Positions 1 through 64,000 of a DNA stretch of 64,000 bases are shown piece after piece. Under the pieces are notes generated by a model, which saw nothing but the letters and a program-made list of their open reading frames with translations, was not told where the DNA came from and ran no database searches. Made by a program: the position numbers and the translations under genes. Within the stretch, counting starts at the first letter, position 1. Each line of letters starts with the position of its first letter. The DNA comes from a virus. Lineage: Duplodnaviria; Caudoviricetes. The stretch lies in the IMG/VR virus record IMGVR_UViG_3300037067_015585, positions 32,001-96,000 of that record. One strand, given 5' to 3'.

Positions 1-324
1 GTGATTGGCGCATAGCCTTGAGATTGCTGATGTCGATCTCCCAACTGACAGCGCAATCTCTGAAAGAGATTTACCCGATCCGCGTAAATCTGAAATCGCT
101 TTTAAAATATCAGGTTTATCTAAATCTGACTTTACACCGATGTGCCCAGCATCAGAAGCAGATCTCGATAAACCAAGAATATTACAAAGCTTCATTATTG
201 TCCGTCTTGACACGCCAAATTTTTCGGCTATCTCTTGCTGAGTGGCACCGTTATTAAATAAATATCTAACTTCTACTTTATCAGAATCAGAGAATCGATC
301 GGTAACTGGAATTGGTGATGGCAT
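1..324 (-). CDS. Tandem helix-turn-helix protein, runs off the window edge (possibly the N-terminus of a homing endonuclease or a regulator)
   Basis: Not in the ORF track. My translation from ATG at 324 gives MPSPIPVTDRF...GATQQEIAEKFGVSRRTIMKLC...GKSLSEIALSVGRSTSAISRLC, i.e. two HTH motifs, open to position 1. Confidence 0.75.
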   Translation of the reverse strand, partial: MPSPIPVTDRFSDSDKVEVRYLFNNGATQQEIAEKFGVSRRTIMKLCNILGLSRSASDAGHIGVKSDLDKPDILKAISDLRGSGKSLSEIALSVGRSTSAISRLCANH

Positions 325-376
325 TATGACTTGGATAAATATTGATTTTCACACATTAAATACGTGTCATAATTTC

Positions 377-405
377 ATTATATCATAGCCAAGTCGATGT
401 GTCAA
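377..405 (-). promoter_or_regulatory. Consensus sigma70 promoter for the HTH gene
   Basis: Minus strand reads TTGACA-17 nt-TATAAT exactly. Confidence 0.85.
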
Positions 406-412
406 TATCTAT

Positions 413-449
413 AAAAAGAGCCGGGTGGGATTTCTCCAACCCGGCTCTA
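413..449 (-). terminator. Rho-independent terminator after the major capsid gene
   Basis: Minus strand AGAGCCGGGTTGGA-GAAA-TCCCACCCGGCTCT followed by a T run. Confidence 0.85.
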
Positions 450-481
450 GATTTTCGTTTTCACAATATTATGACAAACTA

Positions 482-2080
482 TTAGAGGTTTGTCACAGAT
501 ATCGTACCGTAATAGAGGCCACCATCCTCGATCAGTTTCTTTCCATAACGTGTCATAATCCCCTTGGTGGGGGTGTGGCTGTTCGGATCGAGAACTGTTG
601 GAGTGCTCAGCAGTGGGATGTACGGAGCGTAGAAGTAACCAGCATCCAGAACGCTCGAACCCTTGAAGCCCAAGAGGATCTTGCAGTTCGGGAAGAGTGG
701 GTCCTTGTACAACCGCAACTTGCCCTGGATCGTACCAGCGTTCATGATTCCGATGTCCACACCCTCTTGTACGAAGGCGTCTGACGAACGGAAGTCATTC
801 AGCTGTTCGAACTTGGAGCTGATATCAGCGGAGGTCACCATCCAGTTGGCAGGACCACGCAAGGTGGTTCTGTGGATGATATTGGCAACTTCGAGCACCT
901 TGTAGAGCAAGGCGATATTACGGTCTGTGAAGTTGACTGAAGCACCGGCTGCGGTGGCGAAGTTATGAGTCGCACGAATAGCGGCAGCGATAATCAAGTC
1001 GTTGATGATTTCGCGGTCGATTTCGGCGACCATTTCATCGGCCATGAGGTCCGTCAATGTGCTCTCGGCGTCAATGTTGTGCACTGACTTGAGATCTTGA
1101 GCGGCTTCCAACGACCACGAGGTCTTGAGCTTACGAGTAACAGCCGCAACGCTATCACTGTCGATGCTCAACGTGACTTCTGGTTGGAAAGGATTCGCTT
1201 CGAGGTCGTACTCGTAGTTAACGCGAGCAACGGCGTCGGCTGGAAGAGGACTGCCGGACAACGTAACCTTGGCAACACCGGTCGTATGATCGAACGACGT
1301 AGCGCCTGGGGTGATGTCAACATTCAATTCACCCATCGTACCACTGCAATCGCCCTTGACCACGACGTCTGGCGCACCGTTCGCGTCGAAACTGACGCGG
1401 AGGCAAGGAATCGGGTTGTCGCAATTCGGGCCAGCGGCGGCGAGATTGTCGTAAACTTCGACCACAACCGTACCAGCCAAAACTGGACGATGGGCCAAGG
1501 TCTGTGTAACAACCATGTTGCCTGGCTGAATCGTGGCGTCCTCACCGTGCACTTCTTGCGAAGAGTAGTAAGGATCGAGTGCCCATCCGTTTTGCTTCGC
1601 ATAAGCCTGCGAAGTGTTCTGACGCATGATCTGGGTACCAGCGATTGTCTGGCCCTTGGTCATGGCGTACTTGTAGCGGATGTAGAAAATCAATGAAGCC
1701 GGTTGGCTCATTGGCTGAACGCCGACCAAATTGTCAGCGATCAACTTGGGGAAGCTCTTGCGGAGCAAAGGCAACGCAAAGCGGGTAAAGTCCGCGATGT
1801 TGCCGGTGGTCGTCTGATCTTCCAAGATCATCGAACGACCGGTCGGGTTCATGTGCTTGTACTGGTTCTCGAACAAAGCCGACATCAAGCCCATCTTTTG
1901 GGGCCGAATTTCGCGGCATTTGTTGAGGACCGGAGCCCAACGCTTCACTGTCGGGTTCTTGGTCGATTCGTACAAGACAGTTGCTTGGTGCGGATCGGCT
2001 GTTTCGGTAATCATCTGGCGACGATTACGTGATTCGACCAGATGGCGAGCCTGCGGCTTGTTTTGTCTAGTAGCCAACAT
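482..2080 (-). CDS. Major capsid protein, T4 gp23-like
   Basis: Motifs VGVQPMSQP, TRKLKTSWSLEAAQDL, EIDREII, GYFYAPYIPL, PTKGIMTRYG. Confidence 0.95.
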   Translation of the reverse strand: MLATRQNKPQARHLVESRNRRQMITETADPHQATVLYESTKNPTVKRWAPVLNKCREIRPQKMGLMSALFENQYKHMNPTGRSMILEDQTTTGNIADFTRFALPLLRKSFPKLIADNLVGVQPMSQPASLIFYIRYKYAMTKGQTIAGTQIMRQNTSQAYAKQNGWALDPYYSSQEVHGEDATIQPGNMVVTQTLAHRPVLAGTVVVEVYDNLAAAGPNCDNPIPCLRVSFDANGAPDVVVKGDCSGTMGELNVDITPGATSFDHTTGVAKVTLSGSPLPADAVARVNYEYDLEANPFQPEVTLSIDSDSVAAVTRKLKTSWSLEAAQDLKSVHNIDAESTLTDLMADEMVAEIDREIINDLIIAAAIRATHNFATAAGASVNFTDRNIALLYKVLEVANIIHRTTLRGPANWMVTSADISSKFEQLNDFRSSDAFVQEGVDIGIMNAGTIQGKLRLYKDPLFPNCKILLGFKGSSVLDAGYFYAPYIPLLSTPTVLDPNSHTPTKGIMTRYGKKLIEDGGLYYGTISVTNL

Positions 2081-2157
2081 AGGGAAATGTCCTTGTTAGT
2101 GTGTTGCTTGCTTCAAAGATACTAGCCACGTGGCTATGTATCAGAAGATCGAATTGT

Positions 2158-2838
2158 TCAGATAACCTCGTCCATGGCGGCTGCCACTTCAGCTGGGCTG
2201 CGTGGAGGCTGCATGGTTCCGACTGGTGCCACACGCTTAACCACAGTAGTCGTTTCAACGTTCTCTTTGAGAGTTCGCTGAGTTGTCCGACGTGGTGCGG
2301 AGTTGCGTGATTCATCAATTCTGCCAGTTTTCGGCGTGTCTCGGTTTTCACTCAAAGATTGCTCCAAAACGCGGTTGCGTTTGAGAACTCGCTCTGAAAT
2401 GCTGACACAACGCTTCGCCTTGGCAACTGCGCCGTTGCGCTCTTCTACGAGATGCTCTGCAAGCTTTCTGAACTTGTCGATTTCAGCCTTAAGTTCACTG
2501 TTAGACTGGCCATCAAGCTCAATGCCCTCTAAGAGAGCATAGATTTTTTCGAGCTTGGCAACAGCTTCAGTTTCCTTATTAGCAGACTGCCGGGTTATGA
2601 GCTCTTCGATAGTAGAGTTCTTAGCTTCTAAGAAGATTTGGAGCCGTCTAGAAAGTTCAGCCTTATGGGCCTCAACCTCTTCAAAGCACACCTTCTTTGC
2701 TTTCGCAAGGCGTGTTTGAAATTCTGTGTCCGACTGCTCTTTCAGCGTATTTGCGTGGTTGTCGATAGCTCCGCATAATTCGGCGGAAGTTTCAGGTGAC
2801 AAACCACATTTTTGCAATAGCTGCTTAATTTTGTCCAT
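2158..2838 (-). CDS. Prohead scaffolding/core protein, gp22-like
   Basis: Charged coiled-coil protein directly upstream of the capsid gene, with L-x-E motifs and an AGGAG RBS. Confidence 0.65.
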   Translation of the reverse strand: MDKIKQLLQKCGLSPETSAELCGAIDNHANTLKEQSDTEFQTRLAKAKKVCFEEVEAHKAELSRRLQIFLEAKNSTIEELITRQSANKETEAVAKLEKIYALLEGIELDGQSNSELKAEIDKFRKLAEHLVEERNGAVAKAKRCVSISERVLKRNRVLEQSLSENRDTPKTGRIDESRNSAPRRTTQRTLKENVETTTVVKRVAPVGTMQPPRSPAEVAAAMDEVI

Positions 2839-2910
2839 CTTAGGATCAGCTCCTGTAGTTATTTAGGTCTTTCACTCCCAGACCTCTGATATTATTTTTG
2901 CTCAGTAATG

Positions 2911-3174
2911 CTATTCTTGTTCTATCTCATCAGTATTTCCTAGAAATAACCAATGGGTAGGACACTTACACCAAGGGCACGGTCCAGATGCTTCTTGTGG
3001 TTCTTTATCACCCTTTACAATGCATCCTCCGTTCTCGACACCGCATTCTGGATTAGTGCATTTTCTGGTCCAGATATTACCCTCAGCAAATCCGACACTC
3101 ATCGATCCAGTACTATGGCATTTCTCGCAATTTGCGTTCTTGCCACCAAGACAAAATGGACATTTAGCTTTCAT
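2911..3174 (-). CDS. Small Cys-rich zinc-finger protein
   Basis: CPFC, CEKC, CTNPEC, CPWC motifs. Confidence 0.6.
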   Translation of the reverse strand: MKAKCPFCLGGKNANCEKCHSTGSMSVGFAEGNIWTRKCTNPECGVENGGCIVKGDKEPQEASGPCPWCKCPTHWLFLGNTDEIEQE

Positions 3175-3249
3175 ATTATTATTTACGTTTAGGTTTTGTA
3201 GTTCTTCTCTGTATTAAGTTTGTTGAAATATACGAAGGAGGAGACAGCT

Positions 3250-3477
3250 ATGGCAGATACACCTTGTGCACATCTAGACGAGCTATTGAAATGTGAAGTT
3301 GATATTATAAAGAGGCATCTAGAAAGACATAAATGGTATAATGCTATTCCAGATGAGGCTGAGGGAATATCAGACTTTATAAAAAGATATGGATGGCTAA
3401 TGCGAGAACTATATTGCGGTTATGCGTGCCCAGACAGAAATAATTGCAATCTAGGCATCAAAGTGAACATTAGCTAG
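3250..3477 (+). CDS. Hypothetical protein
   Basis: Strong RBS AAGGAGGAG before ATG 3250 (MADTPCAHL...). Confidence 0.7.
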   Translation: MADTPCAHLDELLKCEVDIIKRHLERHKWYNAIPDEAEGISDFIKRYGWLMRELYCGYACPDRNNCNLGIKVNIS

Positions 3478-3853
3478 GTGGTGGTGTATATTGCCCACCG
3501 CCACCAGGACCAAGTGTGATATTGGTGTTCGATATCATTCGCAAAGCCGCCATCAAAACGCTAGTGGCCGTCACGCCAGTCCCAGCACCAATAATTGTAG
3601 TGCCACCACTATATATGCCATAACCAATTAAACCAACACCAACAAATAACATGCTCAATCCGACAATCATAGTGCGACTCTTGTACCAAGCCTTGCTACC
3701 GCGCATTTCTATGACGCCATCAGCAAATCCTTTTGCCCATTCTTTACGCTGTTTTGGATCTGTGTAGGCACACTGTTTATGCAATTCGACGGCCTGCCAA
3801 CCTTCCCAATATTCGACAGATTTAGTTCTATCATTCTTCAGAAATGCGAGCAT
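3470..3853 (-). CDS. Membrane protein: Rmf-like N-terminal motif plus holin-like two-TM C-terminus
   Basis: AAGGAG RBS before ATG 3853. EGWQA...CAY...QRKEWAKGFADG, then KAWYKSRT and two hydrophobic helices. Confidence 0.55.
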   Translation of the reverse strand: MLAFLKNDRTKSVEYWEGWQAVELHKQCAYTDPKQRKEWAKGFADGVIEMRGSKAWYKSRTMIVGLSMLFVGVGLIGYGIYSGGTTIIGAGTGVTATSVLMAALRMISNTNITLGPGGGGQYTPPPS

Positions 3854-3863
3854 TTTGGGCTCC

Positions 3864-4301
3864 TTATCGGAATAGCTTCTTACGAACCCTATATGTTTGG
3901 TATTTCTGTGTCGGTTGTTCACTCTTAACATCGACCGCAACATTATCTGTTTTAACAGTCACATCAATAGATTTCTTTGGACAATTACCATTAACACATG
4001 GGCATGGCTGTTCATCAGTAGAATCGTCCGGATCAGCCTTAGGTGCAACTGGGTTTGCGGCTGTTGGTGTATATTGTATCTTAGAGCAAACGTCATCATC
4101 TGGAACAGGTGGTGCTGGAATATCACTGCCTGGTCTTGGATGGATATGGATTGGACCTATATCGATATCTGCAGTCGGTTTAACTGGTATAGCTGGAGTA
4201 ACCGGAGCAACCGAAGTATCAATACTGGCTTCACATTTAAAAATTAACCAAAGGCCGAGTAACAAAAGAGCACAGCCGATTACTGGCAATGACTTCTTCA
4301 T
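3864..4301 (-). CDS. Secreted or membrane-anchored Pro-rich protein
   Basis: N-terminal signal/TM MKKSLPVIGCALLLLGLWLIF. Confidence 0.6.
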   Translation of the reverse strand: MKKSLPVIGCALLLLGLWLIFKCEASIDTSVAPVTPAIPVKPTADIDIGPIHIHPRPGSDIPAPPVPDDDVCSKIQYTPTAANPVAPKADPDDSTDEQPCPCVNGNCPKKSIDVTVKTDNVAVDVKSEQPTQKYQTYRVRKKLFR

Positions 4302-4312
4302 TTCTAGACTCC

Positions 4313-4570
4313 TCAGATTGGAACTTCACGCACCTCACGCAAAGGATATTTGTCTGGAAACCACTCAGCTTGACCACACCCATTATCTGTACTAACTTGG
4401 CTAGATTCTTTTGAAGTATCAGTATTAAAGTAAACGCACACATGATGATGCTGATACTTATTGTCTACCAACTTAACAATCCCAGTACCAATCATATTGC
4501 CATTACCACATTTGCAAAGTATATTATGATATAGTACTTTAACTTCGCAAGTCCTAATGCGTGCTTTCAT
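4313..4570 (-). CDS. Small Zn-ribbon-like hypothetical protein
   Basis: CKCGNG...HHHVC...GCG...YP; ATGA overlap with the fcl stop. Confidence 0.55.
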
Positions 4571-5508
4571 TTGTTGTCATTCCACCACTTAATGGTCTTT
4601 TTTAGCCCTTTATCGAATGACGTTTCTGCCACAAAACCAAACTCATTTAAAGCCCTACTGACGTCAAGGCATCTCCTTGGCTGCCCGTCCGGTTTATTAA
4701 GATCATAATAAATTGTGCCCTTAAATCCTATTATTTTAGCTATCTTATTAGCCAACTCAGAAATTGTTATTTCAAATCCAGCACCAACATTTACTGGCTC
4801 TGGATTGTCGTAATCTCTAGTCGCCATAACAATTGCCCTAGCGCAATCTTCTACATATAAAAATTCACGACTAGCGTTTCCACTACCCCACACAATGACA
4901 TCGTGTTCTTTTTTGTCTTTTGCTTCTTGGAATTTTCGTATTAGTGCTGGCATCACGTGCGAACTTTCTGGATTGAAGTTGTCGCCCGGTCCGTACAAGT
5001 TTACTGGTAATAGGCAAATACCATTCATACCATATTGCTGCCGGTATGCTTGTAACATTACAAGCAACGCTTTCTTTGCAATCCCATACGGTGCGTTCGT
5101 TGGTTCTGGATAACCGTCCCATAGTTTCTCCTCACAAAATGGAACTGGAGTATTACAAGGATATGAACAAATCGTTCCAACTTGAACAAACTTTTTAACC
5201 CTGTTATGACGTGCGTGCTCTATTAAATGCACACCCATTATAATATTATCGTAAAAGAACTTTCCTGGGTTCTCTCGATTAGCACCAATACCACCAACAG
5301 AAGCAGCCAGATGGATAACAATATCTGGTTTAGCATCTTTATACATTCTAATAACATTAGTTTCGCATGTCAAATTGTAGTCTTTGCTACGCGGAACAAA
5401 TATGTTTTCATCTTTCGCGCCAACTAGTTTTAATTTGTCGATCACATAGCGACCAACAAAACCAGCACCACCAGTTACAACTATTTTGTCGTTTTTTAAG
5501 TCGATCAT
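4567..5508 (-). CDS. fcl: GDP-L-fucose synthase
   Basis: [34 protein letters not shown]...SHV, PDGQPRR. Confidence 0.95.
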
Positions 5509-6503
5509 TTTTGTAAAAACTCTTCCACCTTTGCATGCTTCATGTCGTTGTCAATCATAATTTTAACAAGCTGTTCAAAAGTAATTTTCGGTGCCCATCC
5601 AAGCGTCTCTCTAGCTTTTGAAGAATCACCCAATAATAAATCGACTTCTGTTGGGCGGAAATATTTTGGATCTATTTCAACGTATTTGTGCCAGTCTAAA
5701 TCTAACGATGAAAATGCTACTTCAACAAATTCTTTAACAGATCTTGTTCTACCAGATGAAATAATATAGTCATCTGGTTTATTGTGTTGAAGCATTAACC
5801 ACATCGCCTCAACATAGTCACCAGCATAGCCCCAATCACGCTGAGCATCCAAATTACCTAAAAACAGCTTATCTTGCAATCCAAGTTTAATTCGTGTAGC
5901 TGCACGCGTTATTTTTCTTGTTACAAATGTCTCGCCGCGCCTAGGACCAGTATGATTGAATAATATCCCATTGCAAGCGAACATATTATACGCTTCACGA
6001 TAATTTACTGTTTGCCAATAACCAAATAATTTAGAGCATCCATATGGACTACGTGGATAAAATGGTGTAGATTCTGTTTGTGGTGTCTCAACGACTTTCC
6101 CAAACATCTCACTACTAGAAGCTTGATAGAATTTTATATCACTTTTTATAGATCGTATTGCCTCTAATAGTTGTATGGTACCAATAGCAATCGATTGCGC
6201 TGTATAGACTGGTATATCGAAACTGACACGGACATGAGACATTGCTGCAAGATTGTAAACCTCATCCGGCATCACATCTTTTATTATAGAGGTGAGCGAT
6301 AAGCTATCAGTCATATCACCATAATGCAGAAATAATCGCACATCTTTATTGTGCGGATCTTGATATATAGGCTCAATGCGTTCAGTATTAAAGCTACTAG
6401 ATCGGCGTATTATGCCATGAACTTCATAATCTTTAGATAATAACAGATCGCATAAATGCGACCCGTCTTGGCCTGTTACTCCCGTTATGAGTGCTTTCTT
6501 CAT
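5505..6503 (-). CDS. gmd: GDP-mannose 4,6-dehydratase
   Basis: [48 protein letters not shown]. Confidence 0.97.
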
Positions 6504-6504
6504 G

Positions 6505-7269
6505 CTAACCAGCTAAAGTCATGCTGCGTAACACGAATGACCCCATTGAAGGTATGGCCTTTGAACCAGATAGCCACACGTCGTTTCCTGGGCCATGAGA
6601 ATTTGGTGAATGAACTTCGATCTTGCCGTTATTCACACGTAGCATATCGAGCATAACTGCATGACTCCACCAGCTATATCCAACATAGCATGCCCAGCCC
6701 TGCAATAATGCTGTAACAGTTTCCGCCCAAACGTCCTTGCCACCAAGATCCCACCATTCAAGCGGAATGTAGTTCTGACGTTCATCCTTGTACTTCGGGT
6801 CCCATTGCGATTTATTGATTTTGTGCTGCGGAACCGTAGCTCTCGTGGCGATACCATTTGCTGCTGCATATTGTAATGCACCATCAAGACTGTATCCACT
6901 ATTTCTATATCCGACGCATTCAGCAAGCGACTCAGGCGACAATTGGATGAAGGGCTGTCCTTGAGTAGCACGTACGGTCATTGCTGTTTCACATAGGCTG
7001 TATGCCCAGCAAAAACCAAGACCATTCTGATAATCTGCATTCGGATCACTACTCCATCTCTGGCCAATAAATGAACCAGATGAAGTCATGGCACTGATTC
7101 TATTCTTCCATTCGCTTTCTGGAATGAGAGGAACATATTCAGCAAAAACTGCGGCACACGCTAGATCGCCAATCTGTGTCTCGCGTGGTAATGCGCCTGC
7201 AACAAACCCATTGCTTACACTCTCTGATACAACATCGTCAGCGTTATCGTCATCAATATATAAGCTCAT
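6505..7269 (-). CDS. Papain-like (C1-type) cysteine peptidase
   Basis: [11 protein letters not shown] (Gln/Cys), WSHAV (His), NSHG (Asn). Confidence 0.8.
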
Positions 7270-7283
7270 TGTTTTTTAGCCTT

Positions 7284-7658
7284 TCACTTACCTATTGCTT
7301 TTTTGAGTGCATCCAATTTCATCGGGCATGGACCAACAGTTATTTTGTTGCCGTCCCATTGCAAGGCTAAAACTGGCAACTTCTGCTCCCCAACAGCATC
7401 TAAAAATGGCTTTGCTTCTGCTGAAGGTTTCTTCGCTTTTCCGAGTACATGCTGATCCCAAACAAGCACACCAAGTTTCTCGGCAGCTGCAAATAACTCG
7501 ACGTCTTCCTCTGGTAATGGTTTTGTCACATCCGTCTCACGAATTATGACTGCCTTAGTTGGCACGCCAGAGCCAAACGTCAGAAAACTTGGTTGTACAA
7601 TCAGCGCAATGCCAGCAAGCAGCATTATAGCTGCGACGATCGGTAATGCCTTCTTCAT
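7284..7658 (-). CDS. Membrane-anchored hypothetical protein
   Basis: N-terminal TM helix; translationally coupled in the operon. Confidence 0.65.
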   Translation of the reverse strand: MKKALPIVAAIMLLAGIALIVQPSFLTFGSGVPTKAVIIRETDVTKPLPEEDVELFAAAEKLGVLVWDQHVLGKAKKPSAEAKPFLDAVGEQKLPVLALQWDGNKITVGPCPMKLDALKKAIGK

Positions 7659-8062
7659 TGTACTGGTACCTCCACTACAGTACCGTCAACAGTTGCGATT
7701 TTCGCTGTTTTCGTAGTATCTGTTGTTTGTGCTACAGGCGTAGTTTGAGCAGTCTTCCAAATCGTAATCGCATCCTGCCAAAGAACATCTGCGATAATTT
7801 CGCAGGCTTTTGTAGCATCTGGTGATGCCGAGATTGCCAATACCTTACTTAACACTTCGACGTAGCCAAGGTTAGCAACTAACTTCGTCGTATCTAATGA
7901 AGAAGATATGGCAGTAGTTGCCGTCGTAGTTGTGGGTGTTGTCGCGGGTACTGTAGTTGATGTAGTTGTGGTTGTAGAAACCTTAAGCCACTTGTCCCAT
8001 ACGTAGTACAGCAACACTAATACTGATACTACTACAAACCCAATACCAATCTGTTGATACAT
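7655..8062 (-). CDS. Membrane-anchored Thr-rich protein
   Basis: N-terminal TM followed by a poly-Thr linker; GAGG RBS. Confidence 0.65.
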   Translation of the reverse strand: MYQQIGIGFVVVSVLVLLYYVWDKWLKVSTTTTTSTTVPATTPTTTTATTAISSSLDTTKLVANLGYVEVLSKVLAISASPDATKACEIIADVLWQDAITIWKTAQTTPVAQTTDTTKTAKIATVDGTVVEVPVQ

Positions 8063-8070
8063 GATAACCT

Positions 8071-8730
8071 CTATGGGTTAAATAAGTGATGGTGTTCGCT
8101 TTTCCAAACTCCGAGATTATTTTTCTTTGCTTCGTTCTCGAAAGTCTTCCAATCCTTTGGAGCATCAGGTGCCAATTTAGCCATACCCAATCTTACTTGC
8201 TCAGTGTTGAGGCATTGGCCAGATTGATTGTAAATCGTTCCAACAATTGGGTGTATTGATGACTCCAATGATTCTGTATTTACGCTATCGTCAGATGTTG
8301 CTGATTCCGACGACTGTGATTGCACATCTTTTATTAGTAGACCTTTGTATGGGATTCTTACAAGATTGCCTGCTAGATGTTCCAGCGATGCACGGCTATC
8401 TTCAGCAATTTTACCATCTGATGGCGCAACGATATGAGCTAAACTAATTGTCTTTGATCTTCTACCATGAATGCCATATGTATGTTCAAGACTAGCACCA
8501 GTTGTAGCCTTCGATACTGATATGTCTTCCCATCTTGTTGGTTTTGGTGGTCTTGTTCTGCTACATGCAAAATCGCGGCAAGATCCGCCATAGAATACCC
8601 ATCCACCAAATAAGAATATCGCTAGACATGCCCAGGCTTGCCATGGAACAACCTTTATGACAGCAGATATTGCACTACCAATAGTACTAAGGATTGCAGT
8701 GATTACAGCAAGCATGTTAGACCTCGCCAA
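8071..8730 (-). CDS. Membrane-anchored thermonuclease (SNase)-like protein, degenerate
   Basis: C-terminal LNTEQVRLGMA...ENEAKKNNLGVW is SNase-like; the catalytic DGDT and RLxGIDAPE motifs are not intact. Confidence 0.65.
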   Translation of the reverse strand: MARSNMLAVITAILSTIGSAISAVIKVVPWQAWACLAIFLFGGWVFYGGSCRDFACSRTRPPKPTRWEDISVSKATTGASLEHTYGIHGRRSKTISLAHIVAPSDGKIAEDSRASLEHLAGNLVRIPYKGLLIKDVQSQSSESATSDDSVNTESLESSIHPIVGTIYNQSGQCLNTEQVRLGMAKLAPDAPKDWKTFENEAKKNNLGVWKSEHHHLFNP

Positions 8731-8776
8731 TATTTACCACATGGCGGAAACTAACAATATCTTTGGCTGTGATTTA

Positions 8777-9280
8777 TCAAGAGAAAAGAGCTTTATTTAA
8801 TGCTTTACTAAAACGTGACTCGTTATATTCATCTCTACGCCGTTCATATTCGTAATCATTATCTGTGTCGTCTTCCTCAGGAAGATCTTCGTCATTTATC
8901 TCGTCTAATCTACTATCGAACATATCATGACTAGCTTTATCTGACAGATCAATCTCTGTCTTCTGGTTATTTGGGCCAAGAATACTTATGGTAACTGGCT
9001 CATTTAATGTGCGCTCGTCTTCGCCTTCTGGTGCATAGCTCTGTTCAATTGGGCCGCTTCGTACGCCTGGATCATAGTATCCGACTGATCTCCAGGTTAT
9101 AATTAACGAAACCGCATAATCTTCAGTACGTGGTATTTTTCTTTGGTCTAGCTCATTGCGAACAGTATCTGGTAATGGATTGTTGTCTATATCTAGCCAC
9201 CCACCATCTGGTGACCACATAATCTCAACTTCCGTAGTACCACTAACATCCCAATGATGCTTACTACTATACATAGACAA
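8777..9280 (-). CDS. Acidic hypothetical protein
   Basis: 167-aa ORF in the operon. Confidence 0.55.
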   Translation of the reverse strand: MSMYSSKHHWDVSGTTEVEIMWSPDGGWLDIDNNPLPDTVRNELDQRKIPRTEDYAVSLIITWRSVGYYDPGVRSGPIEQSYAPEGEDERTLNEPVTISILGPNNQKTEIDLSDKASHDMFDSRLDEINDEDLPEEDDTDNDYEYERRRDEYNESRFSKALNKALFS

Positions 9281-9315
9281 ACCTGACTTTCTCGCTCGTG
9301 TCTCGTCAAGTCCGT

Positions 9316-12300
9316 TTAGATTCTATTTTCGCCGGATTTGACAGGCTTGAGACCAGGAGCCGATTTAGTGCTGACATCAACGTCACCACCATCTTCGAAT
9401 CCCTCTATCTTTTTGCCTTTGCCATGAGGCTTCTGTGCACCCTTTTCTTTTGGCGGCTCACGATGGTCTTGCTTTGTGGTATCGTAGTCGCTCTTCTTCG
9501 GGTCTGTGATATCCTTATCTTCCTGAATCTTCTCTTCGCCCTCGACTTCTTCAGTCTCTTCGGGTTCCTCTGGTTCAGGAGTCTCACCAGTCTCAAAATC
9601 AGGCATTTCATCGGTATCTGTCTCCGGTGACTCTGGTTCTGAGTCGATTGCCGGCTCAGTCACTGGCTGCATTGACGTTTCGCCAGTTTCTCCACCGATA
9701 CCACTATCAATATCACTATCATCGATACCACCAGATATTCCAGCAATATCAACTTCTTTCACTTCGCCGCCATCACCACCAACACCATCAGCACCAGTGT
9801 CGATTGAAACTGAGACTGATCCGTCGCCACCGGCTGTAATTGTTGCTACAGCTTCGTCGAGTGCGCGATCATCTTCCTCAGTAATTGGTCGGAATTGTTC
9901 AATTCCCTCTGCTAGCCACTTAGAGAATGGAATACCATTGCCTTTCTTGATACCAGCAGCAGCCAGTGCACTCTCAAAAAGATTCTCAGGAACCGGAATA
10001 TTAACATTGCCATCTTCACTCAAAATGACAAATGGATTAGCGTAATCAAGGATAAATCTTACACCATCAAGATCACCCTTCATACCCTTACCGGCCTCGT
10101 CGTGCTCAAGCCACACAACATTACGCCGAACGCGAGATTCATTGGTTGGAGCATTACCAGTCAATCCGGAATCTGCTTCTGGTGCTTCTCCATCAATCTC
10201 CGTGACGCTATTACCGCTCGGTTTCTTGCGCTCGGTCTTGTTCAAACTTGAACGACGTGGATTACGCCGACGCATCAAAGTACCACTCTTATATTGATCT
10301 TCAGCAATTTGTTTAAATTGCTCGACAATATTATCAATGGTAGCATTAACGCGATGTTCAGGAATGCGAATACCAGATGCAGTAATCGCTTCTAATGCTA
10401 ATTTATGAGCGTCAATATTGTTGATATCGACATTCTTTGATTCGGCTATTTTAAACATGCCAGAAATGACATCCGACATCTCGTCGCGAAGTATCGACTT
10501 GCCGTAATCAATACCCATATTGCTTGTGAAATCAACTGACTCGCCCATAGCATAAGGATCGGCACTCTCATCACATTCAGTCTCTTCACATTCTCCTTCA
10601 TCCTTTTCATCCTTGTCGCCTTCCTTACCATCTTTCTCGGCAAGCTTTTTCTCAAGCCATTCCTTATCTTCGGAAAGCCCAAGAGCCTTGCCAATCAGCC
10701 GCTCTGATACTGGCTTTTTGGTCTTTTGCTTGCTGTCGAGCTGCATACCCTCTTCTTCCTCGTCGCCACCAAGTCCGAGTTCGTCAAGATCGTCCTCGCC
10801 GCCCTCTTCCTCGTCTTCGTCACCGAGTCCGAGTTCGTCGAGATCCTCTTCACCGCCCTCTTCACCACCAATATCATCACCAACATCACCACCAATATCA
10901 CCAATCTCCTCACCACCACCAGCACCCGCCTCGGGTGCAGCTGCCGCAGAAGATCCGCCGATTTGGATTAATGGCGAGTTGATAATGATATTAGGTTGAC
11001 CGGCTGTACCGGCCTGATCCAAACTACCACCAATTTCGCTACCAAGCTCTTCACCTTGATCGATTCCAGCGTTGGTTTCAGAACCACCTTGCGTGTCATA
11101 ATCATTAAGAGTATCCATCGCTTCGAGCTCTTTGTGTGCTGAAGCTAATGTCTCACGGACAAGGTAGACTGTGGCATCGTCAACTTCTGACTCTGATAGT
11201 TTCTCGATCAGTTCGTTGACCTTCTCTTTCAATTCCATATCTTCTTGGATCTTCGGGCTATCACGCAACAACCCAAGAGCGGTACGATAAGCTTTCACCT
11301 CTTCGTCGCGTGGTGACATAGCCTCATTGAAGGTTGCATTGACGAATTTATCATAATCACCGTCGAAATCTTTCGATTTTTCGAGGACTACTACATTCTC
11401 AAGCAACGTCGGGTGTTGTGACTTAACAGCTGTAGCACGCCATTCCTTAAGAATGGAATCACGATTAACCTTCAGGTTTGTGCGGTAGAATAAAGTTGCT
11501 GTATCGTTGCACAACTGTTGGTTCATCACCGATCTTGCTGCTAGAGTATTCTCGACAAGAGTTTGGCACTCTTGTCGTGTCAGCAAGCAGAATTCCTGTT
11601 GTTCAGCAAGGAAATTCTTAATCCCAGCAACAGCTTCAGAAATTTTATCATTGTCGATGAGCTTTGCGATCTTATAGATTCGCTTCTGGAATCCTTCAGA
11701 TTTGTAAGCTTCTTTAGCTGACTCACGCATATGTGTGCCAACTACTTTTCGGCACGTCCATTCGCTAACTGGCAACTTCTTGCGACGATCGCCATTGAAT
11801 GTGGCACTAATCAGTCTACCACTTTCAAGGACAACTGAGTCAGATAGACTCTCAACCAAAGCCTTGACCAATTTCTGCTTATCTGAATTACTCCACGATT
11901 TCGCAGTAGATTCTACACGCAATTTGCGAACAACACCATCGCGAGTACGAATTACACCAGATAATGGTATTGTGTATGGAGAGAACTTGTGTGCGGCAAG
12001 ATTATTGAAAGTCGTCCGCATCGCTCGCTGATCGTTAGCCTCGATGGCATTAATCAAGCCGTGGCAATCTTGTTCAAACAGTGATTGCTTCTGGCCTTCG
12101 ACTATCTTGACTGGTCGGACATTATTTATGTTGATCTTGCCACCACGCAAATGCTGGTGATCAGCAACATAATAGGAATTACTTGCAGTATCCTCAATGA
12201 ACAGATTGCCGTCATTGAGTGCTGCAAGACGCCACTTGGCTCCAACCCGTTGTCCGAGCTGCTCAATCAATGATTCATAGATAGCAACTCTGCTTTGAGC

Positions 12301-12366
12301 GGAATTGTTGATAGTCCCAAGAAACTTCCTACTATCCAATACGAGGCATTCGGCTTTGGTGGCCAT
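9316..12366 (-). CDS. Large acidic protein, probably a prohead core or internal head protein
   Basis: 1016 aa, directly after the portal gene; many L/I-x-E sites and Gly/Glu/Asp low-complexity tracts. Confidence 0.5.
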   Translation of the reverse strand: MATKAECLVLDSRKFLGTINNSAQSRVAIYESLIEQLGQRVGAKWRLAALNDGNLFIEDTASNSYYVADHQHLRGGKININNVRPVKIVEGQKQSLFEQDCHGLINAIEANDQRAMRTTFNNLAAHKFSPYTIPLSGVIRTRDGVVRKLRVESTAKSWSNSDKQKLVKALVESLSDSVVLESGRLISATFNGDRRKKLPVSEWTCRKVVGTHMRESAKEAYKSEGFQKRIYKIAKLIDNDKISEAVAGIKNFLAEQQEFCLLTRQECQTLVENTLAARSVMNQQLCNDTATLFYRTNLKVNRDSILKEWRATAVKSQHPTLLENVVVLEKSKDFDGDYDKFVNATFNEAMSPRDEEVKAYRTALGLLRDSPKIQEDMELKEKVNELIEKLSESEVDDATVYLVRETLASAHKELEAMDTLNDYDTQGGSETNAGIDQGEELGSEIGGSLDQAGTAGQPNIIINSPLIQIGGSSAAAAPEAGAGGGEEIGDIGGDVGDDIGGEEGGEEDLDELGLGDEDEEEGGEDDLDELGLGGDEEEEGMQLDSKQKTKKPVSERLIGKALGLSEDKEWLEKKLAEKDGKEGDKDEKDEGECEETECDESADPYAMGESVDFTSNMGIDYGKSILRDEMSDVISGMFKIAESKNVDINNIDAHKLALEAITASGIRIPEHRVNATIDNIVEQFKQIAEDQYKSGTLMRRRNPRRSSLNKTERKKPSGNSVTEIDGEAPEADSGLTGNAPTNESRVRRNVVWLEHDEAGKGMKGDLDGVRFILDYANPFVILSEDGNVNIPVPENLFESALAAAGIKKGNGIPFSKWLAEGIEQFRPITEEDDRALDEAVATITAGGDGSVSVSIDTGADGVGGDGGEVKEVDIAGISGGIDDSDIDSGIGGETGETSMQPVTEPAIDSEPESPETDTDEMPDFETGETPEPEEPEETEEVEGEEKIQEDKDITDPKKSDYDTTKQDHREPPKEKGAQKPHGKGKKIEGFEDGGDVDVSTKSAPGLKPVKSGENRI

Positions 12367-12436
12367 GTACTAACTCCCTATTGACTGCGAACACGAAGTT
12401 CGATTTGTGTCCTATATAATAATGTTTGCCTAAAGT

Positions 12437-14401
12437 TTAAGTGGGTAGATCATTTTGGTCAATATCATTATCATCAGAAACGATTGCAACTTGATTTTTA
12501 ATGATATTTCTAACCTCGTTTATTGCAGATTCACGATCTTTCTTTGGTACTGACCATTCCACTAACACACCATTATCAGTACCATTAATATCTTCAACAA
12601 TAACGCCATCATCATCTACCTTTTGTGCCGTCTTAGTAAGACCATCTAATTCCTTAGATTCTAATAGATATCTGAATGGATTAGATGGTCTTCCAGAATG
12701 CTGTGATATTTTGACTATATTACTGTATTGCTTCTTTTTACGTGCGTCTTTACGCATCTCCATCAATATTTTCTTCTCATCCTTCCTACTCTCAAGTTCA
12801 AAATCTTCGTCGCCACCCTCTTCTTCGCCTTCATCACCACCCTCTTCTTCTCCACCCTCTTCTCCTATGCCTTCGCCGCCTTCAGCACCTTCGCCGCCCT
12901 CTTCACCGCCAATATCTAAATCTAAATCGCCGCCGCCTTCATCATCACCCATGTCTAAACCGCCTCCGCCGATACCACCGCCACCGCCACCGCCACCGCC
13001 ACCTTCGTCTTCATCTGTGCCTTTCTCGTCTTCTTCCATTTCTTCCATTTCTTGAATTTCATCTGGCGACAGATCGGTGAATCTAGTTACAATCCAATTC
13101 TTCGGGAACCACCCTATCTCCTTCAAATTGGACATTACATCAACTCTTGTAGCCCAAGTCTCCATTCTATATAGATCATCGAGAGCAGAGCTTGATGCTA
13201 ATGATAAACTGAAGCCCTTAATATCTTGGACGGAGTATCCACGCAAAGCCAAATGAATAATTCCTATTTTCTGAAGGCTAAGTGCCATTTCAGATTGCAC
13301 CCATTGCACTGCTTTTGCAAATTCCGCATCGGATTGTGATAATGATTTTTCATTTGGTTCACCAGCACCTTCACCAATACCAACACGCGCGAATGGTATT
13401 TTTAATGGTGATATCATCTTCTTCTTGAAGTATTCGATATCAGATATCTTATCCATGTTCTCGCCACCTGGGAGAACTTCAATATCTGGTCCAGTACCAT
13501 CTGGACGCATTGGTAAGAAGAAATCGTCTTCTTGAACAATTGGAGAAAATCGCTCATCGAATGTTCCGGTAGTTGGATTATAAAATCTCTGCCGTTTGAA
13601 CATTCTTGCGATACTCATCAAATATTCTGGGACCTCCTTGGGAGGTATCATACCAACAGGAATCTTATATTTCCGTTTTTCTGGTCCTCTGGTGATACGA
13701 TAGATGAGCGAGGCATCCTCCATAAGCCTCAATTGTTTAAATGGTTTTCTAGAACCATCAATTATAGCACGTCCATATGGTGCATAAACCGATTCAAAAT
13801 TGGTCAGCCTCATGTGCATACATGACCACGGATGCATAAAGACTGGCTCTGGATACATCTCATCTTGGTAGAAGAATCCCACCAAATCACCAAATCTCGT
13901 CTCGATACGGGTGAAATTGTAAATGTTCATAAACCGTAGCGAAGATACACCAGTACGGTTTCTATCAGTCACAACTTCGAAAGCAGCATCTCCAAATTTA
14001 CAGAGATATCTTGCTGCTGGTCTTAACCACCTATCAATAAGCAATGTATCAAAATATAATTCTTCTAAATCTTGCTTGATTCGTCTATTTGAAGCTCTGA
14101 TTATAAGGCCGTGTTTATATTCTGGATCAATAAGGCTACATTCGTCAGCGTATAAATCTAAGGCAAGACTGATCTCACCTGTTTGGTCCATCTGCTCGTA
14201 ATCTTTATATCTCTCCAAGCGATTGATCTGTAGGTTAGTTTGCTGGAGGATCGCATTTTGGCTAGAGAAGTCTAAGAAATCTCCGCCTACAGCAAGCTTA
14301 TCTATAGATGATTGATCTTGTAAAATCCGCTCTTGCTGATATATGCGATTGGCGCGAGTAAATTCCCTGATACGATCCCAAACCAACCAGTTAGCGGGCA
14401 T
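12437..14401 (-). CDS. Portal protein, T4 gp20-like
   Basis: ALDLYADEC, QLRLMEDASLIYRITRGPEKR, EDDFFLP, LPGGEN...DIEYFKKK. Confidence 0.95.
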   Translation of the reverse strand: MPANWLVWDRIREFTRANRIYQQERILQDQSSIDKLAVGGDFLDFSSQNAILQQTNLQINRLERYKDYEQMDQTGEISLALDLYADECSLIDPEYKHGLIIRASNRRIKQDLEELYFDTLLIDRWLRPAARYLCKFGDAAFEVVTDRNRTGVSSLRFMNIYNFTRIETRFGDLVGFFYQDEMYPEPVFMHPWSCMHMRLTNFESVYAPYGRAIIDGSRKPFKQLRLMEDASLIYRITRGPEKRKYKIPVGMIPPKEVPEYLMSIARMFKRQRFYNPTTGTFDERFSPIVQEDDFFLPMRPDGTGPDIEVLPGGENMDKISDIEYFKKKMISPLKIPFARVGIGEGAGEPNEKSLSQSDAEFAKAVQWVQSEMALSLQKIGIIHLALRGYSVQDIKGFSLSLASSSALDDLYRMETWATRVDVMSNLKEIGWFPKNWIVTRFTDLSPDEIQEMEEMEEDEKGTDEDEGGGGGGGGGGIGGGGLDMGDDEGGGDLDLDIGGEEGGEGAEGGEGIGEEGGEEEGGDEGEEEGGDEDFELESRKDEKKILMEMRKDARKKKQYSNIVKISQHSGRPSNPFRYLLESKELDGLTKTAQKVDDDGVIVEDINGTDNGVLVEWSVPKKDRESAINEVRNIIKNQVAIVSDDNDIDQNDLPT

Positions 14402-14512
14402 AATTACCTAGCCTGTTGAATACAATTTTCACCAACATATTTTTAAATGTAAGTATTCCTCTTATGCACAATGCAGCCAAGATACTTGTATATTATATTT
14501 ACAACTAACCAA

Positions 14513-15460
14513 CTAATTAGGATAGTCTTTATCTGATTCACACAGCAAAGCTGCTGGATTAATAAGACCAAACCCACTAATATTATCTCTACCAGCATGA
14601 TCTATATCGGTCGAAGACTCAGATAACAGCTTGACTATCTCATCTTTAGTTAATCGTGATTTATTATTTTGTTTACGCTCAGATGCTATCAGTGCTATAA
14701 CACCAGCAACAAAAGGACATGCCATGCTAGTGCCACTCAATGCTGCTAATCCATTGGGTGGCCAGCATGATATAACTTGATCTCCTGGTGCTACTATATC
14801 GACACGATCTCCGCGAGATGAATAACTAGTGACACGTTTATTGCGATCGATAGCACCAACACCAATCGTCTCAGGATATCTAGCAGGATAATTTATAGCA
14901 TCAAGCACAGATCCATTATTCCCAGCAGCACAAACAATTATAGACTTTTCTGATGCTGATATAATAGCATTATGTAACATGTCAGTACTTGCTGGCGATC
15001 CGACACTCATAGATATTATATCAGCACCTTGCCATGTTGCCCACTTAAGCCCGTTTATAACTGCTTGGTCGTAACACGAATTATTGTCGGCAACAACCTT
15101 ACAGATCAGTAATTTACACTCAGGAGCAACACCTATGATACCCATATTGTTAGATCTGGCACCAATTATACCAGCAACATGTGTACCATGTCCTATAGCA
15201 TCTTCGACGCCGCGAGTGCTTCCAGTAAAATCAACGCTTAAAAATATGGCATCTATGAGATCTTGATGGTGTTGCGCTATTCCGGTATCAAGTATAGCGA
15301 CTTTTATGTCTTGACCTTTCGTTATCTTCCAAAGGTCCATGATACCTTCGCAGGTCAAGCCCCAATTCACAGTATCCGAATTAGACCTATTTACAGAAAA
15401 CGAAGGTAGTTTGAGACTTTGTGGTAGTTTAAGATTCTGTGGTAATTTAAGATTCTGCAT
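14513..15460 (-). CDS. Subtilisin-like S8 serine protease
   Basis: Catalytic motifs ILDTG, GHGTHVAG, AAGN, GTSMACP. Confidence 0.95.
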   Translation of the reverse strand: MQNLKLPQNLKLPQSLKLPSFSVNRSNSDTVNWGLTCEGIMDLWKITKGQDIKVAILDTGIAQHHQDLIDAIFLSVDFTGSTRGVEDAIGHGTHVAGIIGARSNNMGIIGVAPECKLLICKVVADNNSCYDQAVINGLKWATWQGADIISMSVGSPASTDMLHNAIISASEKSIIVCAAGNNGSVLDAINYPARYPETIGVGAIDRNKRVTSYSSRGDRVDIVAPGDQVISCWPPNGLAALSGTSMACPFVAGVIALIASERKQNNKSRLTKDEIVKLLSESSTDIDHAGRDNISGFGLINPAALLCESDKDYPN

Positions 15461-15491
15461 AATGATATCCGACTTATATTTGTCAATGCCA

Positions 15492-17420
15492 TTATGTGAT
15501 AATTTTATATTTCTTATTCGCTACTGGTGGAATATTTTGTGTTTCGATTGGTAATGCACCAAGTTGCTCAGCAAACTTAATAATCTCATTCGATATGCTA
15601 ATATCTACCGGTGGCTCAGAAAAACCAGACATCGGTGCTAACATTGATGGATCTAATTTAATCGTATCACTTTCTAGAATTCCAAGATCTGTCTGCATTG
15701 ATTCTTGGAATGGAATCAATCCACCAATCATCTGTGTTGCGGCATCATTGATGCCTATGCACGCTAGACCGAGACTAATAACTAAATCGTCATGATTACC
15801 TGGCCCGTCCTCTGCCTCAGTCTTATCGGTATCACGTCCAGCACGATCTTTTTTCCTTACATAAATCTGCAGTTGCTTTAATAAGCGACGGCTATAAACC
15901 TTATATCCACCTTCTGGTTGCAAATAATCGATTAATGCTTTATTTAATGTCGGTTTCGATGCTTGGCCAGTATAAAATCCATATTCAGCAAATTGAATAT
16001 GGTTCTTTCTAGCTGTTGCTGATGGTTTGTCGTTTATATCCTTTTTCCGCCACAGATTCGGATACATTAGGTCACGCATATCATCGATAAAAGCATCACC
16101 ACCATTATTACGCTCGATAACCATCATAGCGCTGTTATACCATCGACCAATATAATCGGCTAAAAGCTTGAAATGCTTCGGCAGGGTGCGTATCATCATC
16201 TCTGCAACTTGCTCTTGCGTATCTATATCTAGAACTTCAAGGCCAAAGTAGTCTCGGCCTTTACCAGTTGCAATATCAATTCCGATTGAATATCGATGCG
16301 GCTGCTCTCCTGGATCTACAAGATGACGTCCCTGATATATTGGTCTCTTACCACGATTTGGTTTTTTCCATATCCATAACCCTTCATCTTTATCTAATTC
16401 ACGTTTATCGCCGCCATTAAAATTAATAGACATATGTGTGTTTTTTACTGGATGCACATATGTCTGTGGTCCTTTTATTCGTTTGAAATCATCAGCCAGA
16501 ATCGTCTGGTAATATGCTAACACTCTCGGGTCAATAATCGTACTACCAGATCCAATAAACTCGGCAAGAATTTCTTGTCTGAATTTCCATGTTTCGCCGC
16601 GTTCTTGAAGACCGCGATATTGTTCTTCTAGCCATGGAGACCATTTTTGTCCATATTTCTCAATTTCTTCTGGTGTCACACAATCGCGTAATCCGGCTGT
16701 AGGCGCGATAATTTTTAATTCGCCAGTCATATCATCGCGATAGCGTATTTCCCAATCCATATCCCACCAGTCAATCTGGATGGGATGAAAATCGTTGAAA
16801 CCAGCAACAGCGTCAGTCCATGTGCTCCAATACCAACCACCAACACCAGAAGTCGTTGAAACCACAATAACACTACCACCGTGAATCAACGTCGGCTGAC
16901 CGGCTGCCCACATCACACCCATATCTCTAATGAATGCTGCTTCGTCGATAATATTCAATGACGAAGCATTCGAGCGTAATACATCTGGGTTTGATGTCAA
17001 TGACCTAATGCGAGATCCATTAGCAAAACATATTTCATGTTCATTTTCTTTTGTTGGCTTCCAGGCATCCTGCATCCATTGCGGAAGATAACGAAATAAG
17101 AAAATGATATTCTCACGTAAAAAGTTGATGGCATCTCCATCAGTACGTGAAACTATCAATACCGTTTTATTGGCAAAAAACATCGCAAACCACAATGCAA
17201 ACGCACCAGCAATCTTACTGGCACCAGTTTGTCGTGATTTTTTGAATATGTTAAATCGATATTTTCTAAAAGCATTTAGCGCTTTGATTTGATAACTAAA
17301 TGGATCTAATGGTAGAATGCCAGCAGTAGGATGCTTAGTTTTACCAAAATTCTTGAGGAAGAATATAGTAGACTTCTGACACCGACGCACAACTTCAGTT
17401 TGTGTAGCTGTAAAAGCCAT
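15492..17420 (-). CDS. Terminase large subunit, gp17-like
   Basis: KSRQTGAS Walker A, IIDEAAF Walker B, GIDIATG, IERN, HDDLV nuclease motifs. Confidence 0.95.
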   Translation of the reverse strand: MAFTATQTEVVRRCQKSTIFFLKNFGKTKHPTAGILPLDPFSYQIKALNAFRKYRFNIFKKSRQTGASKIAGAFALWFAMFFANKTVLIVSRTDGDAINFLRENIIFLFRYLPQWMQDAWKPTKENEHEICFANGSRIRSLTSNPDVLRSNASSLNIIDEAAFIRDMGVMWAAGQPTLIHGGSVIVVSTTSGVGGWYWSTWTDAVAGFNDFHPIQIDWWDMDWEIRYRDDMTGELKIIAPTAGLRDCVTPEEIEKYGQKWSPWLEEQYRGLQERGETWKFRQEILAEFIGSGSTIIDPRVLAYYQTILADDFKRIKGPQTYVHPVKNTHMSINFNGGDKRELDKDEGLWIWKKPNRGKRPIYQGRHLVDPGEQPHRYSIGIDIATGKGRDYFGLEVLDIDTQEQVAEMMIRTLPKHFKLLADYIGRWYNSAMMVIERNNGGDAFIDDMRDLMYPNLWRKKDINDKPSATARKNHIQFAEYGFYTGQASKPTLNKALIDYLQPEGGYKVYSRRLLKQLQIYVRKKDRAGRDTDKTEAEDGPGNHDDLVISLGLACIGINDAATQMIGGLIPFQESMQTDLGILESDTIKLDPSMLAPMSGFSEPPVDISISNEIIKFAEQLGALPIETQNIPPVANKKYKIIT

Positions 17421-17998
17421 TACTCATCTCCAGATGATTGGCTTAATATTTTTAATAATTCAGCGTCACTGCCAGATACATTAACGTTATTTTGAATGGC
17501 ATTAACAGCAGCTTTCGTCGCAGATAGCAACTTAGAGCGTGAATCAAGCAACTTTACTGAATGGCCGTTCGTGTCAGCGAGAACGCCAAGTGCTTTTACT
17601 AACGACATCGTGTCTGTTTCGGCGTCAGTATTTGCTCTAACACGCACCAATAGTATATCTATGACCTCATCGATTTTGCAACGATCTCTCTTAAGATTAG
17701 TCTGAACTTCGTTATAATCATGATCAAATTTTTCTACTACATTATTCAAATCTGTCAAAGATTGTGGTGTTTGCTCTACTATTGGCAAATCTGGCAGATC
17801 TGTTTGTTCTACATCTACTATCGGATCACTCAATTCTGGATCAGGAATTGTAGTAGGCACAATTAATGCAGTTTGTGCCGGTGCTTCTATTGATGCCTGC
17901 ACGTCATCGGCTGGCTTCTCTAATTCTAAATCAGCCAATAACGATTGTAATTCATCATCCATAGCCTTTAATGGTTCTTCAGGCATTAATTTTTCCAT
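17420..17998 (-). CDS. Putative terminase small subunit
   Basis: Helical protein coupled (TAATG) to the large terminase; positional inference only. Confidence 0.45.
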   Translation of the reverse strand: MEKLMPEEPLKAMDDELQSLLADLELEKPADDVQASIEAPAQTALIVPTTIPDPELSDPIVDVEQTDLPDLPIVEQTPQSLTDLNNVVEKFDHDYNEVQTNLKRDRCKIDEVIDILLVRVRANTDAETDTMSLVKALGVLADTNGHSVKLLDSRSKLLSATKAAVNAIQNNVNVSGSDAELLKILSQSSGDE

Positions 17999-18482
17999 CA
18001 GTATAATTCTCTATTAGGTCTTTTAAGCCCGACAGCCATCGATCGTCGAACTGACTTGGCCGCTGCGATAGCTTTTTTACAAGCATATAAAGAGATCCTC
18101 GATCAACATCACGTAATTTAGACTCACACTCAGATAGTGCAAGTCCCTTATTTATTTGCAAAAATTCAATTGCCTCTTTAAATTGCTCTGGATGTGCTTT
18201 GTTATGTTTAATCCGATTACGTAATGCACCCTTACCACGTAATGTTGAAGTTGGATCGTTGTGGTCGGCAGGCTCGTGGTCAGTCTTATCGTCAACCTGA
18301 CGCCCCAGACTACTAGATCGTGGGCCAATCTTGGCAGATTTCATCTGCCTCTGAACTCGCTTATTAATGCTCGTAGAATTTGTTTCAGCTATAAATTTAT
18401 TGAAATCGTCGGCAGTTACCGTTTTTTCGTCAATCAGACGATTAATCTTTTGTACGGCATCTTCAGTATCTTGCTTTTCCAT
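17979..18482 (-). CDS. Hypothetical protein
   Basis: 167-aa ORF coupled to its neighbours. Confidence 0.6.
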   Translation of the reverse strand: MEKQDTEDAVQKINRLIDEKTVTADDFNKFIAETNSTSINKRVQRQMKSAKIGPRSSSLGRQVDDKTDHEPADHNDPTSTLRGKGALRNRIKHNKAHPEQFKEAIEFLQINKGLALSECESKLRDVDRGSLYMLVKKLSQRPSQFDDRWLSGLKDLIENYTDGKINA

Positions 18483-19510
18483 TATTCTTCATCCTGGCAG
18501 AGGAATTGTTTCTTTAACTGCTTGTCGTGTTCATTTTCGTGACTTAGCGGTGAGTCTGTAAACTCGTGGCTGCGTAATCTTAGCATCTTAATAAAATTAT
18601 TCACTTGAATGCGTGACAACCCAGAATGCTCAACCAGCTTGCCAATTAATCCATCATATGGTTTGTCGTCGTTTTTTATTATGTTGCAGAGTGCTTCTAT
18701 ACACCTCATATTGTCTGCACTATATTTGCAGATTTGAGATGCCTCTGTGAAGAATCTCTTTAAACGATCTTCGTCAACCTTATTCGTACTACAGATATGA
18801 TCCTTATATGCCGATGAATTTTTTCGATCGCGGCCTTCTTTCTTAACAAAAGCTAAAATGACTGTGCGGCTGACCTGTGACCACATATTAAAAACTTTAG
18901 AGTTTCCTCTGAAAAGAACAGTAACAGATCCACCAAACGTCCCTTGCTTCGGTTCAACATCTGGGTGAGAATCTAGCATAGCACCACAATAAGGACATCT
19001 AGGATGATGCTTTTCAAAGACAACAAATTTCTTGCTACCTGTCTGGCTGTATTTTGGATCGAATAATTGTTCGAATGTAATTATACCATATTCTGATTCA
19101 GATGGTATGTATAAAGCTGAGCCAATAGGTCTATCTGGATTATAACAGTTTCTGCAATGCGGTTTTGCTCTAAATTTATATAATGTTCGTTCAACTTGCA
19201 CCCATGCCGTTTGCACTAAATCACCAAAGGCTGATTCTTCTTGCCCAGGATAAATCATGTGCAGATTTTGTTTTCTGATTATCTGTTTGATTAATTCTGG
19301 TGCATGAATCATTATAGAATCACGAATAGCAACGTCAGTACAATTAGTCCAAATGTAACGACGCAACTTGTCTTCTACAATCTCGTTGATGAAATAGTGT
19401 TTTTTTAGTAATAATCCCGGATCATCTGGGAGAACTTCCTCGATATCATCTGCTGGTAGTTCGGATAAATCTTCTAAATCTACAGAATCAAGATCATCTT
19501 CAATCAACAT
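18482..19510 (-). CDS. Late-transcription sigma factor, gp55-like, with a Zn-ribbon insertion
   Basis: KHYF.NE, DLVQTAW...LYKF and KVFNMWSQVSRTVILAFVKKEGR resemble sigma region 2 of gp55; CRNC and CPYC lie between them. Confidence 0.6.
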   Translation of the reverse strand: MLIEDDLDSVDLEDLSELPADDIEEVLPDDPGLLLKKHYFINEIVEDKLRRYIWTNCTDVAIRDSIMIHAPELIKQIIRKQNLHMIYPGQEESAFGDLVQTAWVQVERTLYKFRAKPHCRNCYNPDRPIGSALYIPSESEYGIITFEQLFDPKYSQTGSKKFVVFEKHHPRCPYCGAMLDSHPDVEPKQGTFGGSVTVLFRGNSKVFNMWSQVSRTVILAFVKKEGRDRKNSSAYKDHICSTNKVDEDRLKRFFTEASQICKYSADNMRCIEALCNIIKNDDKPYDGLIGKLVEHSGLSRIQVNNFIKMLRLRSHEFTDSPLSHENEHDKQLKKQFLCQDEE

Positions 19511-19623
19511 GGTAATGTCCTCCGAAACTATTTACTTACATAAGTATTTTTATTTCTATGGTGGCCAAGTTAGTAGTATAATATAATTATTATTTCCAAA
19601 GTATTTCGAAGTATTTAATTAGT

Positions 19624-21243
19624 ATGATCGCTACAATAATAACAAACAGGACAATACAACTTTCTAATATTACTGTATGGGAAGAAGAAATATTAGATAA
19701 GAGATTTAGTGCATCACGCCCGACAGCCAGATTTATAGATGTATCTGGTGGATCTAGTTGGGATGGTATCTATCGCAAATACAATTGCGTGAACAAGACA
19801 CTTGCGCGACCTTTCCTGGGCGAGCTTCGTGCCTTATGCAAAGAAAAGGGATTATCATTATCAATACAAGATAAAAGACCAAAGGCAAAATATAAGCCAA
19901 TTGATATTTCTCTAATAAACGAAGATTTCCTACCAGGTATAAAATTAAAGCAATTCCAAATAGATGCAATTAAGACAATTTATAATACTGAAGTCGGAAT
20001 CGTAAATGTTACGATGGGTGGCGGAAAAGGCGAGCTAATAGCTGGAATATGCAAAGCAATGAAATGCCCAACAGCAATTATTGCCGAACAAATCCAAGTT
20101 ATAGAACAACTTAAGCAAAGATTGCGTCTGCGTGATGTGTGTCAGGAACCAGGGCTATTCTATGCTGGTAAAATGCCAGCTGGTGAATTAATTATTATTG
20201 GTTCGATACAATCATTAGTAAAGCCAAAACAAAAACCAGAAAAGCCATTGCTTGAAAATTTTAAGGATAGCAAATCTGGGACTGCTGAAAAGAAACACGC
20301 AAAAGCACTCACTAACTACGAAATAAAAATAAAAGCATATAGAAGTAGAGTAAAGAAAGCAGAGGCTTTACATAAGCTTATTGGATCATGCGAGATGCTT
20401 CTTGTAGATGAGTGCGATCTTGCTACATCAGCTACATATAAAAGCCTATTTAGATTCTGGTTCAAGGGCCGTAGAAGATATGGGATGACTGGTACTCCAT
20501 ATGATGAAGATAGACCAGTAGAAAATCTGGTATTACAAGAGCATCTTGGATCTGTAATTTATTCACAAGACAGAGAAAGTGTAGAAAAAACTGGCCTAAC
20601 TGTACCAATTTTATATTACGCATTAGCATTCGGAGAAGATGGCAATAAAGATGAGGCATCTGCCTTTGATATTGCAATCGACGAAATGATAGTCCATAAT
20701 GAAAAATTTCATCGATTCATAGCAGCATTGTGCAAGAAATTTGTTGATGATGGCACTCTAATCTTGGTCGAACGTGATGATCTTGGTTATGCATTACAAA
20801 AGCTAATACCAAATTCTGATTTCATTCACGGCAAAACGACTAAGAAAAGAAGGCCGGAAATTATAAAAGCATTTGAATCGCGTGAATTAAAAGTTCTTAT
20901 TGGCGGAAAGAATGTTAGACGTGGTTTAGATTTAAAGGGTGGTTGTGAGAATTTAATACTTGCTACGGGCGGCAAGATGGCGTCAGAATTTAAGCAGCGA
21001 ATAGCAAGAGCTGCCAGAATAAATAAAAAAGGGCATGCCAGAGTTTTCGACATCTATTTTCTATGCAATAAATATCTTTACGCACATTCAAGGAAGAGAT
21101 TCAAAGCTGCGGTGAAAGCCGGATATGTTTCTAAAGTAGTATTCAGTACCGGTAGCGTCGAAGGCGAAAAGTTTATAAAATCAAGATTTCATAAACCAAA
21201 GCCAAAGAGAAAAGACCTACCGGGACAAAAGAAGCTATTCTAA
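19624..21243 (+). CDS. uvsW: SF2 DNA helicase, UvsW-like
   Basis: FQ motif, TMGGGKG, VDECD, GMTGT, RGLD, QRIARAAR. Confidence 0.85.
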   Translation: MIATIITNRTIQLSNITVWEEEILDKRFSASRPTARFIDVSGGSSWDGIYRKYNCVNKTLARPFLGELRALCKEKGLSLSIQDKRPKAKYKPIDISLINEDFLPGIKLKQFQIDAIKTIYNTEVGIVNVTMGGGKGELIAGICKAMKCPTAIIAEQIQVIEQLKQRLRLRDVCQEPGLFYAGKMPAGELIIIGSIQSLVKPKQKPEKPLLENFKDSKSGTAEKKHAKALTNYEIKIKAYRSRVKKAEALHKLIGSCEMLLVDECDLATSATYKSLFRFWFKGRRRYGMTGTPYDEDRPVENLVLQEHLGSVIYSQDRESVEKTGLTVPILYYALAFGEDGNKDEASAFDIAIDEMIVHNEKFHRFIAALCKKFVDDGTLILVERDDLGYALQKLIPNSDFIHGKTTKKRRPEIIKAFESRELKVLIGGKNVRRGLDLKGGCENLILATGGKMASEFKQRIARAARINKKGHARVFDIYFLCNKYLYAHSRKRFKAAVKAGYVSKVVFSTGSVEGEKFIKSRFHKPKPKRKDLPGQKKLF

Positions 21244-23405
21244 CCAGCTTTGTTGATAAGTGGTAGATGTACTTCACATCTGTCACCATCACAGAACTTA
21301 GAGCCAATAGCATCTTCGGTATTCTTCTTATCTTCTAAGAAATATTTCTCAAAATCAATCGGCTTCAGTTTAGCATTGTAAGCTTCAACTTCTTCTTTTG
21401 TAGCTGATTGATATGGTGCTTGTGGATATCCGTGATCTAAGTAAGGCAAGAAACTAACACCCTTCAATTCGTCATCAAACGATTCGAGGACATATGGTAT
21501 ATCTTTGGCTTCTTCTGGTTTGAATTGAATTGTACACGACACTTGATTGTCCGCCCAATATCGTTGATAGTCAACGGCATTCTTTGTTTGTTGCCAAATT
21601 GAGATTTCTGATACTGTCGGGATGTCTGGCTCAGATACACCAAAACAAACGACGCTAGTTTTATCGTCAGTGGTGGCCTTCTCAACTTTGTAGCCAGCCT
21701 CAATTAATGCCTTGACTAAGATACTATCACTAGAGATACGGACATTTCTCCAATATGATCGCGTTGGTGCGATTGTGAAATGCACACCTGCTGTCGCACC
21801 TGCAAGCAATGAAACAGAACCGCTTGGCTTTACGCTGGTACGTTTTATCGACTTACTGACGCACAGCCATTCAGAGTAAATGTCGTCCCAATGGCGTACA
21901 ACATCATATCCCTTATTACAAAACTCTGATAATACTTGGCGTCGACCAAATTTGGCAAAAGCCTGAATAATGCCGCTCTGTGATAGTCCTATACGTCTAT
22001 TTCTCAACAAGACCGCATTAGTTTTTTTGCAATGCGTTGGCAACAATGTGACCGTCTTGGCATATAGATAAGCGAATTTTAGCGTCCTGTGATAATCCGC
22101 TGCATCATCGTGATGCGCTGGAAATGTCTCACACAAGCAGCACAGTTCACCGTCTTCTAACGATTGCTCACCACACGGGTTAGTGCCGATTGCTCTCTTA
22201 TCGATTCCTTCCTTGCGGCCATCGATAGTGCGGCAAAAATTCTGCACATTATCAAGCCACAAACATCCTGGTTCGCCATTTTCTGAAATCTGGCTAGCAA
22301 CACCACGATAATCCATACCGACTTTAGCGAAGATTGAATTATTTGAAGCCCACCTATGCGATATTAGTTGTTCGCCAAACAACGTCTTATCCTTCATCTG
22401 CATATAATCCCAGTCAGCTGGATCGCCAAGTGCGATTTCGCTAGACCTTCGAACATTTCCGGCAACCACACACCTGCCGATAAAGTTCATAAGATCAACA
22501 ATATCAACAGACGTAATAATTGGGTTCTTACGTCTTAAAATGTTATGGAAATGTTTCGACACCATCTTGTGTAAGTCTTTAAGTACGTCTGGTCCGCTAG
22601 CCTTTCCGCCAAATCCCTTAATTTCAGCACCAGCTCGACGGATCGGCGAATAATCAAACTTCACAATCCCAAGTTCTGGCCTGTTTGTAAATGACTCAAT
22701 CAACGCTCTTAATGAGTCAACCCAACCTTCACGTGAATCGTCAATAACCCAAATAGTTTCCGTGTCGTTCGGTTTAATAACGCTTATTTTATTCGCGCCA
22801 CATGTATCAAATCCGACACCAACACCAAGCATCGACATATCCATAACAAAACAGAATGGCCATGCCGGATCTTCAGCAATATTTCTAGTACTACAAAAGC
22901 CGCAGTTATTCAAGCTTGCTGATCCGAGTTTCCACATGTGCGGGGTGCCCATCACCCACAGGCCACGACCAGGAGGAAGGAATTTGAAATCCCACATTCT
23001 CTGGAACATCTCTTGGGCAGACTTTTGTGCTTTAGCACGTCCCCATGGTAGCGCCATACCGCCAAAAGCGATATTGTCGTTCTTTTCAGTGTTGTCGTCC
23101 TTTTCAACACTATCCTTTTTCCCTGTACTGCACCATTGCCTTTGAATTTCATAACACCCCTCGACGACACGTTGTAATGTGTCGGCGAACGTCTCTTTGG
23201 TGCCATCTTCTTTGAGACGAGAATATGTTCTGTAGAAAACAAACTCGCCAAGACCATTATAACCAAATTTCGGCTTCTTACCAGCGAATTTAGCTATAAA
23301 TGCCGGATCTAGTTTGAATGGCGCGTTATCTTTATGCTGTTTGCGTCCATTTTTTGAAACTGGGTTCTTAGCGGTAGTTGGTGCTGGTTTTACTAACGTT
23401 GGCAC
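21240..23405 (-). CDS. nrdJ: Class II (B12-dependent) ribonucleotide reductase, monomeric type
   Basis: RTYSR, PPGRGLW, LNNC, GNVRRS, TNPCGEQ, VKPSGSVS, C-terminal CDGDRC. Confidence 0.93.
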   Translation of the reverse strand: MPTLVKPAPTTAKNPVSKNGRKQHKDNAPFKLDPAFIAKFAGKKPKFGYNGLGEFVFYRTYSRLKEDGTKETFADTLQRVVEGCYEIQRQWCSTGKKDSVEKDDNTEKNDNIAFGGMALPWGRAKAQKSAQEMFQRMWDFKFLPPGRGLWVMGTPHMWKLGSASLNNCGFCSTRNIAEDPAWPFCFVMDMSMLGVGVGFDTCGANKISVIKPNDTETIWVIDDSREGWVDSLRALIESFTNRPELGIVKFDYSPIRRAGAEIKGFGGKASGPDVLKDLHKMVSKHFHNILRRKNPIITSVDIVDLMNFIGRCVVAGNVRRSSEIALGDPADWDYMQMKDKTLFGEQLISHRWASNNSIFAKVGMDYRGVASQISENGEPGCLWLDNVQNFCRTIDGRKEGIDKRAIGTNPCGEQSLEDGELCCLCETFPAHHDDAADYHRTLKFAYLYAKTVTLLPTHCKKTNAVLLRNRRIGLSQSGIIQAFAKFGRRQVLSEFCNKGYDVVRHWDDIYSEWLCVSKSIKRTSVKPSGSVSLLAGATAGVHFTIAPTRSYWRNVRISSDSILVKALIEAGYKVEKATTDDKTSVVCFGVSEPDIPTVSEISIWQQTKNAVDYQRYWADNQVSCTIQFKPEEAKDIPYVLESFDDELKGVSFLPYLDHGYPQAPYQSATKEEVEAYNAKLKPIDFEKYFLEDKKNTEDAIGSKFCDGDRCEVHLPLINKAG

Positions 23406-24058
23406 AGTGTCATTCTCCAGTCATTTCCTAAAATTGTTTTTGCTCGTGACCTAAAATCGTCATCCTTCAAGAAATTGTTTGCTAAGCAATACAATTCCGA
23501 TTCTGATGGTAATGAATCACGTTCATCAGGTGCAGTTATGGTCAATTTTGATAGAGCCTCTGTACATACCATTGACATAGCCAGGTACATGTCGTTGATA
23601 CCATTGCTTTTGTACCATCTAACAATATTACGTGGTCCATCGAATGACTCACGATTAAGAAGAACACTTATAGGTGATTTGTTGTTATATTTTGATGTGA
23701 TGAATTTGTGTATTGCTTTTAGTCGTATTATTCTATCATTTGTTTTCGCAGAATGTTTTTGCATGCGATCGTAGCATATATCCATCATATTATCTTGCAA
23801 GAATATCGACAAACCCTTATGCAATAAATTCTTCTCTTTGAAATAACCAACAGCTATATTGATAAATGCTTTTGCTGTTGGTTTATCTAATCCCCATTCA
23901 TCTATTTTGCACGCAAGCCGTGTAACATATCGCCACTGATAAGTTTTTTGTGGATTCGTATTCTTTGGAAATACCAACTTCATGCCATTTATCGCAAAAG
24001 CTTCCTGACACCATTTCCATGTACGTAATGTTGCTGGGGCTTCTAGTATTTGAGTCAT
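23393..24058 (-). CDS. Hypothetical protein
   Basis: About 220-aa ORF with an AAGGTG RBS. Confidence 0.6.
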   Translation of the reverse strand: MTQILEAPATLRTWKWCQEAFAINGMKLVFPKNTNPQKTYQWRYVTRLACKIDEWGLDKPTAKAFINIAVGYFKEKNLLHKGLSIFLQDNMMDICYDRMQKHSAKTNDRIIRLKAIHKFITSKYNNKSPISVLLNRESFDGPRNIVRWYKSNGINDMYLAMSMVCTEALSKLTITAPDERDSLPSESELYCLANNFLKDDDFRSRAKTILGNDWRMTLCQR

Positions 24059-24098
24059 TTGTTCACCTTTCACGACACTCTAATACTACAAAACACTC

Positions 24099-24404
24099 AT
24101 GGCAAAATCAGAAAAAGATAGCATCAAGAAGACCCAAGAAGTCACACAACAAACATCACAACAAAATGACGTGCAAAAGGATGCACGAGTAGAGTTTGAA
24201 CAGCGATTTAACTTTTTTATGACCCAATTCCGCACAGTTTGCGAAGAGGCTAAAACGCCGGTTGCGATAGCCATAGTTTTAGACGCCGAGCATCCAGAAA
24301 CTCCATTTATCTACAGCCATGGCCATATATATGATCAAGCACTAATTCTGGCCGAGGTACTGCGTAAATTGAAAGATGAAATAAAAACGAATTTATCGAC
24401 TTAA
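24099..24404 (+). CDS. Hypothetical protein
   Basis: 101-aa ORF filling the gap between minus-strand genes. Confidence 0.6.
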   Translation: MAKSEKDSIKKTQEVTQQTSQQNDVQKDARVEFEQRFNFFMTQFRTVCEEAKTPVAIAIVLDAEHPETPFIYSHGHIYDQALILAEVLRKLKDEIKTNLST

Positions 24405-24405
24405 A

Positions 24406-24822
24406 TTATTCTATCGATTCGACAAATAGATTTGCTATTCTACTTCTTAACGAATCATATGGCAGCGCGTCGTAGCAATCTAATAATAATTTACATATGG
24501 GATTGTGCTTGTCCATTTCAAGACGATGTACAAATAAATCTAATGATGGCGGACATTTCAAACTAATAAATGACTGCCCCCATGTTTTATTTATCTGATC
24601 TATAACTGACGGTATTAACATATCTGATTCATCGCCATATGTCCCGCGTATAGCACCCTCGACAGAGGCTAAAACTTTGCCTTTAGTGGTATGAATATAC
24701 GCTTTTGTTGGATCTTGATCAAATACGATTAACCACAATGGTATGACTTTATCGTCTAATATCGTTTCGCTATAATTGATTAATGATTCCACCGGTAGTT
24801 CGTCTTTCAATATCATTGTCAT
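24406..24822 (-). CDS. Hypothetical protein
   Basis: 138-aa ORF; start uncertain because it overlaps the cupin gene. Confidence 0.5.
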   Translation of the reverse strand: MTMILKDELPVESLINYSETILDDKVIPLWLIVFDQDPTKAYIHTTKGKVLASVEGAIRGTYGDESDMLIPSVIDQINKTWGQSFISLKCPPSLDLFVHRLEMDKHNPICKLLLDCYDALPYDSLRSRIANLFVESIE

Positions 24823-25135
24823 CTAATGCAACCCAATAGATTTCGATCACGTCTGAATCTTCAAGAGCTTCAAATTTGTGCCATACAAGCGGCTGTATAT
24901 CAGTACACATACCACTTGTCAGCACGACTTCGTCTTGTAAATCGCCTCTAAAAATAGTTATCTTCATTCTCCCTCGAAGTATAAAAAATCGAGAGAATTT
25001 GCATGTATGACGATGTTCGGAACAATAACCACTACTAAGAGACAATAATCTATTGACCTCTATACTATTTAAACAAAATATGCTCTGAGTCGTACCCCAT
25101 GCTTTTCCATTAACTGGCCCAACTGGTATGTGCAT
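24770..25135 (-). CDS. Cupin-domain protein
   Basis: KAWG, CSEHRH, WHKF, VIEIY cupin motifs. Confidence 0.75.
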   Translation of the reverse strand: MHIPVGPVNGKAWGTTQSIFCLNSIEVNRLLSLSSGYCSEHRHTCKFSRFFILRGRMKITIFRGDLQDEVVLTSGMCTDIQPLVWHKFEALEDSDVIEIYWVALDDNDIERRTTGGIINQL

Positions 25136-26754
25136 TATATTCGTGATTTTTCGTAGAAGAATTTGACGTTTCGACTACCTTCAACAATGATTTCGTTTAT
25201 CCCAACACCAGCACTTGTAGAATCGGCCAATGCATTTGTCTGTAATATGTTGTTCGCTGGACTAAACAGATCAACATAAGAGACGCCATCTACCTTTGAC
25301 ACTGTTTCAATGATGTCCGATACGTACAATGGCTGTCCCATTTCCCTATTATTTACATTGAAAAATGAATCTAAAGCCGCGTTCACGTTAGTGCGAACAA
25401 CTGATGAGTCAGCATTGCGACTCACAACAACAGTCATATCTGTTAAAATGGATTTAATCGTACCATCTAGCACACTAACAGTATCTGTTAAAACATTGTA
25501 TTCACTAATATAAGTCGCTATCGCCTGTTTTAATCCCAAACTTGGTGTTACTAACCCACTAGAACCATATGCCAATACATATAATTCCACAAGATTAGTG
25601 TTAATATCAGTACGTACTGTTGCAATCGCCTTTGCAGCAGATCCATATACTGGACTAGTGAAACTACTTGCAACTTGTGCGTAATCAGAAGCTGTAGTAA
25701 TACTAGCAGGTCTCGATGGAGCAAACGCCCTAACAGCAAAATCTCGCGGTGCTCGTTGCCTGGCTTGATCTAAAGTTTCTCTGTCCGTTCCGCCAGAGCT
25801 AGATGTTAAATTTCTAAACATCACTTGCACCGGCGCAGTCGAACTCTTCCCATATATTGGCGATATTGATCTTGATATATTTATAGCATAGCCACCAATT
25901 CTACCTCTGACGCCGCCACCGACACGATAATTAACTACAATCTTTTGACCAGCAAGCGGAGCTTTGCCATGTATATCGTTACCAAACAATAAGTTAATGT
26001 GATCAGAATAAAATGTAGCATTAACTACTTCTGAATTTGCAGTGTAAGTTTCTAATGGATCTGTTGTTACTGTCCAATATGTAGATGAATCACCAGAGAA
26101 AACTTCGACAGTGATCGGATTTTCAAGAATATTGTCTGCCTTAATTGAATATGTCTGATTTGCGCCACCGGGACTATATAACTTAGCCGGTCCGCCAAAT
26201 CTCCCCTCAATTCCATATCCTATAACACCACGTTTTCCGGCTGGAATTGTGATTGGGCTTGTGAAATCGCCTGGTGCACGAAATAGCTCATAATATAATG
26301 GTAATCCGTCTGGTCCAGATATAGAGAATCTTGTGCCCGCATCAACACTAATACTTATTGTTAATGCCGACTGTACTGAAACTTCTATATCAGTGACTGC
26401 TGGGGTTTGTGCTTTAATTGTCTGATTAATTAATGCCAAATGCTCTAGGAGCGCGGCTTCTGTTTGGCATGTTGGTAAGAACGCCTCATTAGCTAATAGA
26501 TCAGATCGAAGACTCAATTTAGCAACATTGCTAGCTTGAGTCTCTATTAGCATCATTATTCCGCTATGTGCAACCCAATCATTAAAATCATCAGGATAAT
26601 ATGTCCTGATATATTCTATCATCGCACGTCTTGACGTATCAAAATCTAATGCACTGAAGTCAATACGTCGCAACTTGGCCGGAGGCAGCATAACGCTAAA
26701 TTCGTCCGGTGACAATGGTAGATCAAAAAGAGTATTTTCTAGTGCATCGCTCAT
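25135..26754 (-). CDS. Baseplate wedge protein, gp6/J-like
   Basis: IDFSALDF...YPDDFND, FGNDIHG, YRVGGG, GGTDRET, TASDY. Confidence 0.9.
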   Translation of the reverse strand: MSDALENTLFDLPLSPDEFSVMLPPAKLRRIDFSALDFDTSRRAMIEYIRTYYPDDFNDWVAHSGIMMLIETQASNVAKLSLRSDLLANEAFLPTCQTEAALLEHLALINQTIKAQTPAVTDIEVSVQSALTISISVDAGTRFSISGPDGLPLYYELFRAPGDFTSPITIPAGKRGVIGYGIEGRFGGPAKLYSPGGANQTYSIKADNILENPITVEVFSGDSSTYWTVTTDPLETYTANSEVVNATFYSDHINLLFGNDIHGKAPLAGQKIVVNYRVGGGVRGRIGGYAINISRSISPIYGKSSTAPVQVMFRNLTSSSGGTDRETLDQARQRAPRDFAVRAFAPSRPASITTASDYAQVASSFTSPVYGSAAKAIATVRTDINTNLVELYVLAYGSSGLVTPSLGLKQAIATYISEYNVLTDTVSVLDGTIKSILTDMTVVVSRNADSSVVRTNVNAALDSFFNVNNREMGQPLYVSDIIETVSKVDGVSYVDLFSPANNILQTNALADSTSAGVGINEIIVEGSRNVKFFYEKSRI

Positions 26755-27200
26755 GTCGAGGCTCCTGGTGCTGGTACTGATGTGTTTAATAGAAACGCTA
26801 CTGTCGGATCATAACTCATATTACCAGTTATTGAAATCTTGAGCAGCAACTCATCAGGTACCGTTACTAATTGAACACCAACATCAATCAGTCTTGGCTC
26901 GTTGTTTTTTATTGCTTGTAGTATATTAGCTTGTAAGTCTGATATAATTCTACTTGTCATAGGCTCGAATACTGTCGAGCGTATTTTCGTGCCAAATGTT
27001 GGCCTCTGTACACGTTCGCCTGGGATAGTTAGTAATAACTGTAATATATCATTTTTTACAAGGCGCATATCAGTCTGTCGTGGTAATATCCCAAGATAGC
27101 GGTTGGGTTCAGCGTCGTTTTGGTTTGTGTTGATAGCAGTTTGAATAGTCGAGAGAAACGGCGGATTAAACCCGAAATATATCGCTTTTGTTGTACTCAT
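26751..27200 (-). CDS. Baseplate wedge / sheath initiator, gp25-like
   Basis: LLLTIPGERVQRPTFGT...FEP...EPR. Confidence 0.9.
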   Translation of the reverse strand: MSTTKAIYFGFNPPFLSTIQTAINTNQNDAEPNRYLGILPRQTDMRLVKNDILQLLLTIPGERVQRPTFGTKIRSTVFEPMTSRIISDLQANILQAIKNNEPRLIDVGVQLVTVPDELLLKISITGNMSYDPTVAFLLNTSVPAPGAST

Positions 27201-27208
27201 ACTGCACC

Positions 27209-27916
27209 TCATCTCACCATCTGTGCTATAGCTATAATTTGGTTTTCCAAACTAGATGCACTACTAGCTTGTGTATTCGCTAGTACAATAAGAGAACTAG
27301 CCTGGGCTTGTAGCTCGACAAGCTTAGTTCGTAATGAGCCTAGTACTCCTTGAAGGGAGCTATCATATCGCACAAGATTAACCAATGCATCGATCGCTTT
27401 TTGTGTTTCGTTTTGATTTTTCTGGTTTTCTAGGATCGACGTTTCAGTATTAATTCTAGCTTGCCTCACAGCACTCAATGCTGCATTGAGTGCTGTGAAT
27501 TGTGTATCAGCAGAATTATTAATAGCAATTATGTCTGCGTCAGAAATACCGAGAGAAGATAAATCTAGTGTGTTAGTATTATGCTGAACTTCTAACGAAT
27601 TAGAGACAAGCATTGGTCGAAGAGTTGATGTTTTTGCTGCAGTGAACTCAAGTATTTGTCCGACCTCATATTGTTTCTTAGAAGAACCAATTAATGATGC
27701 GTTCGAAATAGTATTTGTGTAAAGCCGTTGTCCGCTAGGTTTGGTAGTATTTATCGTATATCGCTGTCTCCTCTCTATAGCCTCTGGTAATTGTACCTCT
27801 AACAATATACCATTGGGCGGAGATGTCATACTTATAGTGTACGTGACATTCCCGTTATCAGATGCAACTTGCGGGATTACTGGCAAATACGATGCTGTTG
27901 GGTATCTTATAATCAC
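27209..27916 (-). CDS. Hypothetical virion-region protein with C-terminal coiled coil
   Basis: 235-aa ORF inside the baseplate cluster. Confidence 0.55.
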   Translation of the reverse strand: MIIRYPTASYLPVIPQVASDNGNVTYTISMTSPPNGILLEVQLPEAIERRQRYTINTTKPSGQRLYTNTISNASLIGSSKKQYEVGQILEFTAAKTSTLRPMLVSNSLEVQHNTNTLDLSSLGISDADIIAINNSADTQFTALNAALSAVRQARINTETSILENQKNQNETQKAIDALVNLVRYDSSLQGVLGSLRTKLVELQAQASSLIVLANTQASSASSLENQIIAIAQMVR

Positions 27917-27954
27917 TTAATATATTTGGGCTAAAACTATAGTTATTGTTCCAA

Positions 27955-30180
27955 TTAAGTTTCGCTATCGTCGTCTTCGTCGTCTTCTGCGATATCTGTA
28001 TTAATTTCTAATTTCTTGTTATATCTCTCACCACGATTTGTAGGTTCTAACTGCGGTGTAGTAGATGGCGTAAGAACATCAGGTGGGCTTACTATACCAG
28101 CAATTATTTCTTTATTCACGATAATGGCACCAGAATTCACTTCAAGTGCACCACCTCCACCCATCAACACTACCCTATTATTACTACGTACAGTAACATC
28201 ATTAGCAGCAAATACTTTCACATTTTGTTGTGCTATAACTTCTACATCGCCGCTGCAAGCAATTTGAATTTTACCACTCTCATCATTTCTAATAACTATT
28301 TCTTTCTTTATCTCATCAAACCACCAGCAAATTTTTACAGAATTTGGATACTGTCTTGCACGGCATACTGTCAATTTTTCTTTGCCAGAAAACCACAACC
28401 CACGAGCATCTAAATCAACCAATTCAGTCCAAGGATCGTCACCCTTACTGCCATCTCTACATTCTAAACCCTGTTGAATTCCTTGTCGCGCTTGTGGATT
28501 AACTATGTCGCCCCACGGCATATCGTCTGAATTACCACCAGCGGTTTTTAATCTAATATATTCGTTATGAAAATCTAACTTCAGATGATGAGATTTTAAT
28601 TCTGTATCATCGGCGACTAATGGGTCTTCTAAAAATTCGTTATCTTTGATACCTTTCCATGGCATCGGATATGACGATTTATTACCGATCATAACATATT
28701 GTAATTTATCATTTATTTGTATAGTCGATCCTAATGGGCTACCCCATGTTGTTTGATTAACCTGATCCTTCTCATTGACTTCCCAATAAAACCCTTTGGG
28801 GCTCTCATCAACAGTTGCACCTTGAGCGCCAGGAGTCCGTCGTCCCTTTAATAATATTCCATATCCTCGTGGATTCTCTTTAGTATCAGCATCTTTAGTA
28901 TCAGTACCACGATCATCAATTACAAATTTATACCCATATCTGCTGACCCAACGTATCCATCTAGCATCACCAGTCCAATATTCATCTTCATTTTCTGTAT
29001 TTGCTCCAACTTCATCTAATAATAAGCGTTTCACAAAAGTATCTTCAATCGGATCAAATCCAATATCTGACATTTGGAATAGCATACCACCTTTTGTACG
29101 CAGTTTTATCCATCGTTCGTCTAATTCACTATCAGATATTGTGCGTTGATTGTCATATTCGCCTTCCCTTGTCCAATTCCAACCAACATCACGCATCTCG
29201 AATTTATGACCATATCTTGTTAGTGACATAAATCTACGTTGATCTACGTCAGTAGTAGCACCCTCATTTATTAATTGTTGAATATATTTCCAACGTGCTA
29301 TCTCCCATTGCTCGTCCTTTTCAACATCGCCATAAAATTCACCTGTAGCGCCGGTCGCACCATAAGCGCCACCAGAAGAATTAACAGGCCCGTCTGGACC
29401 AGTTTCATCACTATCTTCATCTTCTTCGTCTGGATTACGCTTTCGCCAGATATATCCTTGATCTCCCATTAACAATATATGGCCGTACTTACTTATCCTA
29501 GCCATATACTTGCCATCTGGATCATTCATCTTCGGTGGCAGCGTAGTTTGTTTATATGGCGTTTCCTTTCCACTATCGTCTTTATTAGCTTGTGCTTGTA
29601 ATGGATCATTGTCTGGGCTTGGCGGAGCAGCTTGGTGCTCCACAGGAAAGAAGCCAACAGCATTAGATATGTCTAAATTGCCATATCGATCCTGAAAACC
29701 AGTACTCATTGGGCGCGAATCATATGGCAAATAGTCAGGATCATAATCATCTGGTGGTTGTATTGGGTTGCCATCCTGATCTACTACATCGCCGTTCGCG
29801 TCTACTGGCAATGGTGTTACACCAGAGACAGAAGGATAAGGATAAAACTTTCTCCTAGTTGGAGTGCAAAAACCTGTCCATACCGGCCCATATGGATGTT
29901 GCTTCTCAAATGTAATCCAAACCCAATCTCCTATACATGGACTCGTCCAAGAACCAGCACGCCTACCGCCTAGCGAAAATTGCGATACGGCCCACGGACA
30001 CTCTTGGGGCGGTAAATCAAAATCATGCATTTCTGGGCATTTAAACCTTATCCTGTGCATACATAATGGATCATCAGTCTCAACAACAAGTGCCCTGTAC
30101 ATCCCAGGGAAGCGTTCATCAAGCGGACGCTCTCTAGCATTTAAAAACCGATCTAATCCGATTGTTGAATTATCACTCAT
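27955..30180 (-). CDS. Baseplate spike/hub, gp5/VgrG-like OB-fold protein
   Basis: GMYRALVVETDDP...RIRFKCP...WA...P.IGDWVWITFE...PVWTG OB-fold signature. Confidence 0.8.
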   Translation of the reverse strand: MSDNSTIGLDRFLNARERPLDERFPGMYRALVVETDDPLCMHRIRFKCPEMHDFDLPPQECPWAVSQFSLGGRRAGSWTSPCIGDWVWITFEKQHPYGPVWTGFCTPTRRKFYPYPSVSGVTPLPVDANGDVVDQDGNPIQPPDDYDPDYLPYDSRPMSTGFQDRYGNLDISNAVGFFPVEHQAAPPSPDNDPLQAQANKDDSGKETPYKQTTLPPKMNDPDGKYMARISKYGHILLMGDQGYIWRKRNPDEEDEDSDETGPDGPVNSSGGAYGATGATGEFYGDVEKDEQWEIARWKYIQQLINEGATTDVDQRRFMSLTRYGHKFEMRDVGWNWTREGEYDNQRTISDSELDERWIKLRTKGGMLFQMSDIGFDPIEDTFVKRLLLDEVGANTENEDEYWTGDARWIRWVSRYGYKFVIDDRGTDTKDADTKENPRGYGILLKGRRTPGAQGATVDESPKGFYWEVNEKDQVNQTTWGSPLGSTIQINDKLQYVMIGNKSSYPMPWKGIKDNEFLEDPLVADDTELKSHHLKLDFHNEYIRLKTAGGNSDDMPWGDIVNPQARQGIQQGLECRDGSKGDDPWTELVDLDARGLWFSGKEKLTVCRARQYPNSVKICWWFDEIKKEIVIRNDESGKIQIACSGDVEVIAQQNVKVFAANDVTVRSNNRVVLMGGGGALEVNSGAIIVNKEIIAGIVSPPDVLTPSTTPQLEPTNRGERYNKKLEINTDIAEDDEDDDSET

Positions 30181-30470
30181 AACAACTCACTTGTAATTAT
30201 CGATCTAATTGGTACTTTAATAGTACTTCCTGCACTAGGCCAGTTCAGCGCATCTGCAGCATTATTTACAGCTATCAACACCCAATCAAGTGATGAGTCA
30301 CCGTATAATTCATTTGCAATCAAATCTGGTCTACCTGCATATTGGGCACCTACAGAAATCACAGTTAAATTCTTATATATATTGTTTGTGATTGGGCTAG
30401 CCCATCTACCATATGTTTCGTTATTATCAAATAGTACAGAATCAGTCCGTGAAAATCTTGAGTATGCCAT
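30177..30470 (-). CDS. Baseplate wedge protein, gp53/LysM-like
   Basis: GRPDLIANELYGDSSLDWVLIAVN...GSTIKVP. Confidence 0.85.
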   Translation of the reverse strand: MAYSRFSRTDSVLFDNNETYGRWASPITNNIYKNLTVISVGAQYAGRPDLIANELYGDSSLDWVLIAVNNAADALNWPSAGSTIKVPIRSIITSELL

Positions 30471-30472
30471 AA

Positions 30473-31027
30473 TTATTGCCAGTCTGCGGGAACAAAATCT
30501 GCCAAGGCTGGGACGTCCATTTTGAGTTTGCCTGCCCCAGCGCTGTCTCCACCTTTAGTCCATAATTGCATCGACACTTTTACGTTGGTAATAACAGGAT
30601 ATGCCACTGCGCCTCCTGCATATATTGCTTTACCATGCGAAATATCGACATTTGTTAGACGACACGTCATCTCCCCTGAACCACCAAGACCCCAAATGCT
30701 AAAAAACACAATAAGACTGCTGGCTTGGTTACCATTGTATGTCCAATAATCACGCAGACCAACAACTTGACTCCTAACCTTCTCTACGTCCCATTCTTTT
30801 CCTGCGCCTACGACGTATGTCCATTCTAATACCCACTTTCTTGCACCTGATGTCTTCCATACAGCTATAGGTTGATCACCAGGTACTTCAGTTTCAATCC
30901 AGCTACCAGTTCTACTATCATTCAGAATTTTCGGTGGAAATTGAAAATTAACAGTAAAACCTCCACCAGTTCTGAATTTGGCTGATGAAGCTAGATCGCT
31001 ATCAAGTGCTGTTAAATTATCTGACAT
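30473..31027 (-). CDS. Tail tube initiator / tube-fold baseplate protein
   Basis: FQFPP.I.D.R...W...PG...W..SG.R pattern; lies between tape measure and gp53-like genes. Confidence 0.55.
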   Translation of the reverse strand: MSDNLTALDSDLASSAKFRTGGGFTVNFQFPPKILNDSRTGSWIETEVPGDQPIAVWKTSGARKWVLEWTYVVGAGKEWDVEKVRSQVVGLRDYWTYNGNQASSLIVFFSIWGLGGSGEMTCRLTNVDISHGKAIYAGGAVAYPVITNVKVSMQLWTKGGDSAGAGKLKMDVPALADFVPADWQ

Positions 31028-31028
31028 A

Positions 31029-34000
31029 TTACGCCCAATTGTTTAATCTTGTGCTAAGTTTCGATGGCGACTCACCCATTTTTGGTAGGTATGTTTGTAG
31101 TAATGTTTTGATTACATCAACATTACTAGTACTACTATCACTGTTAATCTTTTCAACAGTGTCAGCGATCTCTTTCATTAATTCTGCGTTATAAGCGAGC
31201 AATGCCTCTAAATTACTCGCTGATGAACCAGACTTTTCTGTTTTAACTTGTATGGTAGAAATGGTTTCTGCCATAACTTTCTTTTTGTCTGGTTCCTCGA
31301 TGCCAGTAGAAACACCAAGTTTGCTAGATAATAATTCAAGTGCTGCGAATGACGTTTGTAATGTATCGACCTGATTCTTTATTTTGTTTTGCCCAGATTC
31401 AATAGCGGCAGCTACTCTGTTAGTTACATCATTGATAGTCGGAATTACATCTAATAATCCAATAAAAGCAGTTGTCATGTAATCTCGCAGTTGCGACATT
31501 ACAGACACAATTCCAGAAAATCCAGATGTAATACTAGATATTGCCCTATTTGATGTTAATTCCAATGCTCCGAACGCATCGATTAATGAGCTTGTGAACG
31601 ATATTAAAGATGACCCGATAGTTGATATGCTATTAATGTTGAACCTTGATATAGAATCTAATACACGTCCAAACAGCGTCAGCGACTGCCCTGCTATACT
31701 TGTTTTTGCTGGATCGATTTTATTTATTCCAGAAGATAATCCAATCATTTCAATGGAAAGCCTGTTGCCATAACCAGTGATTGCCGCAAGACCAGATATT
31801 TCACTTGTAGCATGACTAAATCTTGCTAATGATTGCCCAACAACATCCATCTTGTTTTGATCTATTTCGCTGACACCGGAAGACAATCCACGCATAGCCT
31901 TGGGAAAATCGACACCCCATCCCATCGACTCCATAAACGATTTTGTGCCAGGACCCAATGTAAGCAAAGCATTACTAAATTTTTGTAATCTACCATCGCT
32001 TAATTGACCAATACCATTTATTGCATCCCAGCTTATAAGAAACATTGCGGCAGTAAGAGCGGCCATGCCCGTACCAAGAGCGACTGCTGATATAGCCATT
32101 TCTGCACCGCCAACGCCTATTGACACAGCAGATTCACGTAGTGCATTACCAAATGTCAATAGTATTCCACTACTTAGTTTGGTCATCGTATCAATTGCTT
32201 CATCACTTATCAAAAACGTTGCGATACTGAGAGCAGCAAAAGCAACACCTAAAGCGATTGCAGATGCTATCATAACGGTAGCGCCTGCACCGATAGCAAC
32301 AGCTGCTACCATTAATTCAACACCAAAAACAGCTAATCCGGCACCTAGGGCTACCATCTCACCAAAATTCGCAGCACCAAGCAACTTGATAAAGCTATCA
32401 ACTGTGTGATCAAAAGCCCATGAAAGCATCAACACTGCAAAGCTGAGAGCTATAGCAGCAATACCAAGTGCTACCATAGCAGCGACACCAGGCCATCCAA
32501 CCATACCGAGCACAAAAGCAGCTGCTGCTATAGCTGCCAATCCAACAGCAATTTTTCCATATGACTCCCAACTAATTTTACCCATTTTTTCAAACGCAAA
32601 TGACATTAACAAAACTCCAGCACCAACAGCAACAGCAGCAACGGCAATAGCTAGCAATTTGCCTGCATCAGTAATCTTCATAAATAGCCGCCACAATCCT
32701 AATCCGATACTAAGCCCAACAAACGCCGCACCAACAGCGACTGCGCCAACAGCTACCACCATAAGTAAAGTACCAAATCCACTCAACACACCCCATAACT
32801 CTTCAAACCAGCTAACAACGGGGCTTACATTCTGACTTACATCTTTTAATGCATCTGATGCTTTGTTGGTCGCAGGTTTAAATCCAGATATCGCATTAAT
32901 AACAAAACTGATGGCGTCAATCAGTGGTACTAACGCATAATCTATAAGCCAATTGATAGCTGGTGCTATTCGGATCATCAAGTTACTAGTTGCTGCTTCT
33001 AATTTAGACCACATTTTAGTAAAGTGATCTGCTATAGATGATGTTGCTTCATTATACAAAAATGCTTTTAAAGTTTCTGGTCCGGCTTTCTTAGCATCTT
33101 CAAATGCTTTATCTCTAAGATCCTTCGACATTTTAGTCGCTAATGCTGTTATATCTGTTGCTGATTTGCCAAGTATATTTAAAGTCTTTCCACTGACATC
33201 CTTAACGCTATTTAACTCCATCAATGCCATATATCCTTGTCTATCAAATCCAAGCTGAGCAGCTTGGGCTTCCATTGCCATCAATCTTCGTTTTTCATTT
33301 GTTATATGTGAATTAGCCTCAGCATATTGTGCTACAACCGATCGTAAGTCAGCTTTTGCTTTATCAGCGGCCGACATCGTATCGTATCCTTCAGTCATCG
33401 CCCTTCCAACCCCTTCGATTCTTGATAACAAATTAGGATCAGAGAAATGTTTTGCCATGCCAGTAGTAAACTGATTGACTTGCTCTGTGCTCCATCCCAT
33501 TTTGTTGCCAAGACCAGTTAGCCCAACAGTATATTCATTCAATTCTCTAGTACCTGTCGCACCGAAAATAAACTTCATTTCTGCTGCAGACTTTGCTTGG
33601 CCGGATAATATCCTGCCCATTTGATCGGCTGATAGGCCAAGCTGACGCATCGATTCAGCATACTTTAGCAATATTGCTTCAGCATCTTTAATGCCCATGC
33701 TCTTCATTGCGCGTTGCCAGTCAGCTAGATCCTTCTGGTTGACGCCCAATATTTTGGAGAATTGAACATTAGTAGCGATCATAGAGCCCAATTGATCGTC
33801 TGTATCACGTATAGAAGCACCCAATATTGCCATTGCTTCCATAGCAGGTCTACGCATTAAGCCATATTTCGCAGTTAAAGTGTTAACCTGGCCTATTATT
33901 TCTTTTTGTTGCCCATAGAGACGATAATTAGCAGTATTAAATTTATTCTCTTCTTCAACAAATCCAGCAAAAGCCGTTTTGATGGCAGTTATGCCAACCA

Positions 34001-34739
34001 ACATATCTGCAAATTTCAAAACAGTATCTGTTACTGTATTCTTAATGCCAGTCCACATAGCAGCAACAGTATTAGCAATGAGGCTATGTTCTTTGCATTT
34101 CGCTGTGGTTTGCGATACTCCTTCGCCAGCATTATGCCACATAGCAGCAACTTGTTCGCCGGTACGGGCTTGCGACGTTCCTTGCTTAACTGATTGGCTA
34201 CCATAGCCATTTATACTTTGCCATATAGATGCTATTCTCTGGCTTGTACCGGCATATATATCAGCATTACTTGCGACTTCAACGCCATTTGCAAGATCAG
34301 ATTTTATAGCATTACTTATTTGTTCTTGTTGCTTGCTTTGCGTTTTTGCTTCAATAGACAACAGTTTTTGCTCTTTTAAAAGCTGCGGCACCCATTTGCG
34401 CATCTTGTCGAAGTCTAGAAACTGTTTTAGACCTGTTTTCGCAGTTTTCGTGTTTAATTTGTCAATCTCATCGTAATGCTTCTGTATTGCGGTTAAATCA
34501 GTCTCAAGCTTAGTAGTAGTTTTCGATATGTCGTCGTTCGATGCTACAATTTTAACGAATTGTTCTTGTATCGTCGATAATGATGTAGTAACTGTATGCG
34601 ATAATGTTGTGCCAATACGTTGTATACCGTTTTGTATGTTGGTGATTGAACTTAGAATACCACCTAAGCTAGAAATAGCCGGATCAGCCTTAAGCTGAAA
34701 TGAAAGATTCAGAGCATAACTATTAATGTCATCTGCCAT
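31029..34739 (-). CDS. Tail tape measure protein
   Basis: 1236 aa, Ala/Gly-rich helical with hydrophobic repeats; typical position. Confidence 0.8.
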   Translation of the reverse strand: MADDINSYALNLSFQLKADPAISSLGGILSSITNIQNGIQRIGTTLSHTVTTSLSTIQEQFVKIVASNDDISKTTTKLETDLTAIQKHYDEIDKLNTKTAKTGLKQFLDFDKMRKWVPQLLKEQKLLSIEAKTQSKQQEQISNAIKSDLANGVEVASNADIYAGTSQRIASIWQSINGYGSQSVKQGTSQARTGEQVAAMWHNAGEGVSQTTAKCKEHSLIANTVAAMWTGIKNTVTDTVLKFADMLVGITAIKTAFAGFVEEENKFNTANYRLYGQQKEIIGQVNTLTAKYGLMRRPAMEAMAILGASIRDTDDQLGSMIATNVQFSKILGVNQKDLADWQRAMKSMGIKDAEAILLKYAESMRQLGLSADQMGRILSGQAKSAAEMKFIFGATGTRELNEYTVGLTGLGNKMGWSTEQVNQFTTGMAKHFSDPNLLSRIEGVGRAMTEGYDTMSAADKAKADLRSVVAQYAEANSHITNEKRRLMAMEAQAAQLGFDRQGYMALMELNSVKDVSGKTLNILGKSATDITALATKMSKDLRDKAFEDAKKAGPETLKAFLYNEATSSIADHFTKMWSKLEAATSNLMIRIAPAINWLIDYALVPLIDAISFVINAISGFKPATNKASDALKDVSQNVSPVVSWFEELWGVLSGFGTLLMVVAVGAVAVGAAFVGLSIGLGLWRLFMKITDAGKLLAIAVAAVAVGAGVLLMSFAFEKMGKISWESYGKIAVGLAAIAAAAFVLGMVGWPGVAAMVALGIAAIALSFAVLMLSWAFDHTVDSFIKLLGAANFGEMVALGAGLAVFGVELMVAAVAIGAGATVMIASAIALGVAFAALSIATFLISDEAIDTMTKLSSGILLTFGNALRESAVSIGVGGAEMAISAVALGTGMAALTAAMFLISWDAINGIGQLSDGRLQKFSNALLTLGPGTKSFMESMGWGVDFPKAMRGLSSGVSEIDQNKMDVVGQSLARFSHATSEISGLAAITGYGNRLSIEMIGLSSGINKIDPAKTSIAGQSLTLFGRVLDSISRFNINSISTIGSSLISFTSSLIDAFGALELTSNRAISSITSGFSGIVSVMSQLRDYMTTAFIGLLDVIPTINDVTNRVAAAIESGQNKIKNQVDTLQTSFAALELLSSKLGVSTGIEEPDKKKVMAETISTIQVKTEKSGSSASNLEALLAYNAELMKEIADTVEKINSDSSTSNVDVIKTLLQTYLPKMGESPSKLSTRLNNWA

Positions 34740-36085
34740 TATGTTCCCTTGCCAACAGCCTTCGCCTCTGCGTCTTTGTCAAGTCTATAACAATATAGGT
34801 CAGTAGTCCATATACCTGGATGATAAATGTGGCTAAATCCGTAGACGATCCAATTTCCTGCCATGAAGTATGGTGCTCCATCGTCTGTTGCCGTTAAAGT
34901 TATATTTATAGTGTCCGCACCAAGACCCTCAGATCCTGACCATATATGATGCCCAAAAACACGAAATCGCATACGCATCAAAGTAGGACTTGATGATAGA
35001 TATGCTCCACGCGCCCTACCATCAATATAATCGCCATATTTCAAACCCATGTCGCCACCAGAAAGTTCTGGTATCGATGAGATCGTTGTCCAACCAGCGA
35101 CATCTAATGTAGGATCAGCTTCATCGCTAGGCTTCAAAAATGATTTTAATAATTCACCACCACCTTCAACATCTGGTTTAAATTTCTTGCTAGTCCGTTT
35201 GTCACCAACATATACAGTGCTTTTATCTTGTTTGTAAGTCGACTGATCAAAATATGCACCAGATATAGATGACATCCCACTAGTCACCATCTGCTGATTC
35301 AACATCTGTAAAGCATTATCACCTATAAACTCCCACTCTAATATGTCGCCGACTCTCTTATCACCAGTTCCACCATAACCTCTCCATTCATATGTAGCTC
35401 TCTGTTTAGATTCTACTTCTGCCTGCTCTTTGATCATTAAAATATCATCATCTGGATACAACATCCATCGCGTCTGTTTTTCTGATAAGCTAGTAGACCA
35501 ATCAAGAATAGATAAAATAAATGTTTTGGGATCCATCCTCAATTGCCACCATCTATTTTGTTTATTATCACTCGTTTTAGTGTCGAATTGTAAGGTACAC
35601 CTATCTTCTTTATTATATTGTTGAAAAACTTGCTGTATAACGGAATTTACATTTCCCTTATAACTCTTGCCACTTGCATCACCTGCGGCGAGATAATATG
35701 AAGGATAATCGATAGCCAGTAATTCTATCTCACTTGAATTTGTGGCTCCAGATGGTGCCATTGTAACTACAATGTGGTTTTGTGTTACAAGTCTTAAGTC
35801 GCTATTCCAACGAATCCAGCTTTCCAGAAGTACTGGTCCCATCGATGAATCACGACCGTATTGAAAATAATCGTTATTAACAAAATTTTTGTACATAGTG
35901 AAGTGAGGATCAGTAAATTTGGCCCTGACCTGTTCTCCACCATTTAACATCGCTGTGAATTCGTATTCGATACAGTTTCCACCTGAATCAGGCATCGAGC
36001 CACCGCCAGCGTCAACTTTAAAGACAACTGATGGAGATGCACTTATCTGTGCCATGTCACTTTCTACAAGACGTTTATCAGACAC
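34739..36085 (-). CDS. Baseplate hub protein, gp27/late-control-D-like
   Basis: SYKG.V..VI motif and C-terminal AGNWIVYGFSH...G.WTT.L. Confidence 0.6.
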   Translation of the reverse strand: MSDKRLVESDMAQISASPSVVFKVDAGGGSMPDSGGNCIEYEFTAMLNGGEQVRAKFTDPHFTMYKNFVNNDYFQYGRDSSMGPVLLESWIRWNSDLRLVTQNHIVVTMAPSGATNSSEIELLAIDYPSYYLAAGDASGKSYKGNVNSVIQQVFQQYNKEDRCTLQFDTKTSDNKQNRWWQLRMDPKTFILSILDWSTSLSEKQTRWMLYPDDDILMIKEQAEVESKQRATYEWRGYGGTGDKRVGDILEWEFIGDNALQMLNQQMVTSGMSSISGAYFDQSTYKQDKSTVYVGDKRTSKKFKPDVEGGGELLKSFLKPSDEADPTLDVAGWTTISSIPELSGGDMGLKYGDYIDGRARGAYLSSSPTLMRMRFRVFGHHIWSGSEGLGADTINITLTATDDGAPYFMAGNWIVYGFSHIYHPGIWTTDLYCYRLDKDAEAKAVGKGT

Positions 36086-36355
36086 ATGAAACTCCTCTTT
36101 ATCAATTTTGACCCCGCCAAAAAACCAGCATTATTCCTCCTATTAGATGATGATGGCAAGCGATTGGTATTATTCAAACACGCTATGATGGATAAGTCAG
36201 AAATTCCGATGATAAGAGCGGCCTTTCCGTTATTATCAAGAATGACAGTTCAAGAGAAAATGAAATGGTTTAGAAAACTACATTCCTGGAAAACAGCATA
36301 TAGACAGTTTACAAAGGCCAAGGTCACCATCCTCTCGGAGTATACTCCAAAGTAA
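36086..36355 (+). CDS. Hypothetical protein
   Basis: 89-aa ORF, divergent and abutting the hub gene start. Confidence 0.5.
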   Translation: MKLLFINFDPAKKPALFLLLDDDGKRLVLFKHAMMDKSEIPMIRAAFPLLSRMTVQEKMKWFRKLHSWKTAYRQFTKAKVTILSEYTPK

Positions 36356-36422
36356 CGTACTATATTTACCAGTTTATTAAGATGAACCTCCTATGGTGCT
36401 ATAAATTGTGTAGGAGAGCATC

Positions 36423-36782
36423 ATGGGATATGAAGAACTCAGAAAGAAATATCAAGAGCACATATCGACCGTCATCAGGCTTAAAAAACTCAATGGTAGG
36501 GCCAAATCTGGCGAGTTGTTGCCTGATAGGTTGTTATTGTGTAATAAAGAGATAGCACGATTAGGGGCAGAAACAAAACAAGGTGACGCCTTCTTCACTC
36601 ACCTTGAAGAAATAAACGATCCGAATTGGCGTAAAATCACCAGAGAACTTAATACCACATTAGAGGGGTACGTACATCCAGATGCAAAGGTTGATGTACT
36701 ACACGGGATCATGAAAGGCATTGGCATCATATCGACACTGATTATTGGTACTTGGGCGATTGATAGCTGGCGAAAGAAATAG
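36423..36782 (+). CDS. Hypothetical protein with C-terminal TM
   Basis: AGGAG RBS; hydrophobic C-terminus. Confidence 0.65.
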   Translation: MGYEELRKKYQEHISTVIRLKKLNGRAKSGELLPDRLLLCNKEIARLGAETKQGDAFFTHLEEINDPNWRKITRELNTTLEGYVHPDAKVDVLHGIMKGIGIISTLIIGTWAIDSWRKK

Positions 36783-36792
36783 GAGATTTGTC

Positions 36793-36954
36793 GTGAATCT
36801 GACAAGCGAAGAGATTAGTGTGATTTTGTTGGCTTTGCAAGATAAATATGGCTTTGGTTATACTAGTGACGCCAAAGAAGGTAATGTGAAGATCGGCCAA
36901 CTTAAGGCCAAATTATCTGTAATGGCCGAAGTAGCTGCTAAGGCTGGACGCTAA
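36793..36954 (+). CDS. Small hypothetical protein
   Basis: AGGAG RBS before GTG 36793. Confidence 0.5.
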   Translation: MNLTSEEISVILLALQDKYGFGYTSDAKEGNVKIGQLKAKLSVMAEVAAKAGR

Positions 36955-38035
36955 GTAGTTTAGCTGCTGGAGCAATCTTTAATTGCTTCATTCTGTTTTC
37001 TAGATATAGCTTCTGCTGCATATTAAGCGGCTTCACACTAATCTCAAAAGTCTTTTTTATTTCGGCTGTACTGGCTACCTTAACCAGATCATTCCAATCC
37101 TTGCTGAATGAACCATCTGGCAATTTAACTATAGGTGGCAATGCATAAAATATCTTATAACCCAATGGCTTAATCAATGCTGCATTATGCAATATGCTCT
37201 CGATTCCAGCCTTGTCATTATCTGGTGTAAGAATAATTCCGTCTCTCGGACCAAGCAACTTTAATTTCTGTACTTGCGTATGTGTCATCGACGCCCCACC
37301 TGTCGCCAAACACTGATCCTCTAGTGTCAAGCACACAAAAATGGATTCTGTTATTGCAACATAACTCGCTGGCTCGACTTGATCGAACCCATAAAAGAAT
37401 TCACCCTTGGTAACACCAACATTTTCTGGCGGAAATCTGAATACTTTATTGAGACGAGATCTGCACTGCCAATAAACTGGTTCAGGATCATATTCATAAT
37501 ATGGCCAGACAACATCTAGGCCACTGTGCATTATGTTGTATTTCTTTATTTTTCTATCATCGACGCCCCTGCTATTAAGCCAAGATACTAAACCAGCAAT
37601 TAATTTGGGTTGAGATTGTCCAAACTTCGCTGTGCCATCTGGGAGTGCGAGAGATACTGTTTCTTTTGTTTCTGGTAACAAACGTGTTCTTTGCCATTTG
37701 AATAGAGCACGTGCACCAGAAGACGCTCCAAGAACGTCCTGGATAGCCTCAGTGAATGAACAACTACCACGTTTTTGTGTTAGATATAGTTGAACAAATC
37801 GAATGAATGTTCTATATTGTAGTTTACCAGTATTGGGATTATATCCAACCCATGACGAGTCACCTCGCCAATCATGCGCATATCCTTTTATACAAGAAAT
37901 ATTAAAATGGTATCCCGTATCATCATTAAAAGGATTACATATTCTTAATTCATCGCCATTCTTCCGTGGTTTACAGTCAGGGAAATTTCTATAAACCCAA
38001 GCTGCTATTTTTTCTGGTGGTATCGGTATGTTCAT
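36938..38035 (-). CDS. DNA primase (TOPRIM), gp61/DnaG-like
   Basis: WLNSRGV, FFYGFD, ITES, TPDNDKAG, KDWND. Confidence 0.8.
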   Translation of the reverse strand: MNIPIPPEKIAAWVYRNFPDCKPRKNGDELRICNPFNDDTGYHFNISCIKGYAHDWRGDSSWVGYNPNTGKLQYRTFIRFVQLYLTQKRGSCSFTEAIQDVLGASSGARALFKWQRTRLLPETKETVSLALPDGTAKFGQSQPKLIAGLVSWLNSRGVDDRKIKKYNIMHSGLDVVWPYYEYDPEPVYWQCRSRLNKVFRFPPENVGVTKGEFFYGFDQVEPASYVAITESIFVCLTLEDQCLATGGASMTHTQVQKLKLLGPRDGIILTPDNDKAGIESILHNAALIKPLGYKIFYALPPIVKLPDGSFSKDWNDLVKVASTAEIKKTFEISVKPLNMQQKLYLENRMKQLKIAPAAKLLSVQP

Positions 38036-38054
38036 GTGCTATGAAATACTGCAT

Positions 38055-40103
38055 TTAAAATGCACAAACTAACTTGATCTCGGCTATGCTAGTAATAGAT
38101 CCACCATCGATATTAGCTGATATACTTAACCTGTAGTATCTATAACTCGTGTGATTTCCGAATGTAAAATATGGAGTCCAAGCATAATTCCCAGGAGCAG
38201 CTATATTACTTCTAAAATCTAATGGTACAAAATTAGAATTATCGTTAGAACCATATAATGCGAAATCTTTCGGGAAGCCGGTATAGGTAGCTTCTTGTAA
38301 TGCGTATCTCATTACAACGGCACCATAAGGACCAAAATCGTATTGTATCCAATGTGAAGATCCTGAACCGCTTACCCACGCAGCATTAGTTTGGTCGAAT
38401 GCTCTCCACGCTGGTCCGATAACGGTGGTTAAGCTGCATCCAATTCTATCAAGCATATTGTTGCCCATGTTTTGGGCATTTGCACATATAAACTGTGATC
38501 CGTTCCAATAACTTAAGTAATTGTCGCCAGGAGACGAATAATGCTCCATTGATGTCGATCCAGGCACAACTGTCGCACCAGCACCGAGTGCTATTTGCGC
38601 CACTATATTCATAGTTAGACTATCATAGTTCATCTCACCATCAGAAGGATTGCCGTCGTTTCCAATGATAGAAGAAGCACCAGGCAAGCCAGAATTCTTA
38701 CACAAAGCAAGAATTTCACCAGCGTGAGCAAAATACCTTGTTGAAGTTGTTGTCGATTCGCTATCTGCTGTAACTGCATAAGGCGATGGTGTAGTGTAAG
38801 ATGTCATTGCAGCTGTGCATGTTACAGTCGGCATCGGAGACATTGAAGGTGATTGTGATATTGCTTGCGATGGCGATAATGAAAAATGTGGCGACAGTGA
38901 TGGCGAACGCGATGGCGATGGCGACAATGATGGTGAGCGCGATGGCGATGGCGACAATGATCGCGACAACGACGGAGATAACGATATTGATGGTGATAAT
39001 GATATTGATGGCGATAGTGACGGCGATAGCGATGGCGACATTGATACCGATGGAGATATTGATACCGACGTCGATGGATAAGGTTCAGGAATAACAACAG
39101 GTGGCTCAGGTGATGGATATACCTTGCAATCTTCTATGAATTCTCCAAAATAAGTCAACTCTCTTGGGCATGTTGCAATAGCACTAAACCACATCTGTGC
39201 CACTACTGTATCTGTGTCATCGACGCCTTTAATTAGCCACAACCGCTGTGTCCCCCTTGGGTGGCCGCTAACATCAACAGATCCAGATGGTGAGAATCTA
39301 CCATAATAAACACCATTGCAGCCTGAGCAGCAGAGATCTCTACAATACAATTCAGTAGCAACGATACTAGATGAATCACTTAGCCACTCTAGGGTATATG
39401 GAACATCAGATCTAACAAACGGCGTTTTGTATCCAGAAGCACGCAAATACTGATAGCCAGGATTTGCTAAAGTAACAGTCAGCTTCTCAATATAAGTTGG
39501 TACAAATGGGTTATTATTGCCAAATTGTACATCTTGTGTGAGATACTCGCCCAGTGTGATAGTTGTCCCTGACGACCCAAGGACAAGACCACCACTCCAT
39601 ATGTCTCCATTTATCGGTATGTTGTTTCCAGAATATGTTAATGTGTGTGTATACCAAACAGCATACTGTGTAGTGAAAATCGTGTGATCTAGATCAACAT
39701 TAAACGGTTGTGAAATCCATTGATTAGTTTCAAGATTTGTGACAGTGATTGGATATGTAGTGGCAGCACTACTTAAAAAAGCACTATAATGATCAATATT
39801 TGGCCATCTACAAATGCGTAATAATGCCAACACAGAATTCAACGTATCTGCGTCATAAGCTACCGATATGTTATCCTGATTTAGTGATTGCTGTTCTCTC
39901 GCTATCCTTGACACTACGCCTTGTTTATCAGTGGTTAATAGACCGCCTACTGTAACATTACCCCACATGTTGATAAACGGTGTACCTGGAATCAATCCGG
40001 CATTCACAAAGCCAGTTAACATATATCTATTATCGAATGATATAGTATACTGTTTTATTGGAGTCGTTGTATTCGATGGTGAATTTGATGCCACAAATGC
40101 CAT
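38055..40103 (-). CDS. Putative fibre/adhesin: Ser-Pro linker plus discoidin (F5/8C-like) domain carrying one A+B insert
   Basis: AWRAFD...W...WIQYDFG...FPKDF.L.GSND...YRYYRL...EI discoidin signature; TAATG-coupled to the upstream gene. Confidence 0.75.
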   Translation of the reverse strand: MAFVASNSPSNTTTPIKQYTISFDNRYMLTGFVNAGLIPGTPFINMWGNVTVGGLLTTDKQGVVSRIAREQQSLNQDNISVAYDADTLNSVLALLRICRWPNIDHYSAFLSSAATTYPITVTNLETNQWISQPFNVDLDHTIFTTQYAVWYTHTLTYSGNNIPINGDIWSGGLVLGSSGTTITLGEYLTQDVQFGNNNPFVPTYIEKLTVTLANPGYQYLRASGYKTPFVRSDVPYTLEWLSDSSSIVATELYCRDLCCSGCNGVYYGRFSPSGSVDVSGHPRGTQRLWLIKGVDDTDTVVAQMWFSAIATCPRELTYFGEFIEDCKVYPSPEPPVVIPEPYPSTSVSISPSVSMSPSLSPSLSPSISLSPSISLSPSLSRSLSPSPSRSPSLSPSPSRSPSLSPHFSLSPSQAISQSPSMSPMPTVTCTAAMTSYTTPSPYAVTADSESTTTSTRYFAHAGEILALCKNSGLPGASSIIGNDGNPSDGEMNYDSLTMNIVAQIALGAGATVVPGSTSMEHYSSPGDNYLSYWNGSQFICANAQNMGNNMLDRIGCSLTTVIGPAWRAFDQTNAAWVSGSGSSHWIQYDFGPYGAVVMRYALQEATYTGFPKDFALYGSNDNSNFVPLDFRSNIAAPGNYAWTPYFTFGNHTSYRYYRLSISANIDGGSITSIAEIKLVCAF
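38852..39072 (-). repeat. Low-complexity (Ser-Pro-Ser-X)n coding repeat
   Basis: SPSVSMSPSLSPSLSPSISLSPS... encoded by GATGGCGA-type repeats on the plus strand. Confidence 0.9.
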
Positions 40104-43100
40104 TATGATCCGCCTTGCAATACAGTAAACCAACAATAATATGGTGGTGTCGTTTGATAGCTGGCATTATCGGTTGCAACTATAGTGTAAGTGTGTAAAC
40201 CGGCAGCACGCTTACCAATATTAAAACTGAAGTCTACACCACCGATGTTTGTGTTAATTGTCGGACCAGTTGCGACTGCAACACTAACACCATCAATCCA
40301 CAATGATATAGCATAAACGCCTCTCCAATCATGTGCATTGCAGGTCAATAAGAGGTCTTGACTAGAATACAAAGTAGTTTGCGTTTGCCCTGCTGTCTTG
40401 AATTGTGCTGTTGTTCTTTCAATCGTATTATATTGAGTTATAACAACATTGCGAATCGTAGCATATGTGCTAGCAGTGATAACGCAATCTGTGGTTGATG
40501 CCGATATTGGCATCGCCAATTCACCATTTACAGCCGTAACGTATATTCTATAATAGCGATATAGAACACCATTTTTAAATGTAAGCCATTTTGACCAAGT
40601 GTTTACGCTAGGGGCATCGACATTAACCCTTGTATCGAGTGTAACCCATATATTATTGTCGTTCGATCCTTGAAATAGAAAATCTCTTGGGAAACCGGTA
40701 TCGCTATTATAGTTCTGCTCATTTATAACTGCACCGTTTACGACAGTCATACCACTATAATTCTGCTCTTGTATGGCATACTTATTGATCACTTTTGGTA
40801 GCGCGCTACCAAAATCATATTCAATGTACCATGGTGGTATAGCTACTGCACTTATCCATCTGTCACGCTCATTAAGATTCGTCCTATTAAACGCCTTCCA
40901 TGCTGAGTAAGTTACAGCGCGTGAAATTGAATAATATTCACTATTTGCACTAACAACATTTGGTGCTGGTGTATTGTCTGACGTCATTATCGCTGTACAA
41001 GTGGTTGTGCCAGGATTGTCAGCTCCATCAATCGATAAACAAACATATTTAATCTCCGCTACGCTTGCAACGCCACCTTCAGAACTGCCGCTAGCAGAAC
41101 CACTACCAATAAATTCAGTTATATTTAATCTATAATAACGATATTCTGTTCCGTTAATAAATGTGAAATATTGAGTCCAAGCATAATCGCCAGGAGCACG
41201 CACACCTATTCTTAAATCTAATGTTGTCCAATTTGTTTCGTCATTAGAACCGCACAAATTAAAATCTACCGGAAAGCCTACATCATTTGCCTCTTGTATG
41301 GCATATTTATTTATAACAACACCAACATTAAAATCATATTGTATCCAATGTATAGATCCTGGTCCACTTATCCATGCATTGTCTGTTCGATCAAAGGCGT
41401 ACCATGCTGGATTGAAATGATAAGAATTTTTGCATCCGACTGTAGAAATCGCCTTATTCCCCATCTTGTCGGCGTCATCACATTGAAATGATGTGCCGTC
41501 CCAATAACTTAAATAATACTCGATACCCGGCCTCATAACATCGAGCGTATTAATCATGTTATTGCCCATGCTTGCGGCCGTCACACATACAAACTGCGAT
41601 CCATCCCAATAACTTAAATAATGTGTTACACCTGGTTTTGATACTGTAATTGTGTTAATCATATTATTGCCAACACTGTCGGCAGTCACACATACAAATT
41701 TCGATCCGTCCCAATAACTCAAATAATGAGTGTCACCAGGTCTTGTTATAGTAATACCATCGATCATATTATTACCAAGATCTCTGGCATTCCCACATAT
41801 AAACTGTGATCCGTTCCAGTAGCTCAAATAATTATCACCAGGTGTAGTCCAATCCCCAGGTTTAACCCACGTATATGTAGCAGTTGGACCCAAAACTATC
41901 TGTGCAAACTTTAGACATGTTGCCGGATCATTTCTCATATCACCATCAGTGTCAGGGACAATATTTCCTGAACCAGGTAATCCAGAATTTATGCATATTC
42001 TAGTGATATTACCAGCGTAATCATAATATGCCGTAACTGGCGGATTTGGAGTATAGTATGCGCATGTTGATGCTGAGACTGAACCAGTAGATCCAAGTGC
42101 GATTTTAGCAATCTTATCTAACGTAGCACTATCACAACGCATTTGTCCACTTGACGTATTAATAGAACTTGCACCAGGAAGACCTGAATTAGCACATAGA
42201 GCTGTAATGGCACTAGGGTTATTGTATGTTAAACTGACTGGTGGCTCAGGTGTATAATATGCTTCTGTCACATTTGTAACGGATACGGTAGAGCCAAGTG
42301 ATATGAAAGCGGCTTTATTTATTGTCTCTGTATCATAATTCATCTGGCCATGTATACTATTGATTGACGAAGCACCAGGCAAACCAGAATTCTTACATAA
42401 AATTGTAATAGCATCGGGAGTCGAATATGATCTCAAATCTGGTGGCGAAGCAAAATTCTCTTCTGTTGCAGATATAACGGTCGCACCAGCACCTAAAGCT
42501 ATCACAGCTACTTCATTTAATGTTGTTGAATCATAATTCATCTGACCTTCGGACGTTTGAATTAACCATGTACCATTTATATCAGATCCGGCACATAAAT
42601 CTGTTACAGCCCCAGGAGTATAGAACCATTTTTCTAACCATGTGATAGCTTCACTGTCTGCACTAACAACATATGGCAATGGCGTAGTATTAGACGTCAT
42701 CTTGGCAGTACAAGCAGTAGTTGATGGATTATCTGCGCCATCGATTGAAAGATTGATAAGACTAATCTCACCAATAATAGTGCATGGATTGGGAAATATA
42801 TCGTTGATCGTAATTTCCGGTTGAGTGACATCCGACACTATTGTAGTGGGCTCTACATAAGTTGGTGCCTTTGTAGTAGTAGCAACTACCGTTGGTGTAA
42901 CCGGCATTGCACTTGTATCTGTACCCGGCAGCGGAAGACCATTGCCTGCAGCAACACCAGTAGCACCAGGAGTCTTATTGAACCGTATTGGCAATATTTC
43001 AGCCGCTGCGATTCTGTCTTTTATTATTCTGAAAACACATGATTGGTTATAGCAGCCTGGCGTATATGGGTGTACTGGTATGATTGCATCAATATTAACA

Positions 43101-43633
43101 AATACAAGACTGTCACGACTTGCTACAGTCGCTGCATATGTCGTCTCTGTTAAATCGTTGGTTGCTAAATTCCGATTATAAACTAAATAATTATTTAATG
43201 GGAAAATATTCTGTGCTGCGGCTACATCTTTAACAGTCGAAACGTTTGCTGGATTTACAAGATCTCGCTCAATTTTAATATCTGAAATATTGTATGCTTT
43301 AGTTGGTGAATTGTCTATTAAATTCTTACTCTGCAGATATTTTAACATCTGAGTAAGATCTTTATTATCAACTATGCCATCTCCATTCACATCGACATAT
43401 GGCTGATTTGATGGTCTGTTTTTGGGTAATGATCCAGTACCATGTGTAGTAATGTAGTTGGAAATAGTATTGTAGTCATTTATATCGACGACTCCATCAC
43501 CCAGTACATCAAATCTATTCCCTGGGTTCTGCCATCTAGATACACCTAATATTGTATTGCTTAGACTAAAGCTACTCACCAATGGAGTAACTTTAATTAC
43601 TTCGACATATGTTGTTAATCCTATTTGCGTCAT
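40103..43633 (-). CDS. Putative fibre/adhesin: dockerin + discoidin with nested AAAA-BBBB insert + discoidin + Ig-like domain
   Basis: WQNP...DVLGDG...DVNGDG dockerin, two discoidin signatures, 67-aa and 34-35-aa repeat arrays. Confidence 0.8.
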   Translation of the reverse strand: MTQIGLTTYVEVIKVTPLVSSFSLSNTILGVSRWQNPGNRFDVLGDGVVDINDYNTISNYITTHGTGSLPKNRPSNQPYVDVNGDGIVDNKDLTQMLKYLQSKNLIDNSPTKAYNISDIKIERDLVNPANVSTVKDVAAAQNIFPLNNYLVYNRNLATNDLTETTYAATVASRDSLVFVNIDAIIPVHPYTPGCYNQSCVFRIIKDRIAAAEILPIRFNKTPGATGVAAGNGLPLPGTDTSAMPVTPTVVATTTKAPTYVEPTTIVSDVTQPEITINDIFPNPCTIIGEISLINLSIDGADNPSTTACTAKMTSNTTPLPYVVSADSEAITWLEKWFYTPGAVTDLCAGSDINGTWLIQTSEGQMNYDSTTLNEVAVIALGAGATVISATEENFASPPDLRSYSTPDAITILCKNSGLPGASSINSIHGQMNYDTETINKAAFISLGSTVSVTNVTEAYYTPEPPVSLTYNNPSAITALCANSGLPGASSINTSSGQMRCDSATLDKIAKIALGSTGSVSASTCAYYTPNPPVTAYYDYAGNITRICINSGLPGSGNIVPDTDGDMRNDPATCLKFAQIVLGPTATYTWVKPGDWTTPGDNYLSYWNGSQFICGNARDLGNNMIDGITITRPGDTHYLSYWDGSKFVCVTADSVGNNMINTITVSKPGVTHYLSYWDGSQFVCVTAASMGNNMINTLDVMRPGIEYYLSYWDGTSFQCDDADKMGNKAISTVGCKNSYHFNPAWYAFDRTDNAWISGPGSIHWIQYDFNVGVVINKYAIQEANDVGFPVDFNLCGSNDETNWTTLDLRIGVRAPGDYAWTQYFTFINGTEYRYYRLNITEFIGSGSASGSSEGGVASVAEIKYVCLSIDGADNPGTTTCTAIMTSDNTPAPNVVSANSEYYSISRAVTYSAWKAFNRTNLNERDRWISAVAIPPWYIEYDFGSALPKVINKYAIQEQNYSGMTVVNGAVINEQNYNSDTGFPRDFLFQGSNDNNIWVTLDTRVNVDAPSVNTWSKWLTFKNGVLYRYYRIYVTAVNGELAMPISASTTDCVITASTYATIRNVVITQYNTIERTTAQFKTAGQTQTTLYSSQDLLLTCNAHDWRGVYAISLWIDGVSVAVATGPTINTNIGGVDFSFNIGKRAAGLHTYTIVATDNASYQTTPPYYCWFTVLQGGS
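41425..41836 (-). repeat. Four B units with a 102-105-nt period
   Basis: YLSYW(D/N)G..F.C..A...GN..I repeated four times; PG boundaries at about 41735, 41630 and 41525. Confidence 0.9.
41837..42640 (-). repeat. Four A units with a 201-nt period
   Basis: Unit-ending PP/PG codons at about 42440, 42239, 42038 and 41837; consensus C.NSGLPG...G.M..D...IALG. Confidence 0.9.
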
Positions 43634-43639
43634 AGTGGC

Positions 43640-44506
43640 TCATGATATAGTAAGGACAAAATCGCCGCTGCACCGCGTTGTTCCGTCTGGTAGAGTCGCA
43701 GTAACTCTGTATTGGTAAGTACCTTTCAAAAACTTAGATGTATCGACTATATATCGAAACACATATGGATTAGAACGATACGATCCTTGTCGTAAGCCAT
43801 TTGTCATTGGTTCGTCTTTAAAAAGTATTTCGTTATTTACGGTTGATATTGTAATTGTCCCAACTAACTGCGGTAAAACTGGTGCAACCAAATTAAAATC
43901 ATAATCATACAATGGCAATGGCATAATACCAATTTCTAATGGTCTAATTTCTGGTTGACTAAATTTCTGATCAAGCGGTTCAAATCCAAGTCTAATAGCA
44001 GTTAGTGAATCTTGACCGTCCCAATCATCAGCATAAACCCAAAACTTCCCGCACGTCTGAAGCGCTAGACCTTCATACTCAGAATTATCTAAATCAGGAC
44101 ATCCACTACTATCTGTAATGCATCCAGATCCGCCTAATTCTAGTAAACATGGATTTGTAGGAATATAACTCCAAACATCAAAATAAACATCTGGAACAGA
44201 TGCGTCAGCAGGCACATCTAATAATAATCTATATTCACCTGGTACAATTGCACCCTCTTGTCCTTCAGTCCCGCACACACCAGGCTCTGTATTGGTCCTG
44301 ACATATTCTACTGGGGAAGGATAATTTGGATCACACGGGCTGACTACAGCAAATTGTGCTATTAGGTTAGATGGAATTATTTGTGTTTTATAAATTTCAA
44401 CCTTACGAATTGCATATGGTGCAGTCGCTATACCACCACGCATAAATCGCATGTCAAGTTGGACTACATTACCGCGTCTTGCAGATATTCGTTGATATAT
44501 TGGCAT
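43640..44506 (-). CDS. Cys-rich virion-region hypothetical protein
   Basis: GAGGTG RBS before ATG 44506 (MPIYQRIS), shorter than the ORF-track call. Confidence 0.65.
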   Translation of the reverse strand: MPIYQRISARRGNVVQLDMRFMRGGIATAPYAIRKVEIYKTQIIPSNLIAQFAVVSPCDPNYPSPVEYVRTNTEPGVCGTEGQEGAIVPGEYRLLLDVPADASVPDVYFDVWSYIPTNPCLLELGGSGCITDSSGCPDLDNSEYEGLALQTCGKFWVYADDWDGQDSLTAIRLGFEPLDQKFSQPEIRPLEIGIMPLPLYDYDFNLVAPVLPQLVGTITISTVNNEILFKDEPMTNGLRQGSYRSNPYVFRYIVDTSKFLKGTYQYRVTATLPDGTTRCSGDFVLTIS

Positions 44507-44549
44507 ACAATTCACCTCAATTATAATATCTTTGCCAGGGTAAAAGACG

Positions 44550-44732
44550 TTATCGATATGGTGAATTAGGCATTGATCCTGATGACTTACGGTTACGCTC
44601 TTCAGCAACTTTTTCGAGCTTTCTAGACCACCATGCACGTTCCTCGGCGGTCATGACATTCTGCTCGAAAATCGTAAGTTCCCCGGTACCACCAACTCCG
44701 CATCTTAGCATGAACTGCTGTTCCATCAGCAT
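44550..44732 (-). CDS. gp51-like baseplate/tail assembly chaperone segment (possibly frameshift-fused to the upstream gene)
   Basis: LMEQQFML...MTAEERAWWSRKL pattern directly following the gp26-like gene. Confidence 0.55.
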   Translation of the reverse strand: MLMEQQFMLRCGVGGTGELTIFEQNVMTAEERAWWSRKLEKVAEERNRKSSGSMPNSPYR

Positions 44733-44745
44733 GTTCCACTCTTTC

Positions 44746-45765
44746 TCACATTGCTCGTGAGACTTGCGGGCGAAAAAAGGACTCGGTGATCGGCAGCATA
44801 GCACGGTGCGTTTCGCCGCAACCAGCACATTGCATTTCAATCATCGTTTCGATGCTCGGAGTATGTTCAGATAACCACTCTCTAATAACCGCAAGATCAG
44901 TAGATTGCATCTTGTTTACTATGCTTTTGATCTTGAATCTATCAGTTACGCCCATGATATCAACTATGACTGTCTCGATATTTTGTGTTACAATATCGTC
45001 AAGTGCAACCTCATCATGGCTATGATCCACTTGTTGCATTACACGATCTCTCGGTTTAATTCTAGCTCTTGATGAACCACCCAATATATTTTGGGCTTTT
45101 TTTGTTCTTTGGATGCTGCTAGCATCACGAACACGCAGGAATCTTATAGATGCCGATATATCTCGCCCGGTTGTCTTTGTGAGATATGGGAGATTAATTT
45201 TGAATGGCTCAGAACCCAATGATTCGTCTGCCCATATTATTGTGTTGACCAATTCATTTAAGTCGATGGTGTGAGTTGCAGTCTGCCCACACTGTTGATT
45301 GGGGCATGTTGTCGCGAATTCATATTCATTTCCGTGTGTGATACCGCGAAGATAGTACAATAGATATATCTGATCTCCGACTAACATATCTTGGATATCA
45401 AATCCATCTGGAAAACGACAACATTCTTTAAGCATATAATCAATCGACTGACCAGTTTGTGCCAGTCGAGCGGTAGCTAAAATTTTATCGATCTTAGCCG
45501 ACCAAGCTCTAACAGAAACAACACCGGATGTCCAACCATAATATAATCCTTTACTAGGTAATGTGGTCTCCTCCCACGGGATTAACTGCTCCGGCGAAGC
45601 TCTAGAAATAATATCAACAATATCAACATCTGATGTAGCGTTACCAACTAATTTCGCAATTTCAGAGTTTGGTACTTCATCAGTTTTTTTAATTGTTTTA
45701 TCTGTGTTCTGTGGTTTCTGCGATTTGATTTCGTCAGTCAAAGAAACCTCTTCTATATCAGCCAT
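44746..45765 (-). CDS. Baseplate hub assembly chaperone, gp26-like
   Basis: LPSKGLYY, GDQIYLLYYLRGITHG.EY, CPNQQC, CAGCG, C-terminal LPITESFFRP. Confidence 0.75.
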   Translation of the reverse strand: MADIEEVSLTDEIKSQKPQNTDKTIKKTDEVPNSEIAKLVGNATSDVDIVDIISRASPEQLIPWEETTLPSKGLYYGWTSGVVSVRAWSAKIDKILATARLAQTGQSIDYMLKECCRFPDGFDIQDMLVGDQIYLLYYLRGITHGNEYEFATTCPNQQCGQTATHTIDLNELVNTIIWADESLGSEPFKINLPYLTKTTGRDISASIRFLRVRDASSIQRTKKAQNILGGSSRARIKPRDRVMQQVDHSHDEVALDDIVTQNIETVIVDIMGVTDRFKIKSIVNKMQSTDLAVIREWLSEHTPSIETMIEMQCAGCGETHRAMLPITESFFRPQVSRAM

Positions 45766-45835
45766 GATCACCTCAAATGTGTTGTTGGGCTATGTTATCA
45801 CAAAGCATAACATTATTTACTAAATGAAATAGATA

Positions 45836-46348
45836 TTAATTGTTCTCAGCCCAGTCATATGAAACAGTAACTTCGATAACTTTAACGTCAGTATTAGTAT
45901 ATGTCAAATCGCCTTCTTTAATTGTACTAGGCCAACTACCATGCAATGTCCAAACTGTGCTGGTCTCCCAATCTAAAGTATATATCGATATTTGCGAATC
46001 TTTTTTGTAATCACTTGGACTTGCTAAACCACCAGTGTCCGTCCAAACAGTTTTCCGCCAGCCTTTTACTACATCTGATGTTTTGCCACTACCAAGCATA
46101 GTATCATAAAATGTGACTTTTATGTCTTCCCATGTCACCATACTAGCATATTTATAGACTAAAGAGGCACCATCAACAGTTTCTTTTCCAACACTAAAAG
46201 TAGGAACAGTTGCATCTTTAGCAAGTATTGTATTCATACTTGCGGTATCTTCAAATAAGTTGTCGATAGTCCATGTATAATTATAGACTGGCTTTATAGC
46301 AGATGCCGCAACACCACCACCAACACCACCTACAATGAACCCTGGTAT
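45836..46348 (-). CDS. Tail tube paralogue 3 (gp19 fold) with ATA start
   Basis: AAGGAG-7 nt-ATA CCA GGG TTC (xPGF), open in frame into the ORF-track call; WEDIKVTFYD, GSWP, GDLTY, VSYDWA. Confidence 0.8.
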   Translation of the reverse strand: MPGFIVGGVGGGVAASAIKPVYNYTWTIDNLFEDTASMNTILAKDATVPTFSVGKETVDGASLVYKYASMVTWEDIKVTFYDTMLGSGKTSDVVKGWRKTVWTDTGGLASPSDYKKDSQISIYTLDWETSTVWTLHGSWPSTIKEGDLTYTNTDVKVIEVTVSYDWAENN

Positions 46349-46363
46349 GGTATGTCTCCTTTA

Positions 46364-46882
46364 TTAACTGCCTAGATTTTCCTCTGTAGCTTTGTCCATC
46401 TCAAGCGTAAAAGTAATTTCGCCAAGCTTTGATGATGTATAGTCTAATTCGTCTGGTGTCACTTTCGATGGCCAGCAGCCATACATTGTATATTTATATG
46501 TCGAAGTATTATTACCATCGACTAATTCTAATGTACATGTAGCCTTTGGATCGCCTACTAATGTTGATGCTTTGATATTGAGTATGCCAGTTGACCACCA
46601 CTGATAAATCTTGAAAGCAACATCAGCACTACCGATCGCATGATAAAAACTTATATCAATCGGTAGCCATTTTTGTTTACCAGGAAAACAAATGACATCT
46701 TGAATGTGATGCATTTGTCCTCTCTCAAATTCAACTTTTGGTCTTCCAGACTTATGGGCATATATCAATATGTCTTTTAATGGATCTAAAGTCTCAAATT
46801 TCCAACGATGCTGCCTTGCCATCTCTATATTGGCTCTAGGCTGATCGCTCGAACTACTATCGCTAATATTGAATCCAGGCAA
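46364..46882 (-). CDS. Tail tube paralogue 2 (gp19 fold) with TTG start
   Basis: MPGFNI, RQHRW, PGKQKW, GCWP...LDY. Confidence 0.8.
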   Translation of the reverse strand: MPGFNISDSSSSDQPRANIEMARQHRWKFETLDPLKDILIYAHKSGRPKVEFERGQMHHIQDVICFPGKQKWLPIDISFYHAIGSADVAFKIYQWWSTGILNIKASTLVGDPKATCTLELVDGNNTSTYKYTMYGCWPSKVTPDELDYTSSKLGEITFTLEMDKATEENLGS

Positions 46883-46989
46883 GAATGTATCCCTAATCAG
46901 CTAAACCACATCTACCTACTCCAATTTAGGTTTGATCAGGTAGATGAGACTGTACCGATAGGTGATTACAATAATGATGGAAGTATAGA

Positions 46990-47493
46990 TTATGACCTTA
47001 AAGCACGATCATATCGCAATGTAGCTTCAATCGTTGCAATATCGGTAGACGTATAATCGACATCACCCCAATTGACTTCTTTGGGCCAAGCATTCCACAT
47101 TGTCCATGTCTCTGTAGCAGCTCCGGTCGTATCGACCATTGTTAACGCTGCTTGCTGCTTGTATGATGACGGTAGATTGACATTAGCTGTTGTGAGATCT
47201 ACAACAGTCGCCAGCCAATCATAAATATTCGCTGACACATCAAATGTCTGTTCAACATCATACCATTTCATGCTAATCGGTTCCCAAGTTTGCTTACCAG
47301 CGAAGTAAGCAACCTCTTGGTCGTGATGCATTTCTGGTTCTGCGAACTTGAAATTTGGGCGAGATGTAGATTGCAACACCAATAATGATGCTGAATCAAA
47401 AGTGTTCAGAATCGTAAAAATCCAGCGATGCTTTCTACGTGTCTCTAAAGTGGCTGACGGGCCAGATCCACCATTTATATTAAATCCAGGCAT
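46990..47493 (-). CDS. Tail tube protein, gp19-like (probably the major tube)
   Basis: MPGFNI, RKHRW, AGKQTWEPI, NAWP...GDVDY, TLRYDRA; AAGGAGG RBS; follows the sheath gene. Confidence 0.88.
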   Translation of the reverse strand: MPGFNINGGSGPSATLETRRKHRWIFTILNTFDSASLLVLQSTSRPNFKFAEPEMHHDQEVAYFAGKQTWEPISMKWYDVEQTFDVSANIYDWLATVVDLTTANVNLPSSYKQQAALTMVDTTGAATETWTMWNAWPKEVNWGDVDYTSTDIATIEATLRYDRALRS

Positions 47494-47547
47494 GAAAGCC
47501 TCCTTTATTTCTTAAGTAAATTTGTTTGTCGTACTATACCAATCATG

Positions 47548-50403
47548 TTATGATGTAAGTCCTGCAACAACACCGCCAGCAGCCAAAACTTCTTCTGAAG
47601 TGAAGGATGCCGAAGATTGCATTACAACAAGGTTCAGTACGATAAATTCAACCGTACGCGTCGGCTTGAGGAAGACTGATATCCACAACTGATTAAGATC
47701 GCGTCTGGTTGGCGTGTTGTTCGTCGCATCGCAAACAACATTAAAAGCATCGAGCCCACGCCGTGCTGCGACATCAGCCAAGAATGGATTAATAAGCGAT
47801 TTAACCCGATTCCATGTCGTTTCGTCATTTGGCTCAAAAACAAATGTTCTTAATGTCTCGATCAGGTTCTTCTTCAAGTAAATCAACAACATCCTGACAT
47901 TAACTCTATCAAGTGCTGTCTCAGTTCTTTGAAGCGTACGCTGGCCAAAGATTACGATGCCATCCTTGGGGAACGATACTAGTGGATTAACGGCATTGCC
48001 GCTACCATACAATAGATCGCGTTCACCTTGGCTTGGATTATATTCAACCTTTAATGCTGTTCTCAAAACACCACGGTTCACGCCAGCAGGGGCAAACCAT
48101 TGTTCTGCAACATTTGCTGTATTAGCAAAAACTCCAGCTGCATGACCAGATGGCGGAATCCAGATGTTTTGGGCACTGTATTGGTCGTATATTTCAACCC
48201 AACCCCAGTACAATGCACCGTAGCTGCTATTGATAGCCGTAGACAAATCAGAAAGCAGCATGCCGTTGTGCCAATCAACAACTTGTTGCGGTCTGAGCCC
48301 AAAAGGAGGATCAACGATGTACAAAACATCGCCACGGCTCTCGCACAATTGCAAGCCTTGACCGATAACAGCACCTGATGTCATACCTGGTATGACCAGC
48401 AAATTGATATCATAAGTCTCAGAATTCTGAATGCTATACATGCCGCTTGAAGAGGCAGCATTACCGATGATGGCTGCATCCAATTCGCTCGAGTATGCTG
48501 GATCTATTGGGATACCATTGGCACCACCACTGAAAACGTGGCTCGATAATTGTGCTGGTTGACGCACTTCGTAAGTTGATGCGTCTGCTGGGTCATTATT
48601 CAAGAATGACGGTCGCTCTTCCCAATTGACAAAATTGTCTCCATTCACACCGCCAAGTGTCGTGCCAGGATTCAAAATATTGCCAACATATCTCGCATCA
48701 GTCTTATCAAAACTGATGTTCTGGACAGTATTAGCAACAGCACCATTTTTGTCGGTAATTACTAATTGATATCTAGCAGCCGCACGGCTGGAGATTTGTG
48801 TCTGCAATGAAAGAGTCAACTTGTAATCATCTAACCAAGTTCCGGCACTAGTAGCAACAAACCAGCCAACAACGTTTTGGAAGTATGCTGCATCAAGTGC
48901 ACATTGTGGACCACTGGGATCTTGTTCGCAAGACAATGGTACAGATGGCGTAATTTCACCAGTGTTGGGAAGCGCATTTCGGCTATCATAAAAACCACGA
49001 TATGCCTTAGTATAAGGCGCAAGTATCCCAATCTCTTCAGCGAACATCAATGTCTTAAGGTGAGAATAACTAGCCTTAAGTTGAAGTTGATCGAGTCGAT
49101 GCGTATCTGACGTCATGATTACGACATGCGAAGTACCACCTGGTGCCGTGATCGCAAACGACGTAAAGTACGTCTCGCCAGATTGAACACCGTTGCTATT
49201 GATCGCAGAAGCTATTGTCGCGGCTGTGATGTTCGTCCCAACCGGCATTCCAAAAACAATATTGGTTGTAGCACTTCCATCTGCAGCAATCACATCAAGT
49301 GAGATACGATTGCTTTGAGTGTTTATGAAGTATGGCTCTGCGTCCGTTCCAATCAAATAGCTACGCGGAATATCATAAGCGTACTGCTGCACGCCGATCT
49401 CGTAGGCAAAAGAACATGAACCAACAAGCTGAATGCGTGCACCAGAAACCTTTGTACGGAATTCTGGATATTCGACGTCATCAGTAGTAATGACTGCAGC
49501 GACGTAATCCTCAGAGGCCACAAGTAAGTTAATTGCATTAACAAATGCTGTAGCCGTGGTATATGTCGCTGTCGGCATCACATATGTATTTCCGACACCG
49601 TTTACTTCGACCTGGAACGATTTGTTGTATGGCTTGGCCACAAACAAGAACATATCATTCGCATCTAAACGACCACTAGTAACAAGAATGTTGCATACTA
49701 GCCCATCACCGATATCAATATTGTGACTTACACCAGTCATTTTTTCTTCCAAGACACCACTCACCATCAGTGCGCTATCGGAAGAGCGTACGACTTTGAA
49801 AGCTGCACCTTTCATAGAATAACCATCATCTGGAGCACCAGTGATGTACACAGCATAGGTATCTTCAGTGCAACCTGTGTAACTGTCGCTAAGATCTGTC
49901 TCACCAGAGAATTGTAACGTTGCGTCAGATGGGCCATCTGTAACTGATGTACTGACATCAGTGTACGTGATATCTGCAACACCAGCCGCATGAAAAGAAA
50001 CTGGTGTTGTGGAAGATATGGCATGCATCACTATGCTACCATAATCAATCCCGGTAAAAACAGGAATTCGATTCCACCCATTCAAGCGGCTACCGGAAGT
50101 ATCAATGCAAACGTCGCTAAGGCCGGTTGGCTGCCCTTCTTGACATTCGATGCCGACGCGTACAATGTATGCTTGGTCGCTATTTACTAAATATTCTAGT
50201 ACAGCATACATCAAATAGCTATCGACAAATGGCTCACCAAATGTGTCAATAGCCTGCTGTGGACCACTAACGAAAATAGGTGTATTCAAGGGGCCTTTAC
50301 TGGCAGTACCGATGAATGCAGCACGAAGTGGGCCAGAACCACCTGTCACGTTGCTAATGTCTATTTCCCTTGGGTAAACACCCGGACTCAGATATGTGGC
50401 CAT
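47548..50403 (-). CDS. Tail sheath protein, gp18-like
   Basis: YLSPGVYPREID, KGP, WIPPSG, WFAPAG, GQRTLQ...LDRVNVR, FEPND, CDATNN. Confidence 0.96.
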   Translation of the reverse strand: MATYLSPGVYPREIDISNVTGGSGPLRAAFIGTASKGPLNTPIFVSGPQQAIDTFGEPFVDSYLMYAVLEYLVNSDQAYIVRVGIECQEGQPTGLSDVCIDTSGSRLNGWNRIPVFTGIDYGSIVMHAISSTTPVSFHAAGVADITYTDVSTSVTDGPSDATLQFSGETDLSDSYTGCTEDTYAVYITGAPDDGYSMKGAAFKVVRSSDSALMVSGVLEEKMTGVSHNIDIGDGLVCNILVTSGRLDANDMFLFVAKPYNKSFQVEVNGVGNTYVMPTATYTTATAFVNAINLLVASEDYVAAVITTDDVEYPEFRTKVSGARIQLVGSCSFAYEIGVQQYAYDIPRSYLIGTDAEPYFINTQSNRISLDVIAADGSATTNIVFGMPVGTNITAATIASAINSNGVQSGETYFTSFAITAPGGTSHVVIMTSDTHRLDQLQLKASYSHLKTLMFAEEIGILAPYTKAYRGFYDSRNALPNTGEITPSVPLSCEQDPSGPQCALDAAYFQNVVGWFVATSAGTWLDDYKLTLSLQTQISSRAAARYQLVITDKNGAVANTVQNISFDKTDARYVGNILNPGTTLGGVNGDNFVNWEERPSFLNNDPADASTYEVRQPAQLSSHVFSGGANGIPIDPAYSSELDAAIIGNAASSSGMYSIQNSETYDINLLVIPGMTSGAVIGQGLQLCESRGDVLYIVDPPFGLRPQQVVDWHNGMLLSDLSTAINSSYGALYWGWVEIYDQYSAQNIWIPPSGHAAGVFANTANVAEQWFAPAGVNRGVLRTALKVEYNPSQGERDLLYGSGNAVNPLVSFPKDGIVIFGQRTLQRTETALDRVNVRMLLIYLKKNLIETLRTFVFEPNDETTWNRVKSLINPFLADVAARRGLDAFNVVCDATNNTPTRRDLNQLWISVFLKPTRTVEFIVLNLVVMQSSASFTSEEVLAAGGVVAGLTS

Positions 50404-50493
50404 TTGTCATCTCCATAGTTAATAATCAAACTATGGTAGATTTGCCAACAACCACATAAAACATTAACGAATGATAATTTTTAAATAGCCTTA

Positions 50494-50748
50494 CTAATTG
50501 ACGGCGGACGTTTTCTCGCTGTCATGCAGAATTTTAATCATACGTCTCGTAGTCAAATTAGATATCTGAGACTCATTTAAAAAACTCTTAGGCAGCCGTA
50601 CAGTCTTGCCAGACTTTAAATATATTGTCTGTTCATGTAGAAAGAAATCACCACCAGGTGGCTTAACAGAAATTGGTATCATCTGCTTACTACTGTTGTA
50701 AATCTGGACAACATGATTAGTTTCTTTAATATGTGATTGTTGCTTCAT
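50494..50748 (-). CDS. Small hypothetical protein
   Basis: GAGGTG RBS; sits between the gp15-like and sheath genes. Confidence 0.65.
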   Translation of the reverse strand: MKQQSHIKETNHVVQIYNSSKQMIPISVKPPGGDFFLHEQTIYLKSGKTVRLPKSFLNESQISNLTTRRMIKILHDSEKTSAVN

Positions 50749-50815
50749 TCGATCACCTCGATGTAATGCTAAATATTATTTACACCTGAAATAACTTATT
50801 ATTTACGATCTTAAA

Positions 50816-51652
50816 CTAGCTTATAATGCCACCACGACCAATCAGATATTGACTATTTGTAGATAGTTCTTTAACAGATGTTACACGCCCAAGTATTGTG
50901 GGTACTATAAGCTCTGGTAGTGGTAGCCATGCTTCGGCTGTCATAGAAAATTCATATCGCGTTTTAGCTTTTTGGTCGAATCCTGCTTCCTTTTCGCTAG
51001 TATCAGAAGACCCTTCAAATCTAAGCTGCACACTGCCACGCATATGCTGATCGCACATCACAAATTCAGCTAGCGGATTAAAGCGTGGTAATATTTGTTC
51101 AAGCGCATAATCAGCTTCATTTTTATATGATGCCCATACCGTAAGCGTATATTTTACCAAGAATGGTACTGGCCTTCTTATTAAGGCGACTCGATCCATT
51201 CTTGTACTAGTATATCTGCGAGCTATGGCTGCTGCTGGAGAACTAAACTTTTGTGGATTGAACTCGTGGCTAATTCTGCTAATAGACGCGACAGGGAATT
51301 TTACTCTACCGTCTTTAAGCTGATCACGCCATATAAGTATACTTTTATCACCACCAGCTATTTTGACCCTCATAAACCTATATGAGTCTTTTGTAGGTAT
51401 CCTGATGCCAGACCAATACGTTTTCATTGCTTCATCAAGAGCACGAAAACCTGGCATTAAAAATTCTTGAATATATTCTGGTTGTGTTCCTAATGGCTCA
51501 CCATAAATCTTAGATCGACCACCCTGAACATCACTACTCTGTGCAACCCCGATAGGTATACGGTCTATAAATGGATTTAACTCAGGACCAGGTATTGGTT
51601 GAGATGTCCTCTCTCGTTCTAGTACATTCGGTGTGAATTCGTGGATAGCCAT
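50816..51652 (-). CDS. Tail terminator / sheath stabiliser, gp15-like
   Basis: FPVASISR, PVPF.V.Y.L..W, LEQILPRFNP. Confidence 0.8.
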   Translation of the reverse strand: MAIHEFTPNVLERERTSQPIPGPELNPFIDRIPIGVAQSSDVQGGRSKIYGEPLGTQPEYIQEFLMPGFRALDEAMKTYWSGIRIPTKDSYRFMRVKIAGGDKSILIWRDQLKDGRVKFPVASISRISHEFNPQKFSSPAAAIARRYTSTRMDRVALIRRPVPFLVKYTLTVWASYKNEADYALEQILPRFNPLAEFVMCDQHMRGSVQLRFEGSSDTSEKEAGFDQKAKTRYEFSMTAEAWLPLPELIVPTILGRVTSVKELSTNSQYLIGRGGIIS

Positions 51653-51662
51653 ATTGTATTTT

Positions 51663-51986
51663 CTAATTCAAAAATGCTGCCAAATTGCCTGGAACAATAC
51701 CACTGCACGTACCAGACGAAGATGCACCAAAACGATTCATCAAATTTTTGAATTGTTGTTCTATTTTAGCTCTATCTTGTCTATCGACCCAATCGTTTAT
51801 ATTCAATGATATTAAAGATCCATTTGCAACCTGTTTTATCGACACGCTAACGCTATCTTTATCACCAATCTTCTCTAATTCACTACGTATACGATCGCGA
51901 AATGAGCTAGAAATTTTGCCTGATTTGGCATCAAGATCTAGTCCAATTTGACCAATCAATTCTCTCGGATCTGTAAACTCTTTCAT
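51663..51986 (-). CDS. Hypothetical protein
   Basis: 107-aa ORF in the neck operon. Confidence 0.55.
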   Translation of the reverse strand: MKEFTDPRELIGQIGLDLDAKSGKISSSFRDRIRSELEKIGDKDSVSVSIKQVANGSLISLNINDWVDRQDRAKIEQQFKNLMNRFGASSSGTCSGIVPGNLAAFLN

Positions 51987-51992
51987 TTAGTT

Positions 51993-52592
51993 TTAGCTGA
52001 CCTCATCGGTATATTCCTCAATTGTCTGAACCATGTCTTGCGCTGGTCGAAGATTTATGTCACCGACTATCAATGTAGCTTGACATTTGAGATATAACCA
52101 AGTATACCTAAAGTTTCCTGTTTCTTGAGCATTATCGATCGCATAGTATTTTGGTTTTTGTTGTGATTGTGAACGATACGGTACCTCTACAAGATCACCA
52201 ACCCTAAATAATCTAATTGGAGAAACGTCAGATACTTGTTCTAATGCAAAAACGATCTCAACCTTATTAGCCGAATCTACACCCCATAATGTTAATTCGT
52301 ACTCCAATGGCTGTGGTACAAAGAACCCCTTAATACTGACTGGATTCCAATATGTGGGGTTCGGATCTTCATCAAACACTTTATCATGATCGGAATTATT
52401 GGTTCGCATGTGTATCAATGTGTCCGCACCATTGACTTGCACCATCTCTAGTGCTATCTTCTTCGCTAGTGTGATATCAGATGAATTTACATCGCTAGCA
52501 CGGAATAATGGATTGCTTTGTTCGACACCACTACGAAAATCTGGTTGCCCGGCACCGGGCTGTTCAGTCATCGAACTAAAGCTATATATCAT
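51993..52592 (-). CDS. Neck protein / head closure, gp14-like
   Basis: E.V..NG, DKVFDEDP, L..WG.D, RVGDLV pattern; typical position. Confidence 0.65.
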   Translation of the reverse strand: MIYSFSSMTEQPGAGQPDFRSGVEQSNPLFRASDVNSSDITLAKKIALEMVQVNGADTLIHMRTNNSDHDKVFDEDPNPTYWNPVSIKGFFVPQPLEYELTLWGVDSANKVEIVFALEQVSDVSPIRLFRVGDLVEVPYRSQSQQKPKYYAIDNAQETGNFRYTWLYLKCQATLIVGDINLRPAQDMVQTIEEYTDEVS

Positions 52593-52601
52593 GTGTTTCT
52601 C

Positions 52602-53144
52602 TTACATCGACAAAGGAAAATCATCTGCTAGTCCAGGCTCTGATCGAATTTCTCTTGGATCGTTGCCATAATAATATGGCCCAAAGAGGAGTGATGGTGT
52701 AATACCAAAAATTTCACCTTCTGGAGTATATCGCTTGACTGGTGGTGGCAATTGCTCTTTGTAATTCTTAGCTGGACACCATCCCTGATCTAGCGTCTCG
52801 CAGTCTGGCCGTTGTTTATTGTGTATAGGTTCTTCATTTCCGCCAAGACTTCGAAGTATAGCATAATAATCTGGCATCGGAGTACATTCACACTCTGGAT
52901 AATATGGTGGTAACACAAACCACTTCTTACTTGATCCGTTTGATTGCCCGTTGTTAATCTGCCATTCGACTGTTGATCCAGGTATAGCAGCCAGCGCAAC
53001 ACGCAATTTCACATATGTGCTTTTACAATTACGCAGATAAGATAAGCTAGAAGTCGTAAATGATGCTTCTGGCTCGCAACCAGGTATGGCAACACTATCA
53101 GGTCCAACCACTTCGAGCTTATTAGCTATATAAATTTGTCGCAT
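52602..53144 (-). CDS. Cys/Pro-rich hypothetical protein
   Basis: 180-aa ORF with a GAGG RBS. Confidence 0.6.
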   Translation of the reverse strand: MRQIYIANKLEVVGPDSVAIPGCEPEASFTTSSLSYLRNCKSTYVKLRVALAAIPGSTVEWQINNGQSNGSSKKWFVLPPYYPECECTPMPDYYAILRSLGGNEEPIHNKQRPDCETLDQGWCPAKNYKEQLPPPVKRYTPEGEIFGITPSLLFGPYYYGNDPREIRSEPGLADDFPLSM

Positions 53145-53172
53145 GATAGCCTCACTCCGGCTATCTTATATT

Positions 53173-54030
53173 TCAGCCAGAATGCATCTTGGCCTCAAGC
53201 CTATCTGCCATTTTATTAATCTTAGCAGTCCACAAGGGCCGACCATAAACTGAATCATATATCCCTAAAAATTCCTCGACTGTAGATGCCATACCAAGCA
53301 ATTTATATTTCGTAGCAGCAAAATCAAACACATCTTCTGGCCCAAATAGTGTAATGAGATGTTGCTTTAATTGCTTCGGACTCATCGTATCACGATGTGC
53401 CCATGTCACTGTAGCATCTGATAGCCATCCTGTTCTCGTCCATGGGTTATCACATGTTGATATCTCTAGAATAATCAAATCGGGGACCTTATCATTAAGA
53501 AAACGTTCTAAATTAGAATCTAGCCAACTCTCTGGCTTTATCGAATTAATTTTGAATGTACCAATCATATAGTCAACAACTGGCTCTTCACTCTCACCTA
53601 TGTGCCCGGCAGATACCGATCCACGCAATCCCTTGTTTGAAATCAGCTGATCTGCTTTCTCTTTTATATTTCTCAATCTAGCAATAGCTTCACCAACCGA
53701 AGCAGTAATAAAGAAATCATCTATACCGAGTATGCCAGCTAAATTCTTTTTACCAGATCCACTAATATCGCTTGGAATCTGTATTCTTACACGATCATCA
53801 TCCTCTATTGTGATCATTATAGTCTGAGAGTCTCTAGTAAGTGCGTTCTGGCCAGCTTCTATGTAAACTATAGCATCATCGGCTGGATCTTCAGCTGGTT
53901 TCATGTTTGGTTTACGAAAGCCTATATGTTTTAAAGCTATTACCAATTGGCTAGCTAAAGAATTCTTTAGCTTAGTTATATCGCCCATCTCAGACGCTGC
54001 AGTTCCTTCTGATAGCAACAATAATTTCAT
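53173..54030 (-). CDS. Hypothetical protein, possibly an internal head protein
   Basis: 285 aa; starts MKLLLLSE, an L-x-E leader. Confidence 0.55.
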   Translation of the reverse strand: MKLLLLSEGTAASEMGDITKLKNSLASQLVIALKHIGFRKPNMKPAEDPADDAIVYIEAGQNALTRDSQTIMITIEDDDRVRIQIPSDISGSGKKNLAGILGIDDFFITASVGEAIARLRNIKEKADQLISNKGLRGSVSAGHIGESEEPVVDYMIGTFKINSIKPESWLDSNLERFLNDKVPDLIILEISTCDNPWTRTGWLSDATVTWAHRDTMSPKQLKQHLITLFGPEDVFDFAATKYKLLGMASTVEEFLGIYDSVYGRPLWTAKINKMADRLEAKMHSG

Positions 54031-54054
54031 ACTAATAATCCTCTAAATGAATGA

Positions 54055-54447
54055 CTAATTAACTTTGATAGTCAAAGGAACAATAAATAAAACATGTGTT
54101 GGCTCACCAGACAAAAATGTATTATCAGGATGAGGGTCAAACACGTATTCAAAACCATTATACACAGTTTTAGCTATAACACTGTGAATTCGCCCTTCCT
54201 TTCTAGGACTAACTCCGCTTAATATACATATACACCCATCAGACCACAATAAACATTTGGCATCTAATCGAATTTCTATAGCGCAAAATCCTCTCTTTCT
54301 CAGCCAATCTTGAAAACCTCCCCACCAGTCTGATGGTAAACGGCAGAAGTCAGGAATATCATTTAATGATAATTCAAAAAGAGATGCTATGCAAGCAGAA
54401 AAGCAATTGCCGTAATCACCAAATGCAGTTTGTTTAACTTCAATCAT
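54055..54447 (-). CDS. Small papain-fold (C39-like) protein
   Basis: Q...GNCFSACIAS, HSVI, DPHP (Cys-His-Asp). Confidence 0.55.
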   Translation of the reverse strand: MIEVKQTAFGDYGNCFSACIASLFELSLNDIPDFCRLPSDWWGGFQDWLRKRGFCAIEIRLDAKCLLWSDGCICILSGVSPRKEGRIHSVIAKTVYNGFEYVFDPHPDNTFLSGEPTHVLFIVPLTIKVN

Positions 54448-54783
54448 TTTTCAAAGTATTCGTCTATCGAAGACAAATCAACGCCTTTATGTCCTCCACC
54501 GACTAAAAAGCAATCCCAGCCAAGTTTATCACAAAGTACCTTCAATGCATCAATCTTAGCAATATTCTGCGGGTGTTGTTGCAATTTTGTCATTCCAGTT
54601 GGGAACAAGTAGTAGCGTTAAAATTGGATTCGTTAAATGCTGTGATTTCATTTGACAAAGAAGGTATTAAAGTCTATCTAGGGAAATGTCATATGTATTT
54701 CCCAGATTTTGTAATCAGAACTCAATCTAAAACTGTGGTTATAAAGGTAAAATCATCGAAAAAGCAATTCAAATAGGTTGTTA
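54444..54783 (-). pseudogene. TnsA/gp4-like PD-(D/E)xK endonuclease gene broken by an internal inversion
   Basis: SSWE...YFPDF...IKVK is on the plus strand (54594-54754). The flanks NCFFD and TKLQQHPQNIAKIDALKVLCDKLGWDCF are on the minus strand. Confidence 0.75.
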
Positions 54784-55548
54784 TTAGCCTGCTTTCACGA
54801 TCGGCATTGGTTCTCCCAAATGAACGGCTTTTTCTATTATTGCCGCTTTCTCTTCTTTACCCTCCGCCGCTAACGCCTCTCCATCAAGTGCAAGGCTGCC
54901 ACCATCGGGCATAGGTATACCAGCGATTTTCCTACGTGCAGCACCAACCATTATTTTGGTTTCAGCAAGCAACATCTCAGAAGCCAACAATCTTGCCTGC
55001 GGACTCCTAAAATGCGTAACAGTTGGATAATATAATACAGTTACCGGGAATGCACCTTTGGGCGTCGGATAAAGTCTGATTAATTGATTGCCTGGTCCAT
55101 CGCCGCCTTCATTAATCACTTCCCAATGCCCGACAGTTCCAAGTATTTGTTGTGATGACCGTCTATATGCTTGAAGAAGATAATAGTCAGTAAGAATGTT
55201 CTGAACACCAGAAATATTGCCAATGTTGAAGAGGAAACTTTCTGCACCAAACACATCATCTATACGTGTCGTCACTGGATCCCATTGAACTTCCTGAATC
55301 CAATAGGCATCATCTGGCATTGCATAAGTTGGAACTAACGGTTCTGTATAAAAAACCGCCAGTTTCTGTTCTCTAGGAAAATAACCAGCTATGAAATCGC
55401 AAGTAACACGCAATGCTACTTCGAATTGTTGCTCTGTTATTTCGACATTAACCGCTGGAGAACCAAGTTGAGCCAAACAATATGCCTTCATAGGGTCGGC
55501 ATTTAGCTTCAACACAACAGGAAGATCGTTTGGTCCAATTATAGCCAT
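54784..55548 (-). CDS. Neck protein / head-tail adaptor, gp13-like
   Basis: YCLAQLGSPAVNVEITEQQ, RLYPTP, RRKIAGIPMPDGG.L.LDG. Confidence 0.85.
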   Translation of the reverse strand: MAIIGPNDLPVVLKLNADPMKAYCLAQLGSPAVNVEITEQQFEVALRVTCDFIAGYFPREQKLAVFYTEPLVPTYAMPDDAYWIQEVQWDPVTTRIDDVFGAESFLFNIGNISGVQNILTDYYLLQAYRRSSQQILGTVGHWEVINEGGDGPGNQLIRLYPTPKGAFPVTVLYYPTVTHFRSPQARLLASEMLLAETKIMVGAARRKIAGIPMPDGGSLALDGEALAAEGKEEKAAIIEKAVHLGEPMPIVKAG

Positions 55549-55589
55549 ATTAGTGCTCCGATTCTGTAATATGTTTGAGCACTAATATG
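55546..55589 (-). promoter_or_regulatory. 13-bp perfect hairpin covering the RBS and ATG of the gp13-like gene
   Basis: CATATTAGTGCTC-18 nt-GAGCACTAATATG. Confidence 0.75.
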
Positions 55590-55602
55590 TAATATCTTCA
55601 TC

Positions 55603-56136
55603 TTATGCTGGGAATGTCAAACCAGCGTCACCCCAATTAACATTCTTATAATTGAGTCTGAACAATTCAGGATGCTCACCAGAATCATCAGTAATAGCTG
55701 AAGCTGCAGTGTTCAATAAACCACGAAGGGTTGATACTTCAGAAGTCACAGCAGCAGTTGGGTATCCAGTAGCCCCATCCCACAAACGCGCACCCCTCGG
55801 ACCAGTAAGAACCTCATTTGAATGTATGAGTGTTATCGGTGCAACTGGTTGATCACTAGGATTACTAGTGGCAGTATAGAATCCCTCAATCATGAGCAGT
55901 GATGGATTATTACCAATTTGCGGACGCACACCAGCACCATTAGCAATACTACCAAATTGGTCATTTAACTGATTTTGACCACCACCGGGAACTGGTACTG
56001 TAATTTGTGATACTAATTGTAGCTCATCATATAATTGAGTGCTTAATCGTTGTAGATCCCTGATATAGGTCCACTTACTCTTGCTACGTGCAGGAATAGT
56101 TCGAAAGTAAGCCGTAAATGGTACTAATGATGACAT
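55603..56136 (-). CDS. Hypothetical protein, probably a virion component
   Basis: GGAG RBS before ATG 56136; CAAAGATA motif upstream. Confidence 0.65.
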   Translation of the reverse strand: MSSLVPFTAYFRTIPARSKSKWTYIRDLQRLSTQLYDELQLVSQITVPVPGGGQNQLNDQFGSIANGAGVRPQIGNNPSLLMIEGFYTATSNPSDQPVAPITLIHSNEVLTGPRGARLWDGATGYPTAAVTSEVSTLRGLLNTAASAITDDSGEHPELFRLNYKNVNWGDAGLTFPA

Positions 56137-56238
56137 AATCGTCTCCAATCTGTTTGCAATAAATTATCTTTGGTGGGCAAATATTTTTTATGTATTTGAA
56201 ATGAAAACCAGGTGTTATTCTAAAGGCGATTACAATAA

Positions 56239-56526
56239 ATGACCCACGGCGAAATCAGAGCAGAATCATTCAATAAATTTTCTGCCGCTCTGAACGAAGT
56301 CTTCCCCGGTATCAAATGTGAAATTGATGGGGACATAATAACTTTTGACGATAATGCTATCAAAGTAGAAATGTCCAGTAGCGACATCAATGATGGGTAT
56401 TTCGAAATCTCGAACTATGATAGCTCTAACTTTGGGTCACTGTGGGGAATAAAACCGGTAGTGTCTGTACTGATTACAGAAATATGTAAGGTTAGAAAAC
56501 AAAAACTTCTCAGTAAGTTAAGATGA
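56239..56526 (+). CDS. Hypothetical protein
   Basis: 95-aa ORF. Confidence 0.55.
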   Translation: MTHGEIRAESFNKFSAALNEVFPGIKCEIDGDIITFDDNAIKVEMSSSDINDGYFEISNYDSSNFGSLWGIKPVVSVLITEICKVRKQKLLSKLR

Positions 56527-56838
56527 TTGTTGCGCCTTGCTTACAAGATGCCGCAACATCCACATTGCCAGATTATCGCCATGGTTAATCTTCCTTTTCA
56601 TTGCCTTGATAAATCCCTTATTATTACCATTTTCGTCCGCTATATCACCTAGGTATTTTTCAAATTCATCTGCGTTATCATCTGTTTTGAGAGCTTGTAT
56701 TTTCTCTCTAGTTGCTTCTTTTTCCTCGTCTGTACCTTTACCCCATTTTCTCATTAGGCTTTTCATTGCGACATATAGCCTATCACCAGTCAGTCCTTTG
56801 TTGAGCGCTTCAGTGAGCATTCTGTCGAAATGTCGCAT
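56518..56838 (-). CDS. Hypothetical protein
   Basis: AAGGA RBS; CAAACATA motif upstream. Confidence 0.6.
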   Translation of the reverse strand: MRHFDRMLTEALNKGLTGDRLYVAMKSLMRKWGKGTDEEKEATREKIQALKTDDNADEFEKYLGDIADENGNNKGFIKAMKRKINHGDNLAMWMLRHLVSKAQQSS

Positions 56839-56865
56839 TATTAATCCTTTAAACTATGTTTGGAT

Positions 56866-56900
56866 ACAGAAACAGCGGCTTTTTAGGGCCGCTGTTCTGT
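56866..56900 (-). terminator. Terminator-like hairpin after the 134-aa gene
   Basis: ACAG(A)AACAGCGGC-loop-GCCGCTGTTCTGT inverted repeat. Confidence 0.65.
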
Positions 56901-56923
56901 TGTTCACAATGCCATTAAGGGCA

Positions 56924-57328
56924 TTATACTGGCGGAACGAGTGTGTCGCTCCGCAAATCGCCTTGGAGATCGCGCCCAAGAGCGGATTGGACTTCGGTCA
57001 AGAACTTGTCGCTTCCAATCTGGAAAGCGAAATCGATACCAGGAATATTCTCCTGGGCCGACGCAAACGTCTTGACCTTGTAAAGACCGACCACAATTGG
57101 GAAACCACGATTTGCACCGAAACGTGCCTCGCCCATGTACGGACTAAAATCTTGAAGTGCAGTGTCTCTCGACAGAACACCAACAAGAACTTCTTCACCA
57201 GGGACACTCATGATGAGTGGCCGAAGTCGCTTTGTCAAAGCCGCCACGGATTCGTGACGCAAAGCCTGACGATAGCTTCGTACATTACGAAAGACCGAAA
57301 TAGCTGTATTAGCTGGTTGAGCGCTCAT
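56924..57328 (-). CDS. Probably highly expressed small virion protein
   Basis: AGGAG RBS, capsid-like C/G-ending codons, own promoter-like motif and hairpin. Confidence 0.6.
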   Translation of the reverse strand: MSAQPANTAISVFRNVRSYRQALRHESVAALTKRLRPLIMSVPGEEVLVGVLSRDTALQDFSPYMGEARFGANRGFPIVVGLYKVKTFASAQENIPGIDFAFQIGSDKFLTEVQSALGRDLQGDLRSDTLVPPV

Positions 57329-57434
57329 GTTTGAAAACTCCTAGAATTTGGTTTTGTATTTTATTTTTGTTCTCTGCCCACATATTAGTTTTGCGTGAAA
57401 TAGATAAATTCTAATTCGTCCATATTAATCAAGG

Positions 57435-57794
57435 TTGTATATGTCATATTGTCTATTTTGTGTGCAAAATCACATGACAGCAAAAGAGATAAAAGAGGAA
57501 TGTATATCTGGAAAATGGCTACCAATACTAGTTATGAGAACTAATTCGGAAGACAATCCTATCGTCCCAATGTTCGATTCTGTAAGCGTTGTTTCGAAGT
57601 TCATAAAAAGAAATCTACCCCCGAATTGGTTATGTGGTATTGTAGATTTATGCCCACAAGACGCTCAATGGATGGATAGCAAGGGATGGAAGGCTATAAA
57701 ATTCGATTACCCAAGAAAGATGAAAGATATAGTCGATTTCGATGTTGAAATAATTGAATTCGAGCCAGAGCATAATCTGGTGGTGAATATCTAA
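57435..57794 (+). CDS. Hypothetical protein
   Basis: 119-aa ORF; start uncertain. Confidence 0.5.
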   Translation: MYMSYCLFCVQNHMTAKEIKEECISGKWLPILVMRTNSEDNPIVPMFDSVSVVSKFIKRNLPPNWLCGIVDLCPQDAQWMDSKGWKAIKFDYPRKMKDIVDFDVEIIEFEPEHNLVVNI

Positions 57795-58105
57795 TCTACG
57801 TCTATTGCTAAGGTATCAGCAAACTGTTGCTTAAATTTATCTAACATCGTATCTAATTCTTCACGACTATTAAAGCAATACGGTATACAAATCACGAAAA
57901 TTGGTTGTTGATGCCCAACTAAATATACTTTTCTAGAAACGTTGACATAGAAAAACTCTTTGGATTCTATTAAATCAAATCCAATCTCATCGCCATGTGC
58001 TAATCCGAGGACATGCTCGTCCGGAATATCTCGTATCGTAAATCTACAAGCTTTAAGGTCACGATCGTTCTGTTTAACATCAAATTCAATAACTACATTA
58101 GCCAT
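57791..58105 (-). CDS. Hypothetical protein
   Basis: 104-aa ORF overlapping the upstream stop. Confidence 0.55.
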   Translation of the reverse strand: MANVVIEFDVKQNDRDLKACRFTIRDIPDEHVLGLAHGDEIGFDLIESKEFFYVNVSRKVYLVGHQQPIFVICIPYCFNSREELDTMLDKFKQQFADTLAIDVD

Positions 58106-58775
58106 GATTTTCTCTTCTTAGAATTAATTTATTCCAAAGTTCACGTGTCTGACGCGTACATTTACCATGAAATCCAAACGTATCGCGTTCAGTCAATTTT
58201 AATCCTGGTACTGGCATTGAGAAAGAAAAGCGGCTAGCTACTTCAACCGGTGCAAAACGCATACCAGCTTCTACCAATTCATGATAATGTAATGCGCAAG
58301 CAAACAGATCGTCTTTGCGTCTGACTGGCATACCGGCTCGCGAAGCTATACGACTCGTTTCTTCTAATAACCGTTTACTACGCATACAAAAACCACTATT
58401 GCCAACTGGCTGCCCAGGTAATATGCCACGAATATCTGGAGACCACACCGCACCTATATAATCATAATTGCGAAAAGAGTCATCCCAGAATTCAGGGTGT
58501 ATAATGAACCCATCAGTCTGCACTGAAAGTGATAATGGCGTCTGCACATGCTTATGCAACTCAGCTATACAAAATTCATTATAGCCATTTACTGACGATA
58601 TGTGCGGTATCTCTTCGAATTCTATCCAATTAGGAAACGGCTCTGGTTTTATATGACTAATAAGTTTAACCGATTTGAATTGTATACCACGACAACACAA
58701 CTCAAGGATATATATCCCCAAATCTGGATTTTTACCATTAACAGTTAATAATGTAATATCGTTCAATTCTAGCAT
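58098..58775 (-). CDS. Glycosyltransferase-associated protein, DUF5672-like
   Basis: Q.DGFI, YDYIGA.W, VGNSGFCMRSKRLL, FAP...A..FS, FGFHG. Confidence 0.75.
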   Translation of the reverse strand: MLELNDITLLTVNGKNPDLGIYILELCCRGIQFKSVKLISHIKPEPFPNWIEFEEIPHISSVNGYNEFCIAELHKHVQTPLSLSVQTDGFIIHPEFWDDSFRNYDYIGAVWSPDIRGILPGQPVGNSGFCMRSKRLLEETSRIASRAGMPVRRKDDLFACALHYHELVEAGMRFAPVEVASRFSFSMPVPGLKLTERDTFGFHGKCTRQTRELWNKLILRRENHG

Positions 58776-59773
58776 GATTTCGCTCTTTCTAAGATCATTT
58801 TAAGCTGTGCTAATTGCGACCAATGATGCAAGTAATCGTTAGTTGCACGATCAGCTATCAACCGCCACGATTCTCGCTTCGACGGTTGATTTAGATCATT
58901 CCAATTCTCAACAATAACAGCATTGTTACCATCAGTTAGTGGCGGACAGTACGGAGTTTTCTGCGGTTTGGTAATAATAGTACGATTAAATAATACCGCT
59001 TCGATGAAACGATGACTTTTGTCTCCGCCGCCACGTAGATCAACACATGCCCTGTAAGATAATAAATACTTTACATATTCTTCTGCTGATGCGTCTCCTC
59101 TAAAAGTCAAATTAACCCAATCGGGCATGCCAGATGTCTTGTCTCGCTCACCATAACCATTTGGAGAACATCGAGCTGATTTGCGACCCATAAACCCAGC
59201 CAAACCGATTTCATCGTGCTTAAACGCATCTCTTATTGTTTTAACGTCGTCGTCTAAAAAAGCATGATCTAAATGCATTTTAGTAAACAAGTCAAACATT
59301 TTAGGATGAGGGCGATGTGCGACTAATATTGTTTTATGATCGCATTTAAATAATTCAGGCATACAATTAACAGACATACACAGATCGCACCGTGTACTGA
59401 TGTCTCCACCACGACCCGTAGACATCAACATAGACTTTTCTCTGACCCTGTAAATAGAATTGTCCGATACGCTCAAACAGACTTTAAATGCGTTTAAATT
59501 CTCCACTCTTTCCCAACTATCATTGTAAAAGAATGTATTAAGCTTGGCGATATATATCTTGGCACCATCATAGTTATCTGATAGCAAGTGTTTTATTCGA
59601 TGTAATATTGGCAGCTTTTTTGGCCAATCTTTAGGAGCGATAACTTTTACAGGCAAATGCATTCTATCAGCAATTTCAGCTAAATTAGCGAGTTGATATG
59701 CACATACTGATAAGTCTACTCCATTTTCAAATCTAGATATGCCGTTCGGCATCGTGCAATCGACAACTATCAT
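58769..59773 (-). CDS. Putative glycosyltransferase, paralogue A
   Basis: YVKYLLSYRACVDLRGGGDKSHRFIEA, a GT-B/exostosin-like C-terminus. Confidence 0.55.
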   Translation of the reverse strand: MIVVDCTMPNGISRFENGVDLSVCAYQLANLAEIADRMHLPVKVIAPKDWPKKLPILHRIKHLLSDNYDGAKIYIAKLNTFFYNDSWERVENLNAFKVCLSVSDNSIYRVREKSMLMSTGRGGDISTRCDLCMSVNCMPELFKCDHKTILVAHRPHPKMFDLFTKMHLDHAFLDDDVKTIRDAFKHDEIGLAGFMGRKSARCSPNGYGERDKTSGMPDWVNLTFRGDASAEEYVKYLLSYRACVDLRGGGDKSHRFIEAVLFNRTIITKPQKTPYCPPLTDGNNAVIVENWNDLNQPSKRESWRLIADRATNDYLHHWSQLAQLKMILERAKSC

Positions 59774-60729
59774 TTTATGTATTTGGACCTCTGCAAAATC
59801 ATCTTAAATTGTGCAAGCTGCGACCAATAATTCAAATAATCCTTGGTTGCTTGTTCAGCAACTGATTGCCATAATTCCAAATCAACTCTTGTATCGATGT
59901 CGCTCCAATTTTCGACAATAATAGCATTATGCTTATCGACTAATGGCGGATAATATGGTGATCTCTGCCGTTTCCCTATCACAGTACGACCAAATAATAC
60001 TGCTTCAACAAAACGAAGGCTTTTATCACCGTTCCCACACAAATCAACACATGCCCTATAAGAAAGAAGATGTTCTAAATATTTCGATGCAGGTGCATTC
60101 CATCTAAATGTTAAATTCACCCAGTTCGGCATTCCTTCGGTATGTCTGCGTTCTCCATATTTTCCATTACCCATAAAACCAGCTAATCCAATAACATCAT
60201 GCTTAAATGCATTTCTGATCGCCTCTATATCGTCATTAAGATATGCTTCGCTTAATCCCATCCTATCAAATAGATCAAAAACTTGCGTAGATGTTCGATG
60301 TGCGACAGGTATAGTTTTATAACCGTAATCTCTAAGTAATTCTGGCGTACAATTGACTGGCATATATAGATCGCATCGTGTCTGTACAGCTCCACCTTGA
60401 CGACCTTGCCATTTCGTATTCTTTTCTCTAAATAGTCTATCAGATGAGCTTAAACACACCTTATATGCGGGCAGCTTTTCTATATTCTTCCAATTATCAT
60501 CAAAAAAGAATGTATCTGATTTTGCGATATATAAGTCTACATCATCGTAATTATCTGATAATAAATGCTTGACACGCTGCAATATGTGATGTTTCTCAAG
60601 TTGCCCGTTAGCAATAACGACTTTTACAGGCAAATGCATTCGGTCAGCAATTTCAGCTAAATTAGCGAGTTGATATGCACAACGCTCAAGCCTACAATGG
60701 CTCAACATCGAAAAATCGATCGCAATCAT
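59770..60729 (-). CDS. Putative glycosyltransferase, paralogue B
   Basis: Clear full-length paralogue of 58769-59773. Confidence 0.55.
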   Translation of the reverse strand: MIAIDFSMLSHCRLERCAYQLANLAEIADRMHLPVKVVIANGQLEKHHILQRVKHLLSDNYDDVDLYIAKSDTFFFDDNWKNIEKLPAYKVCLSSSDRLFREKNTKWQGRQGGAVQTRCDLYMPVNCTPELLRDYGYKTIPVAHRTSTQVFDLFDRMGLSEAYLNDDIEAIRNAFKHDVIGLAGFMGNGKYGERRHTEGMPNWVNLTFRWNAPASKYLEHLLSYRACVDLCGNGDKSLRFVEAVLFGRTVIGKRQRSPYYPPLVDKHNAIIVENWSDIDTRVDLELWQSVAEQATKDYLNYWSQLAQFKMILQRSKYIK

Positions 60730-61469
60730 GTTGTTTCTATATATTTTGTTATGTAGTTATTCATTCGCATCAATTTTCCTGGCGTTCTACCAATATCACC
60801 AGCAAAATGCAATAGAACGCCATCAAACGATCTTCCAATCTTCGAAAGAAACCATCCATTATGCGCGACCATTTTGGTTAATGACGTATTGCAAAGATGT
60901 TGATTTTTCCAAAGATACACATTTACATATGGCTGCTCAAGACATCTACCACCTTTACCTGGGTTCTCAAGAAAATAGGTGTAAATCTCTTTTAACACTG
61001 GTAGCATAGAAGATTTAAAAGCAAAGAAACCTGCACTCAGACCTCTATTTCTACCTTTTTCCATTAACGATCTTTCTTCATCACTTAGTAGTCTGCATGA
61101 ATGGCTTGGACCAGACATATAGCCACGTTCTTCGGTTATATAGATTTTGTCATCTACGAGCTTTTCAAATATGATGTCTGGTGATTTCAGCCAAAGAATA
61201 TCCAAATCACAATATATGATTTTATCATATTTTGATATATCAGCATATTCAAAAATTCTCAATTTCGAAGCAGATGAGTGTAGTAAATCAGATTTAGCTG
61301 TGTCTAAGAAGTGAACATTTTTAAGCCCCATGGCCGTTATTTCTTTCCGCATATTGGTGATAAATAATAAATCACCATCATATCCAACTCTAGTTAAGCT
61401 ATCTGTACATAGCTTAACTAATCCCATATAAGCAGGATTGTTACTCAAAGTGAAATAAATCAAATTCAT
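60726..61469 (-). CDS. GT-A glycosyltransferase, GT8-like
   Basis: YDKIIYCDLD (DxD), SAGFF, EQPYVN, HFAG. Confidence 0.8.
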   Translation of the reverse strand: MNLIYFTLSNNPAYMGLVKLCTDSLTRVGYDGDLLFITNMRKEITAMGLKNVHFLDTAKSDLLHSSASKLRIFEYADISKYDKIIYCDLDILWLKSPDIIFEKLVDDKIYITEERGYMSGPSHSCRLLSDEERSLMEKGRNRGLSAGFFAFKSSMLPVLKEIYTYFLENPGKGGRCLEQPYVNVYLWKNQHLCNTSLTKMVAHNGWFLSKIGRSFDGVLLHFAGDIGRTPGKLMRMNNYITKYIETT

Positions 61470-62437
61470 GATGCTTTGCCTATCGTTTCCAGCAATAAAG
61501 TTGCCGTGTCATTAAAACCCAATACAGCCATCAATGTCGCCATCCTATGATGGTATGTGTGTGCTAATAACACATCTTGACGTTGCATGCGTGCAATCTC
61601 TTTTAAATCACTATCACTAAGTCTTAACAAATCTTTTATTTTGGCATGATATCCACTTGGAGTTTCTGCCCATATAGCGCTTTTCGGTAAGTATCTAGAT
61701 ATATTAAATGCAGGATCATGTACTGCAACAGCACCACTTAAAATTGCTTTGAATACTCGCTCTGGCAAATCGATGCCATATCTTATTGTGTGTGGCTCAC
61801 TAATGCATGGCGCAACTTTACAATTTGCTAGTAATATTGGGACATCATTGTCCTCTATTGGACCGGCACATAGATTTTCCGGCCAAGTCCCCCATCCATA
61901 TACTTTTCTAATTATAGCCTTATCACGTAAAACTGGCAATAAATAAGCATCGATGCTCTTTGCCTTATATGGCCATCTGCCACCAACATAACCTACATCA
62001 AACTTGTCGTGTGTTCCATTTGACATTTTAAATATTGTGGCATCACCTGCTGTAGCCATCGGAACCCACGGTATGCCGATTTTATCCCATAAAGACCAAT
62101 ATTGCCGATCAGTTTCATGCCCATATCCAAACACAACATCGGGATGCATTGATATAGCCCAATCAATAGCACCTTGTGATTCGTTGATATTTGGCTCAAT
62201 TTTCTGCTTGCAATAAGGATTGGCATGCAAAGCAATTTTACATTTGTGGTCTGCTGGTATATCTTGCCTGTGGCCAGTACAGCCAATATACAAATCGGGT
62301 GAAAATAGATCCCACGAGCTTCTTCTACCATCCCATCGATCAGTAATACAACCGATATCACGCAAAGCATTAATCATGCCATCTGTAATAAAACTCCAAG
62401 CTCCACCAACTCTATGGCAAAATAAAACTCGCATCAT
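61466..62437 (-). CDS. GT-B glycosyltransferase, CgeB-like
   Basis: DVGYVGG, ERVFK, HTYHHR. Confidence 0.75.
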   Translation of the reverse strand: MMRVLFCHRVGGAWSFITDGMINALRDIGCITDRWDGRRSSWDLFSPDLYIGCTGHRQDIPADHKCKIALHANPYCKQKIEPNINESQGAIDWAISMHPDVVFGYGHETDRQYWSLWDKIGIPWVPMATAGDATIFKMSNGTHDKFDVGYVGGRWPYKAKSIDAYLLPVLRDKAIIRKVYGWGTWPENLCAGPIEDNDVPILLANCKVAPCISEPHTIRYGIDLPERVFKAILSGAVAVHDPAFNISRYLPKSAIWAETPSGYHAKIKDLLRLSDSDLKEIARMQRQDVLLAHTYHHRMATLMAVLGFNDTATLLLETIGKAS

Positions 62438-63990
62438 TCACCTATTAGATGGCCTCTTCCACTATTGATTAATGCTTTACGCTGTCTATCTATTCTATCT
62501 TGAATCGATAACGCAGACAATTGCGTGCCAAGATCTTTATTTCTTTGGTGAAACGCAATCCATCCATCAGTCCTATCATGATGTAAATGTAACAAATTGT
62601 AATAACGATTTTCATGCCAGATTGTTGTTTTTGATAATCTAGCATAAAAATCGTTATCTTCTACACCATAACCAACATACTCTTCAACAAAACCACCGAT
62701 TTTCCAATAAACTTCACGGCTACATGCGATTGTTCCGCCCTCAAAATAGTCAACCATATAATCATATCTTGGCTGATTGACGCTACCCGATGTGTTTATT
62801 ATATTCGTATCAGCAGTATTGATATAATAAATATTCTTACAAAGATGACATGATTCTACTTCGGACAGTTCTGTAGCAACAGACTTAAAATAGCTTCTTG
62901 GCACTAATGTATCAGCATCATGTAGTACAAGCATTTCATGTTCGCAAATTGCAACGCCTGCATTCCACGCTCTACTCTTATTAAAAGCTGCACCCGATCT
63001 ACCAGCAGTAAAAATGTGCTTAGCTGGTAAACATTCTAAATCATCAATTTTTGATGTGACGTCTTCTTCTGTCATTATAATCTCAATATCAGGAAAACAT
63101 TGAGATCTTATATTGTTGAGTACGGTGAATATGCAATCTTTCCTTCCAATATCTCTAAATGGAATAACGCACGAAATGCACGGAACAACAGATGCTCCGC
63201 TTACATTGATATATGTCGGTCTTGTTTCCATCGCACTCAATATTGATTTAGCATATTTCAGCTTCTCAACACGACTTTTAACAGCAGATGGCTCTGAGTG
63301 AACTAGAAAATATGCTTCAGATCCATCAACATCATAAAAACCAGGTTGCTGTAGTTGGCTATTTGACAATCTTGTAGACCAATCAACATGCTCAACACCA
63401 TATTGGCCAAATTGCTCGTCAAAATATCCAACTCTAGAGAATGCAATATGATCGAACGCCATAACAGCGCCCTGTGGCTTATCATCAACCATACTTAAGA
63501 TGACATCGCCAGCAGCAACATTTCTACCTTTCGTTGCACCATATACGCCAGGCTGCCTATAACAAAAATGATGAAAATTGGATCGTCGCATTGCTATAAA
63601 ATAGTGATTTTCCCATCCAATATTTAATATCTCAACATCATCATTCAACAAGATTTTCTTAGGGAATCTTGATAGACAGCGCAATAAACGATTACTATTG
63701 CCCGCAATACCTAATTGTTCTTTGTTTTTAAGAACTACAATGTCGCCACGTAACTCGAGCTCAGATAAATATGATAATTGTTCAGGATCAGTACTACCAT
63801 CATCGCTTATGAATATTGTAGTGTGCGACGTATCAGTATGTTTAATAATAGAATCTACCAATCGCCGTAATGATGATGGTCGATTATATGTTAATATTCC
63901 AACACCAACACCGTTGCTTATGGCATAGATATCACTAGTAAATGCTTTTGAAGCGGAGCGATCAATATCGCTCCTCATACGACCGACCAT
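62434..63990 (-). CDS. Two-domain GT2-like glycosyltransferase; may extend past the window end
   Basis: TYNR, DDGS, LNDD, GYFDE..G.YGVE; second domain IPFRD, FNKSRAWN, HDAD, GYGVEDND. Confidence 0.85.
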   Translation of the reverse strand: MVGRMRSDIDRSASKAFTSDIYAISNGVGVGILTYNRPSSLRRLVDSIIKHTDTSHTTIFISDDGSTDPEQLSYLSELELRGDIVVLKNKEQLGIAGNSNRLLRCLSRFPKKILLNDDVEILNIGWENHYFIAMRRSNFHHFCYRQPGVYGATKGRNVAAGDVILSMVDDKPQGAVMAFDHIAFSRVGYFDEQFGQYGVEHVDWSTRLSNSQLQQPGFYDVDGSEAYFLVHSEPSAVKSRVEKLKYAKSILSAMETRPTYINVSGASVVPCISCVIPFRDIGRKDCIFTVLNNIRSQCFPDIEIIMTEEDVTSKIDDLECLPAKHIFTAGRSGAAFNKSRAWNAGVAICEHEMLVLHDADTLVPRSYFKSVATELSEVESCHLCKNIYYINTADTNIINTSGSVNQPRYDYMVDYFEGGTIACSREVYWKIGGFVEEYVGYGVEDNDFYARLSKTTIWHENRYYNLLHLHHDRTDGWIAFHQRNKDLGTQLSALSIQDRIDRQRKALINSGRGHLIGE

Positions 63991-64000
63991 CTGCTGTGGT

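Follow-up and report, generated by a model that had tools for sequence, protein, structure and literature searches.

In the first loop of a discoidin domain of a phage protein (P0001), four units of ~66 amino acids (A) were followed by four units of ~35 amino acids (B). The array probably represents four copies of one domain recursively inserted into each other, A1[A2[A3[A4B4]B3]B2]B1, which may be stacked into a stalk. The protein was encoded in a 64,000-nucleotide stretch of viral DNA (the window, meaning the whole stretch analysed). The viral record to which the window belongs is myovirus-like and 234 kb long, and the P0001 gene lies in its tail module, near genes for tail sheath, tube, and baseplate hub and wedge. 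Its dockerin type I-like domain (Dockerin_1; 37.1 bits, curated cut-off 22.9) was kept in all orthologues. The N-terminal 235 amino acids were 65–74% conserved over 17 viral contigs, and the loop of the first discoidin domain (discoidin 1) was variable. One orthologue had been binned with a Cloacimonetes metagenome-assembled genome. A location in the tail module, a conserved N-terminal part and a variable distal part are features of tail fibres and receptor-binding proteins. P0001 had all three, and it is probably a tail-associated protein of a large myovirus with a role in adhesion or receptor binding.

The discoidin assignment was confirmed with Pfam (F5_F8_type_C, PF00754; 49.6 bits, curated cut-off 28.2). 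A Foldseek search with the model of the full insert returned solely discoidin matches, with a probability of 1.0 to CBM32 and factor VIII C domains. The insert-bearing loop after the first discoidin strand presumably corresponds to 'spike 1' of the factor VIII C2 domain, at the ligand-binding apex. The apical loops of discoidin domains are usually their ligand-binding, variable elements.

The A and B units lay between the frame CTAKMTS...ADSE (amino acids 308–329) and the motif AWYAF (amino acid 743). The A units had a cysteine at amino acids 347, 413, 480 and 547 (period 195–201 nt), and the B units a YLSYW motif at amino acids 602, 637, 672 and 707 (period 102–105 nt). An earlier note, made by a model from the DNA alone, had proposed the nested topology for an array of four A and then four B units at 41425–42640. 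The translation gave amino acids 333–736 as A1–A4 and B4–B1, with A1 starting at 42637 and B1 ending at 41426. The other details in that note were also recovered. One discoidin copy had a short loop at the equivalent site (discoidin 2, amino acids 879–915, about nt 40890–41000), and the neighbouring gene (P0002; 38055–40136, minus strand) encoded a single contiguous module, A0B0, at amino acids 466–571 (nt 38424–38741). The central junction PGDNYLSYWNGSQFIC was the same in B4 and the single module. The outermost units matched the ends of the single module, with IALGAGATV in A1 and the single A, and a terminal GC in B1 and the single B. The middle units were the most similar to each other (A2/A3 61%, B3/B2 77–78% identity).

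Table 1. Features of the P0001 gene and the neighbouring single module; positions are those of the window, and half-module and level assignments follow the proposed nested reading.
Feature	Position	Strand	Content or basis
P0001 gene (1176 amino acids)	40103..43633	-	Open reading frame and translation; dockerin, linker region, discoidin 1 with putative nested insert, discoidin 2, C-terminal domain
Dockerin type I-like domain, aa 41–100	43334..43513	-	Pfam PF00404, E 3.7e-9
Discoidin 1 first strand (CTAKMTSNTTPLPYVVSADSE...), upstream of insertion site	42638..42712	-	Frame common to discoidin 2 and the P0002 discoidin
A1, putative N-half of outermost module, aa 333–398	42440..42637	-	HMM half-match
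A2, putative N-half of level-2 module, aa 399–465	42239..42439	-	HMM half-match
A3, putative N-half of level-3 module, aa 466–532	42038..42238	-	HMM half-match; pLDDT ~95; aligns with B3 to one SRCR domain
A4, N-half of innermost (putative tip) module, aa 533–597	41843..42037	-	Full-length profile match together with B4
B4, C-half of innermost module, aa 598–631	41741..41842	-	Full-length profile match with A4
B3, putative C-half of level-3 module, aa 632–666	41636..41740	-	HMM half-match, AlphaFold2 model, fold search, trans test with A3
B2, putative C-half of level-2 module, aa 667–701	41531..41635	-	HMM half-match
B1, putative C-half of outermost module, aa 702–736, ends in VGC	41426..41530	-	HMM half-match
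Discoidin 1 remainder, aa 737–865, AWYAF to closing Cys	41039..41425	-	Pfam match aa 737–844; Foldseek matches
Discoidin 2, aa 866–1037, short loop at equivalent site	40523..41038	-	Translation, Pfam, shared frame
Single contiguous A0B0 module in P0002 discoidin	38424..38741	-	Profile match, E 3e-42

Exhaustive and indexed protein searches detected contiguous AB domains in bacterial proteins (Patescibacteria, Peribacteraceae metagenome-assembled genomes and others), either single or as tandem ABAB. A and B together are therefore one domain. AB is a ~100-amino-acid alpha/beta domain of a new, rare family common to phages and candidate-phyla bacteria, without a Pfam entry. A profile was made from contiguous AB domains, to which P0001 contributed A4B4 only. 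It matched the remaining three A units (E 5e-13 to 9e-9) and the remaining three B units (E 9e-12 to 2e-8). On the phage genome it gave two full-length matches (A4B4 and A0B0), three N-halves and three C-halves. Judged by sequence comparison, the A and B repeats of P0001 are not a chance resemblance.

Scans with half-domain HMMs read the arrays as AAAABBBB in P0001, AABB in P0004, AB in P0017 and P0002, and AB.AABB.AB in the extended frame of P0003. The numbers of A and B units were equal in all seven phage arrays found, from five phage proteins, as the nested topology in the earlier note had predicted. Pfam returned no match for the module or any of nine aligned AB modules, and a PDB sequence search with the AB profile returned none at E 10. 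A feature search of the ESM Atlas gave no usable match, and AB peptide patterns detected no relatives in the metagenome and genome contigs scanned. Protein searches in the size ranges of 30–645 and 646–2058 amino acids revealed no additional nested arrays, and the nested form is so far known from four viral contigs only.

The similarity matrices of the A and B units correlated with r = 0.63 when the units were paired as in nesting. Among the 96 pairings this one ranked second, jointly with the pairing that exchanges the two middle units, which are near-identical. Parallel pairing gave r = 0.15. The result was the mirror congruence expected from nesting. Reciprocal best matches sorted the A and B units alike into outer, middle and tip subtypes. 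The outer A1 was orthologous to A1 of P0004 (61–63% amino acid and 79% nucleotide identity), and B1 was nearest to B1 of P0004 and the B of P0017 (54–56%). The tip units resembled the corresponding inner units of P0003 (A4 70%, B4 83% identity), and B4 was also 67–69% identical to the P0002 single module. By unit similarity, A and B mirror each other in the order of their subtypes: outer, then two middle ones, then tip. Parallel pairing, A1 with B4, was rejected: besides its low correlation, the ranges of the fold search described below did not fit, and the A4–B4 connector was as short as in the single module and therefore cannot span three modules. The conserved cysteines were considered as a further pairing marker and set aside, as they cannot tell which A goes with which B. 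The A-Cys/B-Cys pair co-occurred in 10 of 11 phage modules and was missing from both halves of the bacterial modules. One outer B of P0003 had no cysteine although its A partner retained it, so the suggested A–B disulfide is not universal.

Orthologues of P0001 contained, in the discoidin-1 loop, either no insert, with the two discoidin flanks directly adjacent, or an unrelated domain of ~140 amino acids, or AB modules at depth 1 or 2. In these orthologues the loop serves as a cassette site whose content can be exchanged. The inner part of the P0001 array (A3-A4-B4-B3) also gave a 552-nt collinear match (72% identity, E 5e-80) to an AABB block on another contig, where it sits inside a DUF2341 domain. 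A two-level block, nested in our reading of its sequence, is common to two different host domains and collinear at the DNA level. Simple conservation of gene order would likewise produce both the collinear block and the mirror congruence.

AlphaFold2 modelled A3A4B4B3 as one confident body (pLDDT 95.7, pTM 0.74; all five models at least 94). In this model, the A half of a module formed beta-alpha-beta-alpha-beta and the B half three strands. For the whole insert (pTM 0.42), the pLDDT of A/B was ~57/62 at level 1, 81/80 at level 2, 95/93 at level 3 and 94/94 at level 4, a mirror-symmetric pattern that the shallow input alignments (16 rows, with the inner levels better covered) could yield alone. 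The outermost level and the first discoidin strand had a pLDDT of 30–65. Among solved structures, the SRCR domain of enteropeptidase (residues 686–771) aligned to model residues 71–171, the contiguous A4B4. The same domain also aligned, over 79 residues, to model residues 3–205, that is A3 and B3 with the inner module skipped. About a dozen SRCR entries recurred among the top 50 matches, all falling on residues 70–175 (inner) or on 3–205 with ~79 aligned (outer split). They were weak (Z 2.4–4.0, rmsd 3–7 Å), and the fold-search tool rates Z of 4.0 or less as a common arrangement. An ESM Atlas cluster of 107-amino-acid proteins matched residues 62–175 (TM 0.61), and a Foldseek search of PDB and BFVD with the two-level model returned nothing below E 0.1. 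At level 3, the two separated halves A3 and B3 come out of the modelling as a further copy of the A4B4 fold. From the alignment ranges and the confidence values we infer the corresponding A–B contacts. The expectation of four stacked copies of the fold was borne out, in the model, for A3B3 around A4B4, which one SRCR template fits both ways; the two outer levels had a pLDDT of only ~80 and ~60. The checks of structure, mirror congruence and unit counts proposed in the earlier note, each covered at least partially, all favoured nesting.

A3 and B3 were also considered as separate chains, without the inner module. In this trans test, the ipSAE was 0.51, compared with 0.01 for the best control, with a partner pLDDT of 71 and 94% contact agreement. 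The verdict of the test was 'weak support'. Of 80 solved complexes, 58 attained the mark, as did 2 of 110 mismatches; scores of 0.60 or less comprised only 7 of the 80 solved complexes, plus both mismatches.

In the nested reading, discoidin 1 would be a scaffold carrying a stack of four AB copies, each inserted at one and the same point, the Pro-rich A|B loop of the next outer copy. The chain would run outward via the four N-halves, turn in A4B4, the only contiguous module, and return via the four C-halves, so that two short connectors would cross every inter-module joint. Such a stack may form a fairly rigid stalk with a length set by nesting depth, estimated at roughly 3 nm per level, which would present the conserved tip module away from the discoidin. 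The stack could grow when a complete cassette, either AB or AABB, is inserted into the loop of the tip module. A broader proposal is that the depth of nesting tunes the reach of the phage adhesion protein: a self-insertable cassette of ~100 amino acids would enter the tip loop of the preceding copy, singly or as a block that is already nested, and would add modules one by one to a double-strutted stalk, with the discoidin loop as the place where alternative tip domains are swapped; we consider this possible, with the balance tilted somewhat against it.

Nesting might be real without the stack being a spacer. The levels could be multivalent binding units, or the insert could block or replace the discoidin site. 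For A2/A3 and B3/B2, dN was well below the saturated dS, which indicates that the units are kept by selection, and purifying selection on all levels fits such a role. Dating of the duplications from the synonymous divergence of the two pairs failed because both were saturated (pS 0.64 and 0.72). The entirely different domain in the equivalent loop of some orthologues suggests that the inserted fold, not its length, matters. Against this, middle-type units differed more in A (dN 0.44) than tip units do between contigs, and the tip type was common to P0001, P0002, P0003 and P0004, which points to a special role of the tip. We consider a non-spacer stack less likely than not.

Tail fibres are commonly trimers, and the P0001 gene lies in a tail module, so the A units of one chain could instead be completed by the B units of another in a domain-swapped, oligomeric stalk. 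The association of A and B in silico as separate chains (weak support, as above) is compatible with this, and the recursively inserted HABAS domains of RNA polymerase were reported to swap elements (PMC11515920). However, the monomer model of two levels was by itself very confident and compact, both ends of the P0002 single module are anchored a few residues apart in its discoidin loop, and the connector lengths are the same as in the contiguous module. We regard inter-chain pairing as improbable. An independent rod of A units followed by one of B units, with equal counts by coincidence or co-amplification, is very improbable: each A unit has its own regular secondary structure, AAAA then BBBB looks like two ordinary tandem arrays, and Tandem Repeats Finder detected the B array as a plain tandem repeat (period 105; it reported the B array only, as the DNA of the A units has diverged too far), but in every distant homologue A and B make up the two halves of a single contiguous domain, their counts match in every phage array, one solved domain aligns across the modelled A3 and B3, and the subtypes co-vary in mirror order.

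If nested, the array offers a tractable system for the origin, folding and use of nested architectures, in which an outer level would close only after the inner levels are made. For phage biology, it would mark the discoidin loop as a modular display site in tail proteins of a group of uncultured jumbo phages. Protein designers could take from it a way to make rods whose joints each have two connectors and whose length follows from the copy number. Reach-tuning by nesting, if true, would amount to a general 'plug-in' mechanism, itself evolvable, for changing host range, and would offer a natural template for the design of rigid rods of defined length.

Among known systems, the host domain of P0001 is a bona fide member of the discoidin/F5_F8_type_C/CBM32 group, and it carries in its first apical loop an insert of 400 amino acids and putatively four domains, far outside the range that such loops usually show. 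For the AB module, SRCR was the only recurrent fold match (65–83 residues aligned; enteropeptidase, hepsin, TMPRSS2/13, CD5, CD6, CD163, factor I and LOXL2). No Pfam SRCR match was obtained for the nine AB modules, even with E values as high as 10, and Foldseek of the two-level model returned no SRCR match. A helix motif like A.KVC.LAGY in the bacterial AB members resembles SRCR, which we take as a lead only. In the A-V-P stalk of streptococcal antigen I/II, N-terminal repeats run out and paired C-terminal repeats run back, with a binding domain at the tip (PMC7732690). The P0001 stack would work alike, as an out-and-back paired stalk, but antigen I/II pairs an alpha-helix with a polyproline helix, not halves of globular domains, and has no homology to P0001.

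The closest parallel is Si3 of the cyanobacterial RNA polymerase beta' subunit, in which HABAS/SBHM domains are recursively inserted into each other, with up to six nesting levels, nine extra HABAS domains and a depth that varies by lineage (PMC11515920; PMC13114784). The architecture, unrecognised in the earlier note, thus has a precedent, and the P0001 array is a new variant rather than a new principle. As proposed for P0001, copies of one family are inserted in one another over several levels. Si3 has another fold and family, however, and belongs to a cellular enzyme rather than a virion protein. It also branches, with several inserts in some hosts, and swaps elements, whereas the P0001 array is strictly linear (A^nB^n). 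Unlike in Si3, close orthologues of P0001 occur at depth 0, 1, 2 and 4, and the cassette alternates with an unrelated domain. As a means of building what would be a stalk of adjustable length, four-deep self-nesting is rare but has a precedent. Nested homotypic insertion has so far been described essentially for the one case of Si3, and the P0001 array would add a second, independent and much cleaner example, with linear nesting, orthologue depths of 0, 1, 2 and 4, and a block that moved between host domains.

The discoidin domains of two neighbouring phage tail proteins (two in P0001, one in P0002) shared the frame CTA.MTS...(A/S)(D/N)SE, a site of differing content, and AW.AF. At this site, P0001 discoidin 2 had a short loop, P0002 carried one contiguous module (A0B0) and P0001 discoidin 1 contained four A units (A1-A4, approximately 66 aa each) followed by four B units (34-35 aa each). 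The translations confirmed this pattern as an earlier note had described it. The central junction of the P0001 array was identical to that of the single module, which also shared IALGAGATV with the outer A unit and the terminal GC with the outer B unit. The middle A units were most alike each other, as were the middle B units, and a conserved Cys was present in every A and every B unit of the array.

An exhaustive HMMER search with the single module against 1.84 billion representatives yielded nine matches, and a separate indexed profile search yielded ten. A contiguous AB unit of approximately 100 residues was present in several bacterial proteins (from Patescibacteria, Peribacteraceae MAGs and others), either singly or as two units in tandem (ABAB); by this distribution, A plus B is one domain. 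No Pfam family covered the module, and it had no sequence match in the PDB. A profile built from contiguous AB domains, with none of the half-units A1-A3 and B3-B1 included, gave two full-length matches in the phage genome (A0B0 and A4B4), three matches to the N-terminal half only (A1-A3) and three to the C-terminal half only (B3-B1); the E values of these six half-matches were 5e-13 to 2e-8. This is a formal statement of the repeat pattern. The AB domains of the bacterial homologues P0011, P0012, P0013, P0014 and P0015 contain four conserved Cys (KVC, SC, GRCGW, LTC) and are followed by Cys/Asp-rich DNDGDG-type repeats. These four Cys are absent from the phage versions, in which each of the two halves has gained a single Cys instead.

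The earlier note had proposed that the domains are nested as A1[A2[A3[A4B4]B3]B2]B1, and had suggested counting A and B units in relatives; levels are numbered here from 1 (outermost) to 4 (tip). Half-profiles for A and B were used to scan every relative found. The two counts were equal in all seven phage arrays on four contigs, and no unbalanced array was present in this small sample. In P0003, a protein of another viral contig, the called start falls within an A unit, and the open frame extends upstream as far as the contig end. The AABB array of P0003 is hosted not by a discoidin but by a DUF2341 domain, whose first strand (YKYRRAITI) precedes the array and whose next strand (FPLLVRI) follows it. 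In the first AB module of P0003, a 20-residue Gly/Ser loop lies exactly at the A/B junction, where other modules host inserts, so this junction is a permissive loop. P0004, an orthologue of P0001, was filed by NCBI under a Cloacimonetes MAG.

Locations of the genes, arrays and other features discussed
Feature	Location	Strand	Size or content	A/B array
P0001 (ORF)	window:40103-43633	-	1176 aa	AAAABBBB, discoidin 1 loop
Dockerin type I-like domain of P0001	window 43334-43513		aa 41-100
P0002 (next gene downstream of P0001)	window:38055-40136	-	693 aa	AB
Ser-Pro-rich linker of P0002	window 38889-39068		~aa 357-416
Overlap of listed P0002 start with P0001 end	window 40103-40136		TTG start
Tail sheath (PHROG match)	window:47548-50403
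P0004 (P0001 orthologue)	23.6-kb viral contig			AABB, same discoidin loop as P0001
P0017 (P0001 orthologue)	16-kb viral contig			AB
P0003 (extended frame)	L011:2-4210			AB, then AABB, then AB
P0018 (P0002 orthologue)	L002:5633-8317
Unrelated loop domain of P0001 orthologues	~aa 345-490 of ORFs on L014, L017-L022, L024, L026, L027, L029, L034		~140 aa
Short P0001 orthologue	L012:4474-5235 (33-kb viral contig)		254 aa

An AlphaFold2 model of P0001:295-865, based on a 16-row alignment, had a mean pLDDT of 75 and a pTM of 0.42. The pLDDT per unit, averaged from 10-residue blocks, was approximately 57 (A) and 62 (B) at level 1, 81 and 80 at level 2, 95 and 93 at level 3, and 94 for both at level 4. 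It was alike in both halves of each nested level, to which the better coverage of the inner levels by aligned rows may contribute. Modelled alone, A3A4B4B3 (P0001:464-668) reached a pLDDT of 95.7 and a pTM of 0.74, with five of five models at or above 94. Each A was predicted as beta-alpha-beta-alpha-beta and each B as three strands, and the connectors between levels were only 5-6 residues long, outgoing and returning alike. A fold search of this model, all against representatives, was taken as a geometric probe. The recurrent matches were SRCR domains (enteropeptidase, hepsin, TMPRSS2/13, CD5, CD6, CD163, factor I, LOXL2), all weak (Z 2.4-4.0). One class of matches covered model residues ~70-175, the contiguous A4B4. 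The other extended over residues 3-205, of which only ~79 were aligned, corresponding to A3 plus B3. The enteropeptidase SRCR domain (686-771) was found in both classes. A compact domain of 87 residues aligned across residues 3-205 at 3.8 A rmsd, which is possible only if A3 and B3 of the model pack together around A4B4. The stacking of like folds expected from nesting was thus recovered for level 3 of the model, one SRCR domain fitting both the contiguous and the split module. Nine AB modules gave no Pfam SRCR match at E values up to 10, and at most the predicted fold of the module resembles that of SRCR domains. The inner module was also matched by an ESM Atlas cluster whose members are 107 aa long (TM 0.61); Foldseek with the AB module gave no match in the PDB or BFVD.

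With the inner module omitted and A3 (aa 466-532) and B3 (aa 632-668) supplied as two chains, prediction yielded an ipSAE of 0.51 in three runs; the best of three controls scored 0.01. The partner pLDDT was 71 and the contact agreement at least 94%. Of 80 solved complexes, 58 attained the mark used in this test, as did 2 of 110 mismatched pairs; only 7 of the 80, and both of these mismatches, scored 0.60 or less. The tool graded the result as 'weak support'. Given the high homology prior, the prediction mildly supports pairing and does not single out B3 among the B units.

Pairwise identities among A units were compared with those among B units. Nested pairing gave r=0.63, ranking second of 96 possible within-protein pairings and tied with a swap of the near-identical middle units, versus r=0.15 for parallel pairing. 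Reciprocal best matches defined three subtypes that agreed between A and B: an outer one (A1/B1 of P0001 and P0004), a middle one (levels 2 and 3 of P0001, outer level of P0003), in which A ends with AYYTP.PP and B starts with PGD.HY, and a tip one (A4B4 of P0001, inner levels of P0003 and P0004, P0002) with the uninterrupted junction YSSPGDNY. Their order in P0001 was outer[middle[middle[tip]]]. In P0017, B was closest to B1, but A was closest to A2 (46%; A1 of P0004, 45%). This mirror congruence is consistent with nesting and is not independent proof of it, since a conserved order alone would also give the pattern.

In orthologues that lack an insert, the two ends of the discoidin-1 loop are adjacent, so the N- and C-termini of a single module must lie near each other. 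A4 and B4 are joined by a connector just as short as that of the single module, which argues that A4 pairs with B4. A3 then stops at the start of A4, B3 starts at the end of B4, and these two points coincide. By induction over the levels, nesting would be the only pairing that the short connectors permit within one chain. This argument concerns a single chain, and the alternative, that A and B halves pair between chains of an oligomer, seems improbable to us. The nested topology is supported by the profile half-matches, the balanced counts, the level-3 model and the mirror congruence, and we consider a within-chain Russian doll likely.

The virus record containing the window comprises 234,376 bases, is classed as linear and has a CheckV completeness of 64%. 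Nearly all genes are on the minus strand. Since PHROG matches to tail sheath, baseplate hub, hub/lysozyme and wedge proteins surround P0001, the region is a tail module, and the phage is large and myovirus-like. P0001 had Pfam matches to a type I dockerin and, twice, to the F5/8 type C (discoidin) domain, and the N-terminal dockerin-like domain was kept in all orthologues. In P0002, a long Ser-Pro-rich linker connects a conserved N-terminal part to a single discoidin domain. The linker is of low complexity (SPSLSPS...) and is encoded by imperfect 6/12/18/30-nt tandem repeats; a similar one lies ahead of the first AB module in P0003 and is present in P0018. This linker may be a spacer that is glycosylated or extended. 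Because P0018 begins at residues matching an internal MAF... of P0002, the true start of P0002 is probably the ATG approximately 11 codons downstream of the listed TTG, at the P0001 stop.

A search with the N-terminal 235 residues of P0001 found orthologues (65-74% identity) on 17 viral contigs and 10 metagenome contigs. Two of these orthologues (L015/L030 and L016) had an empty discoidin-1 loop. In approximately thirteen the loop held an unrelated, Cys-containing domain with the motifs HLGQYVF, HWIGGDYEINW and CLQNGESDHTY and no Pfam match. One orthologue carried AB and one AABB; AAAABBBB occurred only in the window. The loop is a cassette site, at which alternative domains are swapped. By factor VIII C2, this loop, which follows an ITASS-like strand, is presumably 'spike 1' at the ligand-binding apex. 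P0018, whose gene lies on the depth-1 contig, has retained ~330 N-terminal aa and the Ser-Pro linker of P0002, and its distal part is completely different, repeat-rich and without a Pfam match, discoidin or AB module. It looks as if distal domains are swapped in this second tail protein too. Given the varying loop contents of P0001 orthologues and the altered C-terminal region of P0018, both P0001 and P0002 resemble tail proteins in which a constant anchor carries distal modules that can be exchanged, as is usual for receptor-binding proteins. In one P0001 orthologue (L012) the frame stops before any discoidin domain; a frameshift, splitting of the gene or truncation may account for this.

A blastn comparison of A3-A4-B4-B3 with the AABB inside DUF2341 on the P0003 contig gave one collinear match (552 nt, 72% identity, E 5e-80). 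Since this single match spans the whole block, an already nested block has been transferred between different host domains, or kept in them, as a unit. As the block is contiguous DNA, a whole AB or AABB cassette could enter the tip loop, and depth would rise in one step with the counts never unbalanced; by simple tandem duplication, two matched events would be required. That levels 2 and 3 are nearly identical in both halves fits self-insertion of the then-innermost module. With dN of 0.44 for A2/A3 and 0.16 for B3/B2, all units are under purifying selection; synonymous sites were too saturated to date the duplications. Growth by cassette insertion and a stalk and reach function are reasonable proposals, to which we give an even chance or slightly less.

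Repeated insertion of a domain into its own kind is already a known principle, described for the HABAS (sandwich-barrel hybrid motif) domains in the Si3 region of cyanobacterial RNA polymerase beta', with up to six levels of nesting and nine additional HABAS domains reported (PMC11515920; PMC13114784). A survey from 2026 that covered 48,551 insertion events found most insertions to be single-level and singled out this self-inserted case as a six-level nested architecture (PMC13114784). P0001 differs from that case in fold and family, and its order is strictly linear whereas the known case is branching. The P0001 array also appears to sit in a virion protein, shows depth polymorphism among close orthologues and alternates with another domain at the same site. 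The nearest functional analogue may be the stalk of streptococcal antigen I/II adhesins, in which N-terminal and C-terminal repeats pair and an out-and-back stalk lifts the binding domain (PMC7732690).
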